From: Nocardioides sp.
Lineage (GTDB): Bacteria; Actinomycetota; Actinomycetes; Propionibacteriales; Nocardioidaceae
Length of the DNA: 64,000 bases
Direction: 5' to 3'
NCBI RefSeq assembly: GCF_047602075.1
Contig: NZ_JASGIF010000002.1
Location: forward strand, 1,322,609-1,386,608
Numbering within the stretch: position 1 is the stretch's first letter; every line of letters starts with the position of its first letter. The translations under genes were made by a program, and so were the position numbers. The notes under the pieces were generated by a model. That model saw only the letters and a list, made by a program, of their open reading frames with translations, ran no database searches and had not been told where the DNA came from. Positions 1 to 64,000 of this stretch are shown here, piece after piece.

Positions 1-747
1 ACGGAGCGAAGCAGTTCATCACCAACTCGGGCTCGGAGATCACCAGCGTGGTCACCGTGACGGCGCGGACCGGGGTGTCCGCGACCTCGACCGCCGGCAA
101 GGAGCGTCCCGAGATCAGTGCCATCCTGGTGCCTGCTGGCACGCCCGGCTTCGTCGCCGAGCCGGCCTACGACAAGCTCGGCTGGCACGCCTCGGACACC
201 CATCCGCTGACCTTCACCGACGTGCACGTGCCGGAGGCCAACCTGCTCGGCGAGCGCGGGCGCGGCTTCGCCCAGTTCCTCGCCATCCTCGACGACGGCC
301 GGGTCGCGATCGCCGCACTGGCCGTCGGCTGCCTGCAGGCCTGCCTCGACATGAGCGTGCAGTACGCCGGTGAGCGGGAGAAGCTTCGGCGTCCCGATCG
401 GACGCAAGCAGGGCCTCGCCTTCCAGATCGCCGACATGAAGGTGATGCTGGACGCCGCGCGGCTATTGACCTACCAGGCCGCCGCGATGCGTGATGCGAT
501 GGCCGATGGCCGCGGTCCCTCGCTGCAAGCGTTCAAGCAGGCTGCGGCGATCGCCAAGCTCTACGCCACCGAGTCGGCGGTCACCGCGACCCGGATCGCC
601 ACCCAGGTCTTCGGTGGCTACGGCTTCATGGAGGAGTATCCCGTCACGCGGTTCTACCGCGACGCCAAGGTCCTCGAGATCGGCGAAGGCACCTCGGAGG
701 TGCAGCGGATGCTGATCGCCCGCGGCCTGGGCCTCCCCGTCGAGTAG
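1..747 (+). CDS. Acyl-CoA dehydrogenase (5'-partial; +1 frameshift at ~381)
   Basis: Motifs GAKQFITNSG, KLGWHASDT, FGGYGFMEEYPV, EIGEGTSEVQR across ORFs 48..494 and 370..747. Removing one A at 381-382 joins them (GERESFGVPI). Confidence 0.9.
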
Positions 748-805
748 GGGAGGCCCAGCGCCGCGGGCGATGGGTGCTGCCCGGCCGCGATGACCTGGTG
801 GCTGG

Positions 806-1525
806 TTACAGGCCGAGGTCGATCTTCGCGTCGCCGCTGCCCCAGAAGTCCGAGACCACGAGGAATGAGCCCTTGACCGCGCTCTTCGGAAGGTCGAAGA
901 CGAGGGTGCCCTTCTTGGGCAGATCTGGCTGCATGTCCGCGAAGATGAGCGACTCACCACCATCGCCGATCACGGCGAAGGTGCCGTCGTCGTCGGTGGA
1001 GTAGGACTTGCCGTTGCCTGCGAGGACGGTGGCGTTGGAGCTGTCGAAGGTCTTGGTCTCGTCCTTGGTGTTTTCGATGGTCAGGTCCACAATGAGGAAG
1101 ACGCCGTCGGCCTCCTCTTGGGTGAACTCGTTGTCGCCGACAGTGGCAGCGGTGCGCACGCGAGTCACGGTGTACTTCGTTCCGGCGAGCTTCACGGTGT
1201 CGCCCACGGCGAAGGTCTCGTCATCGGAACCCTGGTCGTCGGAACCTTGGTCACCCGACCCCGTGTCCTTGCCCGTGTTGGCCTTGGTGCTGGACTCCGA
1301 TCCAGCCACCTTCTTAGCGCCGCCGTCGTCGCCTCCGCTCAACGCGGAAATGAGCGCGATCAAGACCACGAAGCCGATCGGGATGATGAATCGCTTCTTC
1401 TTGTACCAGGGGCGGGTGGCCTTGGCGTAGGCCTTGGCTGCCTTGGCGGCCGCCTTCGGGTCAACCCCGGGCTGGATGCCTGGCGGAGTGCCCGGCGGGG
1501 TGCCGGGGGGCATCTCACTCGTCAT
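806..1525 (-). CDS. DUF4352-like membrane-anchored protein
   Basis: PWYKKKRF motif, one TM helix, Ser/Gly/Asp linker, then a beta-rich domain (FLIVDLTIEN...LQPDLPKKGTLVFDLP). Confidence 0.75.
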   Translation of the reverse strand: MTSEMPPGTPPGTPPGIQPGVDPKAAAKAAKAYAKATRPWYKKKRFIIPIGFVVLIALISALSGGDDGGAKKVAGSESSTKANTGKDTGSGDQGSDDQGSDDETFAVGDTVKLAGTKYTVTRVRTAATVGDNEFTQEEADGVFLIVDLTIENTKDETKTFDSSNATVLAGNGKSYSTDDDGTFAVIGDGGESLIFADMQPDLPKKGTLVFDLPKSAVKGSFLVVSDFWGSGDAKIDLGL

Positions 1526-1714
1526 GGTGCTTACCTCTCAATGCTGTGAGCGAACGACCGGAGCATCTCATACTGGTATGGTCATTTGTGTGTTTCGATG
1601 CAAATCGTGATGAACGTGCTCGACACCACACGCTCTCCGGCGACGCAGGGTCGTCGGCACGACGGTCGGGAACATTCGGCGAGCACCCTCCTCGACCGCG
1701 TTAGCCTTCTCGTC

Positions 1715-2290
1715 ATGGCTGAGGGACGCTGGCATCGCCTGGTCGGCGAGGCGACCCGGTTCCTTGCTGTGGGCGGGGTGGCAACCCTGGTCGCGCTGTT
1801 CCTGTTCAACCTGCTGCTGCACGGCTTCTGGGTGATCAAGGAGCCACCGCTGGGGGATCACCCGCTGTGGGCCTACATCGTGGCCAACGCGGTGGGCATG
1901 GTGATCAGCTATCGGGGCACCCGGTCTTGGGCGTTCCGCCATCGCCGTACGGCGCATCCCGACGGCGGACGGACGGCGTTCGTGGTGATCAATCTCGTCA
2001 CCATGAGCATCCCGGTCGGCTTCTTGTGGGTCAGCCGGAACGTGCTGCACCAGACCGACCCGTTCTCGGACAACCTTGCCGCGAACGTCTTCGGGCTGGG
2101 TGCGGGGACGGCGGCGCGGTTCTATCTCTTCCGGACCTGGGTCTTCCGCCGTCCCGAGTTGGCCGGCGGGCCGCTGGACTTCACCGCGACCAGAGATGGA
2201 TCCACGAGCGACCCAGCTCAGCCAGCAGCTCCCGGACCAGCGGGAGACTCACCCCGACGACGTTGTGAGGATCGCCTTCGAGGCCGGTGA
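1715..2290 (+). CDS. GtrA family membrane protein
   Basis: RFLAVGGVATLV...SYRGTRSWAF...RFYLFRTWVF is the GtrA pattern. Start chosen at ATG 1715; the 3' end overlaps maf. Confidence 0.8.
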   Translation: MAEGRWHRLVGEATRFLAVGGVATLVALFLFNLLLHGFWVIKEPPLGDHPLWAYIVANAVGMVISYRGTRSWAFRHRRTAHPDGGRTAFVVINLVTMSIPVGFLWVSRNVLHQTDPFSDNLAANVFGLGAGTAARFYLFRTWVFRRPELAGGPLDFTATRDGSTSDPAQPAAPGPAGDSPRRRCEDRLRGR

Positions 2291-2780
2291 CGAACGGTCC
2301 GCCGAGCCCGTCGACGGTGAAGGCGCCGGCCACCTGCAACGGCTCACCCGTGGCGACGTAGGCAGCGATCTCCTCGTCGGTGATCTCGGCGAAGTTGACC
2401 ACGGTCGACGCCGTGGCCGCCGCCACCTGCCCGGTCGCGACATCGCGGAGCGAGTGACCGGTGTGCAGCACGCCCGAGCGACCGCTCATCCGCTGCCACC
2501 GTTGGCGAGCGTCCTCGGCATCGGCAGGCTTGCCGAGGGCCTCGCCGTCCAGCTCCAGGACCGAGTCGCAGCCGAGGACCACCGGGTCCGGAGGCAGGTC
2601 GGCGCGTCCCGCCACCGCCGCGCACTTCAGCTCCGCCAGCTGCAGGGCCAGCTCGGCCGGCGGCAGGTCGGTGATCTGGGACTCGTCGACGCCGGACACG
2701 ATCACCACCGGCTCGACGCCGGCGCTGCGCAGCGTGGACAGCCGGGCAGGCGAAGCCGAGGCCAGCACCAGTGTGGTCAT
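2181..2780 (-). CDS. maf: Maf family nucleoside triphosphate pyrophosphatase
   Basis: LVLASASPAR, GCDSV, KP, AGAF, NVVGVSL motifs. Confidence 0.93.
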   Translation of the reverse strand: MTTLVLASASPARLSTLRSAGVEPVVIVSGVDESQITDLPPAELALQLAELKCAAVAGRADLPPDPVVLGCDSVLELDGEALGKPADAEDARQRWQRMSGRSGVLHTGHSLRDVATGQVAAATASTVVNFAEITDEEIAAYVATGEPLQVAGAFTVDGLGGPFVTGLEGDPHNVVGVSLPLVRELLAELGRSWIHLWSR

Positions 2781-2790
2781 GGGCTGACCG

Positions 2791-4473
2791 TCACAGCCTG
2801 GCCAGTGCGGCCCGCAGCGGGTCGAGACCGAGCGAGCCGAGGTCGAGCGCGGCGCGGTGGAACGCCTTGAGGTCGAAGTCGGCGCCGTGACGCGCCTTCG
2901 CGTCGGCCCTGGCGTCCAGCCAGATCCGCTCGCCGACCTTGTACGACGGCGCCTGGCCCGGCCAGCCGAGGTAGCGCGCCACTTCGAAGCGGATGAAGGA
3001 GTCCTCCATCTGGCAGTGCTGACGCATGAACTCCAAGCCCAGGGCCGGTGTCCAGGTCTCGCCGGGGTGGAAGCCGAACGGGTTGTCAGTGGGGATGGTC
3101 AGCTCCAGGTGCATGCCGATGTCGACGACCACCCGCGCCGCCCGGAAGGCCTGCCCGTCGAGCATGCCGAGGCGGTCGGCCGGGTCGGCGAGGTAGCCGA
3201 GCTCGTCCATCAGCCGCTCGGCGTACAGCGCCCAGCCCTCGCCGTGCCCGCTGACCCAGCAGAGCAGACGCTGCCAGCGGTTCAGCAGGTCGGCTCGGTA
3301 GGCGGTCTGGGCGACCTGGAGGTGATGACCGGGGACGCCCTCGTGATAGACGGTGGTGACCTCCCGCCACGGCGAGAACGAGGTCACGTCGTCGGGCACC
3401 GACCACCACATCCGACCGGGTCGGTTGAAGTCCTCCGACGGCCCGGTGTAGTAGATCCCGCCGTCGTTCGTCGGCGCCAGGCAGCACTCGATCCGCCGGA
3501 TCGGGTCGGGGATGTCGAAGTGGACGCCGGCCATCTCTTCGATGGTGGCGTCGGCGAGCTCCTGCATCCAGTCTCGGAAGGCCGCCTTGTCGGGGATCCT
3601 GCGGGCCGGGTCGGCATCCAGCGCCACCACCGCCTCCGCGACGCTGGCACCCGGGGCGATCCGCTGGGCGGTGGCGGCCATGTCGTCCTCCAACCGCTTG
3701 AGCTCCTCCCAGCCCCAGGCGTAGGTCTCCCCCAAGTCGATGGTCGCCCCGAGGAAGTAGCGGGACGCCAGCGCGTAGTGCTCGCGCCCCACGGCCTCCT
3801 TCTCGCGGCCCTTCGGCGCGAGCTCCCGGGTGAGGAACTCGCCGAATCCGGCCACGGCGCGGCTGGCCCCGGCGGCGTGCCCGGCGAGCTGGGCGCGCAA
3901 GGAGTCGCTGACCTCCGCCCCCGCGACGAGCTGGGCGAAGAGGTCGCCACTCTCGCCGGACTGCCCGGTCCAGTTCTGAGTCTGGGTGGCGACCTCGGCG
4001 TACTGTCGCCGCGCCACGACTCGGCCCTGGGCGGCCTCCTGCGCCAGCGTGCGCTGGTAGGCCTCGATCGCTTCGGGGATCGCGGCCAGGCGGGCGTCGA
4101 TGTTGCTCCACGCCTCCTCGCCCTCGGTGGGCATCAGGTCGAAGGCTTCCCGGATGCCGTGGACCGCGCTCCCGATCACGCTCAGCTGACTGCGGCTGTA
4201 GCCGGCCTCGTCCATCTCTCGCTGCAGCCCGAGCCGCTCGCAGAACGCCTCCCGCGCCACCGCCTCCCGCTCGTCGGTCGGTGTGGCGGCCTCGGCCGCC
4301 GCTAGCGCCCTGGCGACCAGCTCCTCTCGGGCCGCGAAGCCGTCGGGGGAGAGATCGGGCAGCTCGTGGTCGTGGCCGGCGATCCCGGCGTACGTCGCCT
4401 CGAGCGGGTCGAGCGCCACCGACTCCTCGACGAACCGATCGGCAATGGCATCCACAGGTCGCTCGCTGCTCAC
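2791..4473 (-). CDS. DUF885 family protein
   Basis: YHEGVPGHHLQ, GEGWALYAE, PGQAPSYKVG motifs. Start trimmed to GTG 4473 because the ORF extension runs through a repeat element. Confidence 0.9.
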   Translation of the reverse strand: MSSERPVDAIADRFVEESVALDPLEATYAGIAGHDHELPDLSPDGFAAREELVARALAAAEAATPTDEREAVAREAFCERLGLQREMDEAGYSRSQLSVIGSAVHGIREAFDLMPTEGEEAWSNIDARLAAIPEAIEAYQRTLAQEAAQGRVVARRQYAEVATQTQNWTGQSGESGDLFAQLVAGAEVSDSLRAQLAGHAAGASRAVAGFGEFLTRELAPKGREKEAVGREHYALASRYFLGATIDLGETYAWGWEELKRLEDDMAATAQRIAPGASVAEAVVALDADPARRIPDKAAFRDWMQELADATIEEMAGVHFDIPDPIRRIECCLAPTNDGGIYYTGPSEDFNRPGRMWWSVPDDVTSFSPWREVTTVYHEGVPGHHLQVAQTAYRADLLNRWQRLLCWVSGHGEGWALYAERLMDELGYLADPADRLGMLDGQAFRAARVVVDIGMHLELTIPTDNPFGFHPGETWTPALGLEFMRQHCQMEDSFIRFEVARYLGWPGQAPSYKVGERIWLDARADAKARHGADFDLKAFHRAALDLGSLGLDPLRAALARL

Positions 4474-4492
4474 CCGGCCGACCCTATCCCTC

Positions 4493-4633
4493 GTCTGCCG
4501 CGGTCTTCTTGCGTCTGGCGCGGTCTTGTCGTGGCAAAGTGCCCTGTATTCCGGGCCCTCAGCCACCACAGCACCGCGGCAGATGGGCCGGGGCCACCAC
4601 AGCACCGCGGCAGATGGGCCGGGGCCACCACAG
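4493..4633 (-). repeat. REP/BIME-like palindromic dispersed repeat, copy 1 (with 2.3 x 31-bp tandem left module)
   Basis: Reverse complement matches copies at 20474, 39479 and 59724. Tandem unit GCCACCACAGCACCGCGGCAGATGGGCCGGG at 4562-4592, 4593-4623 and partial 4624-4633. Confidence 0.9.
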
Positions 4634-4642
4634 AGCCAGACC

Positions 4643-4890
4643 TCAGCGGGGCAGCCCCGAGGAGCGCCAGCCGCCGGGACCGCTGGAGTAGCGCACCCGG
4701 ACGGCGCGGTGGGGCGAGGCCCACTCCGAGCGCTGGGTCGGTCTCGGCTTGCCCTGGCTGGACCCGAGGGCCGCGAAGACCGCCGTCAGCGCGGCGATCT
4801 CCTCCGGGGTCGCGTCGGGGTTGATCACCCGCAGGACGGGGCGCCCGACCGGGTCGGCCCCGTCGTGCAGAGGACCCTGCGCGTCGTCAG

Positions 4891-4894
<4 letters not shown>
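4643..4894 (-). CDS. Acyl-CoA carboxylase epsilon subunit
   Basis: [19 protein letters not shown]...SEW...WR pattern; GTGA overlap with the beta-subunit stop. Confidence 0.85.
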
Positions 4895-6498
<1,604 letters not shown>

Positions 6499-6551
6499 GC
6501 GGTGGCCTCCTCGGGTTTCGCTCGACCCATCTGATTGCTGACACTAGTCCC

Positions 6552-7358
6552 ATGACCCCTTCCACCCCGCCGCGCCCACCCCTCGACACCGACGCCCTGC
6601 GCGGCCTGGCCGGCGGACGGGTGAGGTACGACGTCACGGTGGTCGAGGCGACCCCGTCGACCAACGCGTTGGCCGCTGAGATGGCCCACAGCGGTGCGGG
6701 GGAGGGCACGGTCGTCGTCGCGGAGCACCAGACCGCTGGTCGGGGCCGCCTCGACCGGGTCTGGGAGACGCCGGCCCGGACGGCGATCACGGTGTCCGTC
6801 GTGTTTCGGCCCGAGGTGCCGCCGGCACGATGGCCCTGGCTGCCCCTGTTGGTCGGGGTCGCGGTGGCGCGCACGCTGCGCGAGGCCAGTGTCCCAGCGC
6901 AACTCAAGTGGCCCAACGACGTGTTGGTGCACGGCCGCAAGATCGCGGGGATCCTGGTCGAGCTGGTCCACACCCCGACCGGGCCGGCTGCGATCGCCGG
7001 GGTCGGGCTGAATGTCGCGATGACCGCCGACGAGGTCCCACTCAGCAGCGCGACCTCGCTGCTGCTCGAGAGCGTGGAGGTCGATCGCACCGGTCTGTTG
7101 TCCACCCTCCTGCAGGTGCTGGGGGCCACCTACACCGGGTGGCTCGCCGACCCGGCCAGACTGCGAGATGCCTACCTCGACCTGTGCATCACGGTGCCGG
7201 ACCGGCCGGTTCGGGCGGACCTGCCGAACGGCACCGCCATCACCGGCAGCGCCCGCACGGTCGACGAGTCCGGCGGCCTGGTCGTGGCCACCGACGACGG
7301 GGACGTGACGGTCAACGCCGGCGACGTGGTGCATCTTCGCCCCCTGGCCGAAGGGTGA
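6552..7358 (+). CDS. birA: Biotin--acetyl-CoA-carboxylase ligase
   Basis: STN, QTAGRGRLDRVW, KWPND, KIAGIL, GDVVHLR. Confidence 0.95.
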   Translation: MTPSTPPRPPLDTDALRGLAGGRVRYDVTVVEATPSTNALAAEMAHSGAGEGTVVVAEHQTAGRGRLDRVWETPARTAITVSVVFRPEVPPARWPWLPLLVGVAVARTLREASVPAQLKWPNDVLVHGRKIAGILVELVHTPTGPAAIAGVGLNVAMTADEVPLSSATSLLLESVEVDRTGLLSTLLQVLGATYTGWLADPARLRDAYLDLCITVPDRPVRADLPNGTAITGSARTVDESGGLVVATDDGDVTVNAGDVVHLRPLAEG

Positions 7359-7370
7359 GAGGATCTGCCC

Positions 7371-7874
7371 GTGGCCATCAACCCGAAGATCCTCAACGAG
7401 GGCGAGCACGTCATCATCAGCACTCGCACTCACCCCAAGGCGCTCATCGTCCCGGGCCTGATCCTCCTGCTGATCCTCGTGGTGGCGATCTTCTCCGACC
7501 GGACCTTCGTGGGGGGTGCCTTCTCCTGGGGGATGTGGGTTGTCGCGGTCGGCCTGATCCTCTGGCTGTCCGTCTGGCCTCTGCTGGAGTGGCTGTCGGC
7601 GTCCTACACCATCACCAACCGTCGGCTGATCACCAGGCGGGGTGTGCTGGTCCGGCGGGGGCATGACATCCCGCTGAGCCGGATCAGCGACGTGGCCTAC
7701 GAGTTGGGCGTCGTGGACCGGATGCTCGGGTGCGGCACCTTGATCATCAGCGACGCGAGCACGCTCGGTCGGGTGCCGCTGCACGACATCCCGCACGTCG
7801 AGGAGACCCAGCGCCGCCTCAACGACCTGCTGCACGATCTCGGTGAGTCCCCCAGGGCAGATGACGGAAGTTGA
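7371..7874 (+). CDS. Bacterial PH-domain membrane protein
   Basis: Two TM helices, then YTITNRRLITRRG...IPLSRISDV...GCGTL; conserved position after birA. Confidence 0.85.
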   Translation: MAINPKILNEGEHVIISTRTHPKALIVPGLILLLILVVAIFSDRTFVGGAFSWGMWVVAVGLILWLSVWPLLEWLSASYTITNRRLITRRGVLVRRGHDIPLSRISDVAYELGVVDRMLGCGTLIISDASTLGRVPLHDIPHVEETQRRLNDLLHDLGESPRADDGS

Positions 7875-8829
7875 GCCACGGTCGGACGTCCTTCGCGACA
7901 ACGCTGAGTACGACGCCCATCAGGTGGCCGACCTAGCCGGGGTGGACGTCGAGCAGTCTCGCCGGCTGTGGCGGGCGCTCGGCTTCCCCACCTACCGCTC
8001 CGAGGTGGCCTTCACCCGAGCAGACGTCGAGGCCCTCCGTCGGGTGAGCGACCTGATCGAGGCCGGCGTACTGGACCTTGAGACCGCCCTCAACCTGGGT
8101 CGCGCCCTAGGCCAGACCATGGCTCGGCTGGCCGACTGGGAGGTGGGCACGCTGACCGACCACGTGGACCTCGCGGAGGAGGACCAGACACCGACGAGCC
8201 GGGCAGCCGCCGCGCTGGCGGTGGTCGAGGAGGTCAACCCGGCCTTCGAGGACCTGCTGATCTACGTCTGGCGGCGACACCTGGCCGCTGCCACGGAGCG
8301 CGTCCGCGCCACCTTGGGTGGGACGGAGGAGGACGTCGACACCGTCGAGGTCACCGTCGGATTCGCCGACCTGGTGGCGTTCACGGCGCTCTCCAACCGG
8401 CTCGACAAGGACCGCATCGGCGATCTGGTCGAGGTCTTCGAGTCCCGCTGCGCGGACGTGGTGGCCGCACAGGGTGGCCGAGTGGTGAAGAGCATCGGGG
8501 ACTCCGTGCTCTTCTTGCACGATGACCCGCGCGAGGCGCTCGCCATCGCCAGCGGGATCATCCAGCTGGTCGGCCGGGACAAGCGACTCCCCGATGTCCG
8601 GGTCGGCCTGGCCACCGGCCCGGTCGTCACCCGGCTCGGGGATGTCTTCGGCCCGCCGGTGAACCTGGCGGCCCGGCTGACTGCCGTGGCCCGTCGCAAT
8701 CGGGTGATCGTGGACGAGGCGACCGCCGAGCAACTGCCCCGGGAGGAGTACCAGATCCGGCGGCTGCCCGCGCGCCCCGTGCGCGGCTTCGGGGTGATCG
8801 AGCCGCTGACGGCACGACCCTTGACCTGA
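7861..8829 (+). CDS. Class III adenylate/guanylate cyclase with N-terminal regulatory domain
   Basis: VGFADLVAFT, VKSIGDSV, DVFGPPVNLAARL. Confidence 0.92.
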   Translation: MTEVEPRSDVLRDNAEYDAHQVADLAGVDVEQSRRLWRALGFPTYRSEVAFTRADVEALRRVSDLIEAGVLDLETALNLGRALGQTMARLADWEVGTLTDHVDLAEEDQTPTSRAAAALAVVEEVNPAFEDLLIYVWRRHLAAATERVRATLGGTEEDVDTVEVTVGFADLVAFTALSNRLDKDRIGDLVEVFESRCADVVAAQGGRVVKSIGDSVLFLHDDPREALAIASGIIQLVGRDKRLPDVRVGLATGPVVTRLGDVFGPPVNLAARLTAVARRNRVIVDEATAEQLPREEYQIRRLPARPVRGFGVIEPLTARPLT

Positions 8830-8872
8830 CCAGGTGCGATGGCATCGTGACATGGGATGGTGACCGGGCTGA

Positions 8873-8897
8873 CCATTTCGGGCCATTTTTCGCCATT
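8873..8897 (+). promoter_or_regulatory. Three CCATT direct repeats at 10-bp period (candidate OmpR-type binding site)
   Basis: CCATT at 8873, 8883 and 8893, just upstream of a winged-helix regulator. Confidence 0.4.
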
Positions 8898-8936
8898 CCG
8901 GTCACGCTGCGCGCCGGTTCTTCCTACGGTGTTCGC

Positions 8937-9263
8937 GTGTACTCAGTTCAAGACGTGCGGGTCGATCCCGTCAGCCGCCGCGCGTGGCGTGGGCAGCGCG
9001 AGATCGTGCTGTCGCGCAAGGAGTTCGACCTGGTCGAGGCGCTGATCTCCAGGCCTGGTCAGGTCGTCACCCGTGACCAGCTGATGCGCGAGGTGTGGCA
9101 CACCAACTTCTGGACCTCGTCCAAGACCATCGACGTGCACCTCGGCTGGGTCCGCCGCAAGCTCGGCGACGACACCCGCAACCCCAGCTTGATCACCACC
9201 ATCCGCGGGCAGGGACTGCGGTTCGAGAGCGCCCAGGCCGGCGAGCACCGCTCCGCCGGCTGA
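8937..9263 (+). CDS. Stand-alone OmpR-family winged-helix (Trans_reg_C) protein
   Basis: LSRKEFDLVEAL...VVTRDQLMREVW...IDVHLGWVRRKLGD...ITTIRGQGLRF; no receiver domain. Confidence 0.85.
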   Translation: MYSVQDVRVDPVSRRAWRGQREIVLSRKEFDLVEALISRPGQVVTRDQLMREVWHTNFWTSSKTIDVHLGWVRRKLGDDTRNPSLITTIRGQGLRFESAQAGEHRSAG

Positions 9264-9315
9264 CCGCCGACCACCCGGCGGATCACGCCGACCCGATCTC
9301 ATAGGCTCTTGGCCC

Positions 9316-10485
9316 GTGACCCAGGCCGCCTCCTCGATCCCGCCCCGGCTCGCCGTCATCGGGGGTGGCCAGCTGGCCAGGATGATGGCCGAGCCGGCCA
9401 ACGCACTCGGATTGCCGCTGCGGCTGCTGGCCGAGGCCGAGGGCGTCTCGGCCGCCCAGGTGATCCCCGACCATCTGGTCGGTGACTACCGCGATCTGGC
9501 GACGCTGCAGCGGGTGACCGAGGGTTGCGCGGTCGTCACGTTCGACCACGAACACGTCCCAACCGAGCACCTGCACGCCCTGGCGGCTGCCGGGCACGCC
9601 GTCCGACCGGGTCCCGAGGCCTTGGTGCACGCCCAGGACAAGGCCGTGATGCGACAGGCCTTGTCCCGGCTGGGGCTGCCTTGTCCTCGGCACAGCGTCG
9701 TCGAGTCCGCGCGTGACGTCGTGGCCTTCGGGTTCCCGTGTGTGGTGAAGACGACCCGCGGGGGGTACGACGGCAAGGGGGTCTGGGTGGTCCGCTCCGA
9801 GGAAGAGTGCGCCGAGCCCTTCGCGACGGCGGAGCGGGCCGCCGTCCAGCTGCTCGCCGAGGAGCTGGTCGACTTTCGTCGCGAGCTGTCGGCGCTGGTG
9901 GCCCGGTCGCCGAGCGGCCAGGCGGCGGCGTACCCCGTCGTGGAGAGCACCCAGGTCGACGGCATCTGTCGTGAGGTGGTGGCGCCGGCCCCCGATCTCG
10001 CTCCCGATCTGGCGGCGCAGGCACAACAGATCGCGCTGACCGTGGCTGGCGCGTTGGATGTGACCGGGATCCTCGCCGTGGAGCTCTTCGAGACCACCGA
10101 TGGGCGGATCCTCGTCAACGAGCTGGCCATGCGCCCGCACAACACCGGCCACTGGACCCAGGACGGTGCGATCACCTCCCAGTTCGAGAACCACCTTCGG
10201 GCGGTCCTCGACCTGCCGCTGGGCGCACCGCACCCGCGGGCGCCGTGGACGGTGATGGTCAACATCCTCGGCGGGCCGAGCGACGCCGGTCCGCTGTGGA
10301 GCGGCTACCCCCATGCGCTGGCCCGAGACCCACAGCTGCGGGTGCACCTCTACGGCAAGGAGCTTCGGCCGGGTCGCAAGGTCGGGCATGTGAACGCCTA
10401 TGGTGAGGACCTGGCCGACTGTCTGGAGCGAGCGCGCCACGCCGCCGCGTGGTTCGCCGGTGAGTTGGGAGACCACAGTGAGTGA
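9316..10485 (+). CDS. purK: N5-carboxyaminoimidazole ribonucleotide synthase
   Basis: [39 protein letters not shown]. Confidence 0.96.
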
Positions 10486-11032
10486 GCTCGAAGCACCCGA
10501 GGCGAGCCGGCAGGCTGGCCCTCGGGTCGGCATCGTGATGGGGTCCGACTCCGACTGGCCGGTGCTGAAGGAGGCCGCCGCGGCGCTGGAGGAGTTCTCC
10601 GTTCCGTTCGAGGCCGACGTGGTCTCCGCGCATCGGATGCCCGAGGAGATGATCGCCTACGGCAAGCAGGCTGCTTGCCGCGGGCTGTCGGTGATCATCG
10701 CAGGCGCAGGTGGGGCCGCGCACTTGCCGGGGATGCTTGCCGCGGTCACCCCACTGCCGGTGATCGGCGTGCCGGTTCCGCTCAAGCACCTCGACGGCCT
10801 GGACTCCTTGCTGTCGATCGTGCAGATGCCCTCGGGGGTCCCGGTCGCCACCGTGGCCGTCGGCAATGCCCGCAACGCCGGCCTGCTCGCGGTGCGCATC
10901 CTCGCGGCGACCGACGCCGACCTCCAACAGCAGATGGTCGACTTCCAAGCGACGTTGAAGCAGACGGCCCAGGCCAAGGGTGAGGCCGTACGCCGCGCCG
11001 CGTCGTCCGCTCCCCGGATCGGCTTCGCGTGA
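10478..11032 (+). CDS. purE: N5-CAIR mutase
   Basis: [32 protein letters not shown]. Confidence 0.96.
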
Positions 11033-11073
11033 TGAGGAAGGAGCCGAGCTCGCGTCTTCCGCGTCATACCTCC

Positions 11074-11883
11074 ATGCGCGTCTTCTTGCTCCCCATCCTG
11101 CTGACGGGCGCACTGCTGCTGGCAGCCTGCGGCTCTGACGACCAGGGAAGCGATCCCGGCGGTGCCGACTCCCAGGACAGCCGGGTGGCCGACGGCACCT
11201 ACGTCTCCGACTCGGTCACCGTGGCCGGTGCCGAGCATCCGCTGGTGCCGGGGTCTCAGATCGTGCTCACCGTCGACGGGGAGAGCGTGCACCTGAATGC
11301 GGGCTGCAACGGCATGTCCGGTGGGGCGACCTGGACCTCGGACTCCCTGACCGTGGGCAACCTCGCGATGACCCAGATGGGCTGCGAGCAGCCGCTGACG
11401 GATCAAGACACCTGGCTGGCGGAGGTCTTCTCCGGCAAGCTCGACGTCGCCTCGGACGGGGACGGATTCACCGTGACCAAGGACGACACCGTGCTCGCCT
11501 TCGTCGAGCAGCAGCCCGTCGCGGACGCGCCGCTGCAGGACACGCTGTGGACGCTGGAGTCGATCGGGAGCGGCGGCGGTGACGACAGCGCGGTGTCCAG
11601 CGTCCCGGGCAAGGTGACCTCCACCTTGACGATCTCCGAGGACCGGATCCACCTGTCCCCTGGCTGCAACCAGATGAACGGCCGGGTCGAGGTGACCGAC
11701 TCCACGATCACCGCCAACAAGCTGGCGAGCACGATGATGGCCTGTGCCGACGAGCGCGGCGATGTCGAACGCGAGGTGGCCCTGGTCTTCGACTCGGGCC
11801 CGCTGGACTACGTCATCGAGGGAGCCGCCCTGACCCTCACCGCCTCCGACGGCAGCATGTTGGTCTACCGGGCGAGCAGTTAG
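11074..11883 (+). CDS. Tandem META-domain lipoprotein
   Basis: Lipobox LAAC; two repeats of GCN...T.MAC/T.MGC. Confidence 0.85.
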   Translation: MRVFLLPILLTGALLLAACGSDDQGSDPGGADSQDSRVADGTYVSDSVTVAGAEHPLVPGSQIVLTVDGESVHLNAGCNGMSGGATWTSDSLTVGNLAMTQMGCEQPLTDQDTWLAEVFSGKLDVASDGDGFTVTKDDTVLAFVEQQPVADAPLQDTLWTLESIGSGGGDDSAVSSVPGKVTSTLTISEDRIHLSPGCNQMNGRVEVTDSTITANKLASTMMACADERGDVEREVALVFDSGPLDYVIEGAALTLTASDGSMLVYRASS

Positions 11884-12335
11884 TCCCGGTCGACCCGACG
11901 TCGCATGGACTTCAGGTCGCTGCGGTGATGCTTGGCGGTCAGCCGTCGCTCACGAGCGGCGCGGGAGGGCTTGGTCGCTCGGCGAGCAGGAGGCGGCGGG
12001 GCGAGCGCCTCACGGAGCAGCGCAGCCAGACGTTCGCGGGCGGCCACGCGATTGCGGTGCTGAGACCGGTGCTCGGAGGCGACCACCACGAGCCGGCTCT
12101 CGCTCAGCCGCGAGGCCAGCCGGGCCAGGACGCGCTGGCGCTGCAGATCGGTGAGCGCGGTCGTCGTGGCCACATCGAGCTCGACCTCGACGCGGCTGTC
12201 GGTGGTGTTGACCGACTGGCCGCCAGGGCCGGAGGAGCGCGAGAACCGCTCGACGAGATCACTCGCCGGCACCACCAGACCGACCGGAATGCCGGGCCCG
12301 GGCGGCACGGTGAGGTCGCCACCCGGCCGACTCAT
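11880..12335 (-). CDS. arfB: Alternative ribosome rescue peptidyl-tRNA hydrolase
   Basis: RSSGPGGQSVN, RSQHRNR, RRATKPS, basic C-terminal tail. Confidence 0.93.
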   Translation of the reverse strand: MSRPGGDLTVPPGPGIPVGLVVPASDLVERFSRSSGPGGQSVNTTDSRVEVELDVATTTALTDLQRQRVLARLASRLSESRLVVVASEHRSQHRNRVAARERLAALLREALAPPPPARRATKPSRAARERRLTAKHHRSDLKSMRRRVDRD

Positions 12336-13123
12336 CGGCAGGACTCGATCGCCTGGGTGACGAAGTCGGCGGCCTCGGGATGGTTGAGGATCAGCTGGCG
12401 GGAGTGGTCGGTGGTGTCGACGGGGAGCTGACGGAAGTCCTTCAGGCCCTCGTCGCCGGCTCGCGAGAGGATCAGTTTCGCGTTGTCGTCGATTCCGGCG
12501 TTGCCGGTCTCCCAGGTCACCCACAGGTTCTGCGGCAGCCTCTTCAGCGCGGTCGCGTTCACCGTGCCATGCGCGTCGCCGGACACCAGCACCGGGGAGA
12601 TCGAGACGACCGCGCACGGGGCGGGCCGCACGGACGGAAGCGCGGAGAACATGATCGAGTTGCCCATCGAGGAGGCAACCAGCGCCACCCGTCGTACTCC
12701 CGTGTGGCGGAGCGCTCGCACCGCCACCAGGGTGTCGTCGGGCTCCTTGGTGAGGTCGCCCTCGCCGGGGGAGGAGCCGCGACCCCGCCGGTCGAAGAGG
12801 AGGATCCGGGCGCCGGTGTCGGACGCGACCTGGCCGGCCCAGGGGAGCCACTCGCAGATCCGCTGGGACGCGCCCTGGCGAAACACCACGCCGACGGTCG
12901 CATCGTCGGGGCCGACCAGGGCCGCGCCGAGGGTGCGACCGTCCGAGGCGGTCAAGGTGATCCTGCTCGCGTTGGCGGGCACCTGGTCGCACTGGTCTGC
13001 CAGGGGAGTGGACGGGTCGACCGTGCGTCGCAGCTGGTAGCGGTTCCAGAGCCGCTGGCCGACCACCACCCCGACGGCGACGACGATCGCGAGCGCGACC
13101 ACCGCCACCAGCAGTCGCTTCAC
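12332..13123 (-). CDS. Membrane-anchored alpha/beta hydrolase
   Basis: N-terminal TM helix, FDRRGRG, nucleophile elbow ASSMG, C-terminal His. Confidence 0.7.
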   Translation of the reverse strand: MKRLLVAVVALAIVVAVGVVVGQRLWNRYQLRRTVDPSTPLADQCDQVPANASRITLTASDGRTLGAALVGPDDATVGVVFRQGASQRICEWLPWAGQVASDTGARILLFDRRGRGSSPGEGDLTKEPDDTLVAVRALRHTGVRRVALVASSMGNSIMFSALPSVRPAPCAVVSISPVLVSGDAHGTVNATALKRLPQNLWVTWETGNAGIDDNAKLILSRAGDEGLKDFRQLPVDTTDHSRQLILNHPEAADFVTQAIESCR

Positions 13124-13530
13124 CGGCGGCGCCACTCGATGGCCGGACAGGTGTCCATCACCATGGGTACGCCGGCAGCGGTGGTGCGGGCGAAGGCGTC
13201 CTCGTCGATCACGCCGAGCTGGAACCACACGCCCTTGGCGCCGATGGCGACAGCCTGGTCGGCGAACTCACCGGCCGCCTCCGATCGGCGGAAGACGTCG
13301 ACGACATCGATCGGGAACGGGACGTCGGCGAGGGTCGGGTAGCCCTGCTCGCCGAGCACGACCGGCGCGTTCGGATGGATCGGGACGATCCGCTTGCCGT
13401 GCTGCTGGAGCAGCTCGGCGATTTCGTACGCCGTGCGGTGTGGGTCCCCCGAGAGTCCCACGACGGCCCAGGTCTCACACTCGTCGAGCATCAACGAGAT
13501 CGCATCCGGGTCGTGCCAGTTGGTCTTCAT
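13120..13530 (-). CDS. CoA-binding protein
   Basis: AVVGLS, DVVDVFRR, GVWFQLG, VMDTC. Confidence 0.92.
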   Translation of the reverse strand: MKTNWHDPDAISLMLDECETWAVVGLSGDPHRTAYEIAELLQQHGKRIVPIHPNAPVVLGEQGYPTLADVPFPIDVVDVFRRSEAAGEFADQAVAIGAKGVWFQLGVIDEDAFARTTAAGVPMVMDTCPAIEWRRR

Positions 13531-13762
13531 GCCCCCACCGTAGTGGGGTGGGTCAGACACATGGGTCGAACTGTGAGCTCCCTCGCTGTCAGCCCACTAC
13601 GGCGGCCACCACGCGGTCGGCCCGCCGAGGACCTCCTTCGCCCAGCCGTAGACGTCGACCACCGTGGTGCCGTCGACCTCGGCGGGCTCTGGTCGGTGAA
13701 GTTCTGGCGAACAGAGGCGGGTGGTCGTCCCGTGCGGATCGGCGATGTGCTACGAGTGACCC

Positions 13763-14653
13763 ATGCAGATGTCCTTGCGTGAGCACATCGACAGCCTCCG
13801 CAACGCCGGCTACACCGTGCGCGACGACCATGGGGACGACCCCATCCTGATCGCGCCGGACGGCAGTGCGGTCGAGACCTGGCGGGAGAACTACCCCTAC
13901 GACGAGCTGATGTCGCGCAACGACTACGAGGTGGAGAAGTACCTCCTCCAGATCGAGCTGCTGAAGTTCCAGTACTGGGCGCAAGACCATGGTCGTAAGC
14001 ATGTGATCGTCTTCGAGGGCCGTGACGCGGCCGGCAAGGGCGGCACCATCAAGCGCTTCATGGAGCACCTGAATCCGCGGGCGGCTCGGGTGGTGGCACT
14101 CACCAAGCCGACCCGCACCGAGCTCGGTCAGTGGTATTTCCAGCGCTACATCTCGCACCTGCCCACCTCGGGGGAGTTCGTGCTGTTCGACCGGTCCTGG
14201 TACAACCGCGGCGGCGTCGAGCGGGTGATGGGCTTCTGCTCCGACCACGACTACTGGACGTTCATGCACCAGGCCCCGGTGTTCGAGCGGATGCTGTCCG
14301 AGTCCGGCATCACCGTCACCAAGCTCTGGTTCTCGGTGACCCAGCAGGAGCAGCGCACCCGGTTCGCGATCCGACAGATCGACCCGGTGCGCCGGTGGAA
14401 GCTCTCGCCGATGGACCTGGAGAGCCTCGACCGCTGGGATGCCTACACCGACGCCAAGGAGCAGGTGTTCTTGCACACCGACACCGACGAGTCGCCGTGG
14501 TACACCATCAAGAGCAACGACAAGAAGCGCGCGCGGATCAACGCCATGCGGCTGTTCTTGAACATGGTGGAGTACGACGGCAAGGACCCCGACGTGGTCT
14601 TCGCTCCCGACCCCCTCCTGGTCTCCCGCGGCCGCGACGCCGTCGGGGATTAA
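13763..14653 (+). CDS. ppk2: Polyphosphate kinase 2
   Basis: FEGRDAAGKGG, FDRSWYNR, WKLSPMD. Confidence 0.96.
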   Translation: MQMSLREHIDSLRNAGYTVRDDHGDDPILIAPDGSAVETWRENYPYDELMSRNDYEVEKYLLQIELLKFQYWAQDHGRKHVIVFEGRDAAGKGGTIKRFMEHLNPRAARVVALTKPTRTELGQWYFQRYISHLPTSGEFVLFDRSWYNRGGVERVMGFCSDHDYWTFMHQAPVFERMLSESGITVTKLWFSVTQQEQRTRFAIRQIDPVRRWKLSPMDLESLDRWDAYTDAKEQVFLHTDTDESPWYTIKSNDKKRARINAMRLFLNMVEYDGKDPDVVFAPDPLLVSRGRDAVGD

Positions 14654-14791
14654 TCCTCGGGGCTAGACCAGTGGCCACGGTTTCGGCGGCCCTGCCGGGG
14701 CCTGAGAACGAAATAAGTTGTTCGGTGCCGTTGCGACACGCGGAACCGTCGACTTGCCAGGAATTGCCTACCGAGCGGGCAAACTCAGGAC

Positions 14792-15298
14792 ATGATGCCC
14801 ACCATGAGCATGTCCTGGTCGGCATCGTCCGAGGCTCGGTCGGTTGGGGCTGCTGTGCGCCCGGCCGAGGCCGCCCAGCGGATGCCTACCGTCTCGCGAG
14901 CCGCGGCGCTCGCCCGCGAGCTGCCGGCCTGGCGGCTGCCGTGGACCCGTGGTCGTCTGCTGGCCGGCGGAATCCTCGTCCCCGTGTTGCTGTGGGGCGA
15001 GCGATCTCTACTCGAGGTCGACCGGATGCAGCACCTCGGCTGGATGGCGATGGCGGTGGTCACGGCCGTGCTCGGCGGGCTGGTGCTGGGCAGCTACCTC
15101 CCGGCCGGGGTCCTCGGCCGGGGTTGCCGGCTGCGCACCAGCGTGCAGGCCGCGACGGCCTTCTTCTACGTGGTCCTGGCCGGCTACGTGTTGAACAGCC
15201 CTCACCCGGGTCCGCGCCACGCCGCCTTCGCGGTGGCCATGCTGCTCCTGGCCGTCGTGCTGCGCACCCGGGGCACCCGGCCGGTCCTGCACGCCTGA
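14792..15298 (+). CDS. Hypothetical membrane protein (about 4 TM)
   Basis: Fills the gap between ppk2 and the SMR gene; alternating hydrophobic segments. No family recognised; start uncertain. Confidence 0.55.
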   Translation: MMPTMSMSWSASSEARSVGAAVRPAEAAQRMPTVSRAAALARELPAWRLPWTRGRLLAGGILVPVLLWGERSLLEVDRMQHLGWMAMAVVTAVLGGLVLGSYLPAGVLGRGCRLRTSVQAATAFFYVVLAGYVLNSPHPGPRHAAFAVAMLLLAVVLRTRGTRPVLHA

Positions 15299-15308
15299 GC
15301 GAAGAGCG

Positions 15309-15632
15309 TCAGGCGCCGGAGAGGTTGAGGCCGACCACGCCCGCCACGATCAGGCCGATCGAGAGGGCCTTGGCCCAGCTCATCGTCTCGCCGAAGAAGG
15401 CATAGCCCACGGCCGCCACGATCGCGGTGCCCAGGCCCGACCAGACGGCATAGGCAACGGACACCGACATGGTGCGCACCACGATCGCCAGCAGCCAAAT
15501 CGAGACGCCGTAGCCGCCCAGCACCACCACGCTCCAGAGCGGGTCGGTGAACCCCTCGGCTCGCGGCAGCAGTGCCGTGGCAACGATCTCGACAGCGATG
15601 GCAACCAGCAGCAGCAGGCCTGCGCCCACCAT
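15309..15632 (-). CDS. SMR/DMT family multidrug efflux transporter
   Basis: 107 aa, AVEIVAT (conserved Glu), AYAVWSGLG, GVVGLNL. Confidence 0.92.
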   Translation of the reverse strand: MVGAGLLLLVAIAVEIVATALLPRAEGFTDPLWSVVVLGGYGVSIWLLAIVVRTMSVSVAYAVWSGLGTAIVAAVGYAFFGETMSWAKALSIGLIVAGVVGLNLSGA

Positions 15633-15653
15633 GGGAAACTCCTCCTCAACCAC

Positions 15654-15697
15654 AACGTAGCGGTCGCTACATCGAACAATGTAGCACATGCTACGTT
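15654..15697. promoter_or_regulatory. Two palindromic TetR operators
   Basis: AACGTAGCG-GT-CGCTACATC (15654-15673) and AATGTAGCA-CA-TGCTACGTT (15678-15697) between divergent SMR and tetR genes. Confidence 0.75.
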
Positions 15698-15703
15698 GCC
15701 TCG

Positions 15704-16255
15704 GTGAGTCGTCGCGACGAGTTGCTGGACGCGGTCACCGACCACGTGCTCGAGCACGGAATCATCGGCCTCACCCTGCGTCCGGTGGCCGCGGCGATCG
15801 GCACCAGCGATCGGATGCTGATCTATCACTTCGGCACCCGCGAAGGGCTGGTCTCGGCCGTCGTCGAGCGGGCCAGCGACCGCGGGACGGTCGAACTGCA
15901 CCGACTCCCGGCCGCGCGCGGTGTACGCGCCGCCGTCCGCGCCCTCTGGGCGGCGTACCAGGTCGACCCGCTGCGTGGCTGCCTGTCGGTCTACCTCCAG
16001 GCAGCCGCTACCGGCGTGATCGGGCAGGAGCCCTTCGTCACCGACGTGCGCGCCAGCAACGATCGATGGTGCCGTGGACTGCGTGACTTCCTGGCGCGCA
16101 GCGGCACCCCAGTCGACCGAGTGGACCGCATCATCACGCTGGTGGATTCTGCGCTGGTGGGTTTCTTGTTGGACCTGACCACCGACCGTCCCGAGGAGCT
16201 CAGCCGCGGGGTCGACGACCTGGCCATCGCGGCGGCGCTGATCGCCGAGCGGTGA
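15704..16255 (+). CDS. TetR/AcrR family regulator
   Basis: HTH LTLRPVAAAIGTSDRMLIYHFG; divergent from the SMR gene. Confidence 0.92.
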   Translation: MSRRDELLDAVTDHVLEHGIIGLTLRPVAAAIGTSDRMLIYHFGTREGLVSAVVERASDRGTVELHRLPAARGVRAAVRALWAAYQVDPLRGCLSVYLQAAATGVIGQEPFVTDVRASNDRWCRGLRDFLARSGTPVDRVDRIITLVDSALVGFLLDLTTDRPEELSRGVDDLAIAAALIAER

Positions 16256-16265
16256 GCGGCGGACG

Positions 16266-17333
16266 TCAGCGCTCACGCAGACCGGCGCGGGGGATCTCGA
16301 CGATCCAACGCCGGAAGGGATGCTCGGTCACGCTCCAGAAGGAGTCCGTCGACGGCCAGAAGGCGATGTCCTCGGGTCCCACCGGAAGCGCAAGCAGGTG
16401 CCGACGCAGTCGTCCGGGCCGGCCGACGGCGAGCGAGCCTGGCAGGAAGGGGCCGTTCGAGACGGTGGCATACCAGGTCCCGTCCACGACCGAGGCGCCC
16501 TGCATCCGAGGAACACCCCGGTCGAGCTCGGTGGGCTGCGACCGGCCGTCCTCGCCGGTCTCCAGGAGCCAACTGCCCACATCGACCGGGAAGCGGGCCA
16601 GCCGGTGGGTCTGGTCCCGACGGAGGGCGTACTCCCCGGCGACCAGCGCCGGCGGCGTCGAGCCTCGGTCCAAGGACAGGAACGAGTAGCGCAGCTTGGC
16701 ATGTCCGTCGTCGGTCACCGCTCGGTAGGAGAAGCGGACCGGGAGCACGTAGCGATAGCCGTACGACGCCACCTGGTCACCACGCACGCCGAGCGCGCGG
16801 AGCTCGCCCCCGCCGAGGTCGTCCGGGATCCGCATCAGGTCGTCGAGCCGGAAGGTGATGAAGCCGCGGGAGGTGGCCGCGACGTGCAAGTAGGGGCCTA
16901 GCCAGACCACGCCGCCGGCATGCACCTTCAACGGCTCCAGCTCCAGGCGTCCGTCGCGCAGTGTCGGCACCACGAGCAGCACATGCCGGTAGTGGTTGTC
17001 AGCCAGATCCCAGAAGGTGATCCGGGCACCCTGGTGGATCCCGCCCACCTGCTTGGCATACCAGGTGACGGCCAACACCCGCCGGCCGGCGATCTCCTCG
17101 GTGTCCGAGGCGTCGGCGGAGGTGGAGACGCCCTGCGGCCACCAGTCCCGGGTGCTCCGATCGGCGGCATCCCAGGTCAGCGCGCGGCCAACCCTGCGAC
17201 CGTGCCAGCCGTGCGACCGGCGGCCCTGCCGGTTCAGATCGCCGAGCACCGCGTCGATGCCGACCGGCCCACCGAGCAGCTGACCGAGTGCGGCGATCTC
17301 TTCGACGTTCTCGTCGGTCCGGACCAGGTGCAC
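16266..17333 (-). CDS. Hypothetical protein (beta-rich, possibly propeller-like)
   Basis: C-terminal part of ORF 16266..18704 from GTG 17333, with coding-like codon use (WWPQG, HAGGVVW, PEDIAFW); no family assigned. Confidence 0.7.
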   Translation of the reverse strand: MHLVRTDENVEEIAALGQLLGGPVGIDAVLGDLNRQGRRSHGWHGRRVGRALTWDAADRSTRDWWPQGVSTSADASDTEEIAGRRVLAVTWYAKQVGGIHQGARITFWDLADNHYRHVLLVVPTLRDGRLELEPLKVHAGGVVWLGPYLHVAATSRGFITFRLDDLMRIPDDLGGGELRALGVRGDQVASYGYRYVLPVRFSYRAVTDDGHAKLRYSFLSLDRGSTPPALVAGEYALRRDQTHRLARFPVDVGSWLLETGEDGRSQPTELDRGVPRMQGASVVDGTWYATVSNGPFLPGSLAVGRPGRLRRHLLALPVGPEDIAFWPSTDSFWSVTEHPFRRWIVEIPRAGLRER

Positions 17334-17435
17334 CCCGGGCTCCCTGTGCTGCGCCACGCGGCAACAGTAGTAGCGCCTTGGATGCAGGTGACGGGCGTCC
17401 GCCTGGCCACCGGCGCACCCGTAGGCTCTGCCAAT

Positions 17436-18350
17436 GTGACTGACTTGCCCGCGCAGCGGATGCTGCTGGTCCATGCCCACCCCGACGACGAGTCGATCGG
17501 TCAGGGCGCCACCATGGCGAAGTACGCCGCCGAGGGCCGGGGGGTCACCCTGGTCACCTGCACGGCAGGCGAGATGGGCGAGGTCTTGGTCCCGGATCTG
17601 GAGCACCTCGCCTTCGAGCGCGAGGGTGGCCTCGGCGAGCATCGCCGAGAGGAGATCGCGGAGGCGATGGCGGCTCTCGGCGTCACCGACCACCGCTGGC
17701 TGGGTGGCTTCGGCCGCTACCACGACTCCGGAATGGCCTGGCACGAGGACGGCCACGCGGTGGCCGGCGAGTTCGTCCCGGAGAACGGCTTCTGGCACGC
17801 CGATCTGACCGAGGCCGCCACCCATCTGGTCGAGATCATCCGCGAGGTGCGTCCCCAGGTGCTGGTGACCTACGACGAGTTCGGTGGCTACGGCCACCCC
17901 GACCACATCCAGGCCCATCGGGTGGCGATGTACGGCGCCCTGCTGGCCGCGGTGCCGTCGTACCGTCGCGATCTCGGAGAGGCCTGGGACATCCCCAAGA
18001 TCTACTGGGGGACGATGTCGGAGAGCCGGATGCGACAGGGCCTGCGGGCGCTGCGAGACGCGGGGGACACGACGACCTTCGAGGGGATGGACCCCGACGG
18101 GCCGCTGCCTCGCATCGTCTCCAAGGACGAGGACCTCGACGCCTGTGTGGACGGTGGCGAGCACGTCGAGCAGAAGATGGCGGCGCTGCGTGCCCACGCC
18201 ACCCAGATCACGGTCGACGGGCCGTTCTTCGCGCTCAGCAACAACCTGGGCAACTCCGTGTGGGGGCTGGAGTTCTTCCGCCTCGCCAAGGGGCACCGCG
18301 GCCCGGTCGGCGCCGACGGCCTCGAGACCGATCTGTTCGCCGGCCTCTGA
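17436..18350 (+). CDS. mshB: Mycothiol biosynthesis GlcNAc-Ins deacetylase
   Basis: HAHPDDE, VTCTAGEMGE, GGYGHPDHIQAH, FFALSN; typical location near fdxA/dapC. Confidence 0.9.
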   Translation: MTDLPAQRMLLVHAHPDDESIGQGATMAKYAAEGRGVTLVTCTAGEMGEVLVPDLEHLAFEREGGLGEHRREEIAEAMAALGVTDHRWLGGFGRYHDSGMAWHEDGHAVAGEFVPENGFWHADLTEAATHLVEIIREVRPQVLVTYDEFGGYGHPDHIQAHRVAMYGALLAAVPSYRRDLGEAWDIPKIYWGTMSESRMRQGLRALRDAGDTTTFEGMDPDGPLPRIVSKDEDLDACVDGGEHVEQKMAALRAHATQITVDGPFFALSNNLGNSVWGLEFFRLAKGHRGPVGADGLETDLFAGL

Positions 18351-18367
18351 CGGCCGCCGCCCCGTCC

Positions 18368-18718
18368 ATGCGCCTCCTGGCCCGCCTGGTCTCGTGGGCC
18401 GGCGCGCTGCTCCTCGGCGGGGTGACCGGGGTGGCCTCGGTCGTCGTCCATCAGCGCTGGTGGGGGCTCGTGCTTGCCGTCCTCGCCGTGCTCGCTGTGA
18501 CTGCGGCGCTCTCTCGTGGTGGTGCCCGACTCGCGTTCGCTGGCGCCTGGAGCGCGGTCGTCGTGCGGGCCAGTGTGCCGCGACCGGAGGGTGACTATCT
18601 GGTGCCGGGCAACGTGCAGGGCTACGCCTTGTTGCTGGTGGTGCCGGTCGTGCTGCTGATGGCCATCCTGACCTTCCGCGCCAGCCGGCCCACTCCGCCG
18701 GCACCTAGTGGCCTCTAG
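18368..18718 (+). CDS. Small membrane protein downstream of mshB
   Basis: 4 hydrophobic segments, RPEGDYLVP motif. Confidence 0.7.
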   Translation: MRLLARLVSWAGALLLGGVTGVASVVVHQRWWGLVLAVLAVLAVTAALSRGGARLAFAGAWSAVVVRASVPRPEGDYLVPGNVQGYALLLVVPVVLLMAILTFRASRPTPPAPSGL

Positions 18719-18727
18719 GATGACCCG

Positions 18728-20464
18728 GTGGCCGACTGGGAGGACCCCGCCGACGCGCCGAGAGGCAGGCCCGACCGCAAGGGCGGCTGGGTCGTGGTGC
18801 TGCTGGTGCTGGGGCTGCTCGTCCTCTTCGGCGGCGCCTACGCGGTCGCCCACTTCGCCGCGGGCGACAAGGTCCCACGCGGCACCACCGTGGCCGGAGT
18901 CGAGCTCGGGGGACTGGCGCCCGATGACGCCGTCGCCGCGCTGCAGGACGGTCTCGCGGACCTGGTGGACCGGCCGATCACTGCCCAGGTCGGCGACCAG
19001 GAGACACAGGTCGACCCGGCGAAGGCCGGCCTGAGCGTCGACTACGACGCCTCGGTCGCCGCCGCGGGCGGCGGAGCCAGCTGGTCACCCTCCCGGTTGT
19101 GGCACTACTACACCGACGGCGCCGACCTGGATGCGGTCGTCGAGGTCGACGACGGCGCCATGGACAAGGCGCTCGACCAGGTGACCGGGCAGCTCGGCAC
19201 CCCTCCTCGAGATGCCGGCGTGGTCTTTCGGGGCACCCGGATCCGGACGACCTCGGCCGTCGAGGGTGAGGCGATCGACCCGGAGACCGGCCGCGAGGCG
19301 TTGGTGCAGGCGTTCCTCGCCGACGATCCGGTCGCCGAGATGCCGCTGGTCGAGACCGACCCGGACGTCTCCGACGACGACGCGCAACAGTTCGTCGACA
19401 CCTTCGCCAATCCAGCCGTGTCAGGTCCGGTCACGCTTCGCTTCGGCAAGTCGCCGGTGGTGTTGCGGCCGGCCGACTACACCGGAGCGCTGGAGGTGGT
19501 CGTCGAGGACGGCGCCCTGACCGCCCGGGTGGACGCCAAGAAGCTGCAGGCGCTGGTGGACGAGGAGGTCGGTGAGCCTGGCGCACCAGTCGATGCCACC
19601 GTCGCCCTGGTCGACGGCGAGCCACAGGTGGTCCCCGCCAAGCCCGGCGTGACCTACGACCCCGACGACGTCGCCACGGCCCTGCTCTCGGTGGTGGACC
19701 AACCCGCCGGCAAGCGCACCGCGGCGGTGAAGTCGACCGTGGCCGAGCCGGACTTCACCACCCGAGACGCCAGGAAGCTGAAGATCACCGAGAAGGTGTC
19801 GAGCTTCACGACTTACTACCCCTACGCCGAGTATCGCAATGTCAACATCGGCCGCGCGGCTCAACTCGTCAACGGCACCGTGTTGAAGCCGGGCGAGGTG
19901 TTCTCGCTCAACGGCGTGGTCGGTGAACGAACCCGGGAGAACGGCTTCACCGAGGGGTTCATCATCAGCAACGGCATCTTCAAGGAGGACCTCGGCGGCG
20001 GCGTCTCCCAGATGGCCACCACGACCTTCAATGCGATGTTCTTCGCCGGCCTCGAAGACATCGAGCACAAGCCACACTCGTTCTACATCGACCGCTATCC
20101 GGTCGGCCGCGAGGCCACCGTCGCCTGGCCCACGGTCGACCTGAAGTTCAAGAACGACACCCCTTACGGCGTGTTGATCGAAGCGCACGTCACCCCGTCC
20201 ACACCCACCGCCCAAGGTGTCGTCACGGTCTCGATGTGGTCGACGAAGTACTGGGACATCGGCACCAAGACCGGCGAGCGCTACAACCTCACCTCACCGG
20301 CCACCCGGGTGCTGGACACCGCCGACTGCTACCCCAACACCGGATACGGCGGCTTCGACATCAACGTCTGGCGCTACTTCCGCAAGCCCGGCTCCACCGA
20401 CGTGGTCCGCTCGGAGAAGTTCCACACCCACTACATCCCCTCCGACACGGTGATCTGCAAGTAG
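18728..20464 (+). CDS. VanW family protein with N-terminal TM and peptidoglycan-binding-like repeats
   Basis: RNVNI, GEVFSLN, GGGVSQMATT, YPVGREATV, DLKFKNDT. Confidence 0.9.
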   Translation: MADWEDPADAPRGRPDRKGGWVVVLLVLGLLVLFGGAYAVAHFAAGDKVPRGTTVAGVELGGLAPDDAVAALQDGLADLVDRPITAQVGDQETQVDPAKAGLSVDYDASVAAAGGGASWSPSRLWHYYTDGADLDAVVEVDDGAMDKALDQVTGQLGTPPRDAGVVFRGTRIRTTSAVEGEAIDPETGREALVQAFLADDPVAEMPLVETDPDVSDDDAQQFVDTFANPAVSGPVTLRFGKSPVVLRPADYTGALEVVVEDGALTARVDAKKLQALVDEEVGEPGAPVDATVALVDGEPQVVPAKPGVTYDPDDVATALLSVVDQPAGKRTAAVKSTVAEPDFTTRDARKLKITEKVSSFTTYYPYAEYRNVNIGRAAQLVNGTVLKPGEVFSLNGVVGERTRENGFTEGFIISNGIFKEDLGGGVSQMATTTFNAMFFAGLEDIEHKPHSFYIDRYPVGREATVAWPTVDLKFKNDTPYGVLIEAHVTPSTPTAQGVVTVSMWSTKYWDIGTKTGERYNLTSPATRVLDTADCYPNTGYGGFDINVWRYFRKPGSTDVVRSEKFHTHYIPSDTVICK

Positions 20465-20473
20465 CGGCGCCGA

Positions 20474-20597
20474 CCCATCTGCCGCGGTGCTGTGGTGGCC
20501 GTGACCCATCTGCCGCGGTGCTGTGGTGGCTGAGGACCCGGTATACCGGGCACTTTGCCACTACAAGACCGCGGGAGACGCACGAAGACCGCGGCAG
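20474..20597 (+). repeat. REP/BIME-like repeat, copy 2
   Basis: 2x CCCATCTGCCGCGGTGCTGTGGTGGC + TGAGGACCCGGTATACCGGGCACTTT + GCCACTACAAGACCGCGGGAGAC-GCACGAAGACCGCGGCAG. Confidence 0.9.
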
Positions 20598-20620
20598 CGG
20601 CCCGACCAGCGGGAGCCCGC

Positions 20621-21913
20621 CTACGGACCGAGCCGATGCAGGTCCCGGGGAAACAGGGTGACCTCGCGGATGTTCGCCGCCTCGACCAGTCGCGCCACCC
20701 AGCGCTCGAGCCCGATGGCGAAGCCACCGTGTGGTGGCATGCCGTGCCGGAACGCCTGGAGGTACGACGCGTAGTCGGCCGGGTTCTCGCCGCGGGCGCA
20801 GATCGCGGCGTCGTACTCCGATGGGCGGTGCAGGCGTTGTCCGCCGGTGACCAGCTCGAGGCCTCGGAAGAGCAGGTCGAAGCTGTTGGACCAGCGTGGG
20901 TCGTCGGGCTGCGGATGGGTGTAGAACGGCCGCTTCGCCATCGGATAGCCCTCGACCGCGATGAAGTCTGAGCCATGCTCGGCCTGCGCCCACTCGCCCA
21001 GCCAACGCTCGTGGTCGGGGGCGAGGTCGGGCTCGTCCTCGGCGGCACCGACCAGTCGCAGCGCGTCACGGAAGTGCACCACCGGGATCTCCTCCGGCAG
21101 CGCGGGCAGGGTCAGGTCGAGCCGGTCGACCGCAGCGGCGGCCTCCCGCTCGATAGCGCCGATCATCCCCGCCAACGCGGCGCGGAGAGTCGCGAGCACA
21201 TCGCGATGGTCCCGGATGAAGCCCAGCTCGGCGTCGAGGGAGACATACTCCGCCAGGTGTCGCACGGTGTCGTGCGGCTCGGCCCGGAAGACCGGACCGA
21301 CCTCGTAGACACGCTCGAAGACACCGACCATCTGCTGCTTGTAGAACTGCGGGCTCTGGGCCAGGTAGGCGGGCCGCCCGAAGTAGTCGACCTCGAAGAC
21401 GTTCGCGCCCGACTCCGTGGCCTGGGCCACCAGCTTCGGGGTCTGGATCTCGGTGAAGCCCAGCCCGTCCAGCGCACCGCGGAAACCGCGGATGCTCGCC
21501 GCGGCCAGCTCCCATCGGGCGCGCTGAGCGGGGTGGCGCCACGCCACCGCCGCGTGGTCGAGCTGCACGGGCAGGGTTGCCGACAGGTGCGGGCGCCACA
21601 GCTCGAACGGCGGAGTCTGGGCCGCTTCGCTCAGTGGCCGCACCCTCGCCTCGGTCACTTCGACGCCGCCGGGCGCCTGGGCGTTGGCGACCAGCGTGCC
21701 GATCACCTCGACCGGCGTCTCCTCGGGAGGGACGTCCGCGTCTGCGGGCAGCACGACCTGGGCCAGGCCGGTGCGGTCGCGCACGACCAGGAACGTCACC
21801 GTGGCCAGCTCACGGCGCCGATGCACCCAGCCTTGGAGCAGGACCAGGTCCCCGGGCGGAGCGGTGGGTAGGTCGGCAGCGAGCCTGCGGTGGGGACGGG
21901 CAGGGTCGGTCAT
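20621..21913 (-). CDS. aspS: Short (archaeal-type) non-discriminating aspartate--tRNA(Asp/Asn) ligase
   Basis: 430 aa, OB-fold GWVHRRR/FLVVRD, YLAQSPQFYKQ, FRAE, GMPPHGGFAIGLER; no bacterial insertion domain; GGAGGTG SD 8 nt before ATG 21913. Confidence 0.9.
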   Translation of the reverse strand: MTDPARPHRRLAADLPTAPPGDLVLLQGWVHRRRELATVTFLVVRDRTGLAQVVLPADADVPPEETPVEVIGTLVANAQAPGGVEVTEARVRPLSEAAQTPPFELWRPHLSATLPVQLDHAAVAWRHPAQRARWELAAASIRGFRGALDGLGFTEIQTPKLVAQATESGANVFEVDYFGRPAYLAQSPQFYKQQMVGVFERVYEVGPVFRAEPHDTVRHLAEYVSLDAELGFIRDHRDVLATLRAALAGMIGAIEREAAAAVDRLDLTLPALPEEIPVVHFRDALRLVGAAEDEPDLAPDHERWLGEWAQAEHGSDFIAVEGYPMAKRPFYTHPQPDDPRWSNSFDLLFRGLELVTGGQRLHRPSEYDAAICARGENPADYASYLQAFRHGMPPHGGFAIGLERWVARLVEAANIREVTLFPRDLHRLGP

Positions 21914-22070
21914 CAGGGGTTCACCTCCGGTCTCGAGTGAGCCCTGGAGGTGCGGGCGGGGGCTAGGTCGCGGTGCCACCACACCTTCGCCGGCAACGCC
22001 GCCGGCCTCTCGTCGGTTCGCCGGACGCGCGGCCCCCGCTCGTCGGGGGTCGTCACGCCCCAGCAGGAAC
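21911..22070 (-). ncRNA. Compact translational (class II) T-box riboswitch, predicted Asp specifier
   Basis: Antisequestrator: GGUGUGG(21985-21979)/CCGCACC(21955-21949), 7-nt bulge UGGCACC, GCG/CGC. Stem III GCCGGC/GCCGGC. Alternative hairpin CACCUCC/GGAGGUG buries the SD. Stem I 22070-22032 carries GAC+G in a 3' bulge. Confidence 0.8.
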
Positions 22071-22077
22071 GGCGGGC

Positions 22078-22083
22078 AGTCTA
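22078..22083 (-). promoter_or_regulatory. Candidate -10 element TAGACT for the aspS leader
   Basis: TANNNT hexamer 7 nt upstream of the first base of predicted Stem I; a hairpin CCCGGG-TGCGA-CCCGGG (22084-22100) follows the GNAT stop. Confidence 0.5.
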
Positions 22084-22111
22084 CCCGGGTCGCACCCGGG
22101 CCGCGGACGCA

Positions 22112-23020
22112 TTATCCGCCCGGCGCCAGGTAGCGGTAGGCGTGGTGGGTGGTGAAGCCGAGCCGGTCGTAGAGGGCGACGGCGGGAGCGTTGTCGGCCA
22201 CGACCTGGAGGTACGCCGTCGTGGTGCCGTGCTCGGCGCCCCAGTCGAGGAGTGCGGCCATGATGGCCAGGCCGAGGCCCCGTCGGCGGCGCTCTGGCCG
22301 CACCTCCAGGCCACCTAGGCCGATCCAGTCGCGGGAGTACGCCGCCTGGCCGCGCGCGTCCTCGCCGATCCGGGCCTCGACCCGGTCGCCGGAGCCCACC
22401 AGGCGCACCCCGAAGTCAGGCAGCTCCACGAGCTGACGCCGGATTGCGGCGACACCGGCGAGGCAGAAGAGCGTGTCCGCCTCCTGACGGTGCACCTGCC
22501 AGCCGGCCCCGACGAACCGGTCGTGCTCGTCGGAGTCGGGCTGCACGCAGGCGATCGGCGGCCGCCCGGCCGCGGCGTACCACTCCACGACTCGAGCGAT
22601 TGGGTCCTCCACCTCGGCGGGTGTCATGGCCAGCACCGAGTTGGCCCGTCGGTTGGGGTGGGTGGCGGATCGACGCAAGGTCCAGCCACCCAGTCGCTCG
22701 ATGGTCAGGTCGGTCCACTGCGCGAAGGCGCGCTCGTGGGCCTCGGCCGGGGTGACGCGCCCGCGCACCGACGGCCGCGACGGCACCGGCTTGCCGGAGA
22801 CGATGAGGCGGCGCGAGATGGTGACCACGCTCCCGTCGGCCCGCTCGACGGTCATCGAGTCGTCGTCCCACGACGTACAGACACCGAGCACGTCCGTGAC
22901 GGCCGGCCCTCCGGACGGACCGGTCTGGCCCGGCAGCAGATGGCGCACGACGACTCGTTGCCCGACGACGTGGGCACCGAGTCCATGCCGACCGACCGCG
23001 TGTCCTGGTGCCGCACCCAC
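22112..23020 (-). CDS. GNAT family N-acetyltransferase
   Basis: RRANSV, VRPERRRRGLG, AYLQVVADNAPAVALYDRLGF. Confidence 0.88.
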   Translation of the reverse strand: MGAAPGHAVGRHGLGAHVVGQRVVVRHLLPGQTGPSGGPAVTDVLGVCTSWDDDSMTVERADGSVVTISRRLIVSGKPVPSRPSVRGRVTPAEAHERAFAQWTDLTIERLGGWTLRRSATHPNRRANSVLAMTPAEVEDPIARVVEWYAAAGRPPIACVQPDSDEHDRFVGAGWQVHRQEADTLFCLAGVAAIRRQLVELPDFGVRLVGSGDRVEARIGEDARGQAAYSRDWIGLGGLEVRPERRRRGLGLAIMAALLDWGAEHGTTTAYLQVVADNAPAVALYDRLGFTTHHAYRYLAPGG

Positions 23021-23076
23021 GGGTGGATACTAGGCTGAGCCCGATTGCCCTTCACATGCTCCCTCAGGAGGATCTG

Positions 23077-23400
23077 GTGACCTACGTCATCGCCCAGCCG
23101 TGCGTCGATGTCAAGGACCGCGCCTGTGTCGACGAATGTCCGGTCGACTGCATCTACGAGGGCAAGCGGATGCTCTACATCCATCCCGACGAGTGCGTCG
23201 ACTGTGGTGCCTGCGAGCCGGTCTGCCCGGTCGAGGCCATCTTCTACGAAGACGACACGCCGGAGGAGTGGCAGGAGTACTACGCCGCCAACGTGGGCTT
23301 CTTCGACGACCTCGGCTCGCCCGGCGGCGCCGCCAAGATGGGTGAGATCGACCACGATCACCCGTTCGTCGCAGGCCTGCCCCCGCAGAACCAGGACTGA
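23077..23400 (+). CDS. fdxA: 7Fe ferredoxin
   Basis: CVDVKDRACVDECPVDCIY, CVDCGACEPVCP; AGGAGG SD. Confidence 0.96.
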   Translation: MTYVIAQPCVDVKDRACVDECPVDCIYEGKRMLYIHPDECVDCGACEPVCPVEAIFYEDDTPEEWQEYYAANVGFFDDLGSPGGAAKMGEIDHDHPFVAGLPPQNQD

Positions 23401-24536
23401 ACATCGCACTGCCAGGCACCGCACCGCCAGGCCCCGCCCGCTCGGTCTCCTCGCGGCTCCCGGACTTTCCCTGGGACCACCTGACGGCGTACGCCGCCCG
23501 CGCGCGAGCGCACTCCGACGGAATCGTCGACCTCTCGGTCGGCACCCCGGTCGATCCGACGCCTGTGGTGGTGCAGGCCGCGTTGGCCGAGGCCGCGGAT
23601 GCGCCCGGCTATCCGCTCACCATCGGCCTGCCCGAGACGCGCCAGGCGGCCGTCGACTGGTTGGCCCGACGCTGGGGAGTGACCGGGCTGGGCCTGGACG
23701 CCGTGCTGCCGGTGATCGGCAGCAAGGAGCTGATCGGCAGCATGCCCCTGCACCTCGGTGTCGGGCCCGGTGATCTGGTCGTCCATCCCGAGCTCGCCTA
23801 TCCGACCTACGAGGTCGGAGCGGCGCTGGTCGGCGCGGAGGTGCTGGCCACCGATGCCCTCACGGCGATCGGACCGCGGCGCCCGCGACTGCTCTTCGTC
23901 AACTCACCCGCCAACCCCTCGGGGCGGGTGCTGCCAGTCGAGCACCTACGCAAGATGGTCGACTGGTGCCGCGACCGGGGCACGGTGCTGGTCTCCGACG
24001 AGTGCTACCTGGAATGTTCGTGGGACCCGAGCAGCCCACCGGTCAGCGTGTTGCACCCCGACGTCTGTGGGGGCTCCCACGAAGGCCTGCTCTCGGTGCA
24101 CTCCTTGTCGAAGCGGTCCAACATGGCCGGCTACCGCTGCGCCTTCGTGGCCGGCGACCCGGCGCTGGTCGGAGAGCTGCTGGCCGTGCGGAAGAACCTC
24201 GGGCTGCAGATGCCAGGCCCACAACAGCGGGCCATGATCGCGGCGCTGGACGACGACGCGCAGGTGGCAGCCCAGCACACGGTCTATGCACGACGCCGAC
24301 GCTGGCTCCGGGATGCGCTCGAGGGCGCGGGCTTCCGGATCGACCACTCCGAGGCGTCGCTCTACCTCTGGGCCACGCGTGGTGAGGACTGCTGGCAGAC
24401 CGTCGAGTGGCTGGCCGATCGGGGCATCCTGGTGGCACCCGGCGCCTTCTACGGCGCCACCGGGCATGAGCACGTTCGGGTCGCCTTCACCGCCACCGAC
24501 GAACGCGTCGGTGCGGCCGTGGAACGGCTGGGCTGA
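23397..24536 (+). CDS. dapC: Succinyldiaminopimelate transaminase (start codon uncertain)
   Basis: LPDFPWD...DLSVGTPVD lies in frame upstream of the ORF-track start 23565; SDECY, SLSKRSNMAGYR; follows fdxA. Confidence 0.92.
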   Translation: MNIALPGTAPPGPARSVSSRLPDFPWDHLTAYAARARAHSDGIVDLSVGTPVDPTPVVVQAALAEAADAPGYPLTIGLPETRQAAVDWLARRWGVTGLGLDAVLPVIGSKELIGSMPLHLGVGPGDLVVHPELAYPTYEVGAALVGAEVLATDALTAIGPRRPRLLFVNSPANPSGRVLPVEHLRKMVDWCRDRGTVLVSDECYLECSWDPSSPPVSVLHPDVCGGSHEGLLSVHSLSKRSNMAGYRCAFVAGDPALVGELLAVRKNLGLQMPGPQQRAMIAALDDDAQVAAQHTVYARRRRWLRDALEGAGFRIDHSEASLYLWATRGEDCWQTVEWLADRGILVAPGAFYGATGHEHVRVAFTATDERVGAAVERLG

Positions 24537-24570
24537 ATCTGAGTCTGAGGCTGGCGTGGCAGCGTCAGAC

Positions 24571-25113
24571 TCAGCGCGCGAGCTTCCAGGCCCGTCGCTT
24601 CTCGGTCTCGACCACGGGTCGGGCCTCCTCGCGGATCGAGACCAGCATCGCCCGCCAGTCGTCGGACTGGACCGAGGCGGAACTCAGATGCGCCTCCTCA
24701 AGGATCTCCTCGGCCGCCGCCAGCACCGGGTCGCAGGCTGCCACCTGCTCCAGCTCAGCCACGACCAGCGGCTCGGGCTTGCCGGACTGGATCGGCTCGA
24801 CCGCCTCCGCAACGGGTTCCTCGACCGCGACCGGTTCAACGACAGGCTCCACGACCGGAGCGAGGGCGACCGGAGCAACGGGTGCGGGAGCGGGTGCGAC
24901 CGCAGCGCTCGCCTGGCCCATCCGCACTGCGGAGATCGCGGTCAGCCGGACGAGCACATCGGACTCGACCGAGCTGAGCATCACCCCGTCACCGTCGAGT
25001 CCGGCGACGGCGCCGGAGAACCACTCGCCGCCGACCAACAGGCTGACGGAGAGGTCGTCGTTCTCGGCCTGACGCAGGGCAGAGCCGACGGTGTACACAT
25101 TGGAGCCGCTCAT
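24571..25113 (-). CDS. Hypothetical protein with N-terminal Sm/Hfq-like segment and acidic Pro/Ala linker
   Basis: From ATG 25113: helix then VSLLV-GGEWFSG-D-VML-VRLTAISAV. The fold similarity is inferred by eye. Confidence 0.7.
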   Translation of the reverse strand: MSGSNVYTVGSALRQAENDDLSVSLLVGGEWFSGAVAGLDGDGVMLSSVESDVLVRLTAISAVRMGQASAAVAPAPAPVAPVALAPVVEPVVEPVAVEEPVAEAVEPIQSGKPEPLVVAELEQVAACDPVLAAAEEILEEAHLSSASVQSDDWRAMLVSIREEARPVVETEKRRAWKLAR

Positions 25114-25203
25114 CGGTGACCTCACTCGGGAATCGGTCGGATGGGTGGATCCATTGGACCTTGGCAACACGGAGGTCGAGGCGAGAATCCGGTCAGGGTT
25201 GGA

Positions 25204-25219
25204 TAGTCCGATCGGACTA
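25204..25219. promoter_or_regulatory. Perfect 16-bp palindrome TAGTCCGATCGGACTA
   Basis: Read directly; lies ~90 bp upstream of the ATG at 25113. Confidence 0.55.
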
Positions 25220-25247
25220 GGCACCCCGTGGAGCAGGGCCGGACCGG

Positions 25248-26216
25248 TCAGGGCGCGACGTCGACGTGGACGTGGTCGCGATGCTCGAGGATCACCCGGC
25301 TGCCGCTCGATCCGGACGGGACATGGTAGGCGCGCCACCCGTCGCTAGAGGCTCGGCCGGCGGTCCAGATCTTGTTGTCGAAGATGACGTGCTGGATGTC
25401 CAGGCGGCCGGCCTGGGCGACCAGGTAGGCGGCGATCGCCCACCCGCGCTGCTTGTTCGCCGGCGAGACCGGACGCACGAAGATGTCGATGGCGCGACCG
25501 TCGTAGTGTGCCGAGCCCGTCATGTGACCTGAGCGCGCGCCGCCGGGCTCGAAGCCCCCCAACGACACGTCGCCGAACACGCCCAGGAGCTCCTTGCGGA
25601 CCGTCTCCGCGCGCCGGGTCAGACCGCGGGAGTTGAGCTTCGTGGACGCGGGCTCGGCGTCGTCGCGGATCTGGCAGGTGAAGGCTCCGCCGGTGGTCTC
25701 GCCGGTCAGCGCTGACGCCAGCGCACGAGCGTCCGCCTCGTGGTCGGCATACGCACCCGGGAACGCCGACCGCTGCACCTCCTGGGCCGCGTCGGTGATC
25801 TCCATCTCGGTGTAGCCGTCGACCTTCACCAGCGCGTCGTAGAACCTGTTGATCGAGTAGTAGGGGTCCAGGATCTGGTCGCGGGTGCCCCATCCCTGCG
25901 AGGGACGCTGCTGGAACAGGCCGATGGAGTCCCGGTCGCCGTGCTCCAGGTTGCGCAACTTGGACTCCTGGAAGGCGGTCGCGAGCGCGATCGTGGCGGC
26001 GCGCGGGGGGAGACCACGTTGCACCGAGACCGCCGAGATCAGAGCGGCGTTCTGGGCCTGCTCCAGGTCGAGATCGACCCGATGGCCGCCAACCTCGGCA
26101 TGACACCCTTCGGCGAAGGGCAGCAGATCGTCCTTGTGATGCCACGCCACCACGCCCACCACCACGAAGATGGCCACCACGACCAGCAGCGTGAACATCA
26201 GGCGGAGTCGTCTCAT
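25248..26216 (-). CDS. Secreted/anchored putative cell-wall hydrolase
   Basis: TM helix; ATAFQESKLRNL..GDRDSIGLFQQRPSQGWG segment; C-terminal HYDGRAID...HRDHVHV metal-ligand-like motif. Confidence 0.7.
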   Translation of the reverse strand: MRRLRLMFTLLVVVAIFVVVGVVAWHHKDDLLPFAEGCHAEVGGHRVDLDLEQAQNAALISAVSVQRGLPPRAATIALATAFQESKLRNLEHGDRDSIGLFQQRPSQGWGTRDQILDPYYSINRFYDALVKVDGYTEMEITDAAQEVQRSAFPGAYADHEADARALASALTGETTGGAFTCQIRDDAEPASTKLNSRGLTRRAETVRKELLGVFGDVSLGGFEPGGARSGHMTGSAHYDGRAIDIFVRPVSPANKQRGWAIAAYLVAQAGRLDIQHVIFDNKIWTAGRASSDGWRAYHVPSGSSGSRVILEHRDHVHVDVAP

Positions 26217-26250
26217 GGGAGTCGTCTCATGGCGGCGGGTGACCCGGAGG

Positions 26251-27195
26251 TCAGTCGTTGGCGTGCAACGAGGAGTTGAGAGCGATCCCCATGCCCTTGC
26301 GGGGCACGGCCTCGACGGCGCCGGACACCGAGTTGCGGCGGAACAGCACGTTGCTCGCGCCGGAGAGCTCCAGCGCCTTGGCCACGCCAGTCTCACCGGT
26401 CTCGTCGTGGATGGTCACCTTGGTTCCGGCGGTGACGTAGCAGCCCGCCTCCACGATGCAGTCGTCACCCAGCGAGATGCCGATGCCGGAGTTGGCGCCG
26501 AGCAGGCAGCGCTCGCCGATGCGGATGGTCTCCTTGCCGCCTCCCGACAGGGTGCCCATGATCGAGGCGCCGCCACCGATGTCGGAGCCGTCGCCGACCA
26601 CCACACCGGCCGAGATACGGCCTTCGACCATCGAGGTGCCGAGGGTCCCGGCGTTGTAGTTCACGAAGCCTTCGTGCATGACCGTGGTCCCGGGCGCGAG
26701 GTGGGCGCCGAGCCGCACTCGGTCCGCGTCTGCGATCCGCACCCCGCTGGGCACCACGTAGTCGACCATCCGCGGGAACTTGTCGACGCCGTACACCGCC
26801 ACCTGCTGCCCGGTCGCCTTGAGCCGCGCGCGGGTCGCCTCGAAGTCGGGGACAGCGCAGGGCCCTGCCGAGGTCCACACGACGTTGGTGAGCAGCCCGA
26901 ACACGCCCTCCGTCGACAATCCGTGCGGCCGGACCAGCCGGTGGGAGAGCAGGTGCAGTCGGAGCCAGACGTCCTCGGTCGACTCGGGCGCCGCGGCCAG
27001 GTCGGCGATGACGACCAGCTTCACCTCCCGGGTCACCTTGCGCACCGGGTCGGGCGTGGCCAACCCGGCCAACGCCTCGGGCGCGGTCGGATCGGCGTCC
27101 GGCTGGCCCAGACGGGGCTCGGGGACCCAGAGATCGAGCACGGCGCCGGTGGCGTCGAGCGTGGCCAGGCCGAAGCCCCAGGCGGCGGTGGTCAT
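26251..27195 (-). CDS. dapD: Tetrahydrodipicolinate N-succinyltransferase
   Basis: [47 protein letters not shown]. Confidence 0.96.
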
Positions 27196-27276
27196 GCGGC
27201 AACCCTAGACGGCATACTCCAAGGGGAAGTGATTGGCAAGGAGTGGGTGCGGCGCCGTACCCTTGCTCACACAGGC

Positions 27277-27475
27277 GTTCGAGCCGTCATCAGCGGCGAG
27301 CCTCCGGAAGAACAGCTGGCCTCGGATGAGACCGGCTCAGTAGAACCGGACGGGTAGGCCCGTCACAGCCGGCAACGAGCGGTCCCGCCGCGCAGGCGGT
27401 CGGGGCAAGCGAGGTGGTACCGCGGCCCGGTCGGGTCGTCCTCGTGCAGGAGCACGACGTACGACGACCAGGAGA
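27277..27475 (+). ncRNA. ileS translational T-box riboswitch (ultrashort Stem I type)
   Basis: AUC specifier 27289-27291, GAGCC..GGAAGAAC, AGUAGAAC, Stem IIA/B, CGAGG-UGGUACC-GCG...CGU-CCUCG (27410-27443); matches the known actinobacterial ileS leader layout. Confidence 0.93.
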
Positions 27476-27481
27476 GACGCG

Positions 27482-30400
27482 ATGACCTACCCGAAGGTCG
27501 CCACCGGCCAGTCCGGTGAGCACGAGCACGTTCCAGCGACGCCGAACTTCCCGGCGATCGAGGAGCGGGTGCTGGCCTACTGGGCGCGCGACCACACCTT
27601 CGAGGCGAGCGTCGAGCTCCGCGATTCCGGTGTCGACGGGGACAACGAGTTCGTCTTCTACGACGGCCCGCCGTTCGCCAACGGACTGCCGCACTACGGG
27701 CACCTGCTCACCGGCTATGTCAAGGACTTGATCCCGCGCTTCCAGACCATGCGCGGCCGTCGGGTGGAGCGCCGGTTCGGTTGGGACACCCACGGCCTGC
27801 CTGCCGAGCTGGAGGCGATGAGCCAACTGGGCATGAAGACGACCCAGGAGATCCTCGATCTGGGCATCGAGCAGTTCAACGCGGAGTGTCGGCGCTCGGT
27901 GCTGACCTACACCCAGGAGTGGCGTGACTACGTCACCCGTCAGGCCCGGTGGGTGGACTTCGACAACGACTACAAGACGCTCGACCTGAACTTCATGGAG
28001 TCCGTCCTATGGGCGTTCAAGGAGCTCTACGACAAGGGCCTGGTCTACGAGGACTTCCGCGTCCTGCCCTACTGCTGGAACGACGAGACCCCGCTGTCCA
28101 ACCACGAGCTGCGGATGGACGAGGACGTCTACCAGGATCGCCAGGATCCCGCGGTCACCGTCGGGATGCGGCTGGAGACCGGTGAGCTGGCGCTGGTCTG
28201 GACCACGACCCCGTGGACGCTGCCGTCCAACCTGCTGATCATGGTGGGCGACGACATCGACTACGTGGTGGTGGAGTCGGACCAGCCGACCGGATCCACC
28301 GAGCGCTATCTGCTGGCCGAGGCGCGGCTGCCGGCGTACGAACGAGAGCTGGGCGTGGACGCGCCGGTCGTGGAGCGGCTGAAGGGACGCGACCTGGTCG
28401 GGCGCGCCTACACCCCGCCGTTCACCTACTTCGAGGGCACGGCGCATGCGCACCGGGTGGTCGAGGCGCCGTTCGTGACGACCGAGGACGGCACCGGGCT
28501 GGTGCACTCGGCCGGCGCCTACGGTGAGGAGGACAAGGTGATCACCGACCGCGAGGGCATCGAGCTCGTGGTCGCCGTCGGCAAGGACGGCCGGTTCACC
28601 TACCCGATCACCGACTACGCCGGGATGCACGTCTTCGACGCGAACGTCCCGATCATCGGGCACCTCAAGGCGGCCACCCGCGGCGAGGGGGAGATCGGCA
28701 GCGTCGTGCCCGGCACCGTCCTGGTGCGGCGAGAGAGCTACGAGCACTCCTACCCGCACTGCTGGCGCTGCCGGCAGCCGCTGATCTACATGGCGGTGTC
28801 GTCGTGGTTCGTCGACACCCGCATGTTCCGTGACCGGATGCTGGAGATCAACCAGGACATCCGCTGGGTCCCCGAGCACGTTCGAGACGGGCAGTTCGGC
28901 AAGTGGCTGGAGAACACCCGCCCGTGGTCGATCTCCCGCAACCGCTTCTGGGGCTCCCCGATCCCGGTCTGGCGCTCCGACGACCCGGCCTATCCGCGGA
29001 TCGACGTCTACGGCTCGCTGGACGAGCTGGAGCGCGACTTCGGGGTGCGGCCGGACAACCTGCACCGTCCCTTCGTCGACGAGCTCGTGCGCCCGAACCC
29101 CGACGACCCGCGGCCGGTCGGGGAGGGCAAGTCGATGATGCGCCGCGTCACCGACGTGTTCGACTGCTGGTTCGAGTCGGGGTCGATGCCGTTCGCCCAG
29201 GTGCACTACCCGTTCGAGAACCGGGACTGGTTCGAGCACCACTTCCCGGGCGACTTCATCGTGGAGTACATCGGCCAGACCCGCGGCTGGTTCTACACCA
29301 TGCACGTGCTCGCCTCGGCGCTGTTCGACAAGCCGGCATTCTCGACCTGCGTCTCGCACGGCATCGTGCTGGGCTCGGACGGCAACAAGATGAGCAAGTC
29401 GCTGCGCAACTACCCGAACGTCTACGAGGTGTTCGACCGCGACGGCGCCGACGCGATGCGATGGTTCTTGATGAGCTCACCGATCCTGCGTGGCGGCAAC
29501 CTGATCGTGACCGAGCAGGGCATCCGCGAGTCGGTGCGGCAGGTCCTCATCCCACTGTGGAACTCGTGGTACTTCTTCGCGCTCTACGCCAACGCCGCCG
29601 GAGTGACCGGCTACAGCGCGGGCTGGCGCACCGACGCCGAGCATCCGATGGACCGCTACATCCTGGCCAAGCTGCACGACTACGTCGAGGCGATGACGCG
29701 CCAGCTGGACAACTACGAGGTCGCCAACGCGTGCGACTCGACTCGGGCGTTCCTCGACGTGCTCACGAACTGGTACATCCGGCGTTCCCGCGAGCGGTTC
29801 TGGGGCACCGACGACGGCCTGGACCGCGACGCCTTCGACACGCTCTACACCGTGCTCGAGGTGACCACCCGAGCCGCGGCGCCGCTGCTGCCGCTGACCA
29901 CCGAAGAGGTCTGGCGTGGCCTGACCGGAGAGCGCTCGGTCCACCTGGCCGACTGGCCGCTGGCCGCCGACCTCCCGGCTGATGCCGAGGGTGTCGCCGC
30001 GATGGACCAGGTTCGAGAGGTGTGCTCGGCGGCGTCCGCGCTGCGCAAGGGCGCCGGCCTGCGCAACCGCTTGCCCCTGGCGGCGCTGACCGTCGTCGTC
30101 CCGGACGCCGGCCGACTGGCAGACCTGACCGGCATCGTCGCCGACGAGGTCAACGTCAAGGAGGTCCGGCTGCTCGACATCGACGACCCCGCCGCGTCGT
30201 CGTACGACGTCACGCAGCGGCTCACCGTCAACGCCCGCGCGGCCGGACCACGGTTGGGCAAGGAGGTCCAGAGCGTGATCCGAGGCGCCAAGGCCGGCGA
30301 CTGGTCGGTGGCCGAGGACGGGGTGGTGACCTGTGCCGGCGTGCCGCTGCAGGACGGTGAGTTCTCCCTCGAGACGGTCGCCGCGGAGTCCGACGGACAG

Positions 30401-30712
30401 TCCGCGACCGGTCTGCTGCCGAGCGGAGGCTTCGTCGTGCTCGACACCGCCGTGACGGCCGAGCTGGCCGCGGAGGGGCTCGCTCGCGATGTGATCCGAG
30501 CCGTGCAACAGGCCCGCAAGGATGCCGAGCTGGAGGTCTCCGACCGGATCCAGCTGGCGGTCGACGGGTCGGCCGACGTCCGCGCAGCGGCCCGTGAGCA
30601 CCAGGCCCTGATCGCGGGGGAGACGCTGGCGGAGGTCCTGGTGGTCGCCGATGACCCGCCGACCGAGGGGACCGAGACGGGCCGGATCGAGGTTGCCGTC
30701 GCCAAGAGTTGA
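27482..30712 (+). CDS. ileS: Isoleucine--tRNA ligase (type 2)
   Basis: [34 protein letters not shown]. Confidence 0.98.
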
Positions 30713-30899
30713 GAGGTCCCGCCAGCAGGGCGAATGCCGGCTGGCCGCCGCCCCAGCACGCACCTGAGCACCTTCTCCTCGGTCGCCGGGCCTCCGGCCC
30801 GTCTCCCTCGTCGCGGCACTCATCCACGCACTGGGACGACGCCCGACTCGACAGCCCCTCCCGGCGGAACCTCTGAGTCCGATCCATCCGCGAGCCTGG

Positions 30900-31976
30900 T
30901 TGGATGGGCCCGTGCAACTGGACCTGAACTCCGACGTGGTGGCGCTGACTCGGCAGCTTGTCGACATCGAGTCGGTGAGTCACGACGAGACGGAGATCGC
31001 CGATGCGGTGGCCGACGCGCTGGCGCCGTGCACTCACCTCGAGGTGGCCCGGCGCGGCAACACGGTGGTGGCACGGACCGCGCTGGATCGACCCGAGCGG
31101 GTGGTCATCGCCGGTCACCTCGACACGGTGCCGCTCAACGACAACCTGCCGTCGCGGATGGAGGGCGACCTCCTCTACGGTCTCGGCTCTTGTGACATGA
31201 AGGGTGGCGACGCGGTCATCCTCAAGTTGGCAGCGACCGTGCCCGAGCCCACCAGAGATGTCACCTTTGTCCTCTATGACGGCGAGGAGATCGAGTCCGA
31301 GCACAACGGCCTGCGCAAGCTTGCCGAGAGCGACCCCGAGCTGATGCGGGCCGACTTCGCCATCTTGATGGAGCCCTCCAACGCCGTGGTCGAGGCCGGT
31401 TGCCAGGGCACGATGCGCGTCGAGGTCCGCAGCGCGGGGGAGCGGGCCCACTCGGCTCGATCCTGGATGGGTCGCAACGCGATCCATCAGGCCGGCGAGG
31501 TTCTCGACCGCTTGCGGGCCTACCAGCCGCGACGCCCGGAGATCGACGGGCTCGACTATTACGAGGGTCTCAACGCGGTCGGCATCCGTGGCGGCGTGGC
31601 CGGCAACGTCATCCCCGACGAATGCGTGGTCGTCATCAACTACCGCTTCGCCCCCGATCGCAGCGAAGCCGAGGCCGAGGCCTACCTCCGCGAGCTGTTC
31701 GAGGGGTACGACGTCCAGGTCACCGACACTGCGCCCGGAGCCCTCCCCGGACTGGCGGTGCCAGCCGCGCGCGCCTTCGTCGAGGCGGTCGGCGGGCAGG
31801 TGAACCCGAAGTTCGGCTGGACCGACGTGGCTCGGTTCAGCAGCCTCGGCGTCCCGGCGGTCAACTTCGGCCCCGGTGATCCGATGCTTGCGCACAAGCA
31901 GGAGGAGCACGTGCCCGTCGACCAGATCCGCAGTTGCGAAGCCCGGCTCGCCGCCTGGCTCGGGGACCCCCGATGA
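30900..31976 (+). CDS. dapE: Succinyl-diaminopimelate desuccinylase
   Basis: GHLDTVP, DMKGG, YDGEE, AHSARSW, GWTDVARF, AHKQEEH. Confidence 0.95.
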   Translation: MDGPVQLDLNSDVVALTRQLVDIESVSHDETEIADAVADALAPCTHLEVARRGNTVVARTALDRPERVVIAGHLDTVPLNDNLPSRMEGDLLYGLGSCDMKGGDAVILKLAATVPEPTRDVTFVLYDGEEIESEHNGLRKLAESDPELMRADFAILMEPSNAVVEAGCQGTMRVEVRSAGERAHSARSWMGRNAIHQAGEVLDRLRAYQPRRPEIDGLDYYEGLNAVGIRGGVAGNVIPDECVVVINYRFAPDRSEAEAEAYLRELFEGYDVQVTDTAPGALPGLAVPAARAFVEAVGGQVNPKFGWTDVARFSSLGVPAVNFGPGDPMLAHKQEEHVPVDQIRSCEARLAAWLGDPR

Positions 31977-32731
31977 ACACCCCTGGAGCGGAAGAGCCGA
32001 CCTACAAGGGACCGGTGTTGATGCGTCGGGATCAGGTCGAGGACGGCACGGCCGATCAGCGGCTGCTGGACTCCAAGGGCACCGGAGACTGGGTGCACAC
32101 CGATCCGTGGCGGGTGCTGCGGATCCAGGCCGAGTTCATCGAGGGGTTCGGCGCGCTAGCGGAGCTCGGGCCTGCGATCGGTGTGTTCGGATCGGCCCGG
32201 TTGCGGCCCGGCACCCTGGACTACGCGCTGGGCGAGGAGGCCGGCCGCAAGCTCGTCGAGGCCGGGTTCGCGGTGATCACCGGCGGTGGCCCGGGCGGGA
32301 TGGAGGCCGCCAACAAGGGCGCCTCACAGGCAGGCGGTGTGAGCGTCGGCCTCGGCATCGAGCTGCCGTTCGAGTCCGGGCTGAACCAGTGGGTCGACAT
32401 CGGCATCAACTTCCGCTACTTCTTTGCTCGCAAGACGATGTTCGTCAAATACGCCCAAGGGTTCATCGTCCTGCCCGGCGGGCTCGGCACCCTCGACGAG
32501 CTGTTCGAGGCGTTGACTCTGGTGCAGACCCAGAAGGTGACCAGCTTCCCGGTGGTGCTGCTGGGCAGCGCCTACTGGGGCGGTCTGGTCGGCTGGCTGC
32601 GAGACACCGCGCTGGCGGCCGGCAACATCTCGGCGACCGACCTGGATCTGATCAGCATCACCGACGACGTGGACGAGGCGGTGCGGCTGATGGTCGAGGC
32701 GCACCACCGACGAGAGGGGGAGGACCAATGA
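31973..32731 (+). CDS. LOG family (TIGR00730-type) protein
   Basis: VFGSAR, TGGGPGGMEAAN, YFFARK, PGGLGTLDELFE. Confidence 0.93.
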   Translation: MNTPGAEEPTYKGPVLMRRDQVEDGTADQRLLDSKGTGDWVHTDPWRVLRIQAEFIEGFGALAELGPAIGVFGSARLRPGTLDYALGEEAGRKLVEAGFAVITGGGPGGMEAANKGASQAGGVSVGLGIELPFESGLNQWVDIGINFRYFFARKTMFVKYAQGFIVLPGGLGTLDELFEALTLVQTQKVTSFPVVLLGSAYWGGLVGWLRDTALAAGNISATDLDLISITDDVDEAVRLMVEAHHRREGEDQ

Positions 32732-33006
32732 TCTGGCTCTTCGCTGTGTTGATCGTGCTGGCGATGGGTGGCGTTGCCCTGCTCGCGGCAGGCAGGGGCG
32801 ATCCGCTCGCGGAGGAGTACGGCGACCGCCCGGACGCGCTGGTGCCCGCCTCCGGAGCGATTCGGGCCGAGGACCTGCGCCGGGTCCGTTTCTCACTCGC
32901 CTTCCGCGGCTATCGGATGTCGGAGGTCGACGAGCTGCTCGACCGACTGGCCCGCGAAATGGAGCCCGACTCCGCGACCACCGATGGCAGCCTGCGGAAC
33001 GACTAG
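32728..33006 (+). CDS. DivIVA-domain membrane protein
   Basis: TM helix, then VRFSLAFRGYRMSEVDELLDRL. Confidence 0.88.
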   Translation: MIWLFAVLIVLAMGGVALLAAGRGDPLAEEYGDRPDALVPASGAIRAEDLRRVRFSLAFRGYRMSEVDELLDRLAREMEPDSATTDGSLRND

Positions 33007-33021
33007 GGCAGACTTCCGCCT

Positions 33022-33453
33022 GTGTCCCCCCGCCTGATCGCCTATGTCCTGGTGGCGCTCGGCGCGCTCGTCGTCGTCCTGACCCGCATCCGGATGCGCC
33101 GCGAGGGTGCTGCCGGTGTCCACCAGGTGCCTCGGGGCGTGGTCCTCGGGCACACCGTCTCCGGGGTGCTGGGACTGGTCTCCTGGCTGGCCTACCTGCT
33201 GACCCACGGTCACGACACCACCCTTGGCGTGGACCGGGAGCTGGTCGGCATCGTGGCACTGGCCTGCCTGTGGATCTTGTCGGTGCTCGGGCTGATGATC
33301 CTGCTTCGCTGGCTGCCGAGCCGGGGTCGGCACGCCTCGGCGGCGACCGAGGACAGTTGGAGTGACGGGCCCGGTCTCTCGGTGCTTGCCCATGTCGGGA
33401 TGTTCCTCGCGGTCGCCTTCTTCACCATCTCCTACATGCTCAACACGCTGTGA
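33022..33453 (+). CDS. Hypothetical membrane protein (4 TM)
   Basis: Hydrophobic pattern; operon-like spacing. Confidence 0.7.
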   Translation: MSPRLIAYVLVALGALVVVLTRIRMRREGAAGVHQVPRGVVLGHTVSGVLGLVSWLAYLLTHGHDTTLGVDRELVGIVALACLWILSVLGLMILLRWLPSRGRHASAATEDSWSDGPGLSVLAHVGMFLAVAFFTISYMLNTL

Positions 33454-33476
33454 TCGGGCGGCGAGCCGGCGCCACG

Positions 33477-34223
33477 ATGAGACAGCGCTCTGCGGTCTGG
33501 GCGCTGGCTTTGGCAGTGACGCTGAGTCTGCTCACTGCCACCACGCCTGCGGTGTCGCAGAGTCTGGCCCACGACGCCGTGATCCAGCGCAAGGTGATCG
33601 GGCACTCGGTGAAGAAGCGACCGATCGTGGCGCTGCGGCTCGGGGAGCCGGGCAAGCGGGTGATCGTGATGTTCGCCGCCATGCACGGCAACGAGACCGC
33701 GCCCAGCAAGATCCTGCACTCGCTGGCCGACGGCCCGCCGGTGCATGGCATCGACCTGTGGGTGGTTCCGACGTACAACCCCGACGGCGTCGCACGCCAC
33801 ACCCGGCAGAACGCGCGCGGCGTGGACCTCAATCGCAACTTCCCCTACCGCTGGGTGAAGCTGCGCGGGACCTACAACTCCGGTCGAAAGCCCGCCTCGG
33901 AGCCGGAGACACGCGCGGTGATGAGGTTCCTCCGCAAGGTCCGGCCCAGTCAGATCATCAGCTTCCACCAGCCGTTGTACGGCGTGGACACCGACACCAA
34001 GCGACCCGCGTTCGCCCGCCGGCTGGCCCGAGCGCTGCACCTGCCCGCCACGTCGTTCGACTGCGGCGGTGTCTGCCACGGCACCATGACCGGTTGGTAC
34101 AACCACCGGTTCAAGGGCAGTGCGCTGACCGTGGAGTACAACGCCCACCCCGCCCGCGCCCGCATGCGGCAGCGTGCGCCGAAGCAGCTGATCCGGGTCC
34201 TGGGCGCATCGCGCGGGCGGTGA
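33477..34223 (+). CDS. M14 zinc carboxypeptidase (MpaA-like), secreted
   Basis: Signal peptide, HGNE, NPDG, NARGVDLNRNF, SEPET, SFHQ. Confidence 0.9.
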   Translation: MRQRSAVWALALAVTLSLLTATTPAVSQSLAHDAVIQRKVIGHSVKKRPIVALRLGEPGKRVIVMFAAMHGNETAPSKILHSLADGPPVHGIDLWVVPTYNPDGVARHTRQNARGVDLNRNFPYRWVKLRGTYNSGRKPASEPETRAVMRFLRKVRPSQIISFHQPLYGVDTDTKRPAFARRLARALHLPATSFDCGGVCHGTMTGWYNHRFKGSALTVEYNAHPARARMRQRAPKQLIRVLGASRGR

Positions 34224-34305
34224 GGAATAATGGGTCCCGGACAACAGAAGTCGGGGCGGCCCGGGAACGCCGCGACCTGCAGCAAGGACAGGAAGAGGTG
34301 TGCGG

Positions 34306-34473
34306 ATGGCGGCGATGAAGCCTCGTACCGGTGACGGACCCCTGGAGGTCACCAAGGAAGGGCGCGGCATCGTCATGCGGGTGCCTCTCGAAGGCGGCGG
34401 TCGCCTCGTGGTCGAGTTGAACGCCGAGGAGGCGGGCTCGCTGGGTGACGCGCTCAAGGCCGTCGTCGGCTGA
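34306..34473 (+). CDS. DUF3117 small conserved actinobacterial protein
   Basis: MAAMKPRTGDGPLEVTKEGRGIVMRVPLEGGGRLVVEL (55 aa, below the ORF-track cut-off). Confidence 0.93.
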   Translation: MAAMKPRTGDGPLEVTKEGRGIVMRVPLEGGGRLVVELNAEEAGSLGDALKAVVG

Positions 34474-34477
34474 CGCG

Positions 34478-36007
34478 GTGACATCGGTTCCGGCCACCCT
34501 TCCAGCTCAGGTCAGTCCTCCGGAGTTCGCGCTCAGCGGGCTGCCCGCGGCAGCCCTACAAGGCGTCGACGCTGTTGCGTACGCCGTCCAGCCGGGGACG
34601 GATGCTCCCCTGTTGCCCGCGGATGCCGACGCACTCGGTGCCGAGGTGGGCCTCGACCTGATGGCGGTTCTTGAGGCCAACCGTGCGACCGGAGCGGTGG
34701 GTGAGATCGCGTCGGTTCCGGTGAGCCGTGACGGCGGGCTGCTGACGGTCCACCTCGTTGGCATCGGCGAGGCGCGGCTGGTCGACCTCCGCCGCGCGGG
34801 AGCCACGCTTGCCCGCGCCTGCCGAGACACCGACAGCCTCGCGACCTCGATCCCTGCCGTCGCTCCGACTGACGGGTTGGAGGCGTTCGTCGTGGGGCTC
34901 ATGTTGGGCTCCTTCGAGTTCCATTGGCGCTCCGGCGGACCGCGTCACCAGCCGGTCCAGCGGGTCGTCCTCGCCGGTCTCGAGGATGCGGGTGAGCGCA
35001 CGCCGGACCTGTTCCGAGCGATCGCCGTCGGTGGCGCCGGCTGGCGTTCGCGCACCCTCGCGACGGTGCCGTCGAACCTGAAGAACCCGGCCTGGCTGGT
35101 GGAGCGTGCCACCGAGATCGCCGAACAGGCTGGCCTGGAGATGCGGGTCTGGGACGAGCAAGAGCTCGCCGAGCTCGGCATGGGTGGCCTGCTCGGAGTG
35201 GGCCAGGCCTCGGCGACGCCGCCACGCCTGATCCGCCTCGACTACGCGCCTGCGAGCGCGGGGCGACGCACGGCCACGGTCGTGCTGGTCGGCAAGGGCA
35301 TCACCTTCGACTCCGGCGGCCTCTCCATCAAGCCCGCCGAATCGATGGCCACGATGAAGCGGGACATGACCGGCGGCGCCGTGGTCTTCTCGGTCATGGA
35401 CGCCCTCAGCGCCGTCCGCTGTCCGGTTCGCGTGGTCGGCCTGGTGGCAGCCGCGGAGAATGCCGTCTCCGGCAACGCGCTGCGGCCCGGCGACGTGGTG
35501 CGGCACTACGGCGGTCGCACCAGCGAGGTGACCAACACCGATGCCGAGGGCCGCCTCGTGATGGCCGACGCGCTCGCCTACGCCGTCGACCAGGTCAAGC
35601 CTGCCGCGATCGTCGACGTGGCCACCCTGACCGGCGCGATGAAGGTCGCCCTCGGCCAGCGGATGGCCGGCTTCTTCGCCAACAACGACGCCCTCGCCGC
35701 GGCCCTGGAGCGGGCCGGCGAGGAGTCGGGTGAGCCACTGTGGCGCTTCCCGCTCGCCGAGCAGTACGAAGAGAAGCTCGCCTCGAAGGTCGCCGACGCC
35801 GACAACGCACCCGGCGGGCCGGGGGCCATCACCGCAGCGCTGTTCCTCCGGCACTTCGTGGGCTCGGTGCCGTGGGCACATCTGGACGTGGCGTCGGTCG
35901 GCGACTCACCGAGCGACAGCTTCGAGTGGACCGAAGGGCCGACCGGCTACTCCGTGCGCGCCCTGCTCGCCTGGCTGGGCCACCCCGACCCGCTCGACGG
36001 CGTCTGA
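34478..36007 (+). CDS. pepA: M17 leucyl aminopeptidase
   Basis: VGKGITFDSGG, MKRDMTGG, NTDAEGRL, DVATLTGA. Confidence 0.93.
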   Translation: MTSVPATLPAQVSPPEFALSGLPAAALQGVDAVAYAVQPGTDAPLLPADADALGAEVGLDLMAVLEANRATGAVGEIASVPVSRDGGLLTVHLVGIGEARLVDLRRAGATLARACRDTDSLATSIPAVAPTDGLEAFVVGLMLGSFEFHWRSGGPRHQPVQRVVLAGLEDAGERTPDLFRAIAVGGAGWRSRTLATVPSNLKNPAWLVERATEIAEQAGLEMRVWDEQELAELGMGGLLGVGQASATPPRLIRLDYAPASAGRRTATVVLVGKGITFDSGGLSIKPAESMATMKRDMTGGAVVFSVMDALSAVRCPVRVVGLVAAAENAVSGNALRPGDVVRHYGGRTSEVTNTDAEGRLVMADALAYAVDQVKPAAIVDVATLTGAMKVALGQRMAGFFANNDALAAALERAGEESGEPLWRFPLAEQYEEKLASKVADADNAPGGPGAITAALFLRHFVGSVPWAHLDVASVGDSPSDSFEWTEGPTGYSVRALLAWLGHPDPLDGV

Positions 36008-36035
36008 CCGAACAGTCGGACCGGCCAGGGGTGGG

Positions 36036-36692
36036 TCAGTCGCTGGCCTCCGGCGACCACTCCTTCTTCGCCACCAGCAGCCCGTCACCGACCGGCAGCA
36101 GGACCGGCACCAGGCCTTCGTGGTCGCGGACGGTGTGTCCGAGGTCTCGGATAGTGGTGGTCTGCACGTCGCGGACGGCGGGGTCGGCGACTCGGTCGTG
36201 CCACAGCGCGTTGTCGAAGGCCACCACGCCGCCAGGACGGAGCAGGCGCAGGGCCTCGCGCAGGTAGGCGGCGTACTCCCGCTTGTCGCCGTCACAGAAG
36301 ACCAGGTCGTAGTGGCCGTCGGTCAGCCGGGGAAGCACCTCGAGCGCGGCCCCCGCGATGGTGCGCACTCGTTGCGTGGCGAAGCCGGCCTCGGTGTAGG
36401 ACTGCCGGGCCAGCAACTGGTGCTCGGCCTCGATGTCCACCGTGGTGAGCACACCGTCCGAGCGCATCCCGCGCAGTAGCCAAACCCCGGAGACGCCGGT
36501 CCCGCTGCCGATCTCGACGACGGCGCGGGCATCCAGCGCTGCCGCGAGGAACTGCAGCATCGCGCCGGCGCCGGCGCCGATCGGCACCACGCCGACCTCT
36601 TCGGCACGCGTCCGAGCCGCTGCGAGGACCTCGTCCTCGGGCACGAACTGCTCGGCGTAGGTCCAGCTCGTCGCTGCGATCGGTGTAGTGAT
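36036..36692 (-). CDS. O-methyltransferase (likely ATC start)
   Basis: [27 protein letters not shown]; GGGAGG SD placed before ATC 36692; divergent from sigE. Confidence 0.9.
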
Positions 36693-36760
36693 GGCGGCCT
36701 CCCTGGATCGAGCCGCTCGCGGGCGTGACGGCTGTCTCGACCCTACCGTGGTGGCTGCCG

Positions 36761-36786
36761 GGAACACCGGAGCGCACAGGATCGTT
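36761..36786 (+). promoter_or_regulatory. SigE/SigH-type promoter GGAAC-N17-CGTT
   Basis: GGAAC 36761-36765, CGTT 36783-36786, upstream of sigE. Confidence 0.65.
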
Positions 36787-36822
36787 CTCCTCACGAGGTT
36801 CCCAGCAAATGCCGGGGGTTGT

Positions 36823-36839
36823 TCACAGCATCCTCTCAG
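36823..36839 (+). promoter_or_regulatory. MprA-box-like direct repeat TCACAG-N5-TCTCAG
   Basis: 11-bp period repeat resembling the mycobacterial MprA box found at sigE. Confidence 0.45.
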
Positions 36840-36877
36840 CCCAACTTCTTAGCGTGAGGACGGTCTTGTTTAGTCGG

Positions 36878-37513
36878 ATGGTGCGTCAGCGCGCAAAGGA
36901 GATCCCCGTGAGGGAAGGCCCAGACGCCGAAAGCGCCGTGGGGCAGGTCGGGGTCCCGTCCTGGCAAGAGATCGTCGAGCTGCACTCCGATCGGGTCTAC
37001 CGCCTCGCCTACCGCCTGACTGGCAACAGGCACGATGCCGAGGACCTCACCCAGGAGGTCTTCGTCCGGGTGTTCCGGAGCCTGGACACCTACACCCCGG
37101 GCACCTTCGAAGGCTGGCTGCATCGGATCACCACCAACCTCTTCCTCGACCAGGCCCGCCGGCGCCAGCGGATCCGGTTCGACGCGCTCTCCGACGAGCG
37201 AGCCAGCCGGCTCGCGAGTCGAGCGCCGAGCCCTGACGCCGCGCTCGTGGACACCACTTTCGACGACGACGTGGCGCAGGCGTTGGCCGCTCTGCCGCCG
37301 GAGTTCCGCGCCGCCGTCGTCCTGTGCGACGTCGAGGGCCTGACTTACGAGGAGATCGCCGACATTCTCGGCGCCAAACTGGGCACGGTCCGGTCTCGCA
37401 TCCACCGTGGCCGTGCCCAGTTGCGCGCCGCGCTGGCGCACCGCGCACCGACCGCAGGACGGCAGCGGTACGCCGGCCCCCAGGCCGTTCCGGCGCAGGA
37501 GTCCCGCTCGTGA
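36878..37513 (+). CDS. sigE: ECF sigma factor SigE
   Basis: [41 protein letters not shown]; OMT-sigE-rseA-htrA synteny. Confidence 0.93.
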
Positions 37514-37997
37514 TCGGTCATCTCGGTGCGCGGGTGAGCCAGCTTCTCGACGGACAGCTCACCTCGGAGGACGAGGACCGGGCCTGGCACCATGTGATGA
37601 CCTGCCATCAGTGTCGGGACCTGGTCGAGCGTGAGGGTTGGGTGAAGACCAGGCTCGCGGGCCTCTCGTTCGGCCAGGGCACCGCGCCCGACGACCTGAA
37701 GGGGTCCCTGCTCGACGCCTCGGCGCTCGGCACCGTCGCCACCGGTGGATTTCTGGAGAGCGAGCGTCCTCGCGTGCGACCGGCGCTAGCCGCTCTCGGA
37801 GGTGGCGCGCTCGGGGCCGCCCTGGTCGGCATGGTTGCCTTCGTCGGCGTGCCGGGCTCCTCGCCCACGATGGAGGTCCGCTCGCCCGGCGTCAGCACGC
37901 GGCCGAGCAGCCCGGTGTCGAGCACCGGTGACGGCATCCTGCAGCGAGAGCGCCGAGAAGTCGCCCACGGCGTTCGTCCACACGACACAATGGTGTG

Positions 37998-38001
<4 letters not shown>
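37510..38001 (+). CDS. rseA: Zinc-binding anti-sigma factor RseA-like
   Basis: HLG..VSQLLDG...HVMTCHQC (HxxxCxxC) followed by a TM helix. Confidence 0.85.
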
Positions 38002-39455
<1,454 letters not shown>

Positions 39456-39478
39456 TCTGCCACGTCGCCGTCGGTCCG

Positions 39479-39600
39479 TCTGCCGCGGTGCTGTGGTGGC
39501 CCGGACCCAACTCCCGCGGTCCTATGGTGGCTGAGGACCCGGTATTCGGGGCACTTTGCCACTACAAGACCGCGGCAGACGCAAGAAGACCGCGGCAGAC
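39479..39600 (+). repeat. REP/BIME-like repeat, copy 3
   Basis: TCTGCCGCGGTGCTGTGGTGGC, degenerate second left module, TGAGGACCCGGTATTCGGGGCACTTT, GCCACTACAAGACCGCGGCAGAC-GCAAGAAGACCGCGGCAGAC. Confidence 0.9.
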
Positions 39601-39760
39601 GGCCCACCGCGCAGCAAGCCGGACGACCAGCGACCCGGCCAGCAACCCCAGCCAACAGCAACGCTCACCCGTCGTCGTTGCCCTGTCGGTCGCAACCCAA
39701 GGCGACCAGCGACCCGACCGGCAAACCCCGACCACGGTGGCGCCTCGGGGCCGCGAAGTT

Positions 39761-40024
39761 TCAGTTGACCTCGGTGCCGGTCTCCGACTCGACATAGGGG
39801 TGCTGTTTGACGAACGTCTTGGTCTCGGCATACATCCGCTCGATATAGGTCTCCAGCTCGCTCGACTCGACCCGCCATTGACCACGGCCACCGATCTTGA
39901 TGGCGGGCAGGTCACCGCGACGGACCAAGGCGTAGACCTGGGCACCCGAGGTGTTCAAGATCTCCGCAACGTCTGAGAGCGTGAGGAAGCGGGGTTGTGC
40001 GTCCTGGTGGTCCATGTCCTCCAT
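39761..40024 (-). CDS. Excisionase-family (HTH_17) DNA-binding protein
   Basis: FLTLSDVAEILN.S..QVYALVRRGDLPAIKIGGRGQWRV. Confidence 0.88.
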   Translation of the reverse strand: MEDMDHQDAQPRFLTLSDVAEILNTSGAQVYALVRRGDLPAIKIGGRGQWRVESSELETYIERMYAETKTFVKQHPYVESETGTEVN

Positions 40025-40115
40025 GGTGACACCCAGGGTGAAGTAATGGGACCCCGAAACGTCCGCTGTGGAGAACGGGGTGCCCATTCGCGCCGGTTTG
40101 CCGCATGATGACCCG

Positions 40116-40769
40116 ATGACGTCCACTCTCGGGACTCCGGCACCGACGCCGGCGGTGCGCCCTCGACGGCCGGGTTGGCGCGACCCGCGGCTCTGGCTCG
40201 GCGTCGCGATCGTGGCCGTCTCAGTGCTCGCCGGAGCCAGGTTGCTCGCGCGGGCCGACGACACCGTCCCCGTGTGGGCGGTCACCGCCGACCACGCACC
40301 CGGTGACACCTTGACCGAGGCCGACCTCACCGCCGTCCGGGTGCGGTTCGACTCCGACGCCGACCTGGACCGCTATCTCGGTGTCAGCCACGAGTTCCCG
40401 GGCGACATGCATCTGATCCGCGCGCTGGGCGCGGGTGAGCTGGTGCCTCTCAGCGCGTTGGGCGCAGACGACGGGGACCCGCTGCTCACGGTGCCGCTGG
40501 CGCTGCCTGCTCTCGGCGTACCGCCCGGCTTGGATGCCGGTTCGCGAGTGGACGTGTGGGTGACCGCCGAGAGCCGGAGTGGCCGGGTCGTCGCTCGGCC
40601 GGTCCTGCGTGACGTCGTGATCCTGGCGGCTCCCGCCTCCGCCGACGGGTTCGGCGCGACCGGCGATCGTCAACTCGTGCTCGGCGTGGATCCGATCCAG
40701 GAGAAGGCGCTGGGCCGAGTGCTGGCGGCGGCTGGCGACGCCGGGATCACCGTCATCGGCCGGGACTGA
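40116..40769 (+). CDS. SAF-domain/CpaB-like pilus assembly protein
   Basis: PGWRDPRLWLG TM, SAF-like VWAV...GDTL, GSRVDVW. Confidence 0.8.
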   Translation: MTSTLGTPAPTPAVRPRRPGWRDPRLWLGVAIVAVSVLAGARLLARADDTVPVWAVTADHAPGDTLTEADLTAVRVRFDSDADLDRYLGVSHEFPGDMHLIRALGAGELVPLSALGADDGDPLLTVPLALPALGVPPGLDAGSRVDVWVTAESRSGRVVARPVLRDVVILAAPASADGFGATGDRQLVLGVDPIQEKALGRVLAAAGDAGITVIGRD

Positions 40770-40776
40770 GCCGGCC

Positions 40777-42021
40777 ATGATCTGCGTGCTGGTGGTCGCT
40801 GCGGGCGCCTCCTGGGAGGCAGCGGTGCTGGGCTCCGTTGCCGGGCACCGAGACCTGGCCGTCCTCAAACGCTGTGTCGATATCGACGACCTGCTCGCCT
40901 CCGCTGCCGCGGGACAGGCGGATGCCGCGGTGATCTCGGTGGACGCGCCCGGCCTGGATGCCACCAGTGTCGACCAACTACGTCGGCAGCAGGTTCGTCC
41001 GATCGGTGTCGTCGACCCCGGACCTGCCGGAGACCAAGGCCGAGCCCACGCCAACCGGATCGGCATCCAAGCCATCGTCGAGACCGACGCCCTGGCCCAC
41101 CTTCCCGCAGTGCTCCTCGACGACGATCCGGATCCGCCACGATCCATCGCGGCCGATGACCTGGCAGAGACCGGGGGAGCCGAAGATGGTCCGGTGATCA
41201 CGGTCTGGGGAGCCCAGGGGGCCCCGGGTCGCACCACTATCGCCTCGGCGATCGCCGCGGAGGTGGCTCATCGGACGGGCGCGACGACCCTGGTGGACGC
41301 CGACCCCTACGGCGGTGCCGTGGCCCAGCAACTGGGTGTTCTCGACGAGGTCTCGGGGCTGCTGGCGGCGGCTCGACTGGCATCCACCGGCAGCCTCGCC
41401 GAGCGGGTGGCCGGTGTTCCGCGCGATGTCGGCGGTGGACTGGCCGTGGTCACCGGGCTCCCTCGGGCAGATCGGTGGGTCGAGATGCGACCGGGTGCCC
41501 TGGAGACGCTGCTGGAGGCCCTGCGTCCGCGCGGCCCGGTGGTCGTCGACACCGGCTTCTGCCTGGAGCCCGATCCTTCCGCGGAGCTCGCGGGGCGGCC
41601 TTCTCGCAACGGGCTCACCTTGGCAGCGCTCGGCACGGCCGACCAGGTGGTGGTGGTCGGGGCGCCTGACCCGGTCGGACTCTCCCGCCTGGCTCGAGGT
41701 CTGGTGGATCTGCGGGAGTCGGTTGGACCGCGGTCGGTGTGGGTGGTCGTCAACCGGCAGCGCGCCAGCCTGGGCTGGTCCGAGGCGGATGTCATCTCGA
41801 TGGTGCGTGGCTTCGGCCGGGTCGCCGAGGTCTACTTCTTCCCTGACGACCCGATCGTGGATCGTGCCCTGGTGTCCGGGCGCACGATCGTCGAGGTGGG
41901 CGACTCGCCGCTGCGCCAGGCCGTCGGCCGCCTGGTCACCGACCTGGTGCCGCCCTCTCAGGCATCGGCGAACGGTCGCCGGATCAAGCGGCGCGCGGCG
42001 GGTCGGGGTCGCCGGGGCTAG
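40777..42021 (+). CDS. CpaE/TadZ-like ATPase (receiver-like + MinD/ParA domain)
   Basis: Deviant P-loop GAQGAPGRTT, LVDADPYGG, VVDTG. Confidence 0.8.
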   Translation: MICVLVVAAGASWEAAVLGSVAGHRDLAVLKRCVDIDDLLASAAAGQADAAVISVDAPGLDATSVDQLRRQQVRPIGVVDPGPAGDQGRAHANRIGIQAIVETDALAHLPAVLLDDDPDPPRSIAADDLAETGGAEDGPVITVWGAQGAPGRTTIASAIAAEVAHRTGATTLVDADPYGGAVAQQLGVLDEVSGLLAAARLASTGSLAERVAGVPRDVGGGLAVVTGLPRADRWVEMRPGALETLLEALRPRGPVVVDTGFCLEPDPSAELAGRPSRNGLTLAALGTADQVVVVGAPDPVGLSRLARGLVDLRESVGPRSVWVVVNRQRASLGWSEADVISMVRGFGRVAEVYFFPDDPIVDRALVSGRTIVEVGDSPLRQAVGRLVTDLVPPSQASANGRRIKRRAAGRGRRG

Positions 42022-42130
42022 GCGAACCACTGATCGCTTCCCCCGTGCCGCAGCGTCGTCATGCCAGAATCTCTGACGGTCGGATCTCGCCGCCCTTGTT
42101 GTGAGGAGAGTCCATGAGCACGGAGCCCTG

Positions 42131-43558
42131 GTGTTGATCGAGCGGCTGCGTGCGCGGGACCTCAAGCTCCTGGCCTGGGAGGCGCCGACCACCCCCCTGC
42201 ACAACGCCACCGTCGAGATCTTCGACCCGGAGGGCTCGGGTTTCGACTACGCACAGCTGGTCGACCTGATCGCGGACCGGATCGCGTTCGTGCCCCGCTA
42301 TCGGCAGCGGCTCCAGCCCGTGCCGGGCAACCTGGCGAACCCGGTCTGGGTGGACGACCCCGACTTCGAGCTCGGCTACCACGTCCGGCGCTCCGCGCTG
42401 CCACGACCGGGCAACCTCGATCAGCTCCGTGAGCTGGTCGCGCGGATCGTCTCGCGTCCGCTCGACCGCAGCAGACCGCTGTGGGAGGTCTACTTCGTCG
42501 AGGGCCTCGAGGGTGGCCGGGTGGCGGTGTTGTCGAAGTCCCACGAGATCCTGGTCGACGGGGTGGAGACCGTGGACCTCGGCCAGGTGTTGCTCGACGT
42601 CGCACCCGATCCCAAGCGAGTCGCCCAGGACGACTGGGCCCCGCGCCGGCGGCCCGGCTCGGTGAACCTGATGCTGGACGCGCTCCACGACTCGGTGCGC
42701 GACCCACGGGTGCTGGCCTCCAACGTGCGCGGCCGGCTCGCGGGCGCCGGTCGCTCGATGGCGTCGACCGTCCAACGCACCGGGGACGTGATCAGCCTGC
42801 TGTCGAACCGACGCTCGCCCTGGGACTCGCCGGTGACCGGCCATCTGTCCCAGCAGCGTCGGTTCGTGGCCCTGCGGACCGACCTTGCCGACTATCGCGC
42901 AGTGCGCCAAGCCCACGGCGGCACGGTCAACGACGTCATCTTGGCGACGATCACCGGCGGACTACGTGGCTGGCTGATGGCCCGCAGCGAATCCCTCGGC
43001 GGTGTCCGCCAACTCAAGGCCGTGGTGCCGATGTCGGTGATCGACGACGAGATGGAGGCGACCTCGCTCGGGGCCCAGGTGGCCAGCCACTTCGTCGACC
43101 TGCCCATCGGCGAGCCGAGCCCGTTGGTCCGACTGCATCAGGTCTCCTACTCCTTCGAGGCGCACAGAGCGGGTGGCCGTGCGGTCGCGGCCAACCGACT
43201 CGCGGGGATCGCGGGCTTCGCGCCGACCACCTTCCACGCACTCGGGTCGCGGGTCGCGGCGGCCGAGCTGCGCCGCGGCTTCCACCTCTCGGTGACCAAC
43301 GTCCCGGGCCCGCAGTTCCCGCTCTACGCCGCCGGCGCTCGGATGACCGAGACCTATCCGGTGCCGCCGCTGCTGCCCGATCACGCCCTCGCGATCGGGG
43401 TGACGTCGTACGACGGAGCGGTGCACTACGGGATCACCGCCGACCGGGATCTGCTCCCCGATATCGACCTGCTCGGTCCCTGCTTGGCCGAGGCACTCGA
43501 GGAGTTGAAGGACACCGTGACGCCGCGGCGGCCACACGCTCGCAGGGGGCAGCGTTGA
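42131..43558 (+). CDS. Wax ester synthase/DGAT family O-acyltransferase
   Basis: LDRSRPLWEVY, variant catalytic motif SHEILVDG, TVNDVIL, VTNVPGP. Confidence 0.9.
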   Translation: MLIERLRARDLKLLAWEAPTTPLHNATVEIFDPEGSGFDYAQLVDLIADRIAFVPRYRQRLQPVPGNLANPVWVDDPDFELGYHVRRSALPRPGNLDQLRELVARIVSRPLDRSRPLWEVYFVEGLEGGRVAVLSKSHEILVDGVETVDLGQVLLDVAPDPKRVAQDDWAPRRRPGSVNLMLDALHDSVRDPRVLASNVRGRLAGAGRSMASTVQRTGDVISLLSNRRSPWDSPVTGHLSQQRRFVALRTDLADYRAVRQAHGGTVNDVILATITGGLRGWLMARSESLGGVRQLKAVVPMSVIDDEMEATSLGAQVASHFVDLPIGEPSPLVRLHQVSYSFEAHRAGGRAVAANRLAGIAGFAPTTFHALGSRVAAAELRRGFHLSVTNVPGPQFPLYAAGARMTETYPVPPLLPDHALAIGVTSYDGAVHYGITADRDLLPDIDLLGPCLAEALEELKDTVTPRRPHARRGQR

Positions 43559-43590
43559 GTGACGACAAGGCTGTCTGACAGCATCGCGAT

Positions 43591-45219
43591 ATGGATGCCA
43601 TCACCCACACCCCGACCCCGGTGAACGAGCCCAACCTCGACTACGCCCCCGGCAGCCCCGAACGCGAGACCTTGATTGCCGAGTTGGCCCGACTGGAGAA
43701 GATCCAGCACGCCTTCAAAGCGACCATCGGCGGTCGCAAGGTCGCCGGCAAGGGGGCGGAGATCCAGGTCGTCCAGCCACACGACCACCAGCACGTGCTC
43801 GGTGTGCTGCGCAGTGCGGGAGAGCCGGAGGCGAAGGCCGCCATCAAGGCGGCGACCGAAGCCGCACCGGCGTGGCGGGCGCTGCCCCTCGATGAGCGTG
43901 CCGCCGTGCTGTTGCGGGCGGCCGACCTGCTCGCCGGGCCGTGGCGCGCCAAGTTGAACGCCGCGACCATGTTGGGCCAGTCCAAGACCGCCTGGCAGGC
44001 CGAGATCGACTCCGCTTGTGAGCTGATCGACTTCTGGCGCTTCAACGCGCACTTCGCCAAGCAGATCGCGGCCGAGCAGCCGATCGCCAACTCCCGCGGC
44101 GTGTGGAACCGGTCCGACCACCGGCCGCTGGAAGGCTTCGTCTACGCGATCACCCCCTTCAACTTCACCGCGATCGCGGGCAACCTCCCGACCGCACCCG
44201 CCCTGATGGGCAACACGGTGATCTGGAAGCCGTCGACCACCCAGATGCTGGCCGCGCACTACCTGATGGAGCTGCTCGAGGAGGCGGGCCTGCCGCCCGG
44301 CGTGATCAACCTGCTGCCCGGTCACGGCGTCGAGGTGTCCGAGGTGGCCCTCCAGCACCCCGATCTGGCCGGCATCCACTTCACCGGGTCGACCGGGCTC
44401 TTCCAGCGGCTCTGGGCTCAGGTGGGCGCCAACATCGCGTCGTACCGCAGCTATCCGCGGTTGGTCGGCGAGACCGGAGGCAAGGACTTCGTGGTCGCCC
44501 ACAAGTCGGCTGATCCCGACGTGCTCCGGGTGGCGCTCATCCGCGGCGCGTTCGAGTATCAGGGCCAGAAGTGCTCGGCCGCCTCGCGCGCCTACGTCTC
44601 GCGCTCGGTCTGGAAGAAGATGGGCGAGCGGTTCCTGGCCGAGGTCGATGAGCTGGCTATGGGCGACGTCACCGACCTGAGCAACTTCATGGGGGCCGTC
44701 ATCGACGACCGCTCCTTCGCCACCCAGAAGGCGGCGATCGACCGTGCCCGCCGCAGTCGCAAGCTCACCGTCGCCGCCGGTGGGACCTACGACGACTCGG
44801 TGGGCTACTTCGTGCGTCCCACGGTGGTGCTCTCCGACGACCCGACCGACGAGATGTTCTCGACGGAGTACTTCGGACCGGTCCTGGCGATCCACGTCTT
44901 CGACGACGCCGACTTCGAGAAGGCCGTCGACCAGATGGAGGGGTTCGCGTCGTACGCCCTGACCGGCTCGATCATCGCCCGCGACCGGCGGGTCGTCGAC
45001 TGGGCGACCGAGCGGCTGCGGTTCGCTGCCGGCAACTTCTACATCAACGACAAGCCCACCGGCGCGGTGGTGGGTCAGCAGCCGTTCGGCGGCGCCCGGG
45101 CCTCAGGCACCAACGACAAGGCCGGTGCTCCGCAGAACCTGCTGCGGTGGACGTCGACCCGTTCGATCAAGGAGACGTTCGTCGCGCCGACGGACTACCG
45201 CTACCCGCACATGGGCTGA
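43591..45219 (+). CDS. pruA: L-glutamate gamma-semialdehyde (P5C) dehydrogenase
   Basis: AITPFNFTAI, FTGST, ETGGK, FEYQGQKCSA, SGTNDKAG. Confidence 0.96.
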   Translation: MDAITHTPTPVNEPNLDYAPGSPERETLIAELARLEKIQHAFKATIGGRKVAGKGAEIQVVQPHDHQHVLGVLRSAGEPEAKAAIKAATEAAPAWRALPLDERAAVLLRAADLLAGPWRAKLNAATMLGQSKTAWQAEIDSACELIDFWRFNAHFAKQIAAEQPIANSRGVWNRSDHRPLEGFVYAITPFNFTAIAGNLPTAPALMGNTVIWKPSTTQMLAAHYLMELLEEAGLPPGVINLLPGHGVEVSEVALQHPDLAGIHFTGSTGLFQRLWAQVGANIASYRSYPRLVGETGGKDFVVAHKSADPDVLRVALIRGAFEYQGQKCSAASRAYVSRSVWKKMGERFLAEVDELAMGDVTDLSNFMGAVIDDRSFATQKAAIDRARRSRKLTVAAGGTYDDSVGYFVRPTVVLSDDPTDEMFSTEYFGPVLAIHVFDDADFEKAVDQMEGFASYALTGSIIARDRRVVDWATERLRFAAGNFYINDKPTGAVVGQQPFGGARASGTNDKAGAPQNLLRWTSTRSIKETFVAPTDYRYPHMG

Positions 45220-45235
45220 CCCGACCGCTGGGTCA
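45217..45235. terminator. Short hairpin joining two convergent stop codons
   Basis: TGACCC-GACCGCT-GGGTCA; its ends are the stops of pruA and the DUF2505 gene. Confidence 0.35.
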
Positions 45236-45721
45236 CGGTGCTCCGGAGCCGTCCAACCACGTCTGCGCGAAGCGGCCGCGGGCGTCGAGCGCCCAGGTGA
45301 AGAGTTGGCCGACCATCGCCTCCAGTTTGCTGCCGAGCAGCGGGACGCTCACCTTGATGTCGCCGGTGACCGTCTCGACGGTGTCGCGGCCGCGCTCGAG
45401 AAGCGAGATTCGACCGTCCATCCGGCCCGGCTTGCCGGGGATGGTGACGAGCAAGGTCGCCAGGCCCGTGGAGGTCCAGGTCTCTCGCTGCTCGATCTCG
45501 ATCTCGGGGCCGACCAGGCTGCGGGCGGCGGCCGGGGCGAGCTCGGTCGACTGGACCTGGCGCACGTCCACCACCAAGCCGGCGACGGACTCCTCCACCC
45601 GGATGGTGTGGCGCAGCACCTGTTGGAACTCGCAGACCCGAGCCCGGAAGTCTGCGTCGGTAAGCATGGCGTGGACGGCATCGGGGGCAGCGGGATAGGT
45701 CACCTCGTGGTGGAACTTCAT
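45233..45721 (-). CDS. DUF2505 domain protein
   Basis: MKFHHEVTYPA, IEQRETW, GDIKVSVPLLGSKLE. Confidence 0.85.
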   Translation of the reverse strand: MKFHHEVTYPAAPDAVHAMLTDADFRARVCEFQQVLRHTIRVEESVAGLVVDVRQVQSTELAPAAARSLVGPEIEIEQRETWTSTGLATLLVTIPGKPGRMDGRISLLERGRDTVETVTGDIKVSVPLLGSKLEAMVGQLFTWALDARGRFAQTWLDGSGAP

Positions 45722-45822
45722 GGCGCCATCATCACCGACTCGGGGCAGGTTGGCGATGATCCGTGCCGAGGGGGATCGGCGGTTCGGTTGTTCCGTCCAG
45801 CGTGGCGTCCTACTGTCTGAGG

Positions 45823-48800
45823 GTGACGCTGAGCCTGGACGATCCACTCTCTGATCTGCTGAGCAAGGCCGCGGACCTCGCGGCCCATCGCAAGGGCAAG
45901 GGCGGGCCGCCGCCCGAGGGCGCCGTGGAGTTGCTACGCGCCTACTACCATCGCGTCGCGCCGGACGACCTGAGTGACCGCGCGGACGTCGATCTCTACG
46001 GTGCGGTGGCCTCGCACTATCGCCTGGCCGAACACCGACCCCAGGGCACCGCCCAGGTCCGGGTGTTCACGCCCAGCGTCTCCGAGAACGGCTGGTCCGC
46101 AGGCGGCCACTCGGTGATCGAGATCGTCACCGACGACATGCCGTTCCTGGTCGACTCGGTGACGATGGCGCTGGCGGCCCAGCAGCGCACCGTCCACCTC
46201 GTCGTGCACCCCGTGCTGGAGGTGCTCCGCGACGTCACCGGGGAGCTCAGGGAGGCGGCCCCCGAGATCGATGCGGGCGAGCACGGCGTCGTCGACGGGC
46301 TGGAGATCCTGGCCGAGTCCTGGATGCACGTCGAGATCGACCGGGTCAGCGACGAGCATGATCGCCAGGCGATCGAGGACGCCCTGCGGGGGGTGCTCCG
46401 CGACGTGCGGGACGCCGTCGAGGACTGGCCGCGCATGCAGACCCGGCTCCTCGACATCGTGGACGAGCTGGTCGAGGCTCCACCGGTGGGCATCGCCGCT
46501 GAGGAGCTCATTCAGAGCGTCGAGCTGCTGCGGTGGCTCGCCGACGACCACTTCGCGTTCCTCGGGTTCCGGGAGTACGACCTCGTCGAGGACGGCCCGG
46601 ATCTCCTCCTCCGCGCGTTGCCGGGCTCGGGTCTGGGCATCCTGCGCGGTGACCAGTTGCAGTCGGCGGCCTTCTCGGCTCTCCCCACCATGGTCCGGGC
46701 ACGGGCACGAGAGGCCAAGGTGCTGGTGCTCGCCAAGGCGAACTCCATGGCGACCGTGCACCGCTCGGCCTACCTGGACTACATCGGCGTCAAGCGCTTC
46801 GACGAGAACGGCACGGTGGTGGGCGAGCGGCGCTTCCTGGGCCTGTTCTCCGCCGCCACCTACACCGAGTCGGTGATGCGCATCCCGATGCTGCGCGAGA
46901 AGGTCGACGAAGTGCTGCGCCGCACCGAGACGGAGCCGCAGAGCCACGCGGGCAAGACCCTCATCAACGTCCTCGAGAACTATCCGCGAGACGAGCTCTT
47001 CCACACCCCGATCGAGGAGCTGGTGCCGATCGCGGAGCAGGTGATGATCACCCGCGAGCGTCGGCAGCTGCGTCTGTTCACCCGCCGCGACACCTATGGC
47101 CGCTACGTCTCCTGCCTGGTCTACCTGCCGCGCGACCGCTACAACACGGCGGTCCGAGAGCGGCTGGCCAACCTGCTGCGAGACGAGCTCGGTGCGGAGA
47201 CCGTCGAGTTCACCATCCGGATGAACGAGTCCTACCTCGCGCAGGTGCACTTCGTGGTGCGCCCGCGCCGCGGCGAGCTGATCCCCGAGTTCGACCTCGA
47301 CGAGTTGGAGCGCAAGCTCGCGGAGGCCTCCCGGTCCTGGCGCGACGATCTGCTCGGGGCACTCAACGCCGACTTCGGGGAGGAGCGCGCCTCCCGGCTC
47401 GCGCGCACCTATTCGGACGCCTTCCCCGAGGCCTACAAGGAGGACTTCCCGCCCCGGACAGCCTCCGTCGACGTCGGTCGACTCGAAGCGATCTCAGGTG
47501 GCGAAGGAATCGACCTCAGCCTCTACGAGCCCATCGACTCCGAGCGGGGAGAGGGTCGGCTGAAGGTCTACCGGATCGGCTCACCGCTCTCCCTGTCCCA
47601 GGTGCTGCCGATGCTCTCGTCGATGGGCGTGGAGGTCGTCGACGAGCGACCCTACGAGCTGGAGAACCTGCCTCGGCAGAGCGTGGTCTACGAGTTCGGG
47701 CTGCACCGCGCCGGCGGGATCCCCGACGCCCGCCGGCAGCTCTTCCAAGACGCCCTGGCTGCCATCTGGGGCGGGCTGAACGAGATAGACGGGTTCAACA
47801 GCCTGGTGCTCGCGGCCGGCCTCACCTGGCGGCAGGCCAGCGTGCTGCGGGCCTACGCGAAGTACATGAAGCAGGGCAACAGCCCCTTCGCGGTCGACTA
47901 CATCGAGGAGGCCCTGCGCAGCAACGTCGACATCAGCCGGATGCTGGTCCAGCTGTTCGAGGCGAGGTTCGACCCGAGTCAGGGCGGCCTGGACCACGAG
48001 GCGGAGGAGCGCACCAAGCGGGTCGAGAAGCTCCAGAAGAGCATCGGGCTCGCCCTCGACGACGTCGCCAGCCTCGACCACGACCGGATCCTGCGCTCCT
48101 ACCTGGCCCACATCACCGCCACGCTGCGCACGAACTACTTCCAGACCGCTGACGACGGAGCGGCACACCCCTACATCTGCTTCAAGCTCGAGCCGAAGGT
48201 GATCCCCGACCTGCCCGAGCCACGGCCCCGGTTCGAGGTCTTCGTCTACTCCCCACGGGTGGAGGGCGTCCACCTCAGGTTCGGCGCCGTTGCTCGCGGT
48301 GGCCTGCGCTGGTCGGACCGCCGCGACGACTTCCGCACCGAGGTGCTCGGCCTGGTCAAGGCCCAGATGGTCAAGAACTCCGTGATCGTGCCGGTCGGCG
48401 CCAAGGGCGGCTTCTTCTGCAAGCAGCTCCCCGACCCCGGCGACCGAGACGCATGGTTGGCCGAAGGCATCGCCTGCTACACGACCTTCATCAGCGGCCT
48501 GCTCGACATCACCGACAACCTGGTGGCCCAGCAGACCGTGCCGCCGCGAGACGTCGTGCGCTACGACGGCGACGACAGCTACCTGGTCGTCGCCGCCGAC
48601 AAGGGCACCGCGACCTTCTCCGACATCGCCAACGGAGTGGCCAAGGACTACGGCTTCTGGCTCGGCGACGCCTTCGCGTCCGGCGGCTCGGTGGGCTACG
48701 ACCACAAGGCGATGGGCATCACCGCGCGCGGTGCCTGGGTCTCGGTGCAGCGCCACTTCCGCGAGCGCGGCATCGACTGCCAGACTGAGGACTTCACCGC

Positions 48801-50700
48801 CGTCGGCATCGGCGACATGTCCGGCGACGTTTTCGGCAACGGCATGCTCTGCTCCGAGCACACCCGGCTGGTGGCGGCCTTCGACCACCGCGACATCTTC
48901 TTGGACCCCAACCCCGACGCCGCGACGTCGTACGCCGAGCGGCGGCGACTCTTCGAGCTACCCCGGTCGAGCTGGCAGGACTACGACCAGACCCTGATCT
49001 CGGAGGGTGGCGGGGTCTACTCCCGCGCGGCCAAGTCGATCAAGCTGACCACCCAGGTCCGCGACGCGCTCGGAATCGACCCGTCGGTGTCGCAGATGAC
49101 GCCGGCCGAGTTGATGAAGGCGATCCTGCGGGCGCCGGTCGACCTGCTCTGGAACGGCGGCATCGGCACCTACGTCAAGGCTTCCGTCGAGCAGAACTCC
49201 GACGCCGGCGACAAGGCCAACGATGCGATCCGGATCAACGGCAACGAGGTCCGCGCCAAGTGTGTGGGCGAGGGCGGCAACCTGGGTCTGACTCAGCTGG
49301 GCCGGGTGGAGTATGCCCTGGCCGGTGGTCGGATCAACACCGACTTCATCGACAACAGCGCCGGGGTCGACACCTCCGACCACGAGGTGAACATCAAGAT
49401 CCTGCTCGACAACATCGTCTCCGAAGGGGACCTGACCGAGAAGCAGCGCAACCTGCTGCTCGCAGAGATGACCGACGAGGTCGCCAGCCTGGTCCTGCGC
49501 GACAACTACGAGCAGAACCTTGCCCTCGCCAACGCCGCCGCCAACGCGCCGTCGCTGCTGCACGTCCACCAGGACTGGATGGTCAAGCTGGAGCGAGAAG
49601 GAGTCTTGAACCGCGTCCTGGAGGGGCTGCCGAGCACCAAGGAGGTCAACCAGCGGCTGGAGCGAGGGGAGGGCCTCACCGTGCCCGAGCTCAGCGTGCT
49701 GTTGTCGTGGACCAAGATCGTGCTCGCCGAAGAGCTGCTCGACTCCGATCTCCCCGACGACCCGTTCTTGCACTCCGATCTGTTCGCCTACTTCCCGACC
49801 AAGATGCAGCACACCTACCGCCAGCAGATGCTCACCCATCCGCTGAAGCGGGAGATCATCGTGACCCAGGTGGTCAACGACCTCGTCAACGGTGCCGGGA
49901 TCACCTTCTGGCCACGGCTCTCCGGCGAGACCGGGGTCTCGGCCGCCGAGCTGACCAACGCCAACTTCGTGGCGCGAGAGATCTTCGGGTCGCTGGCCAT
50001 GCGCGACGAGATCAAGCAGTTCGACAACGTGCTGGATGCTGCGGTGCAGACTCGGATGCGGGTCGAGATGCGCACGCTCGTGGAGCGGTCCAGTCGCTGG
50101 CTGGTGAACAACCGGCGCCCACCCATGGACAGCGAGGCGGTCGCCGAGTTCTTCACCGTCCCGGTCCAGCGGGTGATGGGCCAGCTGCCCGAGCTGATGA
50201 CCGGACGGGAGCTGGAGGCGTTCGAGTCGCGTCGAGACGCGCTGGTCGCCGCCCAGGTGCCCGAGGAGCTGGCCACGAAGGTGGCCGTCCTGCACCCGTC
50301 GTACATGCTGCTCAGTGTGGTCGAGACGGCCATTCGCGAGGACCTGGACCCGGCCGACGTGGGCCGGGTGCACTTTGCCCTCGGCGAGCGGCTCGGGTTG
50401 CCGGCCCTGGTCTCCCGGATCTTGGAGCTGCCTCGCGCCGACCGCTGGCAGACCATGGCCCGAGCGGCGCTTCGCGACGACTTGTACGCCGTGCACGCCC
50501 AGCTCACCGCCCAGGCGTTGACCAGCACCCCCGCCGCGGAGCCGGCCGCCGCGCGGATCGCCGACTGGGAGGAGGAGCGCGGCATCCTGGTCCAGCGTGC
50601 GGCCGAGACGCTCGAGGAGATCTGCGCCGACGACAAAGCCGACCTGGCCCGGATGTCGGTAGGTCTGCGGGTGGTCCGGGGGTTGCTGGCCGGGAGTTGA
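45823..50700 (+). CDS. gdhB: Large NAD-specific glutamate dehydrogenase
   Basis: RGGLRWSDR, VPVGAKGGF, AADKGTATFSD, GIGDMSGDVFGNG, NSAGVDTSDHEVN. Confidence 0.97.
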   Translation: MTLSLDDPLSDLLSKAADLAAHRKGKGGPPPEGAVELLRAYYHRVAPDDLSDRADVDLYGAVASHYRLAEHRPQGTAQVRVFTPSVSENGWSAGGHSVIEIVTDDMPFLVDSVTMALAAQQRTVHLVVHPVLEVLRDVTGELREAAPEIDAGEHGVVDGLEILAESWMHVEIDRVSDEHDRQAIEDALRGVLRDVRDAVEDWPRMQTRLLDIVDELVEAPPVGIAAEELIQSVELLRWLADDHFAFLGFREYDLVEDGPDLLLRALPGSGLGILRGDQLQSAAFSALPTMVRARAREAKVLVLAKANSMATVHRSAYLDYIGVKRFDENGTVVGERRFLGLFSAATYTESVMRIPMLREKVDEVLRRTETEPQSHAGKTLINVLENYPRDELFHTPIEELVPIAEQVMITRERRQLRLFTRRDTYGRYVSCLVYLPRDRYNTAVRERLANLLRDELGAETVEFTIRMNESYLAQVHFVVRPRRGELIPEFDLDELERKLAEASRSWRDDLLGALNADFGEERASRLARTYSDAFPEAYKEDFPPRTASVDVGRLEAISGGEGIDLSLYEPIDSERGEGRLKVYRIGSPLSLSQVLPMLSSMGVEVVDERPYELENLPRQSVVYEFGLHRAGGIPDARRQLFQDALAAIWGGLNEIDGFNSLVLAAGLTWRQASVLRAYAKYMKQGNSPFAVDYIEEALRSNVDISRMLVQLFEARFDPSQGGLDHEAEERTKRVEKLQKSIGLALDDVASLDHDRILRSYLAHITATLRTNYFQTADDGAAHPYICFKLEPKVIPDLPEPRPRFEVFVYSPRVEGVHLRFGAVARGGLRWSDRRDDFRTEVLGLVKAQMVKNSVIVPVGAKGGFFCKQLPDPGDRDAWLAEGIACYTTFISGLLDITDNLVAQQTVPPRDVVRYDGDDSYLVVAADKGTATFSDIANGVAKDYGFWLGDAFASGGSVGYDHKAMGITARGAWVSVQRHFRERGIDCQTEDFTAVGIGDMSGDVFGNGMLCSEHTRLVAAFDHRDIFLDPNPDAATSYAERRRLFELPRSSWQDYDQTLISEGGGVYSRAAKSIKLTTQVRDALGIDPSVSQMTPAELMKAILRAPVDLLWNGGIGTYVKASVEQNSDAGDKANDAIRINGNEVRAKCVGEGGNLGLTQLGRVEYALAGGRINTDFIDNSAGVDTSDHEVNIKILLDNIVSEGDLTEKQRNLLLAEMTDEVASLVLRDNYEQNLALANAAANAPSLLHVHQDWMVKLEREGVLNRVLEGLPSTKEVNQRLERGEGLTVPELSVLLSWTKIVLAEELLDSDLPDDPFLHSDLFAYFPTKMQHTYRQQMLTHPLKREIIVTQVVNDLVNGAGITFWPRLSGETGVSAAELTNANFVAREIFGSLAMRDEIKQFDNVLDAAVQTRMRVEMRTLVERSSRWLVNNRRPPMDSEAVAEFFTVPVQRVMGQLPELMTGRELEAFESRRDALVAAQVPEELATKVAVLHPSYMLLSVVETAIREDLDPADVGRVHFALGERLGLPALVSRILELPRADRWQTMARAALRDDLYAVHAQLTAQALTSTPAAEPAAARIADWEEERGILVQRAAETLEEICADDKADLARMSVGLRVVRGLLAGS

Positions 50701-50701
50701 G

Positions 50702-51550
50702 CTAGGAGGCGACCTTCTTCTTGGCGGGCTTCTTGGCGGCCCGCTTCTTGGCCGGAGCCTCGTCCTCGGTGTCCTCGCCGCGTGATGCCTTGGCGGCCTC
50801 CACCGAGCGCTGCAGGGCGGCCAGCAGATCGACCACCTCGCCGGACGACTTCGTCGTGGTGGGAGTTCGCTTGACCTCGCCGCCCTCGATCTTGGCCTCG
50901 ACGAGCGCCTCCAGAGCGGTGGCGTAGTCGTCCTCGAACTCCTCGGGGTCGAAGTCGCCGGCCAGCGTCTGGACCAGCAAGTCGGCCATCTTCACCTCGG
51001 CGTCCTTGATCTCGCCGACCTCGACGGAGAAGTCGGGTTGGCGGATCTCGTCGGGCCACATCATCGTCTGCAGCACGATCACGTCGTCGCGGACACGAAG
51101 CACGGCGATCGAGGTTCGCTGGCGCAGCGCGACGGTCACCACCGCCATCCGGTCGGAGTCCTGCAATGCCTGCCGCAGCAGGGCGTAGGGCTTCGCCCCG
51201 CTCTTCTCCGGCTCGAGGTAGTAGGACTTCTCGAACAGCATCGGGTCGATCTGGTCGCTCGGCACGAACTTCTCGACCGAGATCTCTCGTGACGAGCTGA
51301 CCGGGAGCTCGGCTAGATCCTCGTCGCTGAGGATGACCATCTCGCCGTCCTCGGTCTCATAGCCCTTCGCGATGTCGGCGTACTCGACCTCTTCGCCATC
51401 GAGGGAGCACACCCGCTGATACTTGATCCGGCCACCGTCCTTGGCGTGCACCTGACGGAAGGTCACGTCGTGGGACTCGGTCGCGGAGTAGAGCTTGACG
51501 GGGACGTTCACCAGCCCGAAGGACACCGCGCCCTTCCAGATCGCTCGCAT
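50702..51550 (-). CDS. ku: Ku protein (NHEJ)
   Basis: MRAIWKGAVSFGLVNVPVKLY, VVDLLAALQRS, basic tail. Confidence 0.97.
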   Translation of the reverse strand: MRAIWKGAVSFGLVNVPVKLYSATESHDVTFRQVHAKDGGRIKYQRVCSLDGEEVEYADIAKGYETEDGEMVILSDEDLAELPVSSSREISVEKFVPSDQIDPMLFEKSYYLEPEKSGAKPYALLRQALQDSDRMAVVTVALRQRTSIAVLRVRDDVIVLQTMMWPDEIRQPDFSVEVGEIKDAEVKMADLLVQTLAGDFDPEEFEDDYATALEALVEAKIEGGEVKRTPTTTKSSGEVVDLLAALQRSVEAAKASRGEDTEDEAPAKKRAAKKPAKKKVAS

Positions 51551-51673
51551 GGGGAAGCACCTTTCGCAGCAGTGCGGCGGACCGCAATCGGTCCAGTATC
51601 CGTGAACTCGTCGCGATATGCACCCAGAGGCTCCGCTCCACCTCCGGCGCGCCCATCGTTACGACGCGCCACA

Positions 51674-52612
51674 ATGGTCGCCATGCGTCCGATGCTGGCC
51701 ACCCGTGGCCATCACGTGCCCGAGAGCGCGGACTGGGTCCACGAGGTCAAGTGGGACGGCATGCGGGTGCTGGCGGACCTGGACGCCAGCCGAGGCGATC
51801 GGCGGGTCCGGCTGACCAGTCGCACCGAGCGCGACGTCACGGTCTCCTTCCCCGAGCTGCTCGGTCTCCCCGGCGACGACCTGCTGCTAGACGGCGAGCT
51901 GGTCGCGCTCGTGGACGGCCGGCCGTCCTTCGGCACGCTGGCCGACCGGATGCACGTGAGCAGGGTTGATCGGGCGGCACGGCTGGCGACCGAGATCCCG
52001 ACGACGTTCCTGGTCTTCGACCTGCTCCGCCTGAGTGGGCGTGACCTCACCCGAGAGCCGCTGTGGCGGCGACGCGAGCTGCTCGAACAGCTGGAGCTTG
52101 CCGGTGACCATTGGCTGGTGCCGGAGACTCACCCGGACGGAGCGATGCTCTTCGAAGCGACCCGGCAGCAGGATCTGGAAGGGATCGTCAGCAAGCAATG
52201 GGCCTCGCGCTACGACTTCGGGACGCGCACTCGTCGATGGCTGAAGTTCCCGCACCGCCGTCGAGAGTCCTATGTGGTCGGCGGGTGGCGACCCGAGGTG
52301 GACTCGACGAGTCGGCTCGGGGCGGTCCTGGTCGGGCAGCCGACGTCTGAGGGGCTGCTCTACCGCGGGAGGGTCGGCAGCGGCCTCGCTGGCAGGGTGG
52401 GACAACGGCTCTTGGACTCGCTGCTGTCGATCGGTCGACCGACCAGCCCCTTCGCCGACGAGGTCCCCACCATCGATGCCGCAGGCACCCGATGGGTGGA
52501 GCCGCTCCTCGTGGTCGAGGTGGAGGCGCTCGGTCTGTCCGGCCAGCAGCGGCTGCGGCAGCCGTCGTACCGTGGGCTGCGCCCTGACCTCGGCCCGGAG
52601 GATCTGCCGTGA
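51674..52612 (+). CDS. ligD: ATP-dependent DNA ligase, LigD ligase module
   Basis: EVKWDG, LDGELV, EGIVSK, WLKF, LRQPSYRGLR. Confidence 0.92.
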   Translation: MVAMRPMLATRGHHVPESADWVHEVKWDGMRVLADLDASRGDRRVRLTSRTERDVTVSFPELLGLPGDDLLLDGELVALVDGRPSFGTLADRMHVSRVDRAARLATEIPTTFLVFDLLRLSGRDLTREPLWRRRELLEQLELAGDHWLVPETHPDGAMLFEATRQQDLEGIVSKQWASRYDFGTRTRRWLKFPHRRRESYVVGGWRPEVDSTSRLGAVLVGQPTSEGLLYRGRVGSGLAGRVGQRLLDSLLSIGRPTSPFADEVPTIDAAGTRWVEPLLVVEVEALGLSGQQRLRQPSYRGLRPDLGPEDLP

Positions 52613-53517
52613 GCCCAGCCGCCAGCGAGGTGCGCGTCGATGTCGAGGGGCGCACGCTCAAGCTGAGCAACCTCGACAAGGTGCTCTATCCCCAGACCGG
52701 CACCACCAAGGGAGAGGTGCTGCACTACTACGCGCAGATCGCGCCGGTGCTGCTGCCGCATCTGGCTGGCCGTGCCGTGACCCGGATCCGGTGGCCGAAC
52801 GGCGTGGACGCCCCGAGCTTCTTCGAGAAGAACACGCCGGCCGGGACGCCGTCCTGGGTGCACACGGCGCGCGTCCCGACGACCGGGAGCCGGGCGCCGT
52901 CACGCAACGGCGACCATCTCGTGTTCCCGATCGTCGACGACTTGGCCACGCTGACCTGGCTGGCCAATCTGGCCGCATTGGAGCTGCATGTCCACCAGTG
53001 GCGGGTCGGCCGGAACGGGCAGCCGCGCAACCCCGATCGTCTGGTGATCGACCTCGATCCCGGTGAGCCGGCGGGGCTGTCGGACTGCTGTCGGGTCGCT
53101 CTCTTGGTGCGCGACCGACTCGCCGAGCGCGACCTGGTCGGAAGGCCGGTCGCCAGCGGCTCCAAGGGGATGCATCTGTACGCCGCCCTGCCGGGGAAGC
53201 TGAACCCGGAGGAGACCACGGCGTTGGCCAAGGAGATCGCCGAGGAGCTCCAGACCGAGCACGGCGATCTCGTCACCGCCATGATGACCAAGTCCCGGCG
53301 TCCGGGCAAGGTCTTCTTGGACTGGTCGCAGAACGCTGGCGCGAAGACCACCGTGTCGCCCTACTCCCTACGCGGGCGGCAGCGGCCCCTCGTGGCTGCC
53401 CCGCTGACCTGGGCGGAGGTGGAGGCTGGAGCGGCCGATCCACTGGATATCTCTCAACTCACCTTGACCGAGGTCCTCAAGCGTGCCGCCGACCAGGGCG
53501 ACTTGGTCGCGCCCTGA
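52609..53517 (+). CDS. LigD primase-polymerase module
   Basis: NLDKVLYP, RWPNG, DLDPG, SGSKGMH, LDWSQN, SPYSLR. Confidence 0.92.
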   Translation: MSPAASEVRVDVEGRTLKLSNLDKVLYPQTGTTKGEVLHYYAQIAPVLLPHLAGRAVTRIRWPNGVDAPSFFEKNTPAGTPSWVHTARVPTTGSRAPSRNGDHLVFPIVDDLATLTWLANLAALELHVHQWRVGRNGQPRNPDRLVIDLDPGEPAGLSDCCRVALLVRDRLAERDLVGRPVASGSKGMHLYAALPGKLNPEETTALAKEIAEELQTEHGDLVTAMMTKSRRPGKVFLDWSQNAGAKTTVSPYSLRGRQRPLVAAPLTWAEVEAGAADPLDISQLTLTEVLKRAADQGDLVAP

Positions 53518-53561
53518 CCTGTCTTCGCACTTCCCAGGGGACCACCAGCGCGCTCGACCAG

Positions 53562-54113
53562 TCAGGCCGCCGCGAACTCCTTGGTGGCCTTGCGGAGCGT
53601 GAAGCCGAGGGCGATGAACACCACACCCCAGACCAGTGCGACGATCCCGATGAACACCGTGATGCCGAGGGCGCTGTGACCCGGGTGGGAGATGAACAGG
53701 TAGCCGAGCAGGAAGTCCAGTAGGGCACCCAGCACCAGCAGCCCGCGTGGTGCGGCGGTCCCGCCGCCGATGGCCATCGCAAGCTCGATGATGCCTCGCG
53801 CGATCAGCCAGATGCCGAGGAACCAGGCCAGGATCAGGCCCGCCTTGAGCGGGTGGAAGATCGCGATCAGGCCGGCGGCGAGTGCGATCACACCCATCAG
53901 CGCCAGGCCGATCCGAGCGAGGCCGGAGTGCTCTCGGGTGAACACCTGGACCAGTGAGGAGGCGCCGTCCACGAGCGCGTAGATGCCCCACAGGATCACC
54001 AGTGCCAGCGCGGTGCTCAGCGGCCAGGCAATGGCCAGGATGCCGAAGATGATGGCGACGAACCCCCGCAGCACGATCATCTGCCACGACGGGGTCAACG
54101 AGTCGGTCTCCAT
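53562..54113 (-). CDS. HdeD family (DUF308) membrane protein
   Basis: 6 TM, RG..AIIFGILAIAWP. Confidence 0.88.
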   Translation of the reverse strand: METDSLTPSWQMIVLRGFVAIIFGILAIAWPLSTALALVILWGIYALVDGASSLVQVFTREHSGLARIGLALMGVIALAAGLIAIFHPLKAGLILAWFLGIWLIARGIIELAMAIGGGTAAPRGLLVLGALLDFLLGYLFISHPGHSALGITVFIGIVALVWGVVFIALGFTLRKATKEFAAA

Positions 54114-54183
54114 GGGTCCTCCATAGGTCGTGGCGTCGCGGGGAAGTCGGCGACGCGCCCGCGGAACACGCTACCGTGCGCGC

Positions 54184-55666
54184 ATGTCCATGTCGGGTTC
54201 AACACTCGCTGCCGTGATCGGCGCGCTGGTGGTCGTCGTCGACATCGCGCTGCGCATTCTCGCGCTGGGCGTCATTCCGGAGAACAGGCGGCCGTCGACC
54301 GGCATGGCGTGGCTGCTCCTGGTGCTGCTGAGCCCGGGGCTGGGCCTGATCGCGTTCGCCTTCTTCGGGTCGAATCGACTCGACCGCAAGCGTCGCGCGC
54401 GCCAGCACGAGATCAAGCGCCTCATCGCAGAGCGGGCTCAGGTCGTGGTTGACGACCTGCCCCAGGATGCCGCCCCGGACTACGTGCCGTTGGTGGTGAC
54501 CTTGAACCGCACCCTCGGGTCGTTGCCGCTGTGCGCCGGCAACGCCGTGCAGCTGCTCCCCGACTACGGCGAGACCATCGAGCAGATGACCGAGGCCGTG
54601 GCGCGCGCCGAGCGATCGGTGCACGCGGAGTTCTACATCACCGCCTGGGATCGGTTGACCGACCCGCTCTTTGCGGCCATGACCGATGCCGCCGAGCGCG
54701 GCTGCGAGGTGCGGTTGCTGTTCGACCACCTCGGGTCGCGGGGCATCCCCGGCTACCAGCAGATGCTCGGGCGACTCGAGAAGACGGGGATCGAGTGGCA
54801 CGCGATGCTGCCGATCGCGCCCTTGAAGGGCAAGATCCGTCGCCCCGATCTGCGCAACCACCGCAAGCTGCTCGTCGTCGACGGACGGACCGGGTTCACC
54901 GGCTCGCTCAACCTGACCGAGCCCGGCTACAACAAGCCGAAGAACCACAAGGCCGGCCGGGAGTGGGTCGAGCTGATGATGCGGGTCGAGGGTCGCCTGG
55001 TGACGAGCCTGGAGGGCATCTTCGCCCAGGACTGGTTTGCCGAGACCGGCGATATCCTTGAGGTTCGGCCCGCCCTGCTGGTGGACCCGGTCGATCGGCC
55101 CGGCCAGCTGGACGACGTGGCCGGTCAGCTGGTGCCGAGTGGCCCCGGCTACCCGGCGGAGAACAACCTGCGGCTGTTCACGACGCTGATCTATGCGGCG
55201 ACCCGGAGGCTGTCGATCACCAAGCCCCTACTTCGTGCCGGACGAGTCGCTGCTGTACGCCGTCACGACCGCCGCCCAGCGTGGCGTGGATGTGGAGCTG
55301 TTCGTCAGCGAGGTGTCCGACCAGTTCATGGTGGGCCACGCGCAGGCGTCGTACTACCGGGCGTTGCTCGATGCTGGGGTGCGGATCTACCTCTACCCGG
55401 CGCCGTACATCCTGCACGCCAAGCACTTCACCGTCGACGACCAGGTGGCGGTGATCGGTTCGAGCAACATGGACATGCGCTCCTTCGCGCTGAACTACGA
55501 GGTCAGCACGATGTTGCTCGGGCCGAGCGTGGTCGCCGCGATGCGGGAGGTGCAAGACGACTACCGCGCGCGGTCTCGCGAGCTGACTCGGGTGGAGTGG
55601 GCCGATCGACCATGGCGGCTGCGCTACGTCGACAACGTGATGCGGTTGACCGCTGCACTGCAATAG
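54184..55666 (+). CDS. cls: Cardiolipin synthase (+1 frameshift at ~55222)
   Basis: PLDc_N TM region, RNHRKLLVVD and HAKHFTVDD motifs in two frames. Removing one A at 55222-55223 restores ITSPYF. Confidence 0.9.
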
Positions 55667-55692
55667 AGGGTTGCCGGGCGAAGGGCCACACG

Positions 55693-55737
55693 TGACGGGC
55701 CGCGAGAGTGCTGATGCTCCCTCGCGGCCTTGCGTCA
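55693..55737. terminator. GC-rich hairpin after cls
   Basis: TGACG-GGCCGCGAG...CTCGCGGCC-TTG-CGTCA. Confidence 0.55.
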
Positions 55738-55769
55738 TCGTCGCCGCAACGGTTGTGCCGACCTTGCTC

Positions 55770-55867
55770 GATTGAGGTGGCCGACCCCCGTCCCCACAGC
55801 GGCGGACTCTGCGACGGGGTCTATCTTTCCTCGCCGCTCGGGCGAACCGAATAGTCAGATCTAGTCA
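55770..55867. other. Structured orphan intergenic element (two hairpins, TAGTCA direct repeat)
   Basis: GACCCCCGTC...GACGGGGTC (55783-55821), TCGCC-GCTCG-GGCGA (55831-55845), TAGTCA at 55852 and 55862. Confidence 0.35.
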
Positions 55868-55924
55868 TGGCGCCCCAGCGCCGGAGGTGGGACAATGCCG
55901 GGCCGGGCTGTCTTGGACCCAGGC

Positions 55925-58900
55925 TCAGGGCTCTGGCAGTGGTGGAATGTCGATCGTGCCGACCGGATCGGACACGACCGTCTCACCGGTCCACCCGGCC
56001 ACCAGTAAGCGATACTCCCCGGAGTGCTGGTAGTAGCTGTGGCCGTGCACCACGGCGCCCGGGTCTCCGGCGCTCTCCGGCGGCACCTCCGGCACCCAGT
56101 GGTCCGGCGACGCATCGGCGTCGGAGAAGACTCGGAAGCCGAGCGGGTCCGTGCGCCGGAAGAGATTCGCCCAGTCCCCTCCGACCCCGAACACCCGGTC
56201 CAGGAGTGGACGGCTCGCCCCGCTGTCGTCGACGGCGTCGGTGGGCGGTGCTGGTCGGGGCGGGTGGTACGTCGCCCGCTCGCCGTTGCCTGCGTCCGGG
56301 AAGGCGTCCCCGAGTCGGGTCACCCCTCTGGTGGGCAGGTAGCCTAAGCGGTCCGGACCGAGCACTTGGGGGAAGACCCGGCCGTAGAAGGCTCGAAGCT
56401 GGCTGCCGTAGGTGATCACTCGCACGCGGCGCAGATCGTCGGGGGACAGCCGGCTGACGACGGCGGCCACGATCGCTGAGCCCTGGCTGTGCCCGGAGAG
56501 CACCACCAAGTTCTCCTCACCCGGGCTGCTGTGCAGCGCCCAGTTCAGGCGGGTGTGGACTTCCGGGACGACCCGCTCGGCATAGCAGGGTGGCGCCAGC
56601 GGGTGTGCGGCGCGTGGCCAGAAGGTGGCCAGGTCCCAGACGACTCCGACCCCGCGTCGAGCACCGTCGGAGTTGCGCAGTTGGGAGGCGAGCAGCAGGA
56701 GGGCGAGCCCGAGGAGCAGGACGACATACATCGACAGCGTCGCGAGGTTGCGGGTCCACGGCCAGAGGTCCCAGGGCGGCTCTCCGACCGAGGAGAGCGC
56801 GATCAGCAGAAGGGCCAGGAATGCGGTGATCGCTCCGATCCCGTCGAGGAGGCGCTCGGCTCGATGCGCGAACGCGGCGGTGCGGCGTGCCTTCTGTGCA
56901 GCTGTCCAGGCTTGGATCGGGATGGGGATGTCAGCCTCGAGCTGTTGGTCCAGCGCAGGCAGGCACCCCCGGAAGCGGATGACCGCCACAAAGAAGAAGA
57001 CGGCGACCAGGAGTAGCCACAGCAGCTGGAACATCGGTGACCAGATCAGCACCTGGGGCACGACCAAGGGCCGGGCGGGTGGGTCGGTGACGGCGAGGGT
57101 GACCGGGTCGCCCGGGGCGGCGACGGTCACCAGCCGCCTCGGAGCCGCGAGGGCGCCGCCGGCCACGAAGTCCGGGTCTTCGGCGGAGCAGGTGGTGTCG
57201 TTGGCGCGGGCCGGGCCGCGCAAGCAACTGTCCTCGAGGAGCAGGAGCCGTGACGGGAGGGTGATTTCGGCCGTATCCACGCGGGTGCTGGTCACTGCGC
57301 GGGCCAGCCCCTCTTCTGCGCCGGTCTTCTGGTCGGCTGCGTCGAGGAGTGTGGTCATCTGCAACGAGCCAGCCGTCAGCACCGGGCCATCGGCCGAGCG
57401 GTGGATGATCGCATGCCGAGCCATCACCTCGCCGGTGGCGGCATAGCGCGGGGTGCCGCCGCGTTCGGAGCTGGTCGGCTCGGCGGCGGCGCGGGCGACC
57501 ACGCTGGACCGGGACACCAGATCGGCGACGCCGTGGTCGCGACCGTTGAGGTAGGTCGCCGTCCCGGTGACCACGCCGGTGGTGAACAGCAGCGCAACCC
57601 AGGCGGCGGCGGCCAGCATGACCGAGGCACCGGCGCCGTTCCAGGCCACGGCCGCGAACCGCTCGCGCTGTCGGAAGTGCCAGACGACCAGCGCCAGCCA
57701 CAGGGCCGCGAGGCCGATGCCGCCCACGACCAGGGCGGGGGTGCCGTCGCGCACCCAGCGGGAGTGCAGATGTAGCGCGAGGGCGACCCCGGCGAGCGCG
57801 AACACCGTCAGGATCACCGCGATCGCCCAGCGCGGCCGCATCCGCCCGCCGGTGAACACACTGAGGTGCACCGCCGTCAGCGCGACGAAGACGCCGATGA
57901 ACCAGAGGTTGTGGCCGACGAAGTCGCGGCTCTCGTCCAGGGTCTCGGGCAGAGTCAGCAGCACGATCAGATGGACGACGGTCACCGCCGCCATCGCACC
58001 GAGGAGTGCCAGCGGGAGCTGATCGCGCAGCCAGCGTCGTAGAGATGTGGGTAGGCGCCGCCGCAGCCGCACCACTGGCGAGGTGTGCTCGGGGAAGTAG
58101 TCGATGTCGTCGCGCTGGACGACCTGGCACCAGCAGACCGCGGTCCCGGCGAGAGCGGTCGCGGTGGCGACGGTGAGGCCGACCCGGAGCGAGCGCTCCG
58201 AGCCGACCAGGTAGACGTGCACTCCGGAGAACGCCACGACCACCCAGAGGGCCACCGTGAGATGGATGCGCTGCAGCTGCCGGGTGCGGGTCATGCCGCG
58301 CCACAGGCGCGGGTCTTCCAGCACGCCGCCAGTGCTGGCCGGGGCGGGTGCGCCCGTGCACGCTTCGTAGCGTGCCAGGGTCGCCCGAGAGAGCGCCCAC
58401 AACACCAGGATCACCGCCAGCGGCACACCGCAGCCGACGGCGATCCGCTGGGTCGCGTCCAGCTGGGCCATGAAGTCGAACGCCCTCGGCAGCGCACAGC
58501 CGGGGCTGTCGCCGCGATAGCACTGCCAGGAGATCAGGTCGATACCGACCAGGCACGAGGTGAGCACCATGAAGACGGTGAGCAGCACGGCGCCTAGCCG
58601 GGTGGCGCGGGCGCCCCAGCGCGCCGTACCGCTGTCCTCGTGGAGCCGCACCCGGGCCCAGTAGGACAGATTGGCCAGCGCGAAGGGAAGGAGCAGCAGC
58701 CACAGCGCACGCCACACCCAGCCCAGTGCGCCGCGGGCGCCGGAGGTCAGCGCCCCCCACGAGTAGGCCTCCACCGAGACGCGGGTGTCCGCCAGGTCTC
58801 GCAGCGGGAGCGCGACGCCCGGCCGCGCTCGAAAGATCCCGGTCAGCCGGTCGCCGGCGACCTGGGCGACCTGGTCCGAGCGCAGGCCGAGCATCGACTG

Positions 58901-58963
58901 GGGGGACGTGCCGTGGACGCCGTGGACTCGGAGCTCGACCACCTCGCCCGAGGGTGCGGTCAT
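55925..58963 (-). CDS. Large polytopic membrane protein with split alpha/beta-hydrolase domain
   Basis: N-terminal VHGVHG/AYSWG; many TM helices; C-terminal GHSQG, ITYGSQL, RTDPLG, HGHSYY. Confidence 0.8.
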   Translation of the reverse strand: MTAPSGEVVELRVHGVHGTSPQSMLGLRSDQVAQVAGDRLTGIFRARPGVALPLRDLADTRVSVEAYSWGALTSGARGALGWVWRALWLLLLPFALANLSYWARVRLHEDSGTARWGARATRLGAVLLTVFMVLTSCLVGIDLISWQCYRGDSPGCALPRAFDFMAQLDATQRIAVGCGVPLAVILVLWALSRATLARYEACTGAPAPASTGGVLEDPRLWRGMTRTRQLQRIHLTVALWVVVAFSGVHVYLVGSERSLRVGLTVATATALAGTAVCWCQVVQRDDIDYFPEHTSPVVRLRRRLPTSLRRWLRDQLPLALLGAMAAVTVVHLIVLLTLPETLDESRDFVGHNLWFIGVFVALTAVHLSVFTGGRMRPRWAIAVILTVFALAGVALALHLHSRWVRDGTPALVVGGIGLAALWLALVVWHFRQRERFAAVAWNGAGASVMLAAAAWVALLFTTGVVTGTATYLNGRDHGVADLVSRSSVVARAAAEPTSSERGGTPRYAATGEVMARHAIIHRSADGPVLTAGSLQMTTLLDAADQKTGAEEGLARAVTSTRVDTAEITLPSRLLLLEDSCLRGPARANDTTCSAEDPDFVAGGALAAPRRLVTVAAPGDPVTLAVTDPPARPLVVPQVLIWSPMFQLLWLLLVAVFFFVAVIRFRGCLPALDQQLEADIPIPIQAWTAAQKARRTAAFAHRAERLLDGIGAITAFLALLLIALSSVGEPPWDLWPWTRNLATLSMYVVLLLGLALLLLASQLRNSDGARRGVGVVWDLATFWPRAAHPLAPPCYAERVVPEVHTRLNWALHSSPGEENLVVLSGHSQGSAIVAAVVSRLSPDDLRRVRVITYGSQLRAFYGRVFPQVLGPDRLGYLPTRGVTRLGDAFPDAGNGERATYHPPRPAPPTDAVDDSGASRPLLDRVFGVGGDWANLFRRTDPLGFRVFSDADASPDHWVPEVPPESAGDPGAVVHGHSYYQHSGEYRLLVAGWTGETVVSDPVGTIDIPPLPEP

Positions 58964-59117
58964 CCCTATGGACTAGCAGCATCCGCACTCGATACGCAAC
59001 GTGTTGCCCGGTCGGAGTCGTGGCGGAGGTCACCTCGAGCCGGGAATGTCTGGCTCGGCCACGCGGTTGTCCCTCTCGAAGGCTTGTTGAAGAATCAATC
59101 GCTTCTGGGAGCAACAC

Positions 59118-59660
59118 ATGAAGGTCCTGGTCCTCGTCGGCAGCCTGCGCGACGACTCGGTGAACCGTCGGCTGGCTGACGCCGCGATCTCGCATCTGCC
59201 AGCCGGTGCGCAGGCAGTGATCTGGAACGGGATCGCCGAGCTGCCGCACTACAGCGAGGAGCTCGACGGCGCCGACGCTCCTGCCCGGGTGCAGCAGTTG
59301 CGCGATGCCGTCGCGTCGGCGGACGCGCTGATCCTGGTCACCCCGGAGTACAACGGCTCCCTGCCAGGCTCGCTCAAGAACGCCATCGACTGGCTCTCCC
59401 GGCCCCGAGGCAGCGCCGCCATCGCCGGCAAGCCGGTGGCCGTGCTCGCCGCCAGCGGCTCGCCGCGCGGCGCGCAGTGGGCTCGCGAGGACGCCGTGCG
59501 CATCCTCAAGGTCGCCGGCGCCGCGCCGCTGGAGAGCACCGTCGGCGTCCCGATCGCCCACCAGGTGTTGGTGGACGGTGTCGTGGCCGATGCCGCCGTC
59601 GACGCCGAGATCGCTGCCCTGGTCGCCCAGCTCAGCGACCTGCCTGTCGTCGCCGCGTAA
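59118..59660 (+). CDS. NADPH-dependent FMN reductase
   Basis: LVGSLR..S.N, TPEYNGSLPGSLKNAIDWLSRP. Confidence 0.93.
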   Translation: MKVLVLVGSLRDDSVNRRLADAAISHLPAGAQAVIWNGIAELPHYSEELDGADAPARVQQLRDAVASADALILVTPEYNGSLPGSLKNAIDWLSRPRGSAAIAGKPVAVLAASGSPRGAQWAREDAVRILKVAGAAPLESTVGVPIAHQVLVDGVVADAAVDAEIAALVAQLSDLPVVAA

Positions 59661-59723
59661 GGGCGTCATCCCTACGCCGCGCGTCGCCTGGCTATCCGGC
59701 CGCGGGTTGCTGGCGGCCGTGAG

Positions 59724-59817
59724 CCATCTCCCGCGGTGCTGTGGTGGCTGAGGACCCGGTGTACGAGGCACTTTGCCACTACAAGACCGCGGCAGACGCA
59801 AGAACACCGCGGCAGAC
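59724..59817 (+). repeat. REP/BIME-like repeat, copy 4 (single left module)
   Basis: CCATCTCCCGCGGTGCTGTGGTGGC-TGAGGACCCGGTGTACGAGGCACTTT-GCCACTACAAGACCGCGGCAGAC-GCAAGAACACCGCGGCAGAC. Confidence 0.9.
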
Positions 59818-59857
59818 CAGGACACCAACGACCCTGATCGGCGGGGACCCGCAGGAC

Positions 59858-60916
59858 CTACTTGTCTGCCTCGTCCACCACGGGCTGCCAGGCGAGGTGG
59901 TTGACCCAGCGGCCGTCGGCGATCTGGTGCCAGTCGCTGCCGTCGGGGTGGACGGCGTAGACCGGACCGCCCACGGTGTGCGCGTCGGGCTGCCCTACCG
60001 CCGTGGTCGCGATGTAGTCACCGTCCGGGGACCAGGTCACCGCAGGGTTGTAGCGCTTGCAGCCGCAGCTCCCGATGCTGCGCAGCACCGTCGAGTCGCT
60101 GCCGTCGGTCGGCAGCACCACCAGATCGATGTCGCGCACCGCGTCCCAACCGTGCGCCTGCAGCAGGGCGAGACTCGAGCCGTCGGGTGACCAGGCCGGG
60201 CCAGCCGCGGGCACGCCGCCGACCGCGCCGAGTCGGGTCACCTTCCCGCTGGCGACGTCGACCACGAAGTAGGCCACCTGCCGGTAGGCGCCGGCGTAGG
60301 CAGAGAACGCGATCCGGCTACCGTCCGGCGACCAGGCCGCGAAGATCACCTCGTGCCCGACGGCCAGTGGGGGCGCGCTGCCGCCGCCCATGCTGCCCCG
60401 AGTGATCGTCTTGCCGTCCCAGGCGGCCAGTTGAGTGCCGTCGGCTGAGACGGCGACATTGCAGGTCCGGTCGGGGCAGTCGTAGATCGCCCTGTCTTCA
60501 CCGGTGGCCAGGAAGCGGCTGCGGAGCTTGCCGTCATAGGTATAGATCAGGGTCGACCCGTCCGTCGTGAACTGGAAGGGGCCGAACGCGCCGGCCGCGG
60601 TCGCCGGCAGTTGCGTGGTCGGCTTCCCACTCGCTCGCGTCACCGCCGCTTGGCCGTCGCCGTCGACGGACAGGCCGACGAGGGCGCCGTTGGCGTCGAA
60701 CACCGGGCCGGCGGCAACGGGCGGCGCACTGTCGGGACGGAGTTGTTGTACGCCGACGCCGACGCCGACGACCGCCAGCACGGCAACCACCGCGCCTGCC
60801 CTGGTCGCCCGCCTGCGACGGCGGAGCTGGCGCAGCGACTGCCAGCCCTGCTCGACGTCCGGGGTGGTGCGGAGCAGCTCGTCGGTGGCCTCTTTGGCTC
60901 GCGCATTCAGATCCAT
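59858..60916 (-). CDS. Putative anti-sigma factor with TM and TolB/PD40-like beta-propeller
   Basis: Short N-terminal helix, RRRRR then TM, repeated WSPDG motifs; coupled to the ECF stop. Confidence 0.8.
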   Translation of the reverse strand: MDLNARAKEATDELLRTTPDVEQGWQSLRQLRRRRRATRAGAVVAVLAVVGVGVGVQQLRPDSAPPVAAGPVFDANGALVGLSVDGDGQAAVTRASGKPTTQLPATAAGAFGPFQFTTDGSTLIYTYDGKLRSRFLATGEDRAIYDCPDRTCNVAVSADGTQLAAWDGKTITRGSMGGGSAPPLAVGHEVIFAAWSPDGSRIAFSAYAGAYRQVAYFVVDVASGKVTRLGAVGGVPAAGPAWSPDGSSLALLQAHGWDAVRDIDLVVLPTDGSDSTVLRSIGSCGCKRYNPAVTWSPDGDYIATTAVGQPDAHTVGGPVYAVHPDGSDWHQIADGRWVNHLAWQPVVDEADK

Positions 60917-61467
60917 CACTCGTCCCCTCCGTCGGCGGCGGACTCGGCCGACCCCTCGGCGATGCCCAGGGTGTCGCTGAGCGCCCGGCGCGCTCGACTC
61001 AGATGTTGTTTCACGGTGCCCTCGCTGCACGACAGCACGGCTGCGATATCGGCGATGGGCAGGTCGTAGACGAAGCGCAGCGCTGCTGCCTGCGCCTGTC
61101 GCTTGGGCAGTGCCCGGACCGCGCGCCAGAACTCCTCGGTGTCCTCGCTCACCGGCGGCAGATCGCGCCGGTTGGCCAGCCGTCCGACCACACGCAGCTC
61201 GACCATCTTGCGCCGGAAGCTGGAGACCGCGAGGTTGGCGCACGCCCGCCGGGCCCAGAGATCTGGTCGCTCCAGCCGGGCGACGTGGTCCCACTTGCGG
61301 TAGGCCGCCAGCATCGCCTCCTGGGCGATGTCCTCGGCCACCCCCGGTGGGCACAGTCCCCGCGCCAGCACGACCAACCGCGGCAGCTCGGCGGCATAGA
61401 ACTCCTCGAACGACGGCAGGCCGCGGTGCTGCTCGGCAGCCGCGGTCGACACGTCGAGGTGATCCAT
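60916..61467 (-). CDS. ECF sigma-70 factor
   Basis: AEDIAQEAML, GTVKQHLSRAR. Confidence 0.9.
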   Translation of the reverse strand: MDHLDVSTAAAEQHRGLPSFEEFYAAELPRLVVLARGLCPPGVAEDIAQEAMLAAYRKWDHVARLERPDLWARRACANLAVSSFRRKMVELRVVGRLANRRDLPPVSEDTEEFWRAVRALPKRQAQAAALRFVYDLPIADIAAVLSCSEGTVKQHLSRARRALSDTLGIAEGSAESAADGGDE

Positions 61468-61668
61468 CGTCCTCACACCCATCTACTCGCTCGAACGGGC
61501 TCTCAGGATGACATCCGGAGGAAAACCATTCTGGGACCGGTGTGTCTGCTGGGCCTGGTGGGACTCGGAGGCCGGCGCCGACTATCCACAGGCCATACCT
61601 GTGTGTCTAGCGCCCGGGACGGAGATTGCCCTAGGTTCTCGGGAACTGACCTCTTCGGGGAGGTGCTG

Positions 61669-62922
61669 ATGACCGCGTTGGGCGCCGAGACCCACGACGA
61701 GCTGGTGTTGCTGCTCGATGCCCGGGTGCGGGAGTTGGTCCGCACGGAGGGCGTGGATCCCCAGCGCGACGCCGGCGTCGTTCGCCGGATCGCAGAGCAA
61801 GCGGTGCGCGAGCACGACGAGCGCAGTCTCGCCGGCCTGGTCGCGCCCGTCACCGACGCCGACGGGATGGTCGGCGAACTGCTGGCTCGCGTCTCCGGCT
61901 TCGGGCCGCTTCAGCCATTCCTGGACGACCCGACCGTGGAGGAAGTGTGGATCAACGATCCAACCCGTGTCTTCATTGCGCGCGACGGCCGCCACGAGCT
62001 CACCAACTTGATGCTCACCGCTGGGCAGGTCCAAGAGTTGGTGGAGCGGATGCTCAAGTCCAGCGGCCGTCGGGTCGACCTCAGCTCCCCGTTCGTGGAC
62101 GCGATGCTGCCCGACGGTCACCGGTTGCACGTGGTTCTGCAAGGCATCAGCCGGGGCTTCAGCGCTGTCAACATTCGCAAGTTCGTGCTCAAGGCCGGCC
62201 GCCTCGGCGACCTGGTCGACCTGGGCACGCTGACGCAATCAGCCGCAGCCTTCCTGGATGCCTCGGTCAAGGCCGGTCTGAATCTTCTCGTCGCGGGCGG
62301 TACCCAGGCCGGGAAGACGACCCTGCTCACCTGCTTGGGGGCGGCTATCCCCGGTGGTGAGCGCGTCGTCAGCGTCGAGGAGGTGTTCGAGATTCGGGTT
62401 CTCCATCCGGACTGGGTGCAACTTCAGACCCGCCAGGCTGGCCTGGAGGGCACTGGCGAGATCCGGCTGCGCGACTTGGTCAAGGAGAGCCTACGGATGC
62501 GGCCCAGCCGGATCATCGTCGGGGAAGTCAGGGCCGAGGAGTGCCTGGATCTTCTCCTCGCGCTCAACGCCGGACTGCCGGGGATGTGCACGATCCACGC
62601 CAATAGCGCGCGGGAAGCGCTGGTGAAGATGTGCACGCTGCCGCTCCTAGCCGGCGAGAACATTTCGGCTCGCTTCGTCGTGCCCACCGTGGCCTCCTCG
62701 GTCGATCTGGTGGTGCATCTCGGCATCGACGAGCAGAGCGTACGCCGCGTGAACGAGATCGTGGCGGTCCCTGGACGTGCCGAGAACGACGTGATCGAGG
62801 TGGAGCCGATCTTCGAGCGCAGTCGAGGAGAGCTGCTCCGGGTGGGCGGGATGCCACCGCGACCGGAGCGCTACGAACGGGTCGGCATCGACCTGCACCA
62901 GATCCTGGGCGCTGATCGCTGA
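61669..62922 (+). CDS. tadA: CpaF/TadA pilus assembly ATPase
   Basis: GGTQAGKTT, LRMRPSRIIVGEVR, TIHANS. Confidence 0.93.
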   Translation: MTALGAETHDELVLLLDARVRELVRTEGVDPQRDAGVVRRIAEQAVREHDERSLAGLVAPVTDADGMVGELLARVSGFGPLQPFLDDPTVEEVWINDPTRVFIARDGRHELTNLMLTAGQVQELVERMLKSSGRRVDLSSPFVDAMLPDGHRLHVVLQGISRGFSAVNIRKFVLKAGRLGDLVDLGTLTQSAAAFLDASVKAGLNLLVAGGTQAGKTTLLTCLGAAIPGGERVVSVEEVFEIRVLHPDWVQLQTRQAGLEGTGEIRLRDLVKESLRMRPSRIIVGEVRAEECLDLLLALNAGLPGMCTIHANSAREALVKMCTLPLLAGENISARFVVPTVASSVDLVVHLGIDEQSVRRVNEIVAVPGRAENDVIEVEPIFERSRGELLRVGGMPPRPERYERVGIDLHQILGADR

Positions 62923-63773
62923 TGGGCGCGTTGATCGGCCTCGGCGTCGGGTTGGGCCTGCTCCTCGTCTGGTCGGCATTTGCGCTGCCTCGCCAGCCGA
63001 GACGGAGCACCCACACCTCGGCCGTCTCCCGGCTGCTTGCGACCGCCGGCATGTCGGGCGTGTCCAGCGCCAGCCTGGTCGCGCTCTGCCTCGGCCTTGC
63101 TGTGGTCGCAGCGGTCGCCATCCAGGCGGTGTCGCGGACTCTGCCGGTGGCCTTGGCGTTCGGCGTCGGGGCGGCGTACTTCCCGATCGCGGTCATCCGC
63201 GGCCGCGCTCGGCGACGTCAACGGGAGTTCGCCGAAGTCTGGCCGGAGGCTGTCGACAACCTCGCCTCGGCGGTCCGGGCGGGCATGTCGCTGCCGGACG
63301 CACTGTCCGCTCTGGGGGTGCGCGGGCCGGAGCCGCTGCGTGAGGCGTTCGATCGGTTTGCCATCGACTATCAGGTGAGTGGGCGCTTCGGTGAGTCGCT
63401 CGACCGGCTCAAGGAGCGCCTAGCCGACCCCGTCGGAGACCGGGTCGTCGAAGGGCTGCGCATCGCCCGCGAAGTGGGTGGTGGACAGTTGGGTCGGCTC
63501 CTTCGCAACCTGTCGGGCTACCTGCGTGACGAAGCGCGGACCCGCTCGGAGATGGAGGCCCGCCAGGCGTGGACGATCAACGGGGCCAGGCTGGCAACCG
63601 CATCGCCTTGGTTGATCTTGCTGATCATGTCGCTCCAGGGCGAGGTGATCCGGCGCTATGCCAGCCCGGGCGGGGTGGTGGTGCTGATCATCGGGGCAAG
63701 CTGCTGTGTGCTCGCCTACTGGCTGATGATGCGGCTGGGCCGCCTCCCCGATGAGAAGCGGATCTTGGCATGA
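62922..63773 (+). CDS. tadB: Type II secretion F-family protein (TadB)
   Basis: WPEAVDNLASAVRAGMSLPDAL, TM helices; follows tadA. Confidence 0.88.
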   Translation: MGALIGLGVGLGLLLVWSAFALPRQPRRSTHTSAVSRLLATAGMSGVSSASLVALCLGLAVVAAVAIQAVSRTLPVALAFGVGAAYFPIAVIRGRARRRQREFAEVWPEAVDNLASAVRAGMSLPDALSALGVRGPEPLREAFDRFAIDYQVSGRFGESLDRLKERLADPVGDRVVEGLRIAREVGGGQLGRLLRNLSGYLRDEARTRSEMEARQAWTINGARLATASPWLILLIMSLQGEVIRRYASPGGVVVLIIGASCCVLAYWLMMRLGRLPDEKRILA

Positions 63774-64000
63774 CGATGGCGACTTGGGGTGCGGTGCTCG
63801 GGGGATGTCTCGGTCTCGGAGTGATGCTGATCGTGGCACGGCTATCCACTATCCGGCGCCCACAGCTTTCGGTGCGGGTGCTGCCCTACCTGCGCGATCT
63901 TCCCGAGGCGGCGCAGGCGCTCGGCGCAGCACCACGCACACAGCTCTCACCAACGACGGCGGCCGCCGGGGTGTTCGGCCCGATGTTGGTCTCGGCGGGC
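63770..64000 (+). CDS. tadC: TadC-like protein, 3'-partial
   Basis: ATGA overlap with the tadB stop; TM start; runs off the window. Confidence 0.7.
   Translation, partial: MTMATWGAVLGGCLGLGVMLIVARLSTIRRPQLSVRVLPYLRDLPEAAQALGAAPRTQLSPTTAAAGVFGPMLVSAG

What the first reader, a model, noticed from the sequence alone, without database searches (positions are those of the whole stretch)
4493..4633. Modular palindromic repeat family (REP/BIME-like): 4 copies, always sense-oriented right after a stop codon
Seen at 4493-4633(-), 20474-20597(+), 39479-39600(+) and 59724-59817(+). Layout: [left module CCCATCTGCCGCGGTGCTGTGGTGGC x1-2.3] + 26-nt spacer TGAGGACCCGGTAYWCNGGGCACTTT + right module GCCACTACAAGACCGCGGCAGAC + partial right duplicate. 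Left and right arms are 22-nt imperfect inverted repeats, so the unit folds into a long hairpin. Each copy starts 9-63 nt after a stop codon in the same orientation as that gene. Copy 1, between co-directional genes, fixes the polarity. One copy per ~16-20 kb implies many genome-wide (inference). No transposase is present in the window, so the mobiliser is unknown. This could be an undescribed actinobacterial REP/MITE system with a trans-acting nuclease or transposase, or a 3'-UTR RNA element.
Basis: partly seen in the sequence, partly recalled or inferred. Interest (0 to 1): 0.7.

Follow-up and report, generated by a model that had tools for sequence, protein, structure and literature searches.

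The report
Hairpin repeat family with its own nuclease gene
The four copies belong to a family of about 104 hairpin-forming DNA repeats parked at gene ends in a Nocardioides-like bacterium, and the family is tied across the genus to one conserved, hairpin-flanked gene for a predicted DNA-binding nuclease, which resembles the REP/RAYT systems of proteobacteria but uses a different enzyme.

Summary
All four copies are present with the described modular layout, and the genome holds about 104 loci (3.93 Mb, 69% GC). The claimed polarity is not real. In co-directional gene gaps, 17 copies are sense and 23 antisense. There is no replication-strand bias (52:52).

What holds is a 3'-end preference. 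56 of 104 copies lie between convergent genes (16 expected), and 96 adjoin a stop codon (median 20 nt).

I found no RAYT gene, no IS element with matching ends, no target-site duplication and no Rfam match.

A sister species at 93.5% identity shares most sites but differs at others and in module number.

The core is a 79-nt imperfect hairpin with compensatory changes. A covariance model finds relatives in 43 of 401 genomes of the genus. A second branch with TGTAACGC/GCGTTACA ends is in 164 of 401.

The main new result concerns one 340-aa gene (AbiEi-type winged helix plus a predicted Vsr-like PD-(D/E)XK nuclease domain). It usually lies between fba and a DUF3151 gene. It has matching palindromes on both flanks in 25 of 26 loci from 20 genomes, and the hairpin ends vary with the protein clade.

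Best reading: a REP/RAYT-like system with a different enzyme. Mobilisation by this protein is inferred, not shown.

The parts
4493..4633 (-). Copy 1, full element. Partial left unit 4633-4619; left units 4618-4593 and 4587-4562; spacer 4561-4536; right arm 4535-4513; partial right repeat 4512-4493. It lies between the ACC_epsilon stop (4643-4645) and the DUF885 gene, which run in the same direction.
4512..4590 (-). Copy 1, 79-nt core hairpin (covariance model R1 match)
   Evidence: G000:C2:1327120-1327198
20474..20597 (+). Copy 2, full element (two left units). It lies in the convergent gap between the VanW-like gene (stop 20462-20464) and the class II Asp/Asn-type tRNA synthetase gene (20621-21913, minus strand).
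20502..20580 (+). Copy 2, 79-nt core hairpin (R1, 90.1 bits)
39479..39600 (+). Copy 3, full element (two left units). It lies in the convergent gap between the HtrA-like protease gene (stop 39453-39455) and an HTH_17 gene (39761-40087, minus strand).
39503..39581 (+). Copy 3, 79-nt core hairpin (R1)
39601..39700 (+). Partner mosaic module next to copy 3 (ACCAGCGACCCGGCCAGCAACCCC ... GCCCTGTCGGTCGCAACCC). This is the 'outer arm' repeat that accompanies about 28 copies genome-wide.
59724..59817 (+). Copy 4 (one intact left unit, with a degenerate left unit at 59699-59723). It lies in the convergent gap between the FMN-reductase gene (stop 59658-59660) and a beta-propeller gene (59858-60919, minus strand).
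59720..59798 (+). Copy 4, 79-nt core hairpin (R1)

Best explanation
The copies are dispersed members, without a gene of their own, of a family of 79-nt imperfect hairpin repeats. The core is extended by 31-nt left and 20-nt right units. The family has expanded to about 100 copies in this Nocardioides-like species and its sister species.

It is one branch of a genus-wide superfamily. The gene-bearing form of that superfamily is a unit of about 1.3 kb: hairpin, then a 340-aa gene, then hairpin. The gene encodes an AbiEi-type winged-helix DNA-binding domain joined to a predicted Vsr-like PD-(D/E)XK nuclease domain.

In outline this is the REP/RAYT (or MITE/IS) arrangement with a different enzyme.

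Shown: the repeat family, its hairpin, its gene-end and convergent-gap placement in either orientation, turnover between sister species, and the universal flanking of the gene by cognate hairpins.

Inferred: the protein binds the roughly 22-bp arms and cuts there, and so spreads or maintains the hairpins. Copies survive mainly downstream of genes, where they do not break promoters, and there they may also act as orientation-independent 3'-end hairpins.
For: Copy number and placement:
- 104 loci, 102 of them intergenic.
- 56 convergent, 40 tandem and 8 divergent gaps, against 16, 72 and 16 expected (p=1e-26).
- 96 of 104 adjoin a gene 3' end, at a median of 20 nt.
- Size classes of 70, 90, 121 and 152 nt, built from modules.

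Turnover, from the sister MAG at 93.5% identity:
- About 24-27 elements are shared at orthologous sites.
- 7 sites are filled only in the MAG.
- Some orthologous sites hold different mosaic content, and 31-nt units are gained or lost.

Hairpin conservation:
- On 35 family members and relatives, the covariation score is 0.200 against 0.132 shuffled (0 of 500 shuffles reach it), and 24 of 35 pairs change on both sides.
- On 72 matches (36 gene-flanking sites read on both strands) from 14 genomes, the score is 0.582 against 0.202, with 82% of cells paired against 58%.

Distribution:
- The R1 model matches 43 of 401 genus genomes, at copy numbers from about 6 to more than 75 loci.
- The second branch, TGTAACGC...GCGTTACA, is in 164 of 401 genomes, and the reversed-pattern control gives 0.

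The gene:
- The own copy (G000:C1:2255180-2256199) lies between two hairpins that have the family's arms.
- In 24 of 26 homologue loci from 20 genomes an R1 hairpin lies on both sides.
- Of the other two, one (G018) has a shorter shared palindrome on both sides. The other (a truncated paralogue in G346) has a full hairpin upstream and only its inner remnant downstream.
- The two hairpins of one gene are nearly identical to each other but differ between genomes. The hairpin ends vary with the protein clade.
- The main copy is syntenic between fba and DUF3151 in at least 12 genomes. Extra copies elsewhere are also flanked.

The protein:
- 27 of 35 homologues match AbiEi_4.
- D240, E249, D251 and K255 are invariant.
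- The model has pLDDT 88.5.
- The best domain-level fold matches are the I-Bth0305I homing endonuclease (probability 0.98, TM 0.70), Vsr and TnsA.
Against: No transposition, cleavage or binding has been observed.

No target-site duplication was found, and no clean insertion junction. The seven sites filled only in the MAG are composite, and at least one difference looks like a palindrome-centre deletion in this genome.

The nuclease assignment is weak. Every Foldseek E-value is above 0.1. The own protein has no Pfam, NCBIfam or PDB sequence match.

Orthologous elements are more conserved than third codon positions (0.929 against 0.881). That could mean host-level function rather than selfish spread.

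One carrier genome (G268, 87% complete) shows no homologue of the gene.

Gene calls come from a home-made codon-bias caller.
Confidence: 0.6

Rival explanations
1. These are host-function hairpins, acting as bidirectional transcription terminators or as protectors of mRNA 3' ends. Selection spreads and keeps them, and the flanked gene is merely insulated by two of them.
For: Strong bias to convergent gaps and to stop-codon-proximal positions, in either orientation. Very stable hairpins on both strands. Orthologues are more conserved than third codon positions. A convergent bias is also known for REPs (PMC3184786).
Against: No U-tract follows the hairpin on either strand. Actinobacterial RNA polymerase was shown to need a U-tract at intrinsic terminators (PMC3993855). 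Most species of the genus lack this family. In genomes with only about 6 loci, two of them flank this one gene. The hairpin ends vary with the protein clade.
Confidence: 0.15
2. The hairpins are operator or architectural binding sites for the winged-helix protein (a dispersed regulon or nucleoid-organising sites), with no mobility driven by that protein. AbiEi-type proteins are known to bind inverted repeats.
For: The AbiEi_4 domain is found in 27 of 35 homologues. The arms are inverted repeats of about 22 bp, and the core length is fixed at 79 nt in 87 of 104 copies. Sites lie on both sides of the protein's own gene.
Against: Invariant acidic and lysine residues in a nuclease-like fold argue for catalysis. 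The sites avoid promoter-bearing divergent gaps (8 against 16 expected). Copy number ranges from about 6 to more than 100 between related species, and sites turn over between sister species. Extra gene copies carry their own hairpins to new loci.
Confidence: 0.15
3. It is a classical MITE mobilised by a DDE transposase of a resident IS element.
For: Terminal inverted repeats, a small size, and presence/absence differences between species.
Against: None of the five IS families in the genome has related ends. There is no target-site duplication above background.
Confidence: 0.04
4. It is a polar 3'-UTR RNA element that acts only in the sense orientation.
For: All four window copies are sense to the upstream gene.
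Against: 17 sense against 23 antisense in informative gaps. The antisense strand pairs slightly better (19.4 against 18.4 of 23 positions). There is no Rfam match.
Confidence: 0.03

Closest known systems
REP/REPIN elements with RAYT transposases (Pseudomonas, Enterobacteria; PMC3116915, PMC3337134)
   Same: GC-rich extragenic palindromes in about 100 or more copies. Two inverted arms around a spacer. A bias to convergent gene gaps. An associated gene, one or a few copies per genome and mostly syntenic, that is itself flanked by the repeats. Lineage-specific sequence families.
   Different: No Y1/HUH transposase in any of 12 carrier genomes. The associated protein is a winged helix plus a predicted PD-(D/E)XK domain. 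The hairpin is longer (a 35-position imperfect stem). There is no GTAG motif. The host is an actinobacterium.
BIMEs of E. coli, and the NIME and RIME intergenic mosaic elements (PMC3184786)
   Same: Modular mosaics. The unit combines with other short repeat modules, and the composition varies from locus to locus.
   Different: About 30% of copies sit at the centre of longer nested palindromes of 200-800 nt. The module sequences are unrelated. Binding of gyrase or IHF is not known here.
MITEs and their parent IS elements
   Same: A short form without a gene and a gene-bearing form share the same terminal structures. Presence and absence differ between close relatives.
   Different: No target-site duplication. 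No DDE transposase partner. The gene-bearing unit is mostly syntenic and present in one or a few copies.
Vsr-like PD-(D/E)XK nucleases: homing endonuclease I-Bth0305I (PDB 3r3p), Vsr (1vsr), Tn7 TnsA (1t0f)
   Same: Best fold matches of the C-terminal domain. The domain has an invariant D...E-x-D-G-x-x-K motif.
   Different: Only weak structural scores and no sequence-level match. A different domain architecture. Not within an intron or intein, and not part of a Tn7-like operon.
AbiEi antitoxins of type IV toxin-antitoxin systems
   Same: The N-terminal AbiEi_4 winged-helix domain. This is how databases name the homologues.
   Different: There is no adjacent AbiEii toxin gene. The neighbours are fba and DUF3151. 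The C-terminal domain is different.
MIRUs of mycobacteria
   Same: Actinobacterial intergenic repeats of similar size, present in tens of copies.
   Different: MIRUs are polar, lie within operons and are not long hairpins. Here orientation is random and the element is a hairpin at gene ends.

Membership tests
REP/REPIN-RAYT system | High-copy extragenic palindromic repeats built of two inverted arms | tested here: met
   104 loci, 102 intergenic; arms of 22-23 nt around a 26-nt spacer
REP/REPIN-RAYT system | A RAYT gene (Y1 HUH transposase, PF01797) in the genome, flanked by the repeats | tested here: not met
   PF01797 is absent from the own genome and from 11 other carriers in six-frame searches, while the controls are positive
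REP/REPIN-RAYT system | A conserved GTAG tetranucleotide at the REP 5' end | tested here: not met
   The ends read CCC(A/G)TCTGCCGCGG and CCGCGGCAGAC(G), with no GTAG
REP/REPIN-RAYT system | An associated single-copy, vertically inherited gene flanked by cognate repeats (of whatever protein family) | tested here: met
   The 340-aa gene has matching palindromes on both sides in 25 of 26 loci (one side plus a remnant in the 26th). It is syntenic between fba and DUF3151 in at least 12 genomes
MITE | Terminal inverted repeats | tested here: met
MITE | Target-site duplications flanking each copy | tested here: not met
   The best direct repeat at the junctions averages 3.7 nt for cognate flanks and 3.5 nt for non-cognate flanks
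MITE | A parent IS element with the same ends that encodes a known transposase | tested here: not met
   The five IS families (by eye IS1634-, IS481-, IS4-, ISAs1- and IS5-like) have unrelated ends
BIME-type mosaic | Clusters that combine the palindromic unit with other conserved motifs in variable arrangements | tested here: met
   About 30% of loci extend up to 500 nt on the 5' side and 270 nt on the 3' side into other repeat modules. 26 of 28 'arm' modules lie within 700 nt of an element
Canonical intrinsic terminator | A GC-rich hairpin followed at once by a U-tract | tested here: not met
   The hairpin is present, but no T-run follows on either strand
Any Rfam RNA family | A covariance-model match | tested here: not met
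   No match at the gathering score over the window, and none at E<=1 on a copy
AbiE type IV toxin-antitoxin | AbiEi antitoxin domain | tested here: met
   PF13338 is matched by 27 of 35 homologues. The own copy falls below threshold
AbiE type IV toxin-antitoxin | An adjacent AbiEii nucleotidyltransferase toxin gene | tested here: not met
   The gene is bounded by hairpins, then by fba and DUF3151
PD-(D/E)XK (Vsr-like) nuclease | The restriction-endonuclease-like fold with conserved D...(D/E)xK residues | tested here: inconclusive
   D240, E249, D251 and K255 are invariant. Fold matches to 3r3p, 1vsr and 1t0f have TM up to 0.70 on the target, but E-values above 0.1. There is no Pfam or PDB sequence match

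The most novel reading that the evidence does not exclude
The hairpin-gene-hairpin unit is a new kind of bacterial mobile or domesticated element. A winged-helix/PD-(D/E)XK nuclease, rather than an HUH, DDE, serine or tyrosine enzyme, recognises cognate arms of about 22 bp and propagates hairpin repeats. This would be a RAYT-independent origin of REP-like sequences, spread through a whole actinobacterial genus in co-evolving protein-hairpin lineages.
Probability: 0.4. Interest if true: 0.85.

Novelty: new variant of a known kind. Interest (0 to 1): 0.72.

Why it matters
How REP-like repeats arise and spread is understood only where a RAYT transposase is present, mostly in proteobacteria. Here a REP-like family in an actinobacterium has no RAYT, yet it shows the same genetic signature: a conserved gene, in one or a few copies, flanked by cognate repeats, with a different and uncharacterised predicted nuclease.

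If the protein acts on the hairpins, three things follow. It would be a second enzymatic route to REP-type repeats. It would give a function to a large group of proteins now annotated as 'AbiEi antitoxin domain-containing' or hypothetical (816 database clusters at E <= 1e-10 in a capped search). And it would give an experimental handle, through natural protein-arm specificity pairs across hundreds of species.

The repeats also explain why assemblies of these genomes break, and they mark hypervariable intergenic sites.

Tried and rejected
- Fixed polarity relative to the upstream gene: rejected, 17 sense against 23 antisense.
- Replication-strand bias, as seen in IS200/IS605-type elements: none, 52 against 52.
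- RAYT partner: absent.
- DDE IS partner: none with related ends.
- Target-site duplications: none above background.
- Insertion into the tip of a pre-existing hairpin: the flanks of solo copies are no more complementary than non-cognate flank pairs (-19.9 against -20.7 kcal/mol, p=0.89). Nested palindromes do exist in composite loci.
- Selection for perfect pairing within each copy: only a slight excess of cognate pairing (18.4 against 17.9 of 23). Some mismatches are conserved, and one polymorphic position assorts independently between the arms.
- Rfam and plasmid records: no match.
- Pfam, NCBIfam and PDB sequence searches of the own protein: nothing.
- Exact insertion junctions from the sister MAG: the sites filled only in the MAG are composite and too diverged to give base-level boundaries. 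790 kb of further MAG sequence gave no clean own-only solo site.
- Literature: no paper in the held library describes such repeats in Nocardioides or links AbiEi/DUF559-type proteins to interspersed repeats.

Full report
**1. The observation**

The four copies are at 4493-4633(-), 20474-20597(+), 39479-39600(+) and 59724-59817(+), as described. They are 84-90% alike over 123-137 nt. An alignment shows the modular layout:
- one to 2.3 left units of 31 nt (CCCATCTGCCGCGGTGCTGTGGTGGC plus a linker);
- a 26-nt spacer with a small central palindrome;
- a 23-nt right arm;
- a 20-nt partial right repeat.

As single strands they fold into nested hairpins, with dG from -43 to -76 kcal/mol and z from -2.6 to -6.9. 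Both strands fold equally well. There is no Rfam match.

The flanking genes are real:
- Copy 1 lies between two genes that run in the same direction, ACC_epsilon and DUF885.
- Copy 2 lies between the convergent VanW-like and class II aminoacyl-tRNA synthetase genes.
- Copy 3 lies between the convergent HtrA-like protease and HTH_17 genes.
- Copy 4 lies between the convergent FMN-reductase and beta-propeller genes.

So only copy 1 says anything about polarity.

**2. Genome-wide picture**

The window is C2:1322609-1386608 of a two-contig genome of 3.93 Mb and 69% GC. A profile built from the four copies finds 104 loci, each with a clear best strand.

I called genes with a codon-bias caller written for this genome (3676 genes, 88% coding). 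Results:
- 102 of the 104 loci are intergenic.
- 56 lie in convergent gaps, 40 in tandem gaps and 8 in divergent gaps. By gap counts, 16, 72 and 16 are expected (chi-square p=1e-26).
- 96 adjoin a gene 3' end, at a median distance of 20 nt.
- In tandem gaps the element sits near the upstream stop, not the downstream start.
- Its orientation there is 17 sense against 23 antisense (p=0.43).

Orientation relative to the replication direction, inferred from GC skew, is 52:52. The 'always sense' rule is therefore a small-sample effect. The preference for gene ends is real. The same convergent bias is known for REPs (PMC3184786).

Element lengths fall into classes of 70, 90, 121 and 152 nt, according to the number of modules. 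31 elements touch or overlap a stop codon. In 11 cases the TGA inside the element's TGACCCA edge is the stop codon of the upstream gene.

**3. Classical explanations tested**

- No Y1/RAYT gene is found in this genome or in 11 other carriers, while the control genomes are positive.
- The five IS families in the genome have unrelated ends.
- There is no target-site duplication above background.
- The flanks of solo copies are not split halves of an older hairpin.
- No T-run follows the hairpin on either strand. Mycobacterial RNA polymerase needs a U-tract at intrinsic terminators (PMC3993855). The element is therefore not a canonical terminator.

**4. Mosaics and turnover**

About 70% of copies stand alone. 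About 30% lie inside longer repeated blocks, reaching up to 500 nt on the 5' side and 270 nt on the 3' side. These blocks are nested palindromes, and the flagged hairpin sits at their centre. The outer arms include CCGGGTTGCTGG / CCAGCAACCCGG and GGTGCTCGCCGACAGGGCAGCTAC / GTAGCTGCCCTGTCGGTCGCAACC. The partner modules almost always accompany an element: 26 of 28 'arm' loci do.

A pattern scan of species-representative genomes found the same family in one other named record, the MAG 'Nocardioidaceae bacterium AS-MESO-3CA.287'. This MAG is syntenic with the present genome at 93.5% identity.

Comparing the two genomes:
- About 24-27 elements are shared at orthologous sites, in the same orientation.
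- Seven MAG elements lie in blocks of 200-600 nt that are missing here.
- Several orthologous gaps hold different module sets.
- 31-nt left units are gained or lost in place.
- At least one difference looks like a deletion of a palindrome centre in this genome.

Orthologous elements are 92.9% identical. Third codon positions are 88.1% identical and other alignable intergenic DNA is 93.0%. This points to some constraint, or to alignment bias.

**5. A conserved hairpin and a genus-wide superfamily**

Within the genome there is a divergent subfamily with different stem sequences that still pair. Weak relatives with the same architecture exist in other species of the genus.

On a gap-free 79-column alignment of 35 diverse members, a 35-pair hairpin gives:
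- a covariation score of 0.200 against 0.132 in shuffles (0 of 500 reach it);
- 0.04-0.09 when the partners are slid by 1-3 columns;
- changes on both sides in 24 of the 35 pairs.

Some mismatches are conserved, and one polymorphic position assorts independently between the arms. The stem is therefore imperfect by design or by descent.

A covariance model (R1) matches 43 of 401 genomes of the genus. Hit counts, which include both strands and are capped at 150, run from 12 to at least 150. By BLAST, the high-copy form of this exact family is confined to this genome and its sister.

**6. The associated gene**

Two low-scoring copies lie 1.3 kb apart (C1 2255031-2255155 and 2256315-2256443). They bracket a 340-aa open reading frame. 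Both are co-oriented with it and both carry the family's arms.

The homologues of this gene in other carrier genomes lie next to R1 matches. I fetched 26 homologue loci from 20 genomes. In 24 of them an R1-type hairpin lies on both sides of the gene, 4-220 nt from the ends of the aligned gene. This includes genomes that had scored as non-carriers. Of the remaining two loci:
- one (G018) has a shorter palindrome that is the same on both sides;
- the other (a truncated paralogue in G346) has a full hairpin upstream and only its inner remnant downstream.

The two hairpins around one gene are nearly identical to each other but differ between genomes. Their ends vary with the protein clade:
- Proteins at least 50% identical to ours go with CCCxxCT.CCGCGG / CCGCGG.AGxxGGG ends.
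- Most proteins at 41-48% identity go with TGTAACGC / GCGTTACA ends. A few of them carry other related ends.

The gene-flanking hairpins give strong covariation on 72 matches, which are 36 sites read on both strands, from 14 genomes:
- 82.2% of cells paired against 57.6% in shuffles;
- a score of 0.582 against 0.202;
- at most 0.151 in the slid controls.

That alignment was fitted to the model, which favours the structure.

The TGTAACGC...GCGTTACA hairpin is itself dispersed. It occurs in 164 of 401 genomes, with up to 31 exact matches per genome, and the reversed-pattern control gives 0 everywhere.

The main gene copy lies between class II fructose-bisphosphate aldolase and a DUF3151 gene in at least 12 genomes. 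Additional copies elsewhere (for example three in G014) carry their own hairpin pair.

**7. The protein**

The family is large: 816 clusters at E <= 1e-10 in a capped search. Databases label its members 'AbiEi antitoxin domain-containing' or hypothetical. 27 of 35 homologues match the AbiEi_4 winged-helix domain. The own copy and the whole C-terminal part match no Pfam, NCBIfam or PDB sequence.

Invariant residues include D240, E249, D251 and K255, within WCDLRVG...FEVDGRxKY.

An AlphaFold model is confident (pLDDT 88.5, pTM 0.86). Its best domain-level structural matches are the I-Bth0305I homing endonuclease catalytic domain (probability 0.98, target TM 0.70), Vsr, a Neisseria endonuclease-like protein and Tn7 TnsA. 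All of them have E-values above 0.1. The Vsr-like PD-(D/E)XK assignment is therefore plausible but not secure.

There is no toxin gene next to the gene.

**8. Interpretation**

Shown:
- a modular hairpin repeat family at gene ends, independent of orientation;
- turnover between sister species;
- a genus-wide superfamily with compensatory stem changes;
- a specific, near-universal association with a hairpin-flanked gene that is mostly syntenic, in which protein clade and hairpin ends vary together.

Inferred:
- the protein binds the arms through its winged helix and cuts with its C-terminal domain, and this propagates or maintains the hairpins;
- the placement at gene ends reflects tolerance, or a secondary role as a 3'-end hairpin.

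This is how REP/RAYT systems are organised. It is not a member of that family, because the defining Y1 transposase and the GTAG motif were tested and are absent. It fails the MITE definition on target-site duplications and on a transposase-bearing parent IS element.

I found no description of these repeats or of this association in the held literature.

**9. Verdict**

I class it as a new variant of a known kind. The interest lies mainly in the candidate enzyme that is not a RAYT.

Noticed in passing
Own genome outside the window, e.g. G000:C2:87300-88300 (mosaic around the element at C2 87600-87734): Other intergenic repeat families travel with the element. One is a hairpin unit of about 120-150 nt and lower GC (GTCACTCC...TTGCTGCAACATCAAGG...; 19 loci). 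A second is CATCGATTGGGCCGAAACTGCATCC-type units of about 22 nt (22 loci). A third is a GGTTGCGGTTTGGGCCCAAACGGCAACC palindrome module (35 loci).
   Followed up: partly
401 genomes of the genus, e.g. L170 (G024:C2:510278-510347): A second hairpin family of 70-72 nt, with TGTAACGC...GCGTTACA ends, is dispersed in 164 of 401 genus genomes, with up to 31 exact matches per genome. It flanks the more distant homologues of the same gene.
   Followed up: partly
G000:C1:184708-186505, 628076-629511, 849994-851489, 1062005-1063307, 1236979-1237951: Five IS families in 2-5 near-identical copies each (by eye IS1634-, IS481/rve-, IS4-, ISAs1- and IS5-like). A 375-bp repeat (C1 1234303-1234679, three copies) interrupts one IS copy at C2 982266-982640.
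   Followed up: partly
G000:C1:39384-49929 and 535354-545900; C1:17282-27245 and 512012-521983; all four contig ends: Duplications of 10 kb at 99-99.95% identity. The four contig ends share repeats of 5-10 kb (97-99%), which is probably where the assembly broke.
   Followed up: no
G000:C2:874800-878800: A stretch of about 4 kb that matches itself at many offsets of roughly 72-75 nt at about 75% identity. This is a long internally repetitive region, possibly a large repeat protein.
   Followed up: no
   Followed up: no
Genome-wide: 31 of 104 elements touch or overlap a flanking stop codon, and 4 do so on both sides. In 11 of 73 co-oriented upstream genes the stop is the TGA of the element's own TGACCCA edge, so the repeat supplies the end of the reading frame.
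   Followed up: partly
Logan/ENA contigs of the gene's homologues: Most database contigs that carry homologues of the hairpin-flanked gene are only 1.2-3 kb long. This fits assemblies breaking at the flanking repeats.
   Followed up: no

Follow-up and report, generated by a model that had tools for sequence, protein, structure and literature searches.

A reduced leader upstream of aspS2 in Nocardioides sp. is very probably a tRNA-sensing T-box switch that masks the ribosome-binding site

What controls an additional aspartyl-tRNA synthetase (AspRS) gene in an actinobacterium that has another AspRS elsewhere in its genome? The question is raised by aspS2, which we analysed within a 64,000-nt stretch of the Nocardioides sp. 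genome (the window; all positions are counted from its first base, and the leader is read on the minus strand). The gene (20621..21913, minus strand, ATG at 21913) encodes an archaeal-type AspRS paralogue of 430 aa that matches the NCBIfam family NF003483, aspartate--tRNA(Asn) ligase (514.6 bits against a cut-off of 353), and the same genome contains a bacterial-type AspRS and GatB, while AsnRS was not found in it. The family name and the absence of AsnRS are the two pointers to a non-discriminating AspRS, which the aspS2 product may therefore be; the bacterial-type enzyme could equally fill that role. The stretch upstream of the gene (22070..21922, minus strand) holds the exact T-box core GGUGGCACCGCG, an antisequestrator of 7 bp, a 7-nt bulge and 3 bp, a Stem III and a hairpin that sequesters the SD. 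This leader is very probably a genuine tRNA-sensing T-box switch that masks the ribosome-binding site, and it is best explained, with good confidence, as a translational T-box riboswitch specific for tRNA-Asp that controls the archaeal-type AspRS gene. Its layout is reduced, lies outside all four published T-box classes and is missed by standard annotation.

The exact T-box core is located at 21980..21969 (minus strand). The T-box consensus (A)GGGUGGNACCGCG, which represents the 5′ half of the antiterminator or antisequestrator, is satisfied by GUGGUGGCACCGCG at 21982..21969, and the core motif GGTGGNACCGCG was found just twice in the 64-kb window, in the aspS2 leader and in the ileS leader. 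Since the core is this rare and recurs before the orthologous gene in 24 of the 24 close relatives that have it (41 relatives examined), its presence here goes far beyond what chance would give. It stands before nearly all orthologues found, about 100 leaders from several actinobacterial orders and Chloroflexi, and was seen in 77 of 80 named loci (Nocardioides, Kribbella, Nocardia, Micromonospora, Nonomuraea, Amycolatopsis, Chloroflexi and others). Furthermore, the orthologous aspS2 leaders with a long Stem I (Micromonospora, Nonomuraea and Chloroflexi, the Chloroflexi versions ending in terminators) match the Rfam T-box model RF00230 with 39–73 bits (E 5e-5 to 8e-14) and carry GAA-GAC-A in the Specifier Loop. 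The direct observations are the sequence motifs, pairing that is retained with compensatory changes, the complementary bases of the genome's own tRNAs and the homology with leaders recognised by the T-box model. The T-box identity put forward in the original prediction is borne out by the core, the conservation, the covariation and the homology to RF00230-matching leaders, and the elements that it listed (−10 box, helices, Stem III, discriminator and sequestrator) are all present where it placed them.

The covariation that had been proposed as a check in homologous aspS leaders is present. In the window's own subfamily of 28 leaders, 96.2% of the proposed-pair cells were paired, a level reached by none of 500 shuffles and compared with 34–54% in slid controls, and double changes occurred at 10 pairs; the alignment of 77 leaders showed 97.2% pairing and 140 double-change cells, again reached by 0 of 500 shuffles. 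These compensatory changes come from a small number of lineages (those in the column shared by helix A1 and the sequestrator, for instance, from a single Micrococcales-like clade), and most discriminator and sequestrator pairs never vary and are therefore uninformative either way.

The discriminator (antisequestrator), GGUGUGG-UGGCACC-GCG...CGC-CCGCACC at 21949..21985 (minus strand), comprises the 7-bp helix A1 (GGUGUGG/CCGCACC), the 7-nt bulge UGGCACC and the 3-bp helix A2 (GCG/CGC) with loop ACCUAGCCCC. Both helices were paired in 100% of the 28 leaders, with double changes in two A1 pairs and an A1 U-A pair replaced by A-U in five sequences. The bulge presents UGGC at 21978..21975, the C of which complements G73 of the genome's own tRNA-Asp(GUC) and tRNA-Asn(GUU), and the ileS T-box of the same window, as a control, has UGGU against A73 of tRNA-Ile; the expected rule for the last base of UGGN is thus followed by the genome's own tRNAs. 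Downstream, CACCUCC (21952..21946) pairs with GGAGGUG (21928..21922) in a sequestrator hairpin at 21922..21952 (minus strand) that contains the SD GGAGG, and CACCUCC overlaps the A1 3′ strand by 4 nt. The sequestrator was paired in 87% of the 28 sequences, and its SD-adjacent A-U pair changes to U-A in the same five sequences in which A1 changes, so that a single column changes together with each of its two alternative partners, as would be expected of mutually exclusive helices. In the minimum-energy fold of the leader the SD is paired, and the leader contains no terminator-like site, in agreement with the proposal that the SD is sequestered without a terminator. The folding energy of the whole leader as a single sequence was unexceptional (z = −0.96). 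As a separate observation, the CCC of the A2 loop set against the GGG just after A1 gave a mean run of 4.85 compared with 4.60 in permuted pairs, a small excess.

At the 5′ end, TAGACT (22078..22083, minus strand) is a probable −10 box: TAnnnT occupies the same alignment columns in the 28 relatives, with the A and the last T invariant. Conservation is the sole ground for this assignment, since a scan of the leader with the sigma-70 consensus found no promoter. The transcript would start at about the first base of the basal helix P1, in which GUUCCUGCU (22062..22070) faces AGCGGGGGC (22032..22040), both seen in the sequence on the minus strand. P1 lies in a poorly aligned region outside the column-covariation test; individual folding predicted an enclosing helix of 8–10 bp in most of the 28 relatives. 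Within P1 stands the specifier hairpin, an ultrashort Stem I at 22046..22061 (minus strand) with the strands GGGG (22061..22058) and CCCC (22049..22046) closing the loop CGUGACGA. Its stem covaries, the second pair being G-C in 13 and A-U in 13 sequences of the 28-leader alignment, and its apical loop exposes the Asp codon GAC at 22054..22052 between an invariant U and a purine (G at 22051). The loop reads UGAC[G/A] in 27 of the 28 leaders and UAACG in the remaining one. Among the 96 orthologous leaders that could be classified, GAC is the specifier in 51 with a long and 44 with a short Stem I and AAC in one, a count of 95 of 96 that upholds the predicted Asp specificity.

Because the C of UGGC fits G73 of tRNA-Asn as well as that of tRNA-Asp, the switch might instead, or in addition, read tRNA-Asn, with a shortage of Asn-tRNA as the physiological signal, given that enzymes of the NF003483 family load Asp onto tRNA-Asn for transamidation. 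A genome with GatB and without AsnRS would suit such a signal, in one leader from the same genus (L009) the specifier position is occupied by AAC, with GAC after it, several apical loops read GAC-AAC, and an additional AspRS operon of Clostridium acetobutylicum is described as carrying an Asn T-box (Saad 2012, as cited in PMC4206432). We nevertheless regard this reading as improbable: GAC occupies the same loop position in 27 of the 28 close relatives and is found in all 51 long-Stem-I leaders, the second loop triplet is not conserved, and GAC could face the anticodon GUU only with G-U pairing at its first base. Less probable again, and in our judgement very unlikely, is the layout of the original prediction, which placed the specifier in a 3′ bulge, GACG at 22044..22041, and called this the canonical geometry. 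The internal loop concerned (CGACG, 22041..22045, minus strand) does offer GAC followed by a purine, but the region is conserved in neither sequence nor length (4 to more than 40 nt), a second hairpin takes its place in about 18 of the 28 relatives, and GAC falls somewhere within it in only about 10 of the 28, at varying positions, whereas UGAC in the apical loop is essentially invariant. The GAC of the internal loop is probably coincidental, and the apical loop, where ultrashort ileS T-boxes also carry theirs, is the better placement for the specifier of the aspS2 leader.

Directly after P1 follows a 21-nt block, CGCGCGUCCGGCGAACCGACG (22011..22031, minus strand), that has the appearance of a Stem IIA/B-type pseudoknot. 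In this arrangement 22031–22029 would pair with 22021–22019 (IIA) and 22027–22024 with 22014–22011 (IIB), giving a layout of 3+7+3+4+5 that is common to this block and the canonical IIA/B of orthologous leaders; the size equals the 21 nt reported for IIA/B (PMC7583486). IIA was 100% paired in the 28-leader alignment, with a C-G pair changed to U-A in three sequences, perhaps in only one or two events, and to U-G in one; three IIB pairs are well kept and the fourth is found in just 14 of the 28 leaders. The block had been described as a tiny Stem II, and a simple hairpin at 22027..22011 was considered; it is broken in exactly the three sequences in which the IIA pairing is compensated, which makes a IIA/B-type pseudoknot the more likely reading. 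We found no S-turn Stem II: an AGUA/GAA motif is absent and there is no space for the hairpin, since 22031 comes directly after 22032, the end of P1. In relatives, the variable second hairpin inside P1 is likewise without S-turn motifs. Inspection of 22070..22032 also found no K-turn, S-turn Specifier Loop, AG bulge or distal loop (elbow platform). The claim that the leader is without Stem I distal motifs, K-turn and S-turn accordingly stands, and the accompanying claim that it is without IIA/B is not supported, given the IIA/B layout of the block and its one covarying pair. The purine linker AGAG (22007..22010, minus strand; ACGAGAGG with its flanks) is near-invariant in the 28 relatives and has the counterpart ACGAGCGG in the ileS leader of the same window. 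It leads into Stem III (21989..22006, minus strand), in which GCCGGC (22006..22001) and GCCGGC (21994..21989) enclose the loop GGCGUU; this stem was 99% paired, with compensatory changes in 3 of 5 pairs among the 28 leaders and 4 of 5 in the 77-sequence alignment.

These elements suggest how the leader may work. Transcription would begin just past the TAGACT box, and the GUC anticodon of tRNA-Asp would read U-GAC-G in the apical loop of the short hairpin, with the small IIA/B-type pseudoknot following directly and no S-turn Stem II, K-turn or elbow-binding platform. Stem III and the discriminator would then probe the 3′ end of the tRNA, where UGGC could pair with G73-C74-C75-A76 only if no amino acid is attached. 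With uncharged tRNA-Asp bound, helix A1 would be stabilised and CACC kept off the SD, leaving GGAGG free for the translation of aspS2; without it, CACCUCC would pair with GGAGGUG and block initiation of translation. A shortage of aspartate or of Asp-tRNA would thereby be expected to induce the gene. In experiments, either the elbow platform (classes I and II) or the S-turn Stem II (class III) was needed to hold the tRNA (PMC10482949, PMC7583486); as these tRNA-holding parts of known T-boxes are missing from the aspS2 leader, high-affinity binding cannot be assumed. That absence, together with the accessory distribution of aspS2, might speak for a T-box in decay that has lost tRNA binding and whose SD-masking hairpin is constitutive or controlled by, for example, temperature, a protein or translation coupling, but this is the least probable reading of all, since the specifier loop, the UGGC bulge, both A1 strands and the pseudoknot block have hardly changed a letter between genera, Micrococcales-like genomes included, and the N of UGGN still fits the tRNA.

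The closest known relatives of the proposed tRNA-Asp switch are the class III translational ileS T-boxes of Mycobacterium tuberculosis, M. smegmatis and Nocardia farcinica (Sherwood 2015, Battaglia 2019 and Suddala & Zhang 2019, as cited in PMC10482949 and PMC7583486), and a T-box of that type lies 5 kb from the aspS2 leader in the same window. Both have an SD-sequestering platform, a short Stem I without elbow platform and with the codon in the apical loop, a Stem III preceded by a purine linker, and a UGGN bulge in the discriminator; the probable IIA/B-type pseudoknot of the aspS2 leader would be a further likeness. The aspS2 leader differs in carrying an Asp rather than an Ile specifier ahead of an accessory archaeal-type aspS gene, in a UGGC rather than UGGU bulge, in the absence of the S-turn Stem II said to be required in class III, in an apical loop of 8–9 nt compared with 5–6 (PMC10482949) and in the placement of the specifier hairpin inside an extra basal helix that in relatives holds a variable second hairpin. 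Class II glyQS T-boxes (Bacillus subtilis, Oceanobacillus iheyensis) similarly have no Stem II domain and a short connection from Stem I to Stem III and the discriminator, but they are glycine-specific, have a long Stem I with a K-turn and an essential elbow platform, and act through a transcription terminator. Canonical Asp T-boxes (RF00230; Firmicutes aspS and hisS-aspS, and the long-Stem-I aspS2 leaders) agree with the window's leader in GAC specifier, UGGC bulge and discriminator sequence; unlike it, they have retained a K-turn, a Specifier internal loop (GAA-GAC-A), an AG bulge, a distal loop and often Stem II. A two-codon T-box of C. acetobutylicum reportedly carries codons for Asn and Glu. 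By its title, Saad 2013 concerns a T-box with two codons that binds two tRNAs, and the C. acetobutylicum T-box is described as controlling an extra non-discriminating AspRS with GatCAB (Saad 2012, 2013, as cited in PMC4206432). In both cases a surplus AspRS would be controlled by a tRNA-sensing leader in a host that reaches Asn-tRNA by the tRNA-dependent route, but C. acetobutylicum is a Firmicute, and its T-box has a canonical long Stem I and acts on transcription.

Phrase searches of the literature for an Asp or aspS T-box of this kind returned nothing, and no published description of such an aspS2 leader was found in the searchable literature, a scope outside which TBDB and some key T-box papers fall; the TBDB translational model is seeded on isoleucyl leaders only. 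Tentatively, the actinobacterial aspS2 leaders may represent an undescribed natural series in which one T-box is reduced step by step, running through the full form (long Stem I, Stem II and IIA/B), a long Stem I without Stem II that is not glycine-specific, the ultrashort Stem I with only a putative IIA/B pseudoknot that is seen in the window, and the leaders of Terrabacter, Flexivirga and Intrasporangium, in which an ultrashort Stem I sits on a K-turn with nothing before Stem III. T-box structures have been worked out on glyQS and ileS, and the conclusion drawn from them is that a tRNA is captured only with the help of the elbow platform of Stem I or the S-turn of Stem II; the aspS2 leader and its relatives have neither, are still strongly conserved and offer a natural series for the question of the minimal tRNA-sensing RNA. 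If the two smallest types are functional, the tRNA would be held and proof-read by anticodon loop–loop and NCCA contacts with at most a 21-nt pseudoknot besides, which would contradict that rule and define a fifth structural class. Such a switch would also make regulatory sense of the extra AspRS, long noted in Actinomycetales without AsnRS, as a back-up enzyme that is translated only when tRNA-Asp is left uncharged.

Standard annotation would pass over these second T-boxes, as gathering-threshold Rfam scans miss them. Such a scan of the window returned nothing, the proposed Infernal check of the leader against RF00230 gave no match even at E up to 10, and each of 17 orthologous loci scanned with Rfam was below threshold or unmatched. 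At E up to 10 the leader drew only chance matches from Rfam (AS1726, mir-339 and an HTLV frameshift site). The RF00230 gathering threshold of 93 bits is uninformative for Actinobacteria, because the T-box upstream of the window's ileS ORF (27482..30712), which is of an accepted type and served as internal comparator, scores 25.7 bits (27309..27446, plus strand; local E 6.5e-4), and its alignment shows the UGGU bulge, an S-turn Stem II with AGUA and a IIA/B element. A covariance model built on the aspS2 leader found this leader as the sole site in its own genome (127.6 bits); the weak matches elsewhere in it, at 18.9 and 14.2 bits, fall within coding sequence and do not represent T-boxes. In a family search with the same model, 85 of 251 genomes were matched, and all 29 matches that were fetched lay directly upstream of aspS2.

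The leader of aspS2, a second, archaeal-type aspartyl-tRNA synthetase gene, is very probably a real T-box that is Asp-specific and translational, as judged from comparative sequence analysis. The original prediction held for this identity and for the regulatory logic, and every motif that it listed was found where it had been placed; the codon site and the nature of a small middle element required revision. On the minus strand, 198 nt separate the end of an upstream GNAT acetyltransferase gene (22112) from the aspS2 start codon (ATG 21913), and the 430-aa product scored 514.6 bits against NCBIfam NF003483, "aspartate--tRNA(Asn) ligase" (cut-off 353). Directly 3' of the GNAT stop codon and abutting the TAGACT box lies a perfect hairpin, CCCGGG-UGCGA-CCCGGG (22084..22100, minus strand), which may be a U-tract-less terminator shielding aspS2 from the upstream gene.

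Comparison with Rfam, proposed alongside the prediction, gave a divided answer. No family reached the gathering score anywhere in the window, and the aspS2 leader had no match to the T-box family RF00230 even at E up to 10; this miss is not decisive, because a leader of the accepted actinobacterial type, that of ileS 5 kb away, also lies far below threshold (25.7 bits versus 93). Within the window the exact core GGTGGNACCGCG has two copies, one before aspS2 (21980..21969) and one before ileS. The aspS2 protein was found in 24 of 41 close relatives, and all 24 carry GAAGGUGUGGUGGCACCGCGA and then CCACACCUCC...GGAGG upstream of the gene. Scanning named genomes yielded 80 further loci (Nocardioides, Oerskovia, Promicromonospora, Cellulomonas, Kribbella, Nocardia, Micromonospora, Nonomuraea, Amycolatopsis, Chloroflexi and others), 77 with the T-box core upstream. 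Orthologous long-Stem-I leaders, including those of Nonomuraea, Micromonospora and Kribbella, did match the whole length of RF00230 (39-73 bits, E 5e-5 to 8e-14), with K-turn, AG bulge, distal loop and the classical Specifier Loop GAA-GAC-A all in place. The window leader is thus homologous to genuine Asp T-boxes, its 5' half being reduced.

Alignment of the relatives' leaders, likewise suggested earlier, revealed compensatory changes in the proposed pairs. Among 28 leaders of the subfamily (Nocardioides and allies, Oerskovia, Promicromonospora and Cellulomonas), the 27 pairs of the ON-state structure (specifier hairpin, putative pseudoknot helices IIA and IIB, Stem III, and discriminator helices A1 and A2) were standard in 96.2% of cells, with both-sided changes at 10 pairs (34 cells); none of 500 shuffles matched these values, and sliding the partners gave 34-54% pairing. 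A covariance model trained on these 28 leaders recovered only the aspS2 leader in its own genome (127.6 bits), the next matches (18.9 bits or less) being dismissed as lying inside coding sequence. The model matched 85 of 251 genomes of the family, and all 29 matches fetched were directly upstream of aspS2. For 77 leaders aligned by the model, and thus biased towards it, pairing was 97.2% with 140 double-change cells.

When 101 leaders were sorted, 51 had a long Stem I with GAC, 44 a short hairpin with a U-GAC-R loop and one AAC. In 27 of the 28 subfamily leaders the short hairpin has an apical loop of the form NNU-GAC-RN(N) (C-G-U-G-A-C-G-A in the window, GAC at 22054..22052, minus strand); the second pair of its stem is G-C in 13 leaders and A-U in 13. 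The codon had originally been assigned to the 3' bulge (CGACG, 22045..22041). That segment varies from 4 to >40 nt among relatives, holds a second hairpin in about 18 of 28, and has a GAC, at shifting positions, in no more than about 10 of 28. Because the apical GAC is kept and the bulge segment is variable, we place the specifier in the apical loop, as in "ultrashort" ileS T-boxes; the GAC of the bulge is probably a coincidence. In three leaders (L039, L040 and L006) the optional second hairpin within the basal helix P1 also has a UGAC(A/C) loop, with no family-wide pattern. One leader of the same genus (L009, genome G009) has AAC (Asn) at the specifier position, immediately followed by GAC (loop CAUAACGAC), with UGGC and the rest of the leader unchanged. 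This may represent a change to, or gain of, tRNA-Asn sensing, which would fit a non-discriminating AspRS and bring to mind the Clostridium acetobutylicum T-box with its two codons.

Directly 3' of P1 lies a nearly invariant block, CGCGCGUCCGGCGAACCGACG (22031..22011, minus strand), which RNAalifold renders as the small hairpin previously read as a tiny Stem II. This hairpin is the less likely reading, being broken in three sequences with G->A at the column of 22021; in the same three, pairing of 22031-22029 with 22021-22019 survives through C-G -> U-A. Together with 22027-22024/22014-22011, it would make a 21-nt H-type pseudoknot, the size quoted for Stem IIA/B (PMC7583486), and its 3+7+3+4+5 layout is shared with the canonical Stem IIA/B of Kineosporia and Nonomuraea orthologues. 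The block thus likely forms a pseudoknot, the compensatory changes perhaps stemming from one or two events. The claimed lack of K-turn and S-turn stood: no K-turn can be drawn in the window leader, and there is no S-turn Stem II, P1 running straight into the pseudoknot block and an AGUA/GAA motif being absent.

Helices A1 (GGUGUGG/CCGCACC) and A2 (GCG/CGC), around the 7-nt bulge UGGCACC, are 100% paired in all leaders. The A1 3' strand shares four bases with the 5' strand of the CACCUCC/GGAGGUG hairpin, which contains the SD, and the SD is paired in the minimum-energy fold. Five leaders of the Micrococcales type have A-U in place of U-A as the third A1 pair, and these five also carry A instead of U just 3' of GGAGG; a single column therefore covaries with each of its two alternative partners, the pattern that mutually exclusive helices should leave. 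A search of the aspS2 leader for a terminator found none, in line with the prediction. Across the window and about 100 orthologous leaders, CCC is always present in the A2 apical loop and GGG always 3-5 nt after A1 (21968..21959 and 21944..21941 in the window, minus strand), and their flanks change together by lineage (GCCC/GGGC, UCCCUU/AAGGGG, GUUCCCG/CGGGGAU). The Chloroflexi leaders use this pairing as their terminator stem, and actinobacterial ones could use it for a pseudoknot with the SD sequestrator; the statistical excess over permuted pairs is small.

The genome's own tRNAs agree with the predicted bulge specificity: tRNA-Asp(GUC) and tRNA-Asn(GUU) carry G73, matching UGGC of the aspS2 leader, and tRNA-Ile(GAU) carries A73, matching UGGU before ileS. 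A bacterial-type AspRS gene lies after hisS on the other contig, a search of the genome for AsnRS gave nothing above cut-off, and GatB is present; Asn-tRNA is therefore probably made via transamidation, and at least one AspRS, which could be either of the two, would be non-discriminating. Since relatives without aspS2 exist, the gene is accessory. Extra AspRS genes in AsnRS-lacking Actinomycetales were noted earlier, regulation unmentioned (PMC4206432).

Four T-box classes are currently recognised (PMC10482949), among them class I (long Stem I, elbow platform, S-turn Stem II), class II (for example glyQS; glycine-specific, long Stem I, without Stem II) and class IV (ileS; intermediate Stem I, side-bulge specifier). 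Of the four, class III comes nearest to the window leader, which has no Stem II, however. Kribbella and many Nocardioidaceae have long-Stem-I leaders without Stem II that, unlike class II, are Asp-specific. Smaller still are the aspS2 T-boxes of Terrabacter, Humibacillus, Intrasporangium and Flexivirga (L057, L058, L060, L066, L047), whose ultrashort Stem I consists of a K-turn and a 3-4 bp hairpin displaying CCUGACGAU. A linker of about 15 nt, with nothing else between, connects it to Stem III, and the RNA measures roughly 115 nt to the antisequestrator end; Stem II, IIA/B and the elbow platform are all absent. None of these layouts falls within the four-class scheme (PMC10482949). The comparative surveys consulted report only ileS T-boxes for Actinobacteria (PMC1262725, PMC2494555), the TBDB translational model is seeded with isoleucyl leaders, and we found no description of an actinobacterial Asp T-box in the searchable literature. 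The mechanism of the aspS2 leader is familiar, but with the tRNA-holding modules missing, this leader and its relatives are well suited to testing the minimal needs of a T-box.

Leader and protein architecture in Oerskovia, Promicromonospora and Cellulomonas (L035, L037-L040, L045) is nearly identical to the Nocardioides type (146-156 bits on the covariance model in five of six, 106 for Cellulomonas; protein identity 72-75%), and other Nocardioidaceae genera have the long-Stem-I form instead; this distribution suggests horizontal transfer of aspS2 together with its leader. In an uncultured Actinomycetota MAG (L029, about 1060-1128), a palindromic repeat, UUGACGACUGCGUC...GACGCAGUCGUC with CUCGAGCUUGCUCGAGCC occurring twice, is inserted right after the A2 loop (GCCCCC) and displaces the A1 3' strand and sequestrator, which has probably inactivated the switch in this copy.
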